Part shown: positions 1 through 30,573 of the stretch, piece after piece | Layout: each line of letters begins with the position of its first letter | Numbering within the stretch: position 1 is the first letter of the stretch | Origin: an uncultured Lachnospiraceae bacterium | GTDB taxonomy: Bacteria > Bacillota > Clostridia > Christensenellales > UBA1242 | Assembly (NCBI GenBank): GCA_964368355.1 | Contig: CAYJAO010000001.1 | Coordinates: forward strand, 1 to 30,573 | Direction: 5' to 3' | DNA length: 30,573 nucleotides | Made by a program: the position numbers and the translations under genes | The notes under the pieces: generated by a model | What the model was told of the DNA's origin: nothing | The model's input: only the letters and a program-made list of their open reading frames with translations | The model's database searches: none

Positions 1-1350
1 AAGTTAGAAGTGGAAAATATGTCGATGACAGAAAGCTTTTTAGGAGTTGAAGAGGAAACAAGAAATGCTTCCAGAGAAGATTTCGAATATTTAATGACTA
101 GTAAGACAGACAACGGGATCTTGTTAAGCTATTCAGACTCATTTCATGGACTTTTTGTTAAAGAAGGCACGCAATCAAATGAAATAATTACGGTAATGGC
201 TAATGGTTTATTTTATGGCTTTGATTTCGATTTTTATTTTTTAACAATGAGTGCAGCAGAAATAGAAGCAATAGATGATAGTGCTATTTTAGAAGCCATG
301 GAGTTTTATGCAAGTATCTTTTATGCAGATGGCTCGTTCGACGAGGTGACAAGCGACACAATTACCGAGATTTCAGACTTTGACTTGACAACTGCGGGGA
401 CATACACTGTAACAGTGACTTATGGTCCAGACAACAAGACGGCTGATTTTATAATAAAGGGCTTTATTAGTGAAGACGCCATGGAAGAATATGTAACAGA
501 TAACCTTTTAGGAGAAGATGTTCTACGAATTGATTATGAAGATAGAATTAACCACGTGGCAAAGGGAACAACTCTTCAGCAATGGATTGATTCATTCGCC
601 ACAAATGAAAGTAAATTAGAAGGGCCTTCATGTCCTGATGGCGTCGCTGTTACGGCAGATATGGTTTCTGGATTTGATACAAGCGAAGAGGGAACGGTAA
701 TTATTACGTTTAATTATTTGGATGAAATGGGTACTCTAGAATTAACCGTTTATGATCCAGAAAATATAAAATTTCGTTATTTAGAGATATCGCAAGATTA
801 TCGCATTGTAGAACAATACGCTACATATGCCCCTTGGAACACTAATTGGTCTTTATATACAAATGAAAAATCGAACAACTCGGCGTGGTACAATGAACCA
901 AATGGTTTTGAGATGACTTACAAGATTGATGGAGTATCGAAAACTTTTGAAGAGATAGTAGCAACTGCTGGAGTAAAAAATGTAACATTTGTTATGACCC
1001 AGGAGTCAAGCGGTACTGTTTACGAGGTTAATAAAGCGATTTTTGTCTACGATAGTCAATTCAAAGCGGTGACGGAATGCGAGTTTGTGGTTGACGGCGA
1101 GACATTTACTATTAATAATGACGGGTCGTTAGATTTTACTGATGCAAAAATCAAACTTTGGTTTAATGGAAAAAACTCTGGTAGTGAGAATCTTGTTGAA
1201 GGTACAGATTATCAGTATATAGACATAACCAATGATATGGTTGTGAGTTTCATTGAAGTTGAAGAGAATGTAGCAAGTTATGTTATGATAGCGTATTCAA
1301 CCGAAATTTCTGGAGTAGAATATGTTGCTGCAACATTTATTGCAAAGTAA
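1..1350 (+). CDS. Acidic surface/secreted protein with bacterial Ig-like (Big_3-type) repeats, 5'-partial
   Basis: Frame is open from base 1 (aag tta gaa gtg) with no SD before GTG at 10, so the start is probably outside the window. Repeats such as DFDLTTAGTYTVTVTYG and SGFDTSEEGTVIITFNY match the Big_3 pattern. Very D/E/T rich. Confidence 0.6.
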   Translation, partial: KLEVENMSMTESFLGVEEETRNASREDFEYLMTSKTDNGILLSYSDSFHGLFVKEGTQSNEIITVMANGLFYGFDFDFYFLTMSAAEIEAIDDSAILEAMEFYASIFYADGSFDEVTSDTITEISDFDLTTAGTYTVTVTYGPDNKTADFIIKGFISEDAMEEYVTDNLLGEDVLRIDYEDRINHVAKGTTLQQWIDSFATNESKLEGPSCPDGVAVTADMVSGFDTSEEGTVIITFNYLDEMGTLELTVYDPENIKFRYLEISQDYRIVEQYATYAPWNTNWSLYTNEKSNNSAWYNEPNGFEMTYKIDGVSKTFEEIVATAGVKNVTFVMTQESSGTVYEVNKAIFVYDSQFKAVTECEFVVDGETFTINNDGSLDFTDAKIKLWFNGKNSGSENLVEGTDYQYIDITNDMVVSFIEVEENVASYVMIAYSTEISGVEYVAATFIAK

Positions 1351-1367
1351 ATAAGCTAAACATTTAT

Positions 1368-1400
1368 AAAAGAGAAGGGGACAACCCTTCTTTTTCTTCT
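1368..1400 (+). terminator. Rho-independent terminator
   Basis: Stem AGAAGGG (1373-1379) / CCCTTCT (1385-1391) followed by a T-rich tract, just after the stop at 1350. Confidence 0.8.
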
Positions 1401-1410
1401 TTTATTTTTG

Positions 1411-1438
1411 TTGCTTTTTGCTGTTTATGTGCTAAAAT
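1411..1438 (+). promoter_or_regulatory. sigma70-type promoter of ybeY-era (extended -10)
   Basis: TTGCTT (1411-1416), 16-nt spacer, TG-c-TAAAAT (1430-1438); ATG is 6 nt downstream. Confidence 0.55.
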
Positions 1439-1444
1439 AAAGGC

Positions 1445-1915
1445 ATGTTAAAGATATATTTTAATAATTTTTGGTGCTTGTATTTGAGAATAAAAATCTC
1501 AAGACTTTTTAATTGTGCATTAGATTTGAAATTGCAAGAATTAAAGGTTAATAAAAAAGACTTTCGATTTGAAGTTGATTTAAAATATGTTTCTGATAAA
1601 GAAATCAAAAATCTTAACAATGAATATCGTTCTGTAAACAAAGAAACGGACGTTCTTTCTTTTCCTATTATTGATTTTGCAAACGGCGAAAAGATAGTTG
1701 AAAAATATAATATGTTGGGAGACATTGTTATTTGTAAGGAAGTAGCAAAAAAACAGGCAAAAAAATACAGACATAGTGTTAAACGCGAGATTTGCTTTCT
1801 TGCATTGCACGGTTTCTTGCACTTGCTAGGTTATGACCACATTGAAAGTAAAGATGAAAAAGTTATGATGGCGATCGCAAAAAACATTTTAGAAAAGAAT
1901 AAAATTTATAAATAG
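1445..1915 (+). CDS. ybeY: rRNA maturation endoribonuclease YbeY
   Basis: TDVLSFP, LGDIVIC and HGFLHLLGYDH zinc motif; directly upstream of era. Confidence 0.95.
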   Translation: MLKIYFNNFWCLYLRIKISRLFNCALDLKLQELKVNKKDFRFEVDLKYVSDKEIKNLNNEYRSVNKETDVLSFPIIDFANGEKIVEKYNMLGDIVICKEVAKKQAKKYRHSVKREICFLALHGFLHLLGYDHIESKDEKVMMAIAKNILEKNKIYK

Positions 1916-1923
1916 GAGTTAGT

Positions 1924-2799
1924 GTGAAAAAAGCGGGGTATGTTGCGGTTATAGGCAAAACAAATGCTGGGAAAAGCACATTGGTTAATAGACTGATAGG
2001 TCAAAAGATCAACATTGTTTCACCCAAGCCACAAACCACAAGAAATAATGTTTTGGGTGTATTGACGGATGGCGAAAGCCAAATGATTTTTATTGACACT
2101 CCCGGAATTCATAGAAGCGTAAATCAATTAGACAAATACATGAGCAAAAATGTGCGCTCAGCAAGCGAAGGAGCAGATATTATCGTATATTTGATTGATG
2201 GCAGTAAAAATTTTGACGATGAAGAAATAGCAAATATTGAAAATCTCGTTCAAAAAAACAGAGCCCATGTCATTCTCGCAGTCAGCAAATTAGATATCGT
2301 GAATAAAGAGAAATTGTTTGGAGAAATGACAAAATTAAATTCCCTTGGCGTGAAAGAAATTATTCCTATTTCTGCTGAAAAGAATAAAAATATTAATGAA
2401 TTGAAGCAAAGCATAATCAAATTTTTGCCAGAGCAAGAATTCATTTTTCCAGAAGATGAAATTACAGATAAATCTATATCATTCTTGTGTGCAGAAATTG
2501 TGCGCGAAAAAGTGTTGAGATTTACTAATCAAGAAATCCCACACGGCGTTATGTGCCTTGTCACTCAGTTTGAAGAAAAGAAAAATATTACCCATGTTTC
2601 AGTTGATATTATTTGCGAAAAAGAGTCGCATAAGGCAATTATCATTGGGAAACAGGGAGATTCAATAAAGCGTATTGGAGCAAGTTCCAGAATAGATATG
2701 GAAAAATTGCTCGATACAAAAGTTATGTTAAATCTCTTTGTTAAAGTGGAAAAAGATTGGAGAAATAAGGTTTCGTTTTTAACTGATGGCTTTATTTAA
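1924..2799 (+). CDS. era: GTPase Era
   Basis: G1 GKTNAGKST, PQTTR, DTPG, EIPHG, KH-domain IIIGKQG; GTG start after GGAG. Confidence 0.95.
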   Translation: MKKAGYVAVIGKTNAGKSTLVNRLIGQKINIVSPKPQTTRNNVLGVLTDGESQMIFIDTPGIHRSVNQLDKYMSKNVRSASEGADIIVYLIDGSKNFDDEEIANIENLVQKNRAHVILAVSKLDIVNKEKLFGEMTKLNSLGVKEIIPISAEKNKNINELKQSIIKFLPEQEFIFPEDEITDKSISFLCAEIVREKVLRFTNQEIPHGVMCLVTQFEEKKNITHVSVDIICEKESHKAIIIGKQGDSIKRIGASSRIDMEKLLDTKVMLNLFVKVEKDWRNKVSFLTDGFI

Positions 2800-2843
2800 T
2801 ATATAATAGATATATATAAGAACAAAAAATAAGGTTAAAATAA

Positions 2844-2872
2844 TTGCAAATAAAGAATGTATATGTTAGAAT
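2844..2872 (+). promoter_or_regulatory. sigma70 promoter of the ileS operon
   Basis: TTGCAA (2844-2849), 17 nt, TG-t-TAGAAT (2867-2872). Confidence 0.7.
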
Positions 2873-2913
2873 GTGAATTATGAATTTACATTCTATTTTT
2901 ACTAGGAGAGAAA

Positions 2914-5900
2914 ATGAAAAAAGAAGTAGCAATGCCAGATTTGGCTGCAAATGAGGAGGAAATCTTAAAATTTTGGAGCGACAACCAAATTTTTAACAAA
3001 TTAAAAGAACAGAATAAAAATTCTGGGGAATATTATGCATTTTTAGATGGTCCAATTACCGCAAATTATGTTATGGGTCTTCATCACGCTTGGAATAGAT
3101 CATTAAAAGATATTATGTTAAAGTTTGCAGCATTAAATGGTCGCGATGCTCATTATCAAAACGGATTTGACGCTCATGGACTTCCTGTTGAACTTAGGGT
3201 TGAAAAAGAGTTGGGGCTTGATAGTAAAAAAGACATTGAAAAATATGGCATGGCAAATTTTATCGAACAATGTTTGAAAGTTGTTAAAAAATATTCTACA
3301 AAGATAACAGAACAATCCAAAAGGCTTGGGCAGTGGATGGATTGGGAAAATTCTTACTACACTAATTCAGACGAAAATATAACGGCCATATGGCATTTTT
3401 TGAAAATTTGTAAAGAGAAAGGCTGGATTGCTGAAAAATATAGACCAACACCATGGTGCACAAGATGCGGAACGGCACTTAGTGAACATGAAATGAGCGA
3501 TGCTGATGCGTATAAAGAAGTTGAACACGCCGCTGTTTTCTTCAAACTTCCAATTTTAAATAGCAATAATAGCGTGGTTGTTTGGACGACAACTCCTTGG
3601 ACGTTGTCGTCAAATGTTGCAGTTGCCGTCAACCCAGCATTTAAATATTCAATTTGTAAAGTGCAAAGCGATTCAAGAAACTTGATTGTATGTTCTGATA
3701 TGCTGAAAGTTTTGAAAGGTGATTTGATTTCTGTTGAGCAAGAAGTTTATGGTAAAGATTTAGTTGGATTAGAATATGAAAGTTGTTTTCCAGAATTTGC
3801 ACCACAAAATTTTGCTCATAAAATTGTTGCTTGGGATGCTGTTGATTCTGTTGAGGGCTCTGGGCTCGTCCACATTGCTCCTGGTTGCGGAGCAGAAGAC
3901 TTTGATTTAGGCCAATCAATTGGCTTGCCAAACATTATGCCTATTGATGAGGCTGGAAATTTCTATGAAGGATTTGGTTTCTTGACTGGCAAAAATGCAA
4001 ACGAAGTTGCTGATGAAGTTTTTGAAGAACTTAAAAAAAGAAATAAACTCTATTACACACACAAATATAAACATCGCTATCCACATTGCTGGAGGTGTAA
4101 AAATCCAGTTTTATTTAGGCTTGTAAAGAACTGGGTTATCAAGATGGATGAAATTAGACCAGAACTTATCAAAGTAATTGATGATGTTGAGTTTCAACCC
4201 GACTTTATGAAAAAGAGAATGCTAGATTGGTTGGAAAATATGGGGGATTGGTCCATTTCCAGAAAAAGATATTATGGCATTCCTCTTCCTTTCTATAATT
4301 GCCCACACTGTGGAGAATTGACAGTTGTTGGAAGTTTGGAAGAACTTGAAAAATTGTCAAGCAAAGAAGAAGTTGAGTCGCTTCCTCATCTCCATAGACC
4401 ATACATTGATAAAATTAAAATAACATGCCCACACTGCGGTGAAAAAGTTGAAAGAATCCCAGAAGTTGGAGATTGCTGGCTTGATGCTGGAATAACACCA
4501 TTTTCAACGAAAAAATATTTTACAGACAGAGAGTTTTTCAACAAAAATTTCCCAATCGAAGTGGTTTTAGAAGGTAAAGAACAAGTTAGACTTTGGTTCT
4601 ATTCGCTTTTGGTTATGAGTGTCGCAATAACTGGCAAAGCACCATATAAAAAGGTCGTTTGCACGGCAATGCTTTTGGATAGAAACGGAGATAAATTATC
4701 CAAATCAAGCCCTAATAACATTCCAATTGATGAAGCGTTTGAAAAGATTGGCGCAGACATTATTCGCTACATGTTCTCATCAAATAATATGATGTCCGAT
4801 GTTAGATTTTCATTTGATTTGACGGACGAAATAAGAAGAAAATTGTTAGCATTCTGGAACAATTATGTTTTCTTTAACACATACGCGGTTTTAGATAATC
4901 CTAAAATCGAAGGGTACGTTCCAGATGAAAACACACTTGATTTAACAGACAAATGGCTACTTGCAAAAACAAATGAGTTTGTAAAAAATTCAGCTGAAAA
5001 TTATAAAAATCAAAGATTTTATGCTGTAGCGGCAGATTTTGAAGAATTTGTTGATGAATTATCAAATTGGTACATCCGTGTTAACAGAAGAAGATTTTGG
5101 AAATCAGATGACGAGCAAGATAAATTAAACGCATATTATTCGCTTTATACAGCGCTTAAAAAAATATGCCAAATTATGAGTCCAATCATCCCATTTTTAA
5201 CCGAATATATTTGGCAAAACATGACAAGGGCTCTTGAACCTAATGAAAAAGAGAGTATATTCCTTGCAAAATTCCCATCTTGCACCGAGAAAAATAAATG
5301 GCAAAATTTGATTGCTGAAACTGAAGAAGTTAGAGATATCATTACTATCGCGCAAAGGCTTAGAAATGAAAAGCAAATTAAAATCAAGCAGCCATTAAAG
5401 ACGATGTATTTAGTTGCTAACAAGTTGGCAGATAAAGCTTCGAAAGATTTTGAAGAGATTATCAAAGACGAGTTGAATGTCAAAGAAATAGTATTTGAGA
5501 AAGACAACAATAAATTTAACGATGCTTATCTTTCAGTTAATTTTAAGACAGCCGGGGCAGTTTTGAAAGGTGATGTACAAAAAGTTAAGAACCTTTTAGC
5601 AGAAGTTGGCGAAATTGAAATGAAAGCACTTGTAAAACTTTACAAAAGTGGCAAGATTTCAATAGCCGGATTTAAAGATTTAGACAGTAGTTTGTTTGTA
5701 TTGAATTACAAAGCAAAAGAAGATTATGTTATCGCTACAGAGAATGAAAAGACTGTCGTACTCGATATTACAATAGATAATAATTTGTTATTGGAAGGGC
5801 TTTCACGCGAACTTATTAGACAAATTCAAGTTATGAGAAAGGAAGCAAACTTCAAAGTCGAAGATAGAATCATAATTGCTTTAAATACTGAGAGTGAAAT

Positions 5901-6045
5901 ATTAAATGCTGTAATTTCAAAATATTTAGACAGAATAAAAGCAGAAGTTTTGGCAAAGGAAGTAGCCTCAGAAATTAAAAAGCCAACCATTAAAACAACA
6001 TGTGAAATTAGTGAAGAAAACATAACAATTTCGTTAAAAAACTAA
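2914..6045 (+). CDS. ileS: Isoleucyl-tRNA synthetase, type 2 (IleRS2)
   Basis: GLHH (HIGH variant), KLSKS (KMSKS variant), WTTTPWTL and GLVHIAPG editing motifs, DWSISRKRYYG, and an IleRS2-type C-terminus (EGLSRELIRQIQVMRKEANFKVEDRI) without a terminal zinc finger. Confidence 0.95.
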   Translation: MKKEVAMPDLAANEEEILKFWSDNQIFNKLKEQNKNSGEYYAFLDGPITANYVMGLHHAWNRSLKDIMLKFAALNGRDAHYQNGFDAHGLPVELRVEKELGLDSKKDIEKYGMANFIEQCLKVVKKYSTKITEQSKRLGQWMDWENSYYTNSDENITAIWHFLKICKEKGWIAEKYRPTPWCTRCGTALSEHEMSDADAYKEVEHAAVFFKLPILNSNNSVVVWTTTPWTLSSNVAVAVNPAFKYSICKVQSDSRNLIVCSDMLKVLKGDLISVEQEVYGKDLVGLEYESCFPEFAPQNFAHKIVAWDAVDSVEGSGLVHIAPGCGAEDFDLGQSIGLPNIMPIDEAGNFYEGFGFLTGKNANEVADEVFEELKKRNKLYYTHKYKHRYPHCWRCKNPVLFRLVKNWVIKMDEIRPELIKVIDDVEFQPDFMKKRMLDWLENMGDWSISRKRYYGIPLPFYNCPHCGELTVVGSLEELEKLSSKEEVESLPHLHRPYIDKIKITCPHCGEKVERIPEVGDCWLDAGITPFSTKKYFTDREFFNKNFPIEVVLEGKEQVRLWFYSLLVMSVAITGKAPYKKVVCTAMLLDRNGDKLSKSSPNNIPIDEAFEKIGADIIRYMFSSNNMMSDVRFSFDLTDEIRRKLLAFWNNYVFFNTYAVLDNPKIEGYVPDENTLDLTDKWLLAKTNEFVKNSAENYKNQRFYAVAADFEEFVDELSNWYIRVNRRRFWKSDDEQDKLNAYYSLYTALKKICQIMSPIIPFLTEYIWQNMTRALEPNEKESIFLAKFPSCTEKNKWQNLIAETEEVRDIITIAQRLRNEKQIKIKQPLKTMYLVANKLADKASKDFEEIIKDELNVKEIVFEKDNNKFNDAYLSVNFKTAGAVLKGDVQKVKNLLAEVGEIEMKALVKLYKSGKISIAGFKDLDSSLFVLNYKAKEDYVIATENEKTVVLDITIDNNLLLEGLSRELIRQIQVMRKEANFKVEDRIIIALNTESEILNAVISKYLDRIKAEVLAKEVASEIKKPTIKTTCEISEENITISLKN

Positions 6046-6056
6046 AAGAGAGAAGA

Positions 6057-6926
6057 ATGAAAGTAAATACTGAGTGGAAAGATTATGAAGTCATCGCTAC
6101 TGGCAATGGCGAAAAACTTGAAAGATGGGGAAGTGTGAAATTACTTCGCCCAGACCCTCAAGTGATTTGGCCTGCTCAATTTTCTCTTGAAAAAGAAAAA
6201 GGATTGAATGCTCGCTATATTCGCGAGTCAACTGGTGGCGGGTATTGGGAGAATATCACAACTATACCAAACGAATGGGTTGTGGGTTGGAGAGACCTTA
6301 AATTCAAAGTAAAGCCTATGGGGTTTAAACATACTGGATTATTCCCAGAGCAGGCAGTAAATTGGACGCAAATGATCGATATGATTAAAAAAGCAAAGCG
6401 ATCGGTGAAGGTACTAAATTTATTTGCTTACACTGGCGGAGCGACAGTTGCGTGTGCATCTGCAGGAGCAAGCGTCACACATATTGATTCAAGCAAAGGA
6501 ATGGTTGAAAGGGCAAAGGAAAACCTGTCAATTTCAGGTTTTAAAGATGCTTCTGTAAGGTTTATTATAGATGACTGTAAAAAGTTTGTAGAACGCGAAA
6601 TTCGAAGAGGAAACACCTATGATGCGATAATTATGGATCCACCTTCTTATGGGCGCGGACCAAGTGGCGAAATTTGGAAGATAGAAGATAATCTGTTTGA
6701 ATTTGTTGAACTATGCTATAAGGTCCTATCAGACAAACCCTTGTTTGTTTTAATAAATTCGTATACAACTGGTTTACAGCCACAAGTAATCAAAAATATC
6801 TTAGCGCTTATCACAGATAAAAAATTTAAAGACAAAAAATACGAGTGTGAAGCGTATGAAGTTGGGCTTCCAACTAATGAAAAAATCATTTTACCATGTG
6901 GCGCAAGTGGTATAGTTAAATTTTAA
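6057..6926 (+). CDS. Class I SAM-dependent methyltransferase (RlmI/RlmK-like family)
   Basis: VLNLFAYTGGATV SAM-binding motif, DAIIMDPPSYGRG, N-terminal GEKLERWG...RPDPQVIW. Confidence 0.85.
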   Translation: MKVNTEWKDYEVIATGNGEKLERWGSVKLLRPDPQVIWPAQFSLEKEKGLNARYIRESTGGGYWENITTIPNEWVVGWRDLKFKVKPMGFKHTGLFPEQAVNWTQMIDMIKKAKRSVKVLNLFAYTGGATVACASAGASVTHIDSSKGMVERAKENLSISGFKDASVRFIIDDCKKFVEREIRRGNTYDAIIMDPPSYGRGPSGEIWKIEDNLFEFVELCYKVLSDKPLFVLINSYTTGLQPQVIKNILALITDKKFKDKKYECEAYEVGLPTNEKIILPCGASGIVKF

Positions 6927-6935
6927 GAGGTAGAA

Positions 6936-7745
6936 ATGGAAAGGGTTGAAGATTTGCAAGTTATTTATGAAGATAATCATGTTATAGTCGTGATTAAGCC
7001 TCAAAATATTCCTACACAAAAAGATGAAACAGAAGATCTCGATATGCTTACTATGGTAAAGGATTATATCAAAGTTAAATATAATAAACCGGGTAACGTT
7101 TACGTTGGCTTGGTGCACAGATTAGACAGACCTACGGGCGGATTATTGGTATTTGCAAAGACTTCAAAAGCCGCTTCTCGTTTAAGCGAGCAAATACAAA
7201 ATGGTGAATTTGACAAAAGATATCTTACGGTTGTAGAGGGGCCTTTGAATGAAAAAACAAAGCATTTACAACACTATCTTAAAAAAGATGAAAAGACTAA
7301 TACTGTAAAAATTGTTCCAATGAGTGAAAGTGGAGCAAAGAAGGCGGAGTTAATATACAATGTTTTAGATGTATATAATGAATACGTAGAAGTTCAAAGA
7401 AAAGCAATAAAAAAAGTTAGAATAAATGTGCATGAAGACTTAACTCAAGAAGAAAACAACGAGATTTTTACCGATAAAGTAGTAACAAAAACTTTGACAT
7501 TGGCGGAAGTTAAATTGTTAACGGGAAGAAGCCACCAAATTAGAGTGCAGATGGCTAGTTTGAAAGCACCCGTTTTTGGCGATGTGAAATATGGCAATAC
7601 TAAGGCTGAAAATACTAAAAATCTTGCATTGTGGGCATATGAACTTACATTTACGCATCCTACAACGAAAAGGAAGATGAGCTTTAAAGTTCTGCCAGAT
7701 ACAGAAAAAGAACCTTGGAATAAATTTAATTTCAATAAAATATAA
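6936..7745 (+). CDS. RluA-family pseudouridine synthase
   Basis: VIYEDNHVIVVIKP, VHRLDRPTGG catalytic motif, LLTGRSHQIRVQMA, PVFGDVKYG. Confidence 0.92.
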   Translation: MERVEDLQVIYEDNHVIVVIKPQNIPTQKDETEDLDMLTMVKDYIKVKYNKPGNVYVGLVHRLDRPTGGLLVFAKTSKAASRLSEQIQNGEFDKRYLTVVEGPLNEKTKHLQHYLKKDEKTNTVKIVPMSESGAKKAELIYNVLDVYNEYVEVQRKAIKKVRINVHEDLTQEENNEIFTDKVVTKTLTLAEVKLLTGRSHQIRVQMASLKAPVFGDVKYGNTKAENTKNLALWAYELTFTHPTTKRKMSFKVLPDTEKEPWNKFNFNKI

Positions 7746-7756
7746 GAGGGGTCGCT

Positions 7757-9517
7757 ATGAAGAAGAGAAGTGAAATTGAAGAAAGATATAAGTGGGATTT
7801 GACTGAGTATTTTAAAGATGACGAGGCTTTTAAAACTGAGTTTGAATTTTTGAAAACCCAAATTCACGCACTAGATGGCTTTCGTGGCAAATTGAAAGAT
7901 GTTAAAAATATTATTGATTGTCTTACTTTAGGTGAAGAATTGAATAAACGCCTAGAAATTCTTGGCGTATATGCAAGTTTAAAAACTTGTGAAGATACAG
8001 CAAATCCTTTCTATCAAGAACGCTTAACACAAGTTGGCACATTGGGAAGTGAGTTTGGGACTCAGACCGCTTTCGTTGGAGTGGAACTTAAAAAATTATC
8101 AGATGCAACTTTGAAAAAATTACAAAAAGAAACGCAGTTTCCAAATTTATTTAAAAGTATTTTAAGGAATAAAAAGCATATTCTTTCAGAAAAAGAAGAA
8201 AAAATTTTGTCGATGAGTGGCAATATGGCTGGAGGATTTTCTAACAATTTTTCTCTCTTTGATGATGCTGATTTAAAATTCCCAAAAGTTAAAGATAGCC
8301 AAAACAAAAGTCACGAGCTAAATCATTCCACATACATGCAACTTTTGCAGAACAAAGACAGAACTTTAAGAAAGAATACTTTAAAAAAATATCACGAAGA
8401 ATATGGAAAATTTAATAACTTTCTCGGCTCAAATTACATTTCTAATGTGAAAAAAAATGTATTCTATGCCCGCTCGTCAAAATATAAAAACTGTTTAGAT
8501 AAATCAATTTATTTGGAAGAAGCAAGCCGAAAGGTTTATGATACCTTGCTTGAAGCAATAAATGAAAATCTCCCAGTATTATATCAATATTTTGAAGTGA
8601 AGAGAAAAAGTCAAGGGTTTGATGAATTTGCAATATATGATCAATTTGTTAGAGAAAAAAATGTCACAAAAAAATATACCTTTAACGAAGCGATAGACAT
8701 AATAAAACAAGCCACATCAGTGCTTGGCAAAGAATATACAAAATTATTAGAGAGAGCAGTTGAAGAGCGTTGGATTGATATCTACTCAAATGAGAATAAA
8801 GATAGTGGAGCATTTTCTTCTGGTGCGTATGGGAAACACCCCGTTGTGCTCACAAATTTTGTAGGAGACACGCGCAGCCTTTTCACTCTTGCGCACGAAT
8901 TGGGACATTGCTTGCATACGTATTATTCTGACGCAAATCAAAATTATGATCAAGCAGGTTATACGATTTTTGTTGCAGAAGTCGCAAGCATTGTTAACGA
9001 AATGTTATTGTTAAAATATTTGCAAAAAAATACTAAAAATAATTCAGAAAAAATATATTATTATGATTATTTTTTAAATGAATTTAAGAGCACTGTCTTT
9101 AGACAAACAATGTTTTCTGAATTTGAACAATTTGCTCATGAAACATTTGAAAAAGGCGAGCCAATTTCTTCGGAAATATTAAATAATTTTTATTTTAATT
9201 TAAATAAAAAATATTTTGGAAAAAATGTTAAATTAATTCCTGCAATAAAATACGAATGGTCGCGTATACCACACTTCTACAGGGCGTTCTATGTTTACAA
9301 GTACGCCATTGGTATGATCAGTGCACTCTATCTAGTCGACAATATAATTCTTACCATGCCGGAAAAATATTTAAACTTTTTAAAGAGCGGAAGCACAAAG
9401 CCGCCAGTGGAATTATTGTTTAATGCTGGCGTAGATTTAAATAATAAGAAAACATTTAATATTGCATTTAATTCAGTAAAAGAAATATTAAATAAATGGG
9501 AGAAAATAATTAAATAA
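7757..9517 (+). CDS. pepF: Oligoendopeptidase F (M3B peptidase)
   Basis: YKWDL N-terminus, TLAHELGHCLH zinc motif, AEVASIVNE, EWSRIPHFYRAFYVYKYA. Confidence 0.92.
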   Translation: MKKRSEIEERYKWDLTEYFKDDEAFKTEFEFLKTQIHALDGFRGKLKDVKNIIDCLTLGEELNKRLEILGVYASLKTCEDTANPFYQERLTQVGTLGSEFGTQTAFVGVELKKLSDATLKKLQKETQFPNLFKSILRNKKHILSEKEEKILSMSGNMAGGFSNNFSLFDDADLKFPKVKDSQNKSHELNHSTYMQLLQNKDRTLRKNTLKKYHEEYGKFNNFLGSNYISNVKKNVFYARSSKYKNCLDKSIYLEEASRKVYDTLLEAINENLPVLYQYFEVKRKSQGFDEFAIYDQFVREKNVTKKYTFNEAIDIIKQATSVLGKEYTKLLERAVEERWIDIYSNENKDSGAFSSGAYGKHPVVLTNFVGDTRSLFTLAHELGHCLHTYYSDANQNYDQAGYTIFVAEVASIVNEMLLLKYLQKNTKNNSEKIYYYDYFLNEFKSTVFRQTMFSEFEQFAHETFEKGEPISSEILNNFYFNLNKKYFGKNVKLIPAIKYEWSRIPHFYRAFYVYKYAIGMISALYLVDNIILTMPEKYLNFLKSGSTKPPVELLFNAGVDLNNKKTFNIAFNSVKEILNKWEKIIK

Positions 9518-9537
9518 ACAATTATATTTAATTGTTT
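9516..9537 (+). terminator. AT-rich hairpin after pepF, weak terminator candidate
   Basis: AAACAATTA-tatt-TAATTGTTT immediately after the stop codon. Confidence 0.4.
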
Positions 9538-9569
9538 TAAGAATAAATATTATTATATACTGGAAAAGG

Positions 9570-9596
9570 TTTGACCCACAATTTGACCCACAATTT
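9570..9596. repeat. 12-bp tandem direct repeat (TTTGACCCACAA x2) resembling tyrosine-integrase arm sites
   Basis: tttgacccacaa-tttgacccacaa-ttt, about 75 bp beyond the tRNA-Leu 3' end. Confidence 0.75.
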
Positions 9597-9636
9597 TAAT
9601 CAAAAATAGGTTATTTTAAGGTGCCTATGGAAAAAC

Positions 9637-9659
9637 AAAAAAAAGGCTACATAGCCTTT
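9637..9659 (-). terminator. Terminator of tRNA-Leu
   Basis: Minus strand AAAGGCT-atgt-AGCCTTT followed by a T-run. Confidence 0.75.
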
Positions 9660-9668
9660 AAATACTGA

Positions 9669-9753
9669 TGGTGCGGACGCCGGGACTTGAACCCGGACAG
9701 AGTTACCTACAAGATCCTTAGTCTTGCGCGTCTGCCAATTCCGCCACGACCGC
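9669..9753 (-). tRNA. tRNA-Leu, anticodon AAG (A34), CCA encoded
   Basis: GCGGTCG TG GCGGAATTGGCAGACGC G CAAGA CT-AAG-GA TCTTG TAGGTAACTCTGT CCGGG TTCAAGT CCCGG CGTCCGC A CCA. Long variable arm, A73, A15/U48, typical of Leu. One U5.U68 acceptor mismatch. Confidence 0.9.
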
Positions 9754-9755
9754 AC

Positions 9756-9949
9756 GTTTTCATTTGTTCCCCACTATATTCTTCGTTGCAAGACGTAAGC
9801 ATCTTGTACTGCATTTGCGAAAAGCAACATTAACAATTATATATATAATTTGTTTAGCGTGATGCTTTTCTTAATCCGGGCTTTTGCTATGCAACGCCCG
9901 TTGTCGCTAAAAACTTGCCCATTGGGGCAACTTTTCTTAACGCTCCAAC
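9756..9949. other. 194-bp hairpin-rich spacer between the tRNA-Leu gene and its duplicated 5' half (possible miniature element)
   Basis: Hairpins at 9789-9806, 9877-9900 and 9915-9930; perfect palindrome AATTATATATATAATT at 9835-9850; 10-bp direct repeat CTTTTCTTAA at 9865-9874 and 9931-9940. Confidence 0.6.
9909..9930 (-). terminator. Terminator-like hairpin downstream of the tRNA half-copy
   Basis: Minus strand TTGCCC-caat-GGGCAA-G-TTTTT. Confidence 0.5.
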
Positions 9950-9989
9950 CCTTAGTCTTGCGCGTCTGCCAATTCCGCCACGACCGCAC
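9950..9989 (-). pseudogene. Duplicated 5' half of tRNA-Leu(AAG), ending after G37
   Basis: 40 bp identical to 9716-9755 (offset 234); the sequence diverges directly after CTAAGG. Confidence 0.9.
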
Positions 9990-10048
9990 ATGTGTAAACC
10001 TTAAATAATTGGCATAACTTTAAGATTGTTGCTTTTTCAAGCATGTGT

Positions 10049-10077
10049 AATATACCATACAAACTGTATACTGTCAA
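10049..10077 (-). promoter_or_regulatory. Strong sigma70 promoter of the tRNA-Leu locus
   Basis: Minus strand TTGACA (10077-10072), 17 nt, TG-g-TATATT (10054-10049), with an AT-rich upstream region. Confidence 0.8.
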
Positions 10078-10210
10078 CTAATTTTAAAAAAATCTTATAT
10101 TTTTAATAAAAAAATCATGTCTACATTATATAATTCATCATCTATTAATAATGGCGATTTGTTTGATTGATAGAATTAATAAAATATATCATTAAGATAT
10201 GATTAATGCT

Positions 10211-10561
10211 TTATTTAAATCCTAAACTTATTAATAATGCCATATTCACGCTTCTCATTTTTGCGACATCAAGTTCGGAGATTTTTTCTTGCAATCTACG
10301 CTTGTCCAGCGTCCTTACTTGTTCCAATAATATAACACTATCTCTTGGCAGATTGTAATCAATAGCGCATAATTCAACATGTGTTGGTATCTTTGCTTTG
10401 CTTAATTGGCTTGTTATTGCCGCAACAATTACCGTCGGGCTGTATTTATTTCCCACATCATTTTGGATAATTAAAACTGGACGAACGCCACCTTGCTCAC
10501 TCCCCACAACTGGACTGAGATCGGCATAGTATATTTCTCCACGTTTAATTTGATTCTCCAA
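10211..10561 (-). CDS. mazF: MazF/PemK-family mRNA interferase (EndoA/NdoA-like toxin)
   Basis: [46 protein letters not shown] and [17 protein letters not shown]; TTG start with AAGGA 8 nt upstream. Confidence 0.95.
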
Positions 10562-10799
10562 ATTTTAAATCCTTTTCGTAATTTAGGTAGTTCAGTTCGA
10601 TATTGTCGTAATCTTCAAGTTCTTTCATTGCTCGCAAATAAGCGGGGCATAGGTAAGCATCTCGTACTAAACTATCCTTCACTGTCATATTATGCAAATC
10701 ATCTCTATATTCGTTCAGGGTTGAAGAAGGTAACTTTAATAATTCTTCGTTGTATTTTCCCCAATTTATTTCATTAGTTTTATTATTCTTTTTGCTCAT
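10545..10799 (-). CDS. Putative antitoxin (84 aa, acidic C-terminus, no recognisable DNA-binding fold)
   Basis: Lies upstream of mazF and overlaps it by 17 nt; ATG with GGGAG SD. Function inferred from position only. Confidence 0.6.
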
Positions 10800-10919
10800 A
10801 AATTATCTCCCAAAATATATTTTTTAAACTTATGTATAAATAGAGTGCGAAAAAAAAGAAAGTTTATACAAAACTTTAATTAATATCGTATCGTTTGCAA
10901 TTATATTAGACTAAGGTTA

Positions 10920-10957
10920 ATTATATTGTTTGCTTTGTGACATGCTAATTGTCACAA
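10920..10957 (-). promoter_or_regulatory. Candidate promoter of the toxin-antitoxin operon with a palindrome straddling the -35 box
   Basis: Minus strand TTAGCA (10948-10943), 17 nt, TATAAT (10925-10920); TTGTGACA-N7-TGTCACAA at 10935-10957. Confidence 0.5.
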
Positions 10958-11036
10958 CAGCGTACTACATTTTTAAAAAAATGGGAGGCAAATACTTCAG
11001 TGCTGAGATATTTACTCGATAAAGTTTGAAGATAAA

Positions 11037-11062
11037 TAAAAAAAGAGTTTACTAACTCTCTT
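11037..11062 (-). terminator. Terminator of tRNA-Trp
   Basis: Minus strand AGAGT-tagtaa-ACTCT followed by a T-run. Confidence 0.6.
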
Positions 11063-11070
11063 AATCTAAC

Positions 11071-11144
11071 TGGCAGGCGAGGTAGGAATCGAACCCACAT
11101 CAATGGTTTTGGAGACCATAGTTCTGCCGTTGAACTACTCGCCT
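11071..11144 (-). tRNA. tRNA-Trp, anticodon CCA
   Basis: AGGCGAG TA GTTC AACGGCA GAAC T ATGGT CT-CCA-AA ACCAT TGAT GTGGG TTCGATT CCTAC CTCGCCT G CCA. Confidence 0.97.
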
Positions 11145-11168
11145 ATATCTATGCTTAAAAGCATAGAA

Positions 11169-11197
11169 AATATATCATATACACTAAATAATGTCAA
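11169..11197 (-). promoter_or_regulatory. sigma70 promoter of tRNA-Trp
   Basis: TTGACA (11197-11192), 17 nt, TG-a-TATATT (11174-11169). Confidence 0.8.
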
Positions 11198-11200
11198 TTG

Positions 11201-12163
11201 TTATTTATTATTATCTTTTGTATTTTTTTGATTTGATTTGTTTTCTTTTTTATCAACAGCAATTTTTGGTTTTTTCTCTGCGCGGTTTTTATCACTTTTT
11301 GTTTTTCCAAGAGAAACGGTAATTTTGTTTCCTTCATATTTTATGTTATTTGCAATAAGTCTGAGATTAAAATATTCGTTTGGATTAATTCCACGCTTTT
11401 TTTTCTTGTAATCTCTGACAAGAATGTATATTAATAATGCAAAACCTATACAAGCAGAGATAATGCTAGTTAACTGAGAGAAGGGCAGAGAACCTATTAA
11501 CATTTGGTCAGTACGGAAAGTTTCAATGACAGAACGCACAACACCATACCACATCAAATAGCCAGATAATATAAGCCCGCGTTTTTTGGATTTGTAAAGT
11601 AAGAATACTAATACAGCAAAACCAATTGTATTTAAAATGGCTTCATACAAGAATGTTGCAAGGAAAAAATGCCCGTTGATTTCCACAGAGAAAGGCAAGC
11701 CAAAATATTTTGGATCAAATATTTCCCAGCCATGTGCTTCTTTATTGATGAAGTTTCCCCAACGGCCAGTACTTTGTGCTAAGATTAGCGCAGGGGCAAT
11801 AACATCGCAGACTGAAAGGAAATCTTTTTTGTGTATAAGGCAGCATAGTGTAACGCCAATTGCGCCACCTATAACGCCACCCCAAATAGACATTCCACCT
11901 TCCCAAATTTTAAAAGCATCAACAAATGAATATGTTATTCCGCTAGGATTGAATAGAACATAGAAAACTCTTGCTCCAATAACCGCAAAGGGCAGAGTGT
12001 ACAAAGCAACGGTTAAAAGGTCGGTGCTTTTTAATGCTCTACGTTTTGCAAAGAAATAGCAAAGGACAACTCCTAATGCCATAGAACACGCCATAATTAA
12101 GCCGTACCAAGCGACATGTACATTTCCAATATAGAAACCGGGATTCACTGATAAAAAATTCAT
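11201..12163 (-). CDS. lgt: Prolipoprotein diacylglyceryl transferase with a basic C-terminal tail
   Basis: VAWYGLI, GARVFYV, WEGGMS, AQSTGRWGNFINKE, FLYE, RSVIETFR; multiple TM segments. Confidence 0.93.
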   Translation of the reverse strand: MNFLSVNPGFYIGNVHVAWYGLIMACSMALGVVLCYFFAKRRALKSTDLLTVALYTLPFAVIGARVFYVLFNPSGITYSFVDAFKIWEGGMSIWGGVIGGAIGVTLCCLIHKKDFLSVCDVIAPALILAQSTGRWGNFINKEAHGWEIFDPKYFGLPFSVEINGHFFLATFLYEAILNTIGFAVLVFLLYKSKKRGLILSGYLMWYGVVRSVIETFRTDQMLIGSLPFSQLTSIISACIGFALLIYILVRDYKKKKRGINPNEYFNLRLIANNIKYEGNKITVSLGKTKSDKNRAEKKPKIAVDKKENKSNQKNTKDNNK

Positions 12164-12169
12164 AAGTCT

Positions 12170-12198
12170 ATTGTTGCACTTTTTTATTGTTTTTGCAA
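12170..12198 (-). promoter_or_regulatory. Candidate promoter of lgt
   Basis: TTGCAA (12198-12193), 17 nt, TG-c-AACAAT (12175-12170); ATG is 6 nt downstream. Confidence 0.45.
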
Positions 12199-12200
12199 AT

Positions 12201-12231
12201 AAAAAATCACTATTTCAAATAGTGATTTTTT
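12201..12231. terminator. Bidirectional terminator between the orphan gene and lgt
   Basis: Perfect 14-bp inverted repeat AAAAAATCACTATT-tca-AATAGTGATTTTTT. Confidence 0.85.
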
Positions 12232-12246
12232 TAGATGAGATATTCA

Positions 12247-14289
12247 TTATTCCATTGCTTTCCCACCGCCTATTGAACTATCGTGAGGTGGTTTTGATAG
12301 TTCGGAAGGTGCTACTTCAATTTCATGAGAAAGGCTAGAAGATGTAGAGGCTGCCGGTGCTGGTGTGTTAGTAGAGTCATCAATTAACCTATTGATAAAA
12401 GTTTCTGCTACGCTAGGCTTTTTGATAAACTTTTGCGCTGTATTTAGATATAGATTTTGTGCTGTTAAGAGAGATTCTAGTTCTAGATCGGTACTATAAT
12501 TTGTACTTGTTGTTTTGGTTGTACTTCTGGTGCAGTGGGCTGCTCTTGTTATTGTGACTCGCGAAACAATTTCAATTGATTTATCGTCTTTTTGAGTCAC
12601 TGTTGGAAGTGCTCTTATAATATTTGCTTCAATGTATTTCATTGCTTCTGCATTATCAAATCCGGCAGATATTGTGTGGGATTTTTCGTTTTCCCCTTGC
12701 CCATTTACAAATGTTACAGTCAAATAATGTGTTTCTTTTTCTAATGCAGGGTACATTGTGCTTACTTCATCAAAATACATTTCTATATTCTTCTTAAGCT
12801 TTTTATTTTCTAATTCTGCAAGTGATACGAATCTTTCAGGGAAAAGTGGAATAATACCATCAACTCCGTTTACAAAGATCTGATTATTTTTGCCGTAGTA
12901 TCTTGAATCATTAGGAAATTCAACAGCTTTCAATAGATTCACAGATTGATTTGATAAACAAGTTGCCCTGCTTGTCCTTTCGCTTAAACTTGATCTTGCG
13001 TAACGATTGAGCCCTCTCATCAAATTCAAATAATTTTTTTGATTTAATCCAAGAGTATTGTCAGCAAAATATTGCTTATTTGCGCTAAAGAATTTATTTG
13101 CCGACCAAACTGCGCGTCGAGAATAAGTTCTTAAAAATTGCATCTTTTGCTCATTGGTTATTTTTTGCCCAGCAGTGGTTATTGCATAAACTTTTTTTTC
13201 AAGAGCATTAAGACGTTTTTTGTTTATATTTATCGAAGGGCTATTCAAATATTTGTTGTTACCTAAACGATAATTTGCGCGGAAAGTATCTAATCTTTTA
13301 ATAGTATCATTCTTTCTATTTAATGCTTTTTGCTTGAGAGCCTTAGCGTTTGTTGCTTTTTTTACAATTCTGTTTGCCACTCTGGATAAGCGTCTTGCTG
13401 ACCAAGTTTTCTTATTGCCAGTTGCTAATCTTGTTCCTGCAATTCTCATACCGCGACCTCTTGACAGTCCTCTTTTTGCAATTAAAGCAGCTGCGCCGGC
13501 AGCAATCGCTGCGACCGCTGCAAGACTAGCGATTATACTATATGTCTTTGCTTGAGAATTTTCCGAATTTGCAGGTGTTGGAACAATAAAATCATCTTTT
13601 GGAGCAGGATTGTCTTCAGAAGGTTTGTTGTCACCTGCATTTAAATCGTCAATATTTTGTTTTGCATTGGAAAATACAGTATAAGCCCTGAGCCAGTAAT
13701 TCATATCCGTTGCAAACTGGGGATTATTTAATTGTATAATGTAATTCGCTATCGAGTTATTATTTGGGTTGGCGATTGCGTCATCTAACAATGCTTTCAC
13801 TTCTTCTTTTGTATCAAAATCGTTTATAAGAAGGTTGAATTCGGGATCATTTTCAGCGGCGCTTAATAAAACATTTTGTGCGTTTAACACTGCCATATCG
13901 ACCCATTCATCTGGAGTCTTTTGGGTATATTCAATTTCATTAATTTCGCTGTTTGTTTCAGTTAAACTCTCGTCTATTCTATCAAGGATTGCGGAAATAG
14001 AATCGGAAACCGAAGCATCTTTTTCAGTTTCTTCTGCTTGATTTTCCTCTGCAATAGCATAAGTATCTTTTTCAGTTATGGAATAACCGTTCATAGCATA
14101 CTTTGGGCCGACTTCTACAGATGTCGAATATGTGGTTTTTGCACCAGCACTTATCGCGTCTTTAACTTCTGCTGGCGATATTTCTTTGTTAGCATTCCTA
14201 GCAGCATTTGCACTAATAACACCGATCGCAAGAGCTATAAAACTACCACTCAATGCTGTACCTGTCTTTATAATTCGTTTTTTATCCAT
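12247..14289 (-). CDS. Hypothetical 680-aa protein: signal peptide, acidic domain, single TM, very basic domain
   Basis: Long ORF with AAGGAG SD, its own promoter and terminator. N-terminal MDKKRIIK plus hydrophobic stretch and ANA-A site; TM about aa 250-271. No family recognised. Confidence 0.8.
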   Translation of the reverse strand: MDKKRIIKTGTALSGSFIALAIGVISANAARNANKEISPAEVKDAISAGAKTTYSTSVEVGPKYAMNGYSITEKDTYAIAEENQAEETEKDASVSDSISAILDRIDESLTETNSEINEIEYTQKTPDEWVDMAVLNAQNVLLSAAENDPEFNLLINDFDTKEEVKALLDDAIANPNNNSIANYIIQLNNPQFATDMNYWLRAYTVFSNAKQNIDDLNAGDNKPSEDNPAPKDDFIVPTPANSENSQAKTYSIIASLAAVAAIAAGAAALIAKRGLSRGRGMRIAGTRLATGNKKTWSARRLSRVANRIVKKATNAKALKQKALNRKNDTIKRLDTFRANYRLGNNKYLNSPSININKKRLNALEKKVYAITTAGQKITNEQKMQFLRTYSRRAVWSANKFFSANKQYFADNTLGLNQKNYLNLMRGLNRYARSSLSERTSRATCLSNQSVNLLKAVEFPNDSRYYGKNNQIFVNGVDGIIPLFPERFVSLAELENKKLKKNIEMYFDEVSTMYPALEKETHYLTVTFVNGQGENEKSHTISAGFDNAEAMKYIEANIIRALPTVTQKDDKSIEIVSRVTITRAAHCTRSTTKTTSTNYSTDLELESLLTAQNLYLNTAQKFIKKPSVAETFINRLIDDSTNTPAPAASTSSSLSHEIEVAPSELSKPPHDSSIGGGKAME

Positions 14290-14330
14290 TTTTTCTCCTT
14301 ATCTTTAAGGTTTTTCTTTTAATTCGATTT

Positions 14331-14359
14331 ATTATAACCTAGGCGGATTTGTTTGTCAA
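14331..14359 (-). promoter_or_regulatory. Perfect-consensus sigma70 promoter of the 680-aa gene
   Basis: TTGACA (14359-14354), 17 nt, TATAAT (14336-14331). Confidence 0.85.
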
Positions 14360-14431
14360 TAGTAAATTCAAAATTTTTCTTTTATACATATTATTATATA
14401 TAAATATCTTAAAACCATAAAATATAATAGG

Positions 14432-14451
14432 GAATTTTTGGTCAAAAATTC
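14432..14451. repeat. Perfect 9-bp inverted repeat between the divergent promoters
   Basis: GAATTTTTG-gt-CAAAAATTC. Confidence 0.6.
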
Positions 14452-14530
14452 GAATAAAGAACATAAAAGAAAATCGTCTCAAACGCAGTGTTTTATTTTT
14501 AAAAAAATCGAAAAATTTTTCAAAAAACAG

Positions 14531-14559
14531 TTGACAAGATGTTTTGTTTAGTGTAATAT
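14531..14559 (+). promoter_or_regulatory. S10 operon promoter
   Basis: TTGACA (14531-14536), 17 nt, TAATAT (14554-14559), with an A/T-tract upstream. Confidence 0.75.
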
Positions 14560-14842
14560 ATCCATGCTGACTAGCAGGGTTTGACATGTAAGGTTACTTA
14601 TTTAGACTAATGCGAGCGTCTAAGAAGAGAATTTACATTGACAAGTTTCAACAAGATTGAAGCGTCCCCGCAAAAAAAGCGAATTTTTTTTGGCTAACAG
14701 CATGATACACACGGAATAGTTGTAGAGACTCGATTGAAGTTAAGTCAACGATATGTTGAAACTGGTTTTAAGCGAGTTAAAATTATGTAAAGTGGCTATC
14801 AATAAAGGGGAAAATTAGTATAAGACAGGAGGATATAAAATA
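14560..14842 (+). promoter_or_regulatory. Long structured 5' leader of rpsJ (candidate ribosomal-protein leader)
   Basis: About 280 nt with helices ATGTAA/TTACAT, TTAGAC/GTCTAA, AGTTTCAACA/TGTTGAAACT and CATGCTG/CAGCATG. Confidence 0.55.
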
Positions 14843-15151
14843 ATGGCATCGCAAAAAATCAGAATTAAATTAAAAGCCTATGACCACGTTTTACTTGATT
14901 TGGCTTGTGCAAAAATAATTGACACAGCAAACAAGAATGGTTCAAAAGTCGCTGGGCCTATTCCACTTCCAACAGATAGAGAAGTGGTCACAGTCATTCG
15001 TTCACCACATAAACACAAAGACAGCCGTGAGCAATTTGAATGCAAAACGCACAAAAGAATGATTGACATATATAGTCCAACACAAAAAGCGGTTGATTCT
15101 CTTATGAGATTAGATTTGCCAGCAGGTGTTGACGTAAATATTAAATTATAA
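14843..15151 (+). CDS. rpsJ: 30S ribosomal protein S10
   Basis: [32 protein letters not shown]. Confidence 0.98.
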
Positions 15152-15169
15152 GGAGAGAAGATATAAAAT

Positions 15170-15802
15170 ATGAAAAAAGCAATCTTAGGTAAGAAACTCG
15201 GCATGACACAGATCTTCACACCCGACGGTTTAGTAATACCAGTCACAGTTGTTGAAGCAGGTCCATGTTTCGTAGTACAAAAGAAAACAAACGAAAAAGA
15301 TGGTTATAGCGCATTAGTTGTTGCTTACAACCAAACAAAAGAATCTCGTTTAAATAAAGCGCAACTTGGAATATTGAAAAAAGCCAATGTTGCACCAGCA
15401 AAAGTTTTAAGAGAATTCAAATTTGAAAATGTTGCAGATTATGAAATAGGCAATGAAATTAAAGCAGACATATTTAATGAAAACGATATAGTCGACATTT
15501 CTGGAACTTCACGTGGTCGTGGATTTACAGGAAATATTCAAAGATGGAACACACACAGACTAAAAATGACGCACGGTGTGGGCCCTGTTCATAGAGAAGT
15601 TGGTTCTATGGGCGCAAACAGTACGCCATCGAGAGTTTTCAAAAACAAGAAAATGCCAGGTCACTATGGCTCAGAAGCAGTGACAATTCAAAATCTTGAA
15701 GTTGTTAAGGTTGACGCGGACAGAAACATTCTTTTAATTAAAGGTTGCGTCCCAGGTCCTAAAGGGTCAATAGTAACAATAAGAGAAGCAGTAAAGGCTT
15801 AA
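15170..15802 (+). CDS. rplC: 50S ribosomal protein L3
   Basis: GKKLGMTQIF, IPVTVVEAGPC, RVFKNKKMPG. Confidence 0.98.
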   Translation: MKKAILGKKLGMTQIFTPDGLVIPVTVVEAGPCFVVQKKTNEKDGYSALVVAYNQTKESRLNKAQLGILKKANVAPAKVLREFKFENVADYEIGNEIKADIFNENDIVDISGTSRGRGFTGNIQRWNTHRLKMTHGVGPVHREVGSMGANSTPSRVFKNKKMPGHYGSEAVTIQNLEVVKVDADRNILLIKGCVPGPKGSIVTIREAVKA

Positions 15803-15815
15803 GGAGGAAAGAGTT

Positions 15816-16442
15816 ATGGCAAACACAGCAAAATTATTTAACATGACCGCAGAAGAAGTTGGCAAATTAAATCTTTCAGACAACCTTTTCGCAGTAGAAT
15901 ACAATGAGCCTCTTATCCACGAAGTTGTTGTTGCTTACAATGCAAACCAAAGACAAGGTTCAAAATCAACATTAACCCGTTCAGAAGTTAGAGGACATGC
16001 AAAAAAACCATATAAACAAAAACATACAGGTAGAGCAAGACATGGTTCAACAAAATCACCAGAATACAAAGGTGGCGGCGTTGTTTTTGCTCCAAAACCA
16101 CGTGATTTTTCAAAGAAACTTAATAAACAAGTTAGAAAAATTGCATTTGCATCAGCATTAAGTGAAAAATTAAGACAAAACGAAATTGTTTTTATTGATG
16201 AATTTAAACTTGCTGAAGCAAAAACACACGAAGTTGTTAAGTTCTTAGATGCTTTCAAGCTTGATAAGACAGTTATTATTGTCACAGACAAGAAAAATGA
16301 AGAAGCGCTTAGAGCAGCGGGCAATCTTCAAAACGTTGAAATTCAAATTGCAGAACTTTTATCGACATACGATGTTGTCGCAAACAATAAAGTTGTTATG
16401 ACAAAAGAAGCAGTTAAATCATTAGAGGAGGCATACAATTAA
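15816..16442 (+). CDS. rplD: 50S ribosomal protein L4
   Basis: RQGSKSTLTRSEV, QKHTGRARHGS, GGGVVFAPKPRD. Confidence 0.97.
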   Translation: MANTAKLFNMTAEEVGKLNLSDNLFAVEYNEPLIHEVVVAYNANQRQGSKSTLTRSEVRGHAKKPYKQKHTGRARHGSTKSPEYKGGGVVFAPKPRDFSKKLNKQVRKIAFASALSEKLRQNEIVFIDEFKLAEAKTHEVVKFLDAFKLDKTVIIVTDKKNEEALRAAGNLQNVEIQIAELLSTYDVVANNKVVMTKEAVKSLEEAYN

Positions 16443-16744
16443 TGAACGCATACGACATTATTAAAAAACCTCTTTTATCAGAAAAGAGTTACGCCAAAAT
16501 TAGCGAAAAGATTTACACATTTGTAGTTGATAAAAATGCTACAAAAATTGATGTAAGAAAAGCAGTTGAAGAAATGTTCAAAGTTAGCGTTGAAAAAGTT
16601 AATATTATCAATGTTAAAGGACATGAAAAAACACAAAATACAAAGAAAGGAAGAAGCGTTGGTAGAACAAGCGATTACAAAAAAGCAATCGTCACATTGA
16701 AAAAAGATTCAAAACCAATTGCATTCTTCGAAAGCTTATCTTAA
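16442..16744 (+). CDS. rplW: 50S ribosomal protein L23
   Basis: IIKKPLLSEKS, YTFVVDKNATK, KKAIVTLK; position in the operon. Confidence 0.97.
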   Translation: MNAYDIIKKPLLSEKSYAKISEKIYTFVVDKNATKIDVRKAVEEMFKVSVEKVNIINVKGHEKTQNTKKGRSVGRTSDYKKAIVTLKKDSKPIAFFESLS

Positions 16745-16764
16745 GGTAAAAGGAGATTAAAGAA

Positions 16765-17592
16765 ATGGCTATAAGAAAAAGCAATCCAACCAGTGACGGC
16801 CGCAGATTTTATTCTTCTGCAACCTTTGAAGAAGTGACAACAAACAAACCAGAAAAAAGTTTGCTTGTATCAAAGAAAAAATTTGCTGGCAGAAATGCAC
16901 AAGGGAAAATAACAGTTCGTCATAATGGCGGCGGAAACAGACAAAAATATAGGATCATCGATTTCAGAAGAAATAAAGATGGTGTATCTGCAAAAGTTGC
17001 ATCAATTGAATATGACCCAAACAGAACGGCATATATTGCACTTTTACACTATGCTGATGGTGAAAAACGATATATTCTTGCACCTATCGGATTAAATGTA
17101 GGCGATGTTGTTATGTCTGGAGCAGAAGCAGAAATCAAAGTCGGAAACTCACTTCCACTTGAAAACATCCCAGTTGGTTCAGTTGTTCACAACATTGAAA
17201 TGCAACCCGGGAAAGGTGGACAATTAGCAAGAAGTGCCGGTGTAGAAGTTCAACTCATGGCTAAGGAAGGCAGATATGCAACACTTAAAATGCCAAGTGG
17301 AGAAATGAGAAAAATTCTCGCAACATGCAGAGCGACAATTGGACAAGTAGGAAATATTGATCATGAGTTAATTTCTCTCGGTAAAGCAGGAAGAAAAAGG
17401 CACATGGGAGTAAGACCATCAGTTCGTGGTGTTGTTATGAACCCTAATGATCACCCACACGGCGGTGGTGAAGGCAAGAGCCCAGTTGGCATGAAATCAC
17501 CAGTGACACCATGGGGCAAACCAGCTCTTGGTTTCAAGACAAGAAAGAAAAATAAAGCATCTAACAAGTTAATTGTTAAGAGAAAGAAGTAG
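16765..17592 (+). CDS. rplB: 50S ribosomal protein L2
   Basis: [39 protein letters not shown]. Confidence 0.99.
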
Positions 17593-17601
17593 GAGAGGAA
17601 T

Positions 17602-17904
17602 ATGAGTAGATCGTTAAAGAAAAAACCTTATGTTTTAGATAGACTTTTAAAAAGAGTTGAAGAGAACAATGCTTCTGGGAACAAGAAACCTATCAAGACA
17701 TGGTCAAGAGCATCGGTTATTTACCCAGAATTTGTTGGAACTACATTTGCTGTTTACAACGGTAAAAAACATGTTCCTGTATACTGCACAGCTGAAATGA
17801 TTGGGCATAAACTTGGTGAGTTTGCTCCAACAAGAAACTTTAAAGGCCATGCAGGTCAGAAAAAGTCGGGCGGCTCTGTTGCTGCAATAAAAACAAAAAA
17901 GTAG
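17602..17904 (+). CDS. rpsS: 30S ribosomal protein S19
   Basis: [26 protein letters not shown]; short C-terminal extension. Confidence 0.98.
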
Positions 17905-17915
17905 GAGGAAGATAA

Positions 17916-18302
17916 ATGGCTACAAGAATTAGAGAAAAAGCTGAAGCAATAAGAGCAAATAAAGATAATCGTCCTTTTGCTAAAGTTAAATATGTTAGAA
18001 TGAGTCCTTCAAAAGTTAGAATTGTTCTTGATTTAGTTAGAGGGAAAAGAGCTGAAGAAGCAGTTGCTATTTTAGAAAATTCACCTCAATCAGCAGCAGA
18101 AGTATGTGCAAAACTTTTAAAGTCTGCAATTGCCAATGCTGAAAACAATAAAGGGCTTAATAGAGCAGATCTTTATGTTGCAGAAGCCTATGCTTGCCCA
18201 GGACCAACAATGAAAAGATTGAACATCAGAGCGCGTGGTAGAGCAGATAGAATGTTAAAAAGAACAAGCCATATTACAATTGTGCTTGATGTAAAAGAGT
18301 AG
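17916..18302 (+). CDS. rplV: 50S ribosomal protein L22
   Basis: YVRMSPSKVR, SAIANAENN, RARGRA, KRTSHITIV; N-terminal extension. Confidence 0.98.
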   Translation: MATRIREKAEAIRANKDNRPFAKVKYVRMSPSKVRIVLDLVRGKRAEEAVAILENSPQSAAEVCAKLLKSAIANAENNKGLNRADLYVAEAYACPGPTMKRLNIRARGRADRMLKRTSHITIVLDVKE

Positions 18303-18311
18303 GAGGTCAAG

Positions 18312-18980
18312 ATGGGACAAAAAGTTAGTCCAATTGGACTTAGAATAGGCGTTAATAAAAACTGGGAATCATCTTGGTATGCAAACAAAAGAGATTTTGC
18401 TAAAAACATCAAAGAAGATGATGATATCAGAAAATTTATTAAGAAAAAATACTATAATTCAGCAATTTCAAGTATAGAAATTGAAAGAACGGCTACAAAA
18501 GTAGTTGTCACACTCAACACAGGGCGTCCTGGCATGCTTATTGGCACGAAAGGTTCTGGCGTTGAAGAAATCAAAAAAGAACTCGCAAAAATGGTCGGAG
18601 CAAAAACATTATTTGTTAATGTTAAAGAAGTTAAAAAACCAGATTTAGATGCAGTATTAGTTGCAGAAAGCATTGCGCAACAACTTGAAAAACGTGTCAC
18701 ATTTAGAAGAGCATTAAAACAAGCAATTCAACGCGTTATGAAATCAGGCGCTAAGGGATGTAAAGTCCAAGTTAGTGGAGTTGTCGATGGTGCTAATACC
18801 ATTGCAAGAACTGAAAATTATATGGAAGGTTCACTTCCACTTCATACACTTAGAGCAGATGTAGATTATGGTGTAGCAGCAGCCTATACCAACTATGGGA
18901 AACTCGGTGTAAAATGCTGGATCTACAAAGGAGAAATCTTTGGTAAGAAAACAGTAGATAACAAAGGAGGTATAAACTAA
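18312..18980 (+). CDS. rpsC: 30S ribosomal protein S3
   Basis: [34 protein letters not shown]. Confidence 0.98.
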
Positions 18981-19417
18981 TGTTAATGCCTAAAAGAGTT
19001 AAGAGAAGGCGTGTTCATAGAGGCAGAATGACAGGAGTTGCTACAAGAGGAAACAAACTTGCTTACGGCGAATTTGGACTTGCAACAACAGAGCCATGCT
19101 GGATCAAATCAAATCAAATTGAAGCAGCACGTATTGCTATAACACGTTATACAAAAAGAGGCGGACAAGTTTGGATTAATATATTCCCAGACAAGCCTGT
19201 CACAAAGAAACCTGCTGAAACAAGAATGGGTAGTGGTAAAGGTTCACCAGAATTCTGGGTTGCGGTTGTAAAACCGGGCAGAGTTTTGTTTGAAATCGCA
19301 GGAGTATCTGAGGAGATTGCAAGAGAAGCATTAAGACTCGGTTCACACAAGTTACCATGCAAAACCAAAATTATTAAGAAGCAGGAAGAAACCATAGTAG
19401 AAGGTGGTGCTGTATGA
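18980..19417 (+). CDS. rplP: 50S ribosomal protein L16
   Basis: [29 protein letters not shown]. Confidence 0.98.
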
Positions 19418-19617
19418 AAATAAAAGATATTAAAAGTTTAACAATTGAAGAATTAATTACAAAAGAACAGGAATTAAAAACTGAACTTTTCAACCTTAGA
19501 TTCTCACACGCAACAGGAAATTTGGCTAACCCAATGCAACTTCACAATGTTAAAAAAGAAATTGCAAAGGTTAAAACAATAATCCGTGAAAGAGAATTAA
19601 AAAAGGTTAATGGGTAA
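19414..19617 (+). CDS. rpmC: 50S ribosomal protein L29
   Basis: [24 protein letters not shown]; ATGA overlap with rplP. Confidence 0.97.
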
Positions 19618-19628
19618 GGAGAGACGAT

Positions 19629-19895
19629 ATGGAAAAAGAAGTTAGAAATAATAGACCAACAAAGATCGGCGTTGTAGTAAGTGCTGGGAAAATGGATAAA
19701 ACCATTGTTGTCGCAATTGTTGAAAATAAAAAACACCCAATCTACAAGAAAGTTGTTAAAGTAACAAAAAAATATAAAGTTCACGATGAAGAGAACGTTT
19801 GCGGATTAGGCGACACTATCGAAATGATGGAAACACGCCCAATAAGCAAAGATAAATATAATCGTTTAGTCAAAATCGTTGAGAAAGCAAAGTAG
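19629..19895 (+). CDS. rpsQ: 30S ribosomal protein S17
   Basis: [28 protein letters not shown]. Confidence 0.97.
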
Positions 19896-19906
19896 GAGGT
19901 AGAGAA

Positions 19907-20275
19907 ATGGTACAACCACAAACAAGATTAAAAGTTGCCGATAACACAGGCGCTAAACAAATCATGTGTATCCGTGTTCTTGGTGGGTCATTTAGACGTA
20001 GCGGGAACATTGGCGATGTAATTGTTGCATCAGTAAAATCTGCCATCCCAGGTGGAGTAGTTAAAAAGGGTGATGTTGTTAAAGCAGTTATTGTTAGAAC
20101 ATCAAAAGGACTTCGTAGACAAGATGGCTCACACATTCGCTTTGATGATAATGCAGCAGTTATAATTGATAACCAAAAACAACCAAAAGGAACGCGTATT
20201 TTCGGGCCTATAGCGAGAGAACTTCGTGATAAAAACTACATGAAGATTATCTCACTTGCACCGGAAGTATTATAG
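19907..20275 (+). CDS. rplN: 50S ribosomal protein L14
   Basis: [27 protein letters not shown]. Confidence 0.99.
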
Positions 20276-20290
20276 GAGGAGAAGCCGAGT

Positions 20291-20746
20291 ATGGAAATTA
20301 AAAAAGGTGATAGCGTAGTAATAATCGCTGGAAAAGACAAAGGTAAGAAAGGCAAAGTTTTAGAAATTTCTCCTAAAACCTCAAAGATTATTGTTGAAGG
20401 TGTAAATATTGCTTCAAAACATAAAAAACCACGTTCAGCACAAGACAAAGGTGGAATCATAAAACAAACAAATCCTATTGAAGGTTCAAACGCGATGGTA
20501 GTTTGCCCAGACTGTGGAAAGGCTACAAGAATTGCTCATAAGGAAGTTGATGGTAAAAAAGCACGTATTTGTAAGAAATGCGGAGCAAGCTTAGATAAAT
20601 CATTAGTAAAAGCAGTTAAAAAAGAAACAAAAACTGCAAAAACAGAAGAAAAGTCGGCTAAACCAGCAGTTGGAAAAGCGCCAGCAGTTAAAAAGACAAC
20701 TACAGCGAAGAAAACAACCGCTAGTAAGGCAAGTAAAGCAGAATAA
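20291..20746 (+). CDS. rplX: 50S ribosomal protein L24 with a K/A/T-rich C-terminal tail
   Basis: IKKGDSVVIIAGKDKGKKG KOW motif; CPDC...CKKC; 48-aa extension. Confidence 0.97.
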   Translation: MEIKKGDSVVIIAGKDKGKKGKVLEISPKTSKIIVEGVNIASKHKKPRSAQDKGGIIKQTNPIEGSNAMVVCPDCGKATRIAHKEVDGKKARICKKCGASLDKSLVKAVKKETKTAKTEEKSAKPAVGKAPAVKKTTTAKKTTASKASKAE

Positions 20747-20758
20747 GGAGGAATGATT

Positions 20759-21304
20759 ATGGCTAATAGATTAAATGAAACATATAAAAAAGAAATAGTT
20801 CCCGAACTTATGAAGCTTCACGGCTACAAGAACATTAACGAAGTTCCAAAACTTGATAAAATCATATTAAATATGGGGCTCGGCGATGTAAAAGATAATT
20901 CAAAAAGTTTTGGAATAGCAATTGATGAATTGGCAGTAATTTCTGGTCAAAAACCAGTTGCTACAAAAGCCAAGAAAGCCATTTCAAACTTTAAGGTTAG
21001 AGAAGGAATGAAAATTGGTGCTAAAGTGACACTTAGAGGCGACAGAATGTACGAGTTTTTAGATAGACTTATTTCAATCGCGCTTCCAAGAGTTAGAGAT
21101 TTTAGAGGGGTTTCAAGAAAATCATTTGATGGACATGGAAACTATGCACTTGGAATCAAAGAACAACTTATTTTCCCTGAAATTAACTATGATAAGATTG
21201 AAAAGATCAGAGGATTGGACGTTATGATTGTCACAACGGCAAAGTCGGACTCTGAAGCATTATCACTCCTTGAGGCAATCGGTATGCCTTTCAAGGACAG
21301 ATAG
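20759..21304 (+). CDS. rplE: 50S ribosomal protein L5
   Basis: [31 protein letters not shown]; start set at 20759 by SD spacing. Confidence 0.98.
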
Positions 21305-21312
21305 GAGGAAAT

Positions 21313-21498
21313 ATGGCAAGAAAAGCATTAATTGAAAAACAACAAAAAGAACAAAAATTTGAAACTCGTGAATATACACGTTGCACAATTTGTGGGCGTC
21401 CACACGCAGTTTTGAAAAAATATGGTCTTTGCAGGGTATGTTTCCGCGAGAAAGCAAACAAAGGTGAAATCCCTGGCGTTAAAAAGGCTAGTTGGTAG
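21313..21498 (+). CDS. rpsZ: 30S ribosomal protein S14, type Z (zinc-binding)
   Basis: 61 aa; RCTICGRP...LCRVCFRE; GVKKASW. Confidence 0.98.
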
Positions 21499-21507
21499 GA
21501 GGGCGAT

Positions 21508-21906
21508 ATGATAGTTACAGATCCAATAGCAGATATGCTAACAAGACTTAGAAATGCAATCACTGCAAAGCACGACAGCGTTTTAGTTCCTCTTTCAAAA
21601 GAAAAAGAAGCTATCGCTAACATTATGTTAAACGAAGGTTATATTAAATCAGTTGAAATCATTGAAGAGAAAACTGGTAAAAGCCTTAAAATAGCATTAA
21701 AGTATGATAACAACGGGAACAGCGTTATTTACGGATTAAAGAGAATATCAAAACCAGGACTTAGAGTTTATACAACAGTTGATAAACTTCCAAAAGTTAT
21801 TGGCGGAATGGGAATCTCAATAGTTTCAACAAACAAAGGTATTTTAACAGATAAACAAGCAAGAGAACTCAAAGTGGGTGGCGAAGTTCTTGCTTACGTA
21901 TGGTAG
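21508..21906 (+). CDS. rpsH: 30S ribosomal protein S8
   Basis: TDPIADMLTRLRNA, RISKPGLRVY, GGEVLAYVW. Confidence 0.99.
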   Translation: MIVTDPIADMLTRLRNAITAKHDSVLVPLSKEKEAIANIMLNEGYIKSVEIIEEKTGKSLKIALKYDNNGNSVIYGLKRISKPGLRVYTTVDKLPKVIGGMGISIVSTNKGILTDKQARELKVGGEVLAYVW

Positions 21907-21915
21907 GAGGGAAAT

Positions 21916-22461
21916 ATGTCTAGAATAGGAAGAAATCCAATCGTTATGCCAGACGAAGTAAGCGCTGAAGTTAAAGGAAACATTATTACAGTTAAAGGGC
22001 CTCTTGGAGTTTTAACACAAGATTTTCAAAATGTTAATGTTAAAGTTGAAAGCAATATTATCAAATTAACAAGAGACAATGATGAAAATGAAGTAAAAGC
22101 ACAACACGGACTTTATAGAGCGCTTATTGCGAACATGGTTAACGGAGTAAAAACAGGTTTTTCAAAGACCGTTTTAATCTCTGGAGTTGGTTATAAAGCA
22201 AGCAAAAACGGAAACAAACTTGTGTTAGCACTTGGCTTGTCACATCCAATTGAAATCATTGAACCACAAGGTTTAAAAATTGAATGCCCAAGTCAAACAG
22301 AAGTTAAAATCACAGGCATAGACAAGCAAAAAGTCGGACAATTTGCATCAAATCTTAGAGACCTTAGACCAGTTGAACCATATCATGGCTATGGAATCAG
22401 ATATTCAGATGAAGTTGTTATTAGAAAGCAAGGCAAAACTGCCAGTAAAGGCAAAAAGTAG
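21916..22461 (+). CDS. rplF: 50S ribosomal protein L6
   Basis: MSRIGRNPI, GVGYKA, RPVEPYHGYGIRY. Confidence 0.98.
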   Translation: MSRIGRNPIVMPDEVSAEVKGNIITVKGPLGVLTQDFQNVNVKVESNIIKLTRDNDENEVKAQHGLYRALIANMVNGVKTGFSKTVLISGVGYKASKNGNKLVLALGLSHPIEIIEPQGLKIECPSQTEVKITGIDKQKVGQFASNLRDLRPVEPYHGYGIRYSDEVVIRKQGKTASKGKK

Positions 22462-22472
22462 GAGTTTGAGGT

Positions 22473-22847
22473 ATGATTAATAAAGAAAATAAGAATGAAC
22501 TTAGAAAAAATCGTCATGTTCGCGTTAGAAGAAAAGTTTCAGGAACAACTGCAACTCCAAGACTTGCTGTTTACAGAAGTTTGAATGAAATTTATGCTCA
22601 AATTATTGATGATGAACAAGGAATTACTTTAGTTTCTTGTTCAACAATCGACAAAGAACTTGCAGGAAAGAAAGTTTTTGAAGGCAAAAACCGTAAAAAA
22701 CAAGCCGCTATTGTTGGCACAAATCTTGCAAAAAGAGCATTAAAGAAAAAAATCAAAGCTGTTGTTTTCGACAGAGGCGGATATCTCTACACTGGAAGAG
22801 TGAAAGCTCTTGCAGATGCTGCTAGAGAAGCCGGCTTAGAGTTTTAG
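22473..22847 (+). CDS. rplR: 50S ribosomal protein L18
   Basis: [36 protein letters not shown]. Confidence 0.98.
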
Positions 22848-22856
22848 GAGGAATTT

Positions 22857-23468
22857 ATGAGTGAAGAAATCAAAAATGAAAATGTCGAAGTAACAGTAGT
22901 TGCAACAGATGTTGTAAAAGATGAAAAGAAAAGACGTGAAGATTACAGACACGATCGTAAACAAAATGATCGCCGTGAAAGAAAACCTCGTGAAGAAAGT
23001 GAATTTGATAAGACTTTAGTCGCGGTTCGCCGTGTCACAAAGGTTGTTAAAGGTGGACGTACAATGCGTTTCAGCGCACTTGTTGTCATTGGCGATCATA
23101 AAGGAACAGTTGGTATTGGAACAGGAAGAGCAAAAGAAGTTCCTGCTGCTATCGATAAAGCAACTCTTCAAGCAAAAAACAATTTAAGAAAGATCAATAT
23201 TATTAATGGAACGATTCCTCATGATACTATTGGCAAATATGGCACAAGTGAAGTTTTAATGCTTCCAGCCAAAGAAGGTTGTGGAGTTATTGCCGGCGGT
23301 AGTGCTCGTGCAGTTATTGAACTTGCAGGCATCAAAGATATTGTTACAAAGATTCATGGCTCAACTAACAAGATTAACTGTGTTAAAGCAACGCTTAGAG
23401 GCTTAGAATCACTCCGCACTATTGAACAAGTTGCAAATTTACGTAGTAAATCTGTAGAAGAGATATAA
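22857..23468 (+). CDS. rpsE: 30S ribosomal protein S5 with an N-terminal extension
   Basis: RVTKVVKGGRTMRFSALVVIGD, GVIAGGSARAVIELAGI. Confidence 0.98.
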   Translation: MSEEIKNENVEVTVVATDVVKDEKKRREDYRHDRKQNDRRERKPREESEFDKTLVAVRRVTKVVKGGRTMRFSALVVIGDHKGTVGIGTGRAKEVPAAIDKATLQAKNNLRKINIINGTIPHDTIGKYGTSEVLMLPAKEGCGVIAGGSARAVIELAGIKDIVTKIHGSTNKINCVKATLRGLESLRTIEQVANLRSKSVEEI

Positions 23469-23478
23469 GAGGTGAATT

Positions 23479-23670
23479 ATGGCAGAAAAAGAAAAAATGT
23501 TAAAAGTTACTTATGTTAAAAGCGCTATTGGTTTTAATAAAAAACAAGCCAAAGTACTTGAAGCATTAGGACTTACAAAATTAAACCAAACAAAACTTTT
23601 ACCAGACAATGCAAGCATTCGTGGAAGTTTATTCCATGTTAGACACCTTGTTGTTGTGGAAGAAGCTTAA
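23479..23670 (+). CDS. rpmD: 50S ribosomal protein L30
   Basis: [27 protein letters not shown]. Confidence 0.96.
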
Positions 23671-23680
23671 GGAGGAGAAT

Positions 23681-24127
23681 ATGTATATTCAAAATTTACA
23701 ACCAGCCCCTAATTCACGCTTTTCCGAGAAAAGACTTGGTCGTGGTATTGGTAGTGGACTTGGCAAAACAAGCGGCAAAGGACATAAAGGTCAAAACGCT
23801 AGAAGTGGTGGCGGGGTACGCCCAGGCTTTGAAGGCGGGCAATTACCACTTGTTAGAAAAATGAAAATCCGTGGATTTAACAATGCTAATTTTGATAAAG
23901 AATATGCAGTTATTAACGTCGGAGATTTAGATAAATTCGAAGCAAACACTGAAATTACTCAAGAATTCTTATATGAACAAAGAGTTGTAGGAAAATTAAT
24001 GCCATATGGCCTCAAAGTCTTAGGCAACGGAGAATTATCAAAACCATTAGTAATTAAAGCAAAAAAATTCTCTGCATCCGCTAAAGAAAAAATAGAGAAA
24101 GTTGGCGGAAAAGCAGAGGTGATTTAA
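23681..24127 (+). CDS. rplO: 50S ribosomal protein L15
   Basis: [29 protein letters not shown]; ATG 23681 follows GGAGG. Confidence 0.97.
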
Positions 24128-25422
24128 TGTTTAGAAGGATTATTGACTGTTTTAAAACAAAGGAAGTACGCGTTAAAATTTTGTTGACGCTTCTTTTCCT
24201 ATTAATTTACAGAGTTGGTTGCTGGCTTCCTATTCCAGGAATTAACACAGCAACATTCTCCACTATAGCAAGCGATAATAGTTTCTTGTCATTATTGAGT
24301 TCTCTTAATGGTGGCTCTTTGGCAAATGGTGCATTTTTAGCATTAGGTGTTTCGCCATATATCACTGCATCTATCATTATTCAATTACTTTCAATAGCAA
24401 TTCCAAGCTGGCAAAAACTCAGCAAGGAAGGCGAAGAAGGCAGAAAGAAAATTGGTAAATATACTCGTTGGGCAGCGCTTATTTTAGCAGTTGCACAAGC
24501 AGTTGGTATTGTCGTGGGTTTTGGTGACACCATTATGGCGGGAACGTTATGGAGCGGGTCTCCACAATGGATAACATCTATGTTGGTTGTTTTAGTTCTC
24601 GTTGCTGGCGCTATGTTTACTGTTTGGCTTGGTGAAAGAATTACAGAATTGGGAATTGGAAATGGATTATCATTATTAATTTTCGTTGGTATTTTATCAT
24701 CAGCTGGGATGGCGCTATTAGCAAACATTCAATCAATCGCAGCAGGCAATTTAGATGGCATCTGGCAATTGATAGTGTTTGTTGCAGCAGTTATATTAAT
24801 TTTTGCTTTGATCGTTTTTGTAGATTTAGCAGAACGTAAAGTTCCAGTTCAATACGCAAAACAAATTAAAGGCAGAAAAATGTATGGCGGACAAAGCACA
24901 AACATTCCTATTCGTGTAAACGCATCGGGAGTTATGCCAATCATTTTTGCAAGTGCGTTGTTAACATTCCCACAATTAATTATGAGTATATTTGCACCAG
25001 ATTCAGGAGCAATGCGCTGGTATAATCAATGGATGGGAACGGGCTCATGGCCTTATATCGTGCTTACAGCAGTATTAATTTTGTTCTTCTCGTACTTCTA
25101 TTCACAGATTACGTTTAATCCAGATGATATTAGCAAGCAGATACAGCAAAATGGTGGATTTATACCGGGAATTAGACCAGGCAAACCAACCGCAGATTAT
25201 CTTAAAAAGATTTCAAATAGAGTCATTTTATTTGGAGCAATATTCTTAGCGTTCATCGCTCTTGTTCCAAATCTTATTTTCAAAGGAATTGGAGGAAATT
25301 CAACGCTTATCAATGCGTTTAGTGCAACGGGGTTATTGATTGTTGTTTCAGTCGCACTTGAATTTGATAAGCAACTGGAAGCACAATTATTGATGAAGAA
25401 TTATAAAGGATTTTTGAAATAG
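24127..25422 (+). CDS. secY: Preprotein translocase subunit SecY
   Basis: LGVSPYITASIIIQLL, GIGNGLSLLIF, IPGIRPGKPTADY. Confidence 0.98.
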   Translation: MFRRIIDCFKTKEVRVKILLTLLFLLIYRVGCWLPIPGINTATFSTIASDNSFLSLLSSLNGGSLANGAFLALGVSPYITASIIIQLLSIAIPSWQKLSKEGEEGRKKIGKYTRWAALILAVAQAVGIVVGFGDTIMAGTLWSGSPQWITSMLVVLVLVAGAMFTVWLGERITELGIGNGLSLLIFVGILSSAGMALLANIQSIAAGNLDGIWQLIVFVAAVILIFALIVFVDLAERKVPVQYAKQIKGRKMYGGQSTNIPIRVNASGVMPIIFASALLTFPQLIMSIFAPDSGAMRWYNQWMGTGSWPYIVLTAVLILFFSYFYSQITFNPDDISKQIQQNGGFIPGIRPGKPTADYLKKISNRVILFGAIFLAFIALVPNLIFKGIGGNSTLINAFSATGLLIVVSVALEFDKQLEAQLLMKNYKGFLK

Positions 25423-25430
25423 GAGAGATC

Positions 25431-26063
25431 ATGAATATTGTATTATTCGGAGCCCCAGGAAGCGGGAAAGGAACCCAAGCTAAATTAATCAATAAAGAAT
25501 TTGGCTTACCTCAAATTTCCACTGGAGATCTTTTTAGAGAACATATTTCAAAAAGTACGGAACTTGGAGTAATTGCTAAAAGTTATATCGATAAAGGTTG
25601 TTTGGTGCCAGATGAATTAGTTATTAATCTAGTAAAAGATAGAATCACACAGCCTGACTGTGAAAAAGGCTATATCATAGATGGATTTCCAAGAACTTTG
25701 GAACAAGCAATTCAGTTAGATAAAATTGCAAAAATAAACGTTGTTATTCACATTGACATCACAATAAATGAAGTTGAAAAACGTGCATTAAATCGTAGAG
25801 TTTGCCCAGGGTGCGGAAGAATATTTAGCATAGCAAACAAATTTGTAGATACTTGCGATGTGTGTGGAGCAAAACTTATACAAAGAGATGACGATAAAAT
25901 AGAGGTCGTCAGAAAGAGAGTAGAAACTTATTTATCTTTGTTTGAACCAATTATTAGCTTCTATAAAAAGAAGAAAATATTAGCTACTGTATTGGGTTCG
26001 GGCAGTCCAGAATCTACTTTCGAAGAAATAAAAAAAGTTATTATTCCTTTTATTAAGAAGTAA
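25431..26063 (+). CDS. adk: Adenylate kinase (zinc-type LID)
   Basis: GAPGSGKGTQA, ISTGDLFR, DGFPRT, CPGC...CDVC. Confidence 0.97.
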   Translation: MNIVLFGAPGSGKGTQAKLINKEFGLPQISTGDLFREHISKSTELGVIAKSYIDKGCLVPDELVINLVKDRITQPDCEKGYIIDGFPRTLEQAIQLDKIAKINVVIHIDITINEVEKRALNRRVCPGCGRIFSIANKFVDTCDVCGAKLIQRDDDKIEVVRKRVETYLSLFEPIISFYKKKKILATVLGSGSPESTFEEIKKVIIPFIKK

Positions 26064-26069
26064 TACTTA

Positions 26070-26111
26070 TACTCGATTTATGCGGATTCTATAACCCTCA
26101 TAAAGTGAGTA
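26070..26111 (+). other. Imperfect hairpin in the adk-map intergenic region
   Basis: TACTC/GAGTA and TTTATG/CATAAA helices. Confidence 0.5.
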
Positions 26112-26134
26112 AAAAGAAAAGGAGAAATAATAAG

Positions 26135-26875
26135 ATGAAAGAGTTATCGCCAGCAGAAATAATTTTAATGAGAAAAGCAGGAGAGATAACAAAAAATGCG
26201 TTATTGTATGCTGAAACCTTAGTAAAGCCGGGAATTTCTACGAATTTACTTGACAAAATGATTTCAGAATATATAATAAAACATGGTGGAAGACCTTCCT
26301 TTAAAAACTACTATGGATTTCCAAAATCAATATGTATTTCAATCAATGAAGTCGTTGTTCATGGGATACCATCGGAAAGAAAATTGAAAGAGGGCGACAT
26401 CGTAAGCATTGATGTTGGAGTTGATTATAAAGGCTACAACGGAGATGCAGCACGTACATTTCCAGTAGGTCAAATTTCTGAAGAAAAACAAAAACTTATT
26501 AATGTTACTCGTGAAAGTTTTTTTGAAGGATTAAAAAACCTTAAAGCAGGTGAAAAACTTGGAAAGTTATGTGCGAGCATTCAGCGTTATGTTGAAAAAA
26601 ATGGTTTTAGCGTCGTACGAGAAATGACTGGGCATGGCATAGGATCAAAACTCCACATGAACCCAAACGTTCCAAACTATGGTAAAGAAACCGATGGGCC
26701 AATTGTTCAAGCAAATACATGTTTAGCGATTGAACCAATGGTAAATATGGGAACTAGAAAGATATTCGTCTTGGAAGATGAATGGACAACCATTACTCAA
26801 GATTTAATGCCTTCAGCCCATTATGAAAATACTGTTTTAATTCTTGAAGATAGAATTGAAATATTGACACTGTGA
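26135..26875 (+). CDS. map: Methionine aminopeptidase type I
   Basis: CISINEVVVHGIP, GDIVSIDVG, GDAART, GHGIG, AIEPM, SAHYENT; ATG 26135 follows AGGAG. Confidence 0.97.
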   Translation: MKELSPAEIILMRKAGEITKNALLYAETLVKPGISTNLLDKMISEYIIKHGGRPSFKNYYGFPKSICISINEVVVHGIPSERKLKEGDIVSIDVGVDYKGYNGDAARTFPVGQISEEKQKLINVTRESFFEGLKNLKAGEKLGKLCASIQRYVEKNGFSVVREMTGHGIGSKLHMNPNVPNYGKETDGPIVQANTCLAIEPMVNMGTRKIFVLEDEWTTITQDLMPSAHYENTVLILEDRIEILTL

Positions 26876-26882
26876 GAAAGAC

Positions 26883-27152
26883 ATGAAATTTAAAAGATTT
26901 GAAGTTGTTAAGTCAACAGCAGGTAGAGATGAAGGAAGTGTTTACCTCATCAAAGAACTAATTGATGAAAAATATGTTCTTGTGATAGATGGTAATACAA
27001 AACCAATTTCAAAGCCAAAAAAGAAGAAAATCAAACATATTTCATCACTTAACCAAGTGGAAACTTCACTAAAAGATATTTTTGATGATAAATCAAAGAT
27101 AAACGATGGTGAAATAAGAAAAATTTTGAAAAAATATCAAAAAAGTTGTTAA
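26883..27152 (+). CDS. KOW-domain RNA-binding protein (L14e-like)
   Basis: [21 protein letters not shown]; conserved position between map and infA in Bacillota. Confidence 0.85.
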
Positions 27153-27162
27153 AGGAGATTGT

Positions 27163-27384
27163 ATGTCTAAGGAAGATGTGATAGAATTTGAAGGTGAAGT
27201 TGTCGAGGTGTTGCCCAATACAACATTTCTTGTAAAACTTTCTAATGGGCATGTCATTACTGCATACATTTCAGGCCGTCTTAGAATGCATTATATTAAA
27301 ATTCTTGAAGGCGACAAAGTTAAAATTGAAATGAGTCCATATGATTTGACAAAAGGTCGAATTACGTGGCGTGGCAAAAATTAA
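27163..27384 (+). CDS. infA: Translation initiation factor IF-1
   Basis: [22 protein letters not shown]. Confidence 0.98.
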
Positions 27385-27396
27385 AGGGGGAAGAAC

Positions 27397-27513
27397 ATGA
27401 AAGTAAGACCATCTGTAAAACCTATGTGCAATAAATGCAAGGTTATTAAAAGAGAAGGAAAAGTTATGGTTATCTGCTCAAAAGATAAGAGCCATAAACA
27501 AGTTCAAGGCTAA
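27397..27513 (+). CDS. rpmJ: 50S ribosomal protein L36 (zinc-binding; absent from the ORF track)
   Basis: Translated by hand: [38 protein letters not shown]. Confidence 0.97.
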
Positions 27514-27647
27514 TTGACAAATCTCGGGTGACGAATTGTAAACAATTTGTGTGTGAGGCGGCTGTATGGGGTAATTCCCTGTAACTTAACCCCGTTATTT
27601 ATATAAAAGACAAAAAGAAAACAAAAAAAATAATAGGAGAATAAAAC
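27514..27647 (+). promoter_or_regulatory. Structured rpmJ-rpsM intergenic region (candidate S4-responsive leader)
   Basis: Hairpins at 27531-27550 and 27565-27583; alternative pairing GGGGT/ACCCC. Confidence 0.45.
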
Positions 27648-28025
27648 ATGGCAAGAATTGCTGGCGTAGATTTACCAAAAGATAAAAGAGTAGAAATTGG
27701 TTTAACCTATATCTATGGTATTGGCAGAGAATCTGCTAATAAAATTTTGGAAGAAACAAAAATCAATCCAGATACAAGAGTTAAAGACCTCGATGAAAAC
27801 GATGTTGCTACTCTTCGTAACTATATTGAAAAGAACTATTCTGTTGAAGGCGATTTGAGAAAAGAAGTTTCAATGAACATCAAACGTTTAACAGAAATCG
27901 GCTCATACAGAGGAATCCGTCATAGAAGAGGGCTTCCTGTAAGAGGGCAAAATACAAGAACAAACTGCAGAACGCGTAAAGGTCCAAGAAGGGCCGTTAG
28001 TGGAAGCAGCAAGAAGGGTAAATAA
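27648..28025 (+). CDS. rpsM: 30S ribosomal protein S13
   Basis: [31 protein letters not shown]. Confidence 0.99.
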
Positions 28026-28036
28026 GGGGGAAGATA

Positions 28037-28435
28037 ATGGCAGCAGCAACTAAAACAGTTAAAACAAAAAAGAAAAAGATAACACAAAGTATCGATAAAG
28101 GCCAAGTTCATATCAAATCTTCTTTCAACAACACAATGGTTACCTTTACTGATATGGCAGGAAATGTATTATCATGGTCAAGTTCAGGTAAACTTGGCTT
28201 TAAAGGCTCAAAGAAGAGCACACCTTACGCAGCTCAACAATCAGTTGAAGATGCAGCAAAAGTCGCAAAAGAATACGGAATCAGAAGCGTTGAAGTTTAT
28301 GTTAAAGGACCTGGCAATGGACGAGAGTCTGCTATACGTTCACTTCAAAACGAAGAAATCAACGTAACTCTTATTAAAGATGTGTCACCAATCGCTCATA
28401 ACGGTTGCCGACCACCAAAAATTAGAAGAGTTTAA
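28037..28435 (+). CDS. rpsK: 30S ribosomal protein S11
   Basis: [26 protein letters not shown]. Confidence 0.99.
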
Positions 28436-28448
28436 GAGGAGTTAGAAA

Positions 28449-29069
28449 ATGGCAAAATTAGTAGGACCAGACTGCCGTCAATGTAGACGTGAGGGTTGTA
28501 AACTCTTTTTAAAAGGCGAAAGATGCACAAGCAAAAAATGCGCTTTGGAAAAAAGACCAACACTTCCTGGACAACATGGAGCAGCTAGAAAAAGAGTCAC
28601 AGAATATGGTACACAGCTTCGTGAAAAACAAAAAGTTAAAAGAGCATATGGTATTTTAGAGAAACAATTCAGAAAATACTATGAAGAAGCTGAAAGAATG
28701 AAAGGCGTTACAGGCGAAAACATGCTTTCACTTATAGAAAGAAGACTTGACAACGTTGTTTATAGAATGGGTATCGGTGCAAGTAGATCAGAATGCCGTC
28801 AAATCGTTAACCATGGGCACATTACGGTTAATGGAAAACGTGTTAACATACCATCATTTATTGTTAAAGCAGGGGACGTAATTGCTATTAAAGAAAACAA
28901 ACGTGACCTTGATATGTTTAAGGATTTAAAAGGAATGAAAATCATTATGCCAAAATGGCTTGAATTTAATTCCGAAAAGCTTGAAGGAAAAATTTTAGCA
29001 CTTCCAACAAGAGAAGACATTGACCTCAACATTAAAGAACATCTCATTATTGAGTTGTATTCAAGATAG
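28449..29069 (+). CDS. rpsD: 30S ribosomal protein S4 (zinc-finger type)
   Basis: CRQCRREG...C...C, YGTQLREKQK, ERRLDNVVYR, IIELYSR. Confidence 0.98.
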   Translation: MAKLVGPDCRQCRREGCKLFLKGERCTSKKCALEKRPTLPGQHGAARKRVTEYGTQLREKQKVKRAYGILEKQFRKYYEEAERMKGVTGENMLSLIERRLDNVVYRMGIGASRSECRQIVNHGHITVNGKRVNIPSFIVKAGDVIAIKENKRDLDMFKDLKGMKIIMPKWLEFNSEKLEGKILALPTREDIDLNIKEHLIIELYSR

Positions 29070-29088
29070 TATTAAGGAGATAAAAAGT

Positions 29089-30048
29089 ATGTTAATGGAA
29101 ATTGAAAAACCAAAAATCACTTGTGAAGAAACAGAAAATGGTAGTTTCGCAAGATTCACAGTCGAACCACTTGAAAAAGGTTTTGGTATTACACTTGGTA
29201 ATGCACTTAGAAGAATATTATTATCCGCTCTTCCAGGCGCAGCACCAATAGCAATCAAAATCCCAGGAGTTCTTCATGAATTTTCTACCGTTCCGGGCGT
29301 TTACGAAGATGTTGTAGATATTGTTTTAAATATCAAAACGCTTGCAGTAAAAGTTGCAAATTCAGACAGAGATTTTAGAACTTCTCTTAGAATTAAATCT
29401 AAGAAAGGTGGAGAGATCGCTGCTAGAGATTTTGAACCAAACGAAGATGTAGAAATTTTAACACCAGATCTTCACATTTGTTCAGTTGAAGAAGGTTGCC
29501 CATTTGAACTTGAAGTTTTAATTGGTAAAGGTAGAGGATATGTTCCAAATATTGAGAATAAAGCAATTATTTCTGACATGCCAGAATATATCGCAATAGA
29601 TTCACTCTATTCACCAGTTAAAAAGGTAAGTTATACAGTTGAGCCAACCCGCGTTGGACAAAGTATTGACTTTGATAAACTTGTTTTAGAAGTTGAAACA
29701 AACGGAACAATTTCCGCTCGCGATATCGTAAGTTTATCAGGAAAAATTATGCAAGATCATATTTCAATATTTGTTGACCTTTGCGAAGCAATGAGCAAAA
29801 TGAATATTTTAGTTTCTACCGAAGAAGATAGCAAGACAAAAATTCTTGATATGCCAATCGAAGAAATGGAGCTTTCAGTTCGTTCATATAATTGCTTAAA
29901 ACGCGCAGGAATCAATACTGTTGAAGATTTAACACAAAAGAGCAGAGAAGATATGCTTAAAGTTAGAAATCTTGGGATTAAATCAATAGATGAAGTTTGC
30001 GAAAAACTTTCTGAATATGGACTTAATTTTAGAGAAACAGAAGAGTAA
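29089..30048 (+). CDS. rpoA: RNA polymerase alpha subunit
   Basis: EPLEKGFGITLGNALRRILLS, GKGRGYV, LSVRSYNCLKRAGI; ATG 29089 follows AAGGAG. Confidence 0.98.
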   Translation: MLMEIEKPKITCEETENGSFARFTVEPLEKGFGITLGNALRRILLSALPGAAPIAIKIPGVLHEFSTVPGVYEDVVDIVLNIKTLAVKVANSDRDFRTSLRIKSKKGGEIAARDFEPNEDVEILTPDLHICSVEEGCPFELEVLIGKGRGYVPNIENKAIISDMPEYIAIDSLYSPVKKVSYTVEPTRVGQSIDFDKLVLEVETNGTISARDIVSLSGKIMQDHISIFVDLCEAMSKMNILVSTEEDSKTKILDMPIEEMELSVRSYNCLKRAGINTVEDLTQKSREDMLKVRNLGIKSIDEVCEKLSEYGLNFRETEE

Positions 30049-30060
30049 AAGGAGACAGAG

Positions 30061-30570
30061 ATGGCAAATAGTAAATTAGGAAGACCAACAAAAGAAAGAG
30101 TTGCAATCATTCGTAATCAAGTTTCTAATCTTCTTTGGAATGAAAAACTTGAAACAACTTTTGAACGTGCAAAATCAACTCGCTCAGTTGCAGAAAAGAT
30201 TTTAACACTCGCTATTAACTCTTATAAAGATACAACAAAAGTTGTAAAAGTAGTTAAGGATGAAAAAGGTGTTGAAAGCAAAAAAGAATTTATCAACGAT
30301 GGACCAAAGAAATTAAATGCTAGAAGAAAAATGATGAGCTATTTATATGACCTTCAAGAGCAAAAAGGCAATAAAGAAAGCAAAGCGGCATTTAGAGGGA
30401 GAACAGAAGATGTCAAGCACCCCTTGATTGAAAAGATTTTCAACGTTTATGCTCCTCGTTATGCAGAACGCGCAAAGAATCTTGGACAAAAAGGTGGTTA
30501 CACTCGTGTAATCAAATTAGGTCAAAGAAGAGGCGATAATGCAGAAACCGCAATCATTGAATTGGTGTAA
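30061..30570 (+). CDS. rplQ: 50S ribosomal protein L17 with internal insertions
   Basis: [33 protein letters not shown]; 169 aa. Confidence 0.96.
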
Positions 30571-30573
30571 TTA

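Follow-up and report, generated by a model that had tools for sequence, protein, structure and literature searches.

A tRNA-Leu(AAG) gene, probably decoding through inosine, in an uncultured Clostridia-labelled lineage with small genomes

The window analysed here, an entire contig of 30,573 nucleotides, contains a tRNA-Leu gene in which the first anticodon position is encoded as A34 (Table 1). The reading that we favour, with a probability of roughly 0.7, is that this is a functional, single-copy tRNA-Leu for the codons CUU and CUC, whose A34 is converted by TadA to inosine. We infer both the expression of the gene and the A-to-I conversion in the window's genome; inosine is the likely mode of decoding because a TadA is present and the anticodon loop matches the known TadA substrate motif. 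According to this scheme tRNA-Leu(AAG) would take the place that tRNA-Leu(GAG) has in most members of its order. Once the tRNA is transcribed, its A34 would be deaminated by the genome's TadA, and the resulting tRNA-Leu(IAG) would pair with CUU, with CUC and, less strongly, with CUA; CUA and CUG would additionally be covered by the co-resident UAG and CAG tRNAs. The gene is an expected instance of a known mechanism; what is new is the lineage, in which a characterised decoding strategy is a family-wide trait.

ARAGORN calls the gene tRNA-Leu(aag), one of two tRNA genes in the window, and the Rfam tRNA model (RF00005) matches it with 51.1 bits (gathering score 29, E 2.4e-08) and a full cloverleaf. 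The anticodon stem is CAAGA/UCUUG, and the loop reads C32 U33 A34 A35 G36 G37 A38. The acceptor stem has 7 bp with one U5-U68 mismatch, which is kept across the genus, and the remainder of the molecule consists of a D arm, a T arm, a 13-nt variable arm, the discriminator A73 and an encoded CCA. The long variable arm, A73 and the NAG anticodon are those of a type II tRNA-Leu, and from these identity elements the tRNA is predicted to be charged with leucine by LeuRS. An earlier sequence-only reading of this DNA had announced an A34 tRNA-Leu(AAG), with this stem and this anticodon position; the gene is genuine, and its stem and anticodon lie as described when the minus strand is read. A hairpin similar to the terminator-like one found 3′ of the gene also follows the orthologues in two relatives (G007 and G003).

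Table 1. Features of the tRNA-Leu(AAG) locus and sites of the hairpin module.
Feature	Position	Strand	Basis
tRNA-Leu(AAG) gene, 85 nt, type II, encoded CCA	9669-9753	-	ARAGORN; Rfam; orthologues 91-94% identical in nine same-genus genomes
Anticodon A34-A35-G36 in loop CUAAGGA	9717-9719	-	Direct sequence reading; ARAGORN structure
Terminator-like hairpin and T-run, just 3′ of tRNA-Leu(AAG)	9642-9659	-	Consensus scan
Non-conserved rest of the 196-nt insert, between module and intact tRNA	9754-9875	-	Sequence
Hairpin module abutting the half copy	9876-9949	-	Homologous modules in G437 and G324, at the corresponding tRNA position
Orphan 5′ half of tRNA-Leu(AAG), positions 1-38, 100% identical, ending after G37	9950-9987	-	Within-genome BLAST; sequence
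Sigma-70-type promoter (TTGACA, 17-nt spacer, TATATT), upstream of the half copy	10049-10077	-	Scan, 11 of 12 matches
Module sites	Window 9876-9949; G000 C64:1743-1900; L222, L223, L039, L228-L257, L280, L281	- (window)	

The assembly to which the window belongs comprises 609 kb in 91 contigs, with 34% GC, and is rated 84% complete; genomes of the same genus measure 0.8-0.9 Mb. In a scan of named public species genomes, a set that may exclude the window's own genome and its close kin, the closest tRNAs among the matches listed were in MAGs labelled Clostridia or Clostridiales, in agreement with the Clostridia-like lineage first suggested. DNA of the organism is present in wastewater and digester metagenomes.

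In its 84% complete assembly the window's genome has the Leu anticodons AAG, UAG and CAG, together with Arg(ACG), and no Leu(GAG). The full set was reconstructed in a relative, G007 (5 contigs, 96% complete), in which 40 tRNAs present each anticodon once, except for three CAU (Met-type) genes. Its Leu tRNAs are AAG, UAG, CAG, UAA and CAA, with GAG absent from the full set, and A34 is confined to Arg(ACG) and Leu(AAG). The sequence-only reading had proposed a survey of the Leu set and of other A34 tRNAs, and in both genomes AAG is accompanied by UAG and CAG, with GAG lacking. With UAG and CAG tRNAs co-existing, the superwobble that it had considered is unnecessary; the expanded inosine decoding that it had offered instead is the likeliest mode, with the editing step itself predicted from the TadA and the fit of the loop described below. 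A pattern for the Leu(GAG) anticodon arm matched none of 13 genus genomes. Of the CUN codons in the window's genome 61% are CUU, which also supplies 24% of the Leu codons overall; the share of CUC among Leu codons is 4.5%. The conservation of AAG, the lack of GAG and the CUU-dominated usage therefore leave tRNA-Leu(AAG) as the only cognate reader of CUY codons.

Surveys based on GtRNAdb have placed bacterial tRNA-Leu(AAG) almost wholly in Bacilli, with outliers in Mycoplasma and Prochlorococcus (PMC13249217). All of the orthologues, found in 9 of the 13 genus members, read AAG, and beyond the genus AAG genes turned up in a further genus of the same family as well as in a second family of the order. 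When a pattern spanning the AAG and GAG anticodon arms was applied to 151 sampled family genomes it matched 94, of which 83 had Leu(AAG), 11 had Leu(GAG) and none had both. The commonest state found in an order-wide sample of 301 genomes was GAG; A34 occurred there in at least 43 genomes from at least six families among the matches listed (21 with the window form and 22 with a second form). An exact-pattern scan of species genomes matched at least 120 loci, and ARAGORN called Leu(aag) in 116 of the 120 listed. The hosts among the matches listed include Streptococcus, Lactobacillaceae, Akkermansia and other Verrucomicrobiota, Prochlorococcus, Synechococcus, Synergistota, Planctomycetota, Alphaproteobacteria, Acidimicrobiia and Clostridia MAGs. 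The description of the gene as rare, and of Leu(AAG) as a sporadic exception, is not supported by these counts, in which AAG is the majority state of the family and extends to at least six families of the order and to many phyla; "rare" applies only when textbook model organisms are taken as the standard.

Two structural forms of the A34 tRNA are found in the family. The window form, with loop CUAAGG on stem CAAGA or CAGGA, is present in 37 of the 83 A34 genomes, and the second form, with loop UUAAGG in a GAG-like body, in the other 46; ARAGORN confirmed the latter in G056 and G324. Many second-form genes differ from neighbouring GAG genes solely by G34 → A34, as in the stem CACGU carrying UUAAGG vs. 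UUGAGG, and these comparisons point to what may have been repeated single-step origins. With its full loop UUAAGGG and GAG-type body (e.g., L211/L227 of G056 and L223 of G324), the second form does not conform to the TadA motif at positions 32 and 38. As to the window form, pairwise identities among 19 Leu tRNAs did not separate descent from a GAG tRNA from descent from a UAG tRNA; acceptor and T arms in this set co-vary among the isoacceptors of one genome. In one genus, g8, one species has tRNA-Leu(GAG) and another the window-type tRNA-Leu(AAG) (G020 and G372), and the two tRNAs have a common acceptor stem, including the U5-U68 mismatch.

In this family, which is uncultured and Clostridia-like and has genomes close to 1 Mb, A34 is thus the standard form of the CUY-reading Leu tRNA, reached either as a bare G34 → A34 change of the GAG tRNA or with a loop that mimics a TadA substrate. 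Since GAG-bearing relatives exist within the same family, and even within one genus, the group offers an independent natural experiment on the spread of inosine decoding in bacteria, and on the co-evolution of TadA specificity with the anticodon loop.

The enzyme in question is encoded on the minus strand of another contig of the window's genome (C31, locus L225:347-796), as a 149-aa ORF with HAE and PCxxC motifs, so that the inspection of TadA suggested with the original description has a positive outcome. The protein scores 144.3 bits against the TadA equivalog NF008113, just below the curated cut-off of 150, and its best PDB matches are all TadA structures (7cph, Staphylococcus aureus 2b3j and Streptococcus pyogenes 2nx8; E 1e-36 to 1e-34). 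TadA was also found in 41 of the 41 relatives searched. The anticodon arm alone suffices for recognition by bacterial TadA. The canonical bacterial substrate, tRNA-Arg(ACG→ICG), shares with the window tRNA the sequence U33-A34-N35-G36-G37-A38, a 7-nt loop and a 5-bp stem; it differs in having C35 rather than A35, in its amino-acid identity, and in lacking the type II body with its long variable arm. Within the window's genome the loop of tRNA-Arg(ACG), CUACGGA, differs from that of tRNA-Leu(AAG), CUAAGGA, at position 35 only, and the latter has the U33, A34, G36, R37 and A38 of the TadA motif. It also fits the motif YUAMGRA of the S. pyogenes TadA (PMC11472039).

The tRNA-Leu(AAG) has been characterised experimentally in Streptococcus and Oenococcus. 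I34 was found by experiment in S. pyogenes, S. mutans and Oenococcus oeni, with full editing in the streptococci (PMC11472039, PMC13249217), and it is present in the tRNA-Leu(AAG) of S. mutans and oral Streptococcus (PMC13249217). Streptococcus Leu(AAG) genes that were recovered here have the same loop as the window gene and a stem different by one base pair. Because bacterial TadA requires only the anticodon arm, and because the loop matches that of Streptococcus, editing to I34 is the best-supported reading for the window gene. The E. coli TadA leaves Streptococcus tRNA-Leu(AAG) unedited (PMC11472039), and editing here would therefore require a TadA that tolerates A35. For this reason, and because the C-terminal extension found in the S. 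pyogenes enzyme is missing from the C31 protein, we infer I34 and state it as a prediction. Alignment of the C31 protein with solved TadAs revealed nothing diagnostic of A35 tolerance. The contigs of four possible RNA runs gave just the conserved 5′ part of the Leu tRNAs of other organisms, with nothing gene-specific over position 34.

The Lactobacillales tRNA-Leu(AAG→IAG), known from S. pyogenes, S. mutans and O. oeni, has the same anticodon and an identical loop. Both there and in the window's family the genomes are AT-rich and make heavy use of CUU, AAG and GAG are mutually exclusive within a genome, and TadA is the only candidate editor. The host of the window differs in being a Clostridia-labelled lineage with genomes of 0.8-0.9 Mb, rather than a member of the Bacilli, and in belonging to a family with a second A34 form (UUAAGGG), which is not described for Lactobacillales. 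The mutual exclusion of AAG and GAG was reported for families of Lactobacillales, with kinetic data in which GAG prefers CUC and IAG decodes CUU and CUC equally well (PMC13249217). The CUU share of Leu codons is 24-35% in nine AAG genomes of the window's family and 13.5-34% in six GAG genomes, which are overlapping ranges; the AAG genomes tend towards more CUU and less CUA, in samples that are small and related. This contrast is a trend, consistent with the Lactobacillales result, and is no test of that result. Compared with tRNA-Leu(GAG), the usual bacterial reader of CUY codons, tRNA-Leu(AAG) occupies the same decoding slot; the G34 of the former requires no editing and cannot read CUA.

Bacterial tRNAs with an unmodified A34 do exist. 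An example is the Mycoplasma tRNA-Thr(AGU), encoded, like the window gene, in a reduced, AT-rich genome, and in such cases TadA has been lost or does not recognise the loop. A functional tRNA of this kind would read CUU by Watson-Crick pairing and CUC poorly, with the rare CUC codons helped by the U34 of tRNA-Leu(UAG). In an orthogonal system unmodified A34 read mainly U-ending codons, and CUC with about one-third of the efficiency of CUU (PMC11066159), and CUC is scarce here. The rejection of Leu(AAG) by the E. coli TadA speaks for this alternative as well, and the 46 family genomes with UUAAGGG, off the TadA motif at two positions, suggest that A34 may be tolerated without a good fit to the enzyme. 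It is nevertheless rather unlikely for the window gene, which, in contrast to those cases, combines a TadA in the same genome with a loop that fits the motif. This loop is identical to the tRNA-Arg(ACG) loop at six of seven positions, and is the very loop that is fully edited in Streptococcus in vivo. Even the E. coli TadA achieves partial editing when an AAG anticodon stands in the context of the Arg2 loop. A functional tRNA-Leu edited to I34 therefore remains our preferred reading.

The arrangement of the locus is less easily reconciled with a functional gene. On the minus strand the order is promoter, half copy, 196-nt insert and intact tRNA-Leu(AAG). The statement in the sequence-only reading that both copies read AAG is literally true but misleading, for the second copy is a 38-nt tRNA fragment and no tRNA gene; the locus holds a single Leu(AAG) gene. 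The promoter stands where relatives have the tRNA promoter. Nine loci of the same genus have no half copy, and there a similar promoter immediately precedes the intact tRNA; the arrangement in the window is therefore derived. The part of the insert adjoining the intact gene offers no more than a weak TATAGT, resembling a −10 box, some 23 nt before the tRNA; a promoter scan of this segment found none, and BLAST gave no match to it elsewhere in the sequences searched. A group I intron was considered for the insert and rejected, as the sequence past the insert restarts at tRNA position 1.

The half copy and a terminator-like hairpin thus stand between the intact gene and its ancestral promoter, no good promoter is seen immediately upstream of the gene, and this observation stands against the favoured explanation. 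Taken further, it could mean that the insertion, by severing the promoter, has silenced the gene or left it dying, with other tRNAs reading CUU and CUC. The promoter would now drive the half tRNA and then run into a hairpin with a T-run, and the 196-nt insert offers no convincing replacement. We consider such silencing very improbable. The gene is intact, with no disabling change relative to its orthologues, and it is the sole cognate reader of a codon that specifies nearly a quarter of all leucines. The combination of half copy, module and intact gene is also found in two other genera, and the stem of the hairpin is weak, with six pairs. The MAG is fragmented and incomplete, and this alone might speak for an error of sequencing or assembly, or for a contaminated bin; such an explanation can be dismissed for practical purposes, because A34 recurs in orthologues from many independent assemblies (nine genus members, 83 family genomes and the 43 or more order-sample genomes among the matches listed) and AAG recurs in the exact half copy.

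The gene is accompanied, in the insert, by a hairpin module of about 74 nt, in which an outer arm pairing GTTG with CAAC is combined with two hairpins, the first of them invariant and with a T-run. Its invariant core is AAAGTTGCC, N3-7, GGCAAGTTTTT, followed by the second hairpin and flanked by variable arms. In G437, which has a first-form tRNA, and in G324, which has a second-form tRNA, the order is likewise promoter, 5′ half ending in UAAGG, module and intact tRNA, with the last about 220-234 nt past the half copy. The hairpin core was found in 35 of the 151 family genomes, nearly always next to fragments of tRNA genes, in one to six copies each, some in tandem, and the number of module copies differs within the genus. 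Nearly all of the 37 module copies inspected lie within about 300 nt of a tRNA gene, and at least 12 different tRNAs are involved; most are flanked by direct repeats of 16-79 nt that consist of pieces of tRNA genes with leader or trailer sequence. A related copy lies by tRNA-Arg(UCU) in both the window's genome and G007, and in G007 a decayed tRNA copy with a module adjoins an intact one. The insertion point in the window follows G36-G37 of the anticodon loop; elsewhere insertion follows the GG of the D loop, the GGG of the variable loop, or the T stem.

Searches for a relationship to known elements gave little. Rfam, at permissive E-values, assigned no family to the insert or the module. Reverse transcriptase (PF00078) was absent from the five genomes searched, and a Y1 (IS200/IS605) transposase was found in the window's own genome, on contig C88, and not in module-rich genomes. 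The surroundings of the two tRNA-adjacent integrase genes of G007, out to about 20 kb, contain neither a module nor a tRNA fragment. Covariation in the outer helix, scored in a single alignment register, gave 49% paired cells and a score of 0.072 vs. 0.059 for shuffled alignments, with 8 of 500 shuffles as high, and RNAalifold predicted the invariant hairpin alone. The module is a candidate for a non-autonomous element that targets tRNA genes, for an integrase-borne remnant, or for a leader or attenuator. We tentatively raise the possibility, to which we give well under even odds, that the half tRNA is the scar of a group of undescribed, small (approximately 75-100 nt), non-coding hairpin elements that insert into tRNA genes after G-runs in the loops. 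If that were true, the insertions would survive only where an intact duplicate adjoins the disrupted tRNA, and the elements would shape tRNA loci in minimal genomes with single-copy tRNA genes.

Further features were noted in the neighbourhood and elsewhere in these genomes. Just downstream of the tRNA there is a tandem 12-nt direct repeat, TTTGACCCACAA, in two copies at 9569-9600 on the plus strand, which resembles the arm-type sites of integrases. A similar repeat lies after the orthologous tRNA of G007, together with a C-terminal fragment of a tyrosine integrase (G007:C1:156694-156822), and this tRNA has therefore served as an attachment site. The Y1 transposase of the window's genome (144 bits) belongs to an IS200/IS605-type element with a TnpB-like ORF at G000 C88:232-2224, the only such element in the five family genomes searched. 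An ORF for a toxin of the MazF/PemK family (PF02452, E 4e-35) is found at 10211-10799 on the minus strand, overlapped by an upstream 84-aa ORF that has no Pfam match; tRNA-Trp lies on one side of this pair and the half tRNA on the other. In most same-genus relatives (L002-L008) a conserved ORF has its end immediately before the tRNA promoter; this neighbourhood has been replaced in the window by the MazEF pair and tRNA-Trp, and the locus has therefore been rearranged.

What the first reader, a model, noticed from the sequence alone, without database searches (positions are those of the whole stretch)
9716..10077. The promoter first transcribes a half-tRNA and a terminator-like hairpin; the intact tRNA lies 234 nt further on
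Seen on the minus strand, in order: strong promoter (10077-10049); exact copy of the tRNA-Leu 5' half stopping right after the anticodon (9987-9950); hairpin plus U-run (9930-9909); more hairpins; the complete gene. The duplicated part is the 5' half and the break is in the anticodon loop, unlike the usual 3'-end att duplication. Inference: either a minimal element that integrated at the anticodon loop and carried a replacement 5' half, or a dedicated RNA of about 135 nt containing a tRNA half that also attenuates the A34 tRNA.
Basis: partly seen in the sequence, partly recalled or inferred. Interest (0 to 1): 0.7.

Follow-up and report, generated by a model that had tools for sequence, protein, structure and literature searches.

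The report
Tiny insertion element inside tRNA-Leu gene
A 234-base, protein-less mobile element has inserted into the anticodon loop of a leucine tRNA gene while carrying its own spare front half of the tRNA, and it belongs to a widespread, apparently undescribed family of folded mini-elements that colonise tRNA genes in many bacteria.

Summary
A 40-nt exact repeat (9716-9755 and 9950-9989, tRNA positions -2 to 37) flanks a 194-nt insert between a strong promoter and the intact tRNA-Leu(AAG) gene.

Nine congeners that show this tRNA have promoter and tRNA contiguous, so the window carries a 234-bp insertion at position 37|38. Contigs from other samples confirm the promoter-side junction.

The insert is not a one-off. 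Its hairpin is the apex of a covarying, strand-specific scaffold. That scaffold recurs in at least 118 genome stretches from several phyla, half of them beside a tRNA gene.

Copies sit at D-, anticodon- or T-loop sites. They are flanked by a duplicated 5' or 3' tRNA part, often in tandem. Each carries an inverted copy of its own target arm; here that is 9808-9788.

Orthologous filled sites exist in other genomes of the same family. I found no Rfam family, no constant neighbouring gene and no co-occurring recombinase.

Best reading: a non-autonomous, tRNA-loop-targeting integrative mini-element that restores the gene it splits. The upstream half-tRNA is the displaced fragment. An attenuator or dedicated-RNA role is untested.

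Earlier agents of this scan described the same family on other DNA; I reached this reading before seeing their notes.

The parts
10049..10077 (-). Native sigma-70-type promoter of the tRNA-Leu(AAG) gene: TTGACA, 17-nt spacer, TG-extended TATATT.
   Evidence: 11 of 12 consensus positions, TG present. It is homologous to the promoters directly upstream of tRNA-Leu(AAG) in congeners and in G280.
9990..10048 (-). Native leader between the promoter and the original tRNA 5' end.
   Evidence: Its start (CATGCTTGAA..AGCAA) resembles the leaders of relatives.
9950..9989 (-). Displaced original 5' part of the tRNA (2 nt of leader plus positions 1-37). It is now a dead fragment attached to the promoter.
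   Evidence: In the orthologous filled site of G280 this copy has decayed to about 32 of 40 matches, while the downstream copy is intact.
9877..9949 (-). Conserved folded scaffold of the element. P0 pairs 9949-9946 with 9903-9900. P1 is a long imperfect hairpin at 9943-9905, with apex 9930-9915, A-run and T-run, a G.G mismatch and an AA bulge. P2 is at 9899-9878.
   Evidence: The same scaffold occurs in L068, L218, L219, L220, L059 and L232. There are compensatory changes in P0 (GTTG/CAAC versus GTTC/GAAC) and in P2. No Rfam match.
9909..9930 (-). Apex hairpin plus T5 run, which resembles an intrinsic terminator.
   Evidence: A 27-nt stretch is identical on own contig C64 and in G007.
9832..9853 (-). 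AT-rich near-perfect palindrome in the variable spacer of the element.
   Evidence: It is not conserved in G280.
9788..9808 (-). Inverted copy of the target anticodon arm (tRNA positions about 26-45, with one mismatch and one extra base). It forms its own CAAGA/TCTTG hairpin and can pair with 9960-9950 of the displaced half.
   Evidence: Read directly. The MFE fold pairs these segments (z -2.6). The segment is conserved in G280. The same feature is seen family-wide.
9773..9778 (-). -10-like hexamer TATAGT, 19 nt upstream of the restored tRNA. It is a possible weak element-borne promoter.
   Evidence: Read only. The consensus scan found no full promoter here. This is inference.
9716..9755 (-). 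Element-borne replacement 5' part (2 nt plus positions 1-37), which completes the functional gene.
   Evidence: The right boundary (AAC|GTGCGG) is the same in G280.
9669..9753 (-). Intact tRNA-Leu(AAG) gene. The 5' part comes from the element and positions 38-end are original.
   Evidence: It is the only AAG isoacceptor found in the assembly; Leu(TAG) and Leu(CAG) lie on other contigs.
9642..9659 (-). Terminator of the tRNA gene.

Best explanation
The 234-bp unit is 194 bp of element body plus the 40-bp tRNA segment it carries. It is one copy of a family of protein-less, 100-200-nt insertion elements that integrate at loop positions of tRNA genes and repair the gene they split.

In this window the element entered between positions 37 and 38 of the only tRNA-Leu(AAG) gene. 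At its far end it carries its own copy of positions 1-37, so the downstream gene is whole. The original 5' half stays behind next to the native promoter as a displaced fragment.

Read 5' to 3' on the minus strand, the element body has four parts:
- a conserved three-helix scaffold abutting the junction, whose long hairpin has a near-invariant apex;
- a variable AT-rich spacer;
- an inverted copy of the target anticodon arm;
- a short spacer with a -10-like hexamer.

Shown: the insertion relative to kin, the family, its constant junction geometry, the covarying strand-specific fold, the arm customised to the target, tandem arrays, and the patchy distribution.

Inferred: integration is a site-specific event at the centre of a tRNA stem-loop, carried out by an enzyme supplied in trans, most plausibly a tyrosine recombinase. 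The scaffold plus the inverted target copy would fold as a single strand (DNA or RNA) to present or recognise the target site.

The consequence for expression is also inferred. Transcripts from the strong promoter begin with the half-tRNA and scaffold. The mature tRNA must then come from read-through plus RNase P processing, or from a weak element-borne promoter.
For: (1) Empty sites. Nine congeners have promoter, an 18-30-nt leader and tRNA-Leu(AAG) contiguous, with no half copy.

(2) Same scaffold at the same 37|38 junction of tRNA-Leu(AAG) elsewhere:
- G280 is an orthologous locus whose displaced half has decayed.
- G225/L068, L219 and L220 show it too.
- G237 keeps the hairpin structure but has a different apex sequence.
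- L218 carries at least 2 tandem units.

(3) Family breadth. Record titles span Clostridia, Gastranaerophilales, Alphaproteobacteria, Campylobacterota and others. There are only 3 hits in 2.9 million viral contigs. In the sampled loci, 60 of 122 have an intact tRNA within about 500 nt. About 20 of 61 genomes of the window's family give a hit, and 6 of 14 in its genus.

(4) Constant geometry. For 5'-part or antisense-3'-part duplications, the left copy ends 12-15 nt before the core, after GG(G). For T-loop 3' duplications, the right copy starts 97-102 nt after the core.

(5) Customised arm. An inverted match of at least 8 nt to the target, spanning the junction, was found in 12 of 37 loci against 6% in swapped controls. 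In the window it is 21 nt with 2 changes.

(6) Fold.
- In the outer stem, 8 of 8 pairs show compensatory changes; 0 of 500 shuffles reach the observed score, and slid controls score far lower.
- The forward strand is more stable than its complement in 114 of 121 copies, -20.7 versus -15.7 kcal/mol. The fixed core explains only 1.3-1.9 kcal/mol of that difference.

(7) No recurrent neighbouring protein in about 120 loci.

(8) Tandem arrays at several loci.
Against: No mobilising enzyme was identified:
- IS110 and reverse transcriptase were not found in five genus genomes.
- IS200/IS605 is present only on one small contig of the window's own genome.
- Serine recombinases do not track element presence.
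- Some element-bearing genomes (G280, G226, G265, G273) show only one housekeeping-type tyrosine recombinase.

No excised or circular form and no within-population empty allele were shown. The cycle-like contigs of X3 and X4 could equally reflect tandem copies or a graph cycle through the 40-nt repeat.

No known tyrosine recombinase needs a covarying hairpin 14 nt from the crossover, or an inverted target copy about 100 nt away.

The family sample was drawn with a fixed apex pattern, which biases what is called invariant. MAG completeness is 84%.
Confidence: 0.7

Rival explanations
1. Deletion scar of a larger integrase-bearing island (a CIME formed by loss of the cargo). A conventional element integrated at the tRNA, and later everything between its two ends was deleted, leaving the fused att arms.
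For: - The pattern of a displaced fragment plus a restored gene is the classic island footprint (Islander, PMC4383910).
- CIMEs are known (PMC5704250).
- One locus (L142) has 3.6 kb of phage-like cargo between the scaffold with its displaced fragment and the intact tRNA.
- G007 has an integrase fragment beside its tRNA-Leu(AAG).
Against: - Only about 1-3 of about 120 loci have the repeat more than 600 nt away, and none has an integrase beside it.
- Independent deletions would not give the same 100-200-nt architecture at dozens of different tRNAs in several phyla.
- The L142 islet has no integrase.
- The scaffold is almost absent from viral contigs.
- The covarying single-strand fold is not expected of double-stranded att arms.
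Confidence: 0.12
2. The scaffold is a cellular or selfish non-coding RNA gene with a trans-acting function. It might, for example, act on its cognate tRNA or on enzymes that touch tRNA loops. It would travel with tRNA fragments because it needs them as part of the RNA.
For: - Covariation and a G.U-dependent strand preference fit an RNA.
- In the window and in other 5'-side copies the scaffold lies directly behind a strong tRNA promoter.
- The customised arm could pair with the tRNA.
Against: - The scaffold occurs in all four orientation and side combinations relative to the tRNA, including behind terminators and antisense to the tRNA. It therefore has no constant transcription context.
- Tandem arrays and patchy presence among close relatives look like mobile DNA.
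- Single-stranded DNA would show the same covariation.
Confidence: 0.08
3. Locus-specific attenuator or dedicated small RNA. The promoter makes a ~135-nt half-tRNA RNA that ends at the hairpin and U-run, and this limits expression of the A34 tRNA.
For: - Consensus promoter and terminator-like hairpin in the right order.
- The genome also has tRNA-Leu(TAG) and (CAG), so reduced Leu(AAG) output could be tolerated.
Against: - The hairpin is a shared module of a mobile family, not a feature evolved at this locus.
- No alternative anti-terminator structure was found.
- The same hairpin precedes single-copy tRNAs such as Trp(CCA) in other genomes, which argues that it does not block expression.
- There are no expression data.
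Confidence: 0.05
4. Assembly artefact or simple local tandem duplication of the tRNA 5' half.
For: The repeat is short (40 nt), and de Bruijn contigs break at it.
Against: - A 40-nt repeat is shorter than a read.
- Contigs from four other studies contain the junctions.
- The 194-nt insert is foreign sequence shared with other genomes, not duplicated local DNA.
Confidence: 0.02

Closest known systems
tRNA-gene-integrating genomic islands and prophages (tyrosine integrases; anticodon-loop and T-loop sublocations)
   Same: The target is split at the centre of a tRNA stem-loop. The element carries a copy of the tRNA part so that the gene is regenerated, and a displaced fragment marks the other end (Islander, PMC4383910). 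Tandem accretion is also shared.
   Different: This element is 0.1-0.2 kb with no integrase or any other gene. The identity block can be the 5' part, as here, so the element lies between promoter and gene. D-loop sites are used as well. A conserved covarying hairpin scaffold and an inverted target copy replace conventional arm sites.
CIMEs (cis-mobilizable elements: att-flanked, recombinase-less derivatives of ICEs/IMEs)
   Same: Both are flanked by att-like repeats, lack recombination genes, and are found in tandem with other units (PMC5704250, PMC6323972).
   Different: CIMEs are kilobase-sized decay products tied to a specific parental ICE. Here no parental element is seen, and the same scaffold is retargeted to dozens of tRNAs across phyla.
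Folded single-strand recombination sites: integron attC and CTX-phage attP(+) (from my own knowledge)
   Same: Both are imperfect hairpins with conserved mismatches or bulges, strand-specific, conserved in structure rather than sequence, and act as non-autonomous units mobilised in trans by a tyrosine recombinase.
   Different: No IntI or Xer link was shown. The target is a tRNA loop, not attI or dif. The element carries a long copy of the target gene.
IS110/IS1111 bridge (seek) RNAs (from my own knowledge)
   Same: The logic is similar: a sense copy of the left target, a structured scaffold, and an antisense copy of the right target, all customised to the insertion site.
   Different: No IS110-type recombinase was found in five genus genomes. 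The 'sense copy' here is a true 20-110-bp DNA duplication. The scaffold is unrelated, and there is no Rfam hit.
MITEs
   Same: Both are small, non-coding and multi-copy, and both depend on a trans-acting enzyme.
   Different: There are no fixed terminal inverted repeats and no fixed-length target-site duplication. The ends are derived from the target itself.
Archaeal/eukaryal tRNA introns at 37/38 and bacterial group I introns in anticodon loops (from my own knowledge)
   Same: The insertion point (37|38) is the same, and an internal segment is complementary to the anticodon arm.
   Different: There is no splicing signal and no group I fold. The element avoids any need for splicing by supplying a second 5' half.

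Membership tests
tDNA-integrating island (tyrosine integrase type) | Regenerated tRNA gene plus a displaced fragment as a direct repeat | tested here: met
   A 40-nt exact repeat and an intact tRNA.
tDNA-integrating island (tyrosine integrase type) | The element encodes its integrase | tested here: not met
   The insert is 194 nt with no ORF. The neighbours are pepF, mazF and tRNA-Trp. No recurrent neighbouring protein in about 120 loci.
tDNA-integrating island (tyrosine integrase type) | Crossover at the centre of a symmetric stem-loop (anticodon or T loop) | tested here: met
   The junction lies after G37 in the anticodon loop. Family junctions lie in D, anticodon and T loops.
tDNA-integrating island (tyrosine integrase type) | The identity block covers the 3' part of the tRNA | tested here: not met
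   Here it is the 5' part, positions -2 to 37. Other family members use the 3' part.
CIME | att-flanked and lacking recombination and transfer genes | tested here: met
CIME | Derived from, and mobilised by, a related ICE/IME with the same att sites | tested here: inconclusive
   No parental element was found. One integrase-less 3.6-kb islet carries the scaffold. Integrase counts do not track the elements.
MITE | Fixed terminal inverted repeats and a fixed-length target-site duplication | tested here: not met
   Repeat length ranges from 15 to 112 nt between copies, and the ends derive from the target.
Intrinsic terminator / transcription attenuator | GC-rich hairpin followed by a U-run downstream of a promoter | tested here: met
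   Consensus scan. Function was not tested.
Intrinsic terminator / transcription attenuator | A regulated alternative (anti-terminator) structure, or a conserved link to the regulated gene | tested here: not met
   The same hairpin occurs after terminators and antisense to tRNAs. No alternative fold appears.
Any Rfam 15 RNA family (group I intron, T-box, tmRNA, Y RNA-like and others) | Match at or near the gathering score | tested here: not met
   Only the tRNA matched, in the window and in 16 related loci.
Folded single-strand att site (attC / CTX type) | Strand-specific imperfect hairpin whose structure, not sequence, is conserved | tested here: met
   In G237 the apex sequence is replaced but the structure is kept.
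Folded single-strand att site (attC / CTX type) | A cognate tyrosine recombinase acting on the folded strand | not testable with these tools
   A housekeeping-type tyrosine recombinase is present in 60 of the 61 family genomes sampled (none detected in G272) and in every genus genome searched, but nothing links it to the element.
IS110 bridge-RNA system | An IS110-family (DEDD) recombinase in the genome | tested here: not met
   PF01548 was found in 0 of 5 genus genomes.

The most novel reading that the evidence does not exclude
These are programmable mobile elements of a new kind. A protein-less folded scaffold is mobilised in trans and chooses its insertion point in a tRNA loop by base-pairing between an element-borne arm (the inverted target copy, together with the carried tRNA part) and the target. 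It acts as single-stranded DNA or as RNA. Retargeting to a new tRNA needs only new arms. The enzyme would be an unrecognised activity of a host or transient recombinase or nuclease.
Probability: 0.3. Interest if true: 0.9.

Novelty: new variant of a known kind. Interest (0 to 1): 0.72.

Why it matters
If the reading is right, tRNA genes in many gut and digester bacteria host a large, unannotated population of 100-200-nt parasites. These survive by repairing the gene they interrupt and carry a sequence arm matched to each target.

Three consequences follow:
- The element marks a recombination activity, still unidentified, that recognises folded nucleic acid and tRNA-loop DNA. If target choice is by base-pairing, that is of interest for programmable insertion.
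- It explains recurrent 'half-tRNA', 'pseudo-tRNA' and tandem tRNA-fragment annotations in MAGs, and assembly breaks at tRNA loci.
- In 5'-side insertions such as this one, a terminator-like hairpin is placed between a strong promoter and a tRNA. The elements may therefore change tRNA supply. Here the affected gene is the rare A34 leucine tRNA.

Tried and rejected
- **Rfam.** Gathering and permissive scans of the window and of 16 related loci returned only tRNAs.
- **Group I intron, split or permuted tRNA, tmRNA, SRP, T-box, Y-RNA-like, CRISPR/tracr or omega-RNA.** I considered these from sequence. No model match and no associated protein.
- **Decayed tRNA 3' end.** I first read 9880-9856 this way. 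I rejected it because that stretch is the conserved P2 region of the scaffold subfamily.
- **Similarity of the GTTAAG box to the XerD arm of dif or to integron R boxes.** Too weak to use.
- **Neighbour-gene clustering.** About 120 loci, 519 ORFs: no family occurs in more than 4 loci.
- **Candidate enzymes.** IS110 and RT were not found, IS605 is only on own contig C88, and serine and tyrosine recombinase counts do not correlate with element presence.
- **Viral contigs.** 3 hits only.
- **Literature.** Six full-text searches found nothing describing such elements; a seventh query was rejected for syntax and did not run. This library lacks most subscription journals.
- **RNA evidence.** No RNA holder was listed among the sequencing runs.
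- **Logan contigs.** The 264-nt (X3) and 'goes back 217' (X4) contigs fit a circle, a tandem array or a graph cycle, and cannot tell between them. Parts of the stretch without contig cover were not interpreted.
- **CAKSOW01 MAG.** The roughly 100-copy TIR-bounded MITE is a different element that sometimes contains the hairpin. I did not pursue it.
- **Not used.** Structure prediction, complex prediction and the protein searches, because the element has no protein.

Full report
**Observation**

On the minus strand the window reads, in order:
- a strong promoter: TTGACA at 10077-10072, a 17-nt spacer, and TG-extended TATATT ending at 10049;
- a 57-nt leader;
- a 40-nt segment (9989-9950) identical to 2 nt of flank plus positions 1-37 of tRNA-Leu(AAG);
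- 194 nt of other sequence (9949-9756);
- the same 40 nt again (9755-9716), continuing into the complete tRNA (9753-9669).

The break falls after G37 of the anticodon loop. The hairpin at 9930-9915 followed by T5 matches a terminator consensus.

Contigs from other public samples of four studies contain the junctions: 9907-10134, 9916-9979, 9950-10222 and 9726-9989. The arrangement is therefore not peculiar to this assembly.

**It is an insertion**

The genome is a small MAG: 0.61 Mb in 91 contigs, 84% complete. Its congeners have genomes of 0.5-0.9 Mb.

Nine congeners and one family member carry tRNA-Leu(AAG) with the homologous promoter 18-30 nt upstream and no half copy. Removing 234 bp from the window restores that arrangement.

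The neighbours are housekeeping genes: ileS, a methyltransferase, a pseudouridine synthase, pepF, a mazEF-like pair, tRNA-Trp and lgt.

**It is one member of a family**

The 27 nt around the hairpin recur exactly beside tRNA-Arg(TCT) on another contig of the same genome, and in congeners.

Around each copy lie pieces of the adjacent tRNA. In some, the 3' part from the T-loop onward is duplicated downstream of the tRNA, sometimes in tandem. In others (tRNA-Lys(CTT) and tRNA-Ser(GCT) in G007), the 5' part is duplicated between promoter and gene, as in the window.

An exact-pattern scan for the apex (AAAGTTGCC, a 3-6-nt loop, GGCAAGTTTT) gave at least 118 stretches in a collection with one genome per species. 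My estimate of chance hits is about 17.
- Record titles range over Clostridia, Gastranaerophilales, Alphaproteobacteria, Arcobacteraceae, Treponema and others.
- There were only 3 hits in 2.9 million viral contigs.
- Of 122 sampled loci, 60 have an intact tRNA gene within about 500 nt.
- In the window's own family, roughly 20 of 61 sampled genomes have a BLAST match to the hairpin region.
- The family includes the record titled Christensenella sp. UBA5893.

No Rfam family matches. No protein family recurs next to the element.

**Anatomy and geometry**

Measured from the core, the copies fall into regular classes.
- **Class 1.** The tRNA ends about 84 nt upstream of the core. The left arm holds an inverted copy of the T arm. 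The right arm ends in GCGGAG, and the displaced 3' part (from C56) starts 97-102 nt after the core.
- **Classes 2 and 3.** The left repeat copy always ends 12-15 nt before the core, after GG(G). It is either the sense 5' part of a tRNA (junction in the D loop, the anticodon loop or the variable region) or the antisense 3' part (junction at the T-loop/stem border). The intact tRNA follows 105-260 nt downstream.
- **Fourth combination.** L046 shows the remaining arrangement.

The scaffold therefore has no fixed orientation relative to tRNA transcription.

In classes 2 and 3 the element also holds an inverted copy of the target spanning the junction. A match of at least 8 nt occurs in 12 of 37 loci, against 6% when targets are swapped between loci.

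In the window this inverted copy is 9808-9788. It is the anticodon arm with its loop inverted, 21 nt with one mismatch and one extra base. The minimum-energy fold of the unit pairs it with the end of the displaced half, which encloses the scaffold (z = -2.6).

**The scaffold is a folded single strand**

In the window's subfamily three helices are conserved, with compensatory changes: P0 GTTG/CAAC versus GTTC/GAAC, and changes in the inner P2 stem.

In a 15-member class-1 subfamily, all 8 outer-stem pairs show changes on both sides. Of all cells, 94% are paired. None of 500 shuffles reach the observed covariation, and slid controls fall to 37-64% paired.

In G237 even the 'invariant' apex is replaced by a different complementary pair of arms.

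The strand that reads AAAGTTGCC...GGCAAGTTTT folds better than its complement in 114 of 121 copies (mean -20.7 versus -15.7 kcal/mol). The fixed core accounts for only 1.3-1.9 kcal/mol of that difference.

This asymmetry fits RNA or single-stranded DNA. It does not fit a double-stranded protein-binding site. In the window the folding strand is the tRNA sense strand.

**Same site, other genomes**

The same scaffold subfamily sits at 37|38 of tRNA-Leu(AAG) in several other places:
- **G280.** The promoter and both junctions are homologous, and the insert is roughly 75-85% identical. The displaced half has decayed to about 32 of 40 matches, while the functional copy is intact.
- **G225/L068 and two metagenome contigs.** Here the inverted copy matches their own, different, anticodon stem.
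- **G237**.
- **L218.** At least two tandem units lie upstream. A reversed copy of the same scaffold type lies next to a displaced 3' end downstream.

The window's repeat has no mismatch, and nine congeners have an empty site. The window's copy is therefore either recent or kept uniform by gene conversion.

**Mechanism: what is shown and what is inferred**

Shown:
- the element is an insertion that regenerates its target;
- junction geometry is constant;
- the arms are customised to the target;
- tandem accretion occurs;
- distribution is patchy;
- the element has no gene of its own.

Inferred: a trans-acting site-specific recombination at the dyad centre of a tRNA stem-loop. This is the logic known for tRNA-targeting tyrosine integrases (PMC4383910) and for recombinase-less CIMEs (PMC5704250). 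The novelty would be a folded recognition structure reminiscent of integron attC or CTX attP.

I could not identify the enzyme:
- IS110 and reverse transcriptase were not found in five genus genomes.
- IS200/IS605 is only on one small contig of the window's genome.
- Serine recombinases are present in about half of both element-bearing and element-free genomes.
- G280, G226, G265 and G273 carry elements but only one housekeeping-type tyrosine recombinase.

Either the enzyme is transient or the elements are fossils. Alternatively, spread between related genomes may use ordinary homologous recombination through the conserved tRNA halves. That route would not explain retargeting.

**Consequence for this tRNA (inferred)**

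The native promoter now drives the half-tRNA and the scaffold first. Mature tRNA-Leu(AAG) must come from read-through past the hairpin and U-run followed by RNase P cleavage. The other possibility is initiation at a weak -10-like TATAGT (9778-9773), 19 nt upstream of the gene.

The same hairpin lies between promoter and tRNA at other 5'-side copies, for example tRNA-Trp(CCA) in L059 and L164. This suggests that it does not abolish expression.

The genome also has tRNA-Leu(TAG) and tRNA-Leu(CAG).

**Relation to earlier notes of this scan**

After I had reached this reading, look-ups showed that other agents had described the same family on other DNA. They called them tiny protein-less elements at tRNA loop sites in gut Clostridia, each with an arm matching its own target.

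My analysis agrees with those notes and adds the following:
- the 5'-side configuration at 37|38 of tRNA-Leu(AAG) in a reduced-genome lineage;
- an orthologous filled site with a decayed displaced half;
- the strand-asymmetry measurement;
- negative tests for several enzyme families.

**Verdict**

The 'dedicated attenuating RNA' reading is untested and unnecessary to explain the data. The family appears undescribed and mechanistically open.

Noticed in passing
window 9669-9753 and loci L006-L014, L019, L068, L218, L228, L232: tRNA-Leu with an A34 anticodon (AAG), rare in bacteria, is conserved through this genus and family. Leu(TAG) and Leu(CAG) are also present in the window's genome.
   Followed up: partly
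window 9570-9593: A tandem pair of TTTGACCCACAA lies just downstream of the tRNA terminator. Relatives have pairs of TTGGGTA(T/C) at the same place, and G007 has a tyrosine-integrase fragment next to its tRNA-Leu(AAG) (G007:C1:156694-156822). These may be remnants of a conventional island at the 3' side.
   Followed up: no
window 10211-10799 (minus strand): A MazF/PemK-type toxin gene (10211-10561), with an overlapping 84-aa upstream ORF that is the likely antitoxin, lies directly upstream of the tRNA-Leu promoter.
   Followed up: no
L003 (own genome, contig C64) 1300-1680: tRNA-Arg(TCT) is followed by T-loop-type copies of the element family with repeated tRNA 3' ends. A 100-N scaffold gap sits inside the array, so the array length is unknown.
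   Followed up: partly
own genome contig C88 (L221, L223, L224): A 2.7-kb contig carries IS200/IS605 genes, a Y1 transposase and a TnpB-like protein. These genes were not found in four congeners.
   Followed up: no
G224 (genome of L096; record CAKSOW01...): About 100 copies (194 end matches) of a 380-560-nt MITE bounded by TTGAACCGGTGCGA inverted repeats. Some copies contain the same hairpin core.
   Followed up: partly
L142 460-4050: A 3.6-kb islet without an integrase lies between a scaffold with its displaced tRNA fragment and the intact tRNA. It encodes a small-terminase-like protein, a ParB-like protein and a radical SAM protein.
   Followed up: partly
window 9726-9989 in runs X3 and X4: Contigs of 264 and 262 nt equal the 234-nt unit plus a k-mer overlap. 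One of them joins insert end to repeat to insert start. Insert depth is about 1.5-2 times the flank depth in these two samples. This fits a tandem copy, a circle or a graph cycle.
   Followed up: partly
window 11169-11197: tRNA-Trp(CCA) (11071-11144) has a promoter of the same TG-extended type as the tRNA-Leu promoter.
   Followed up: no
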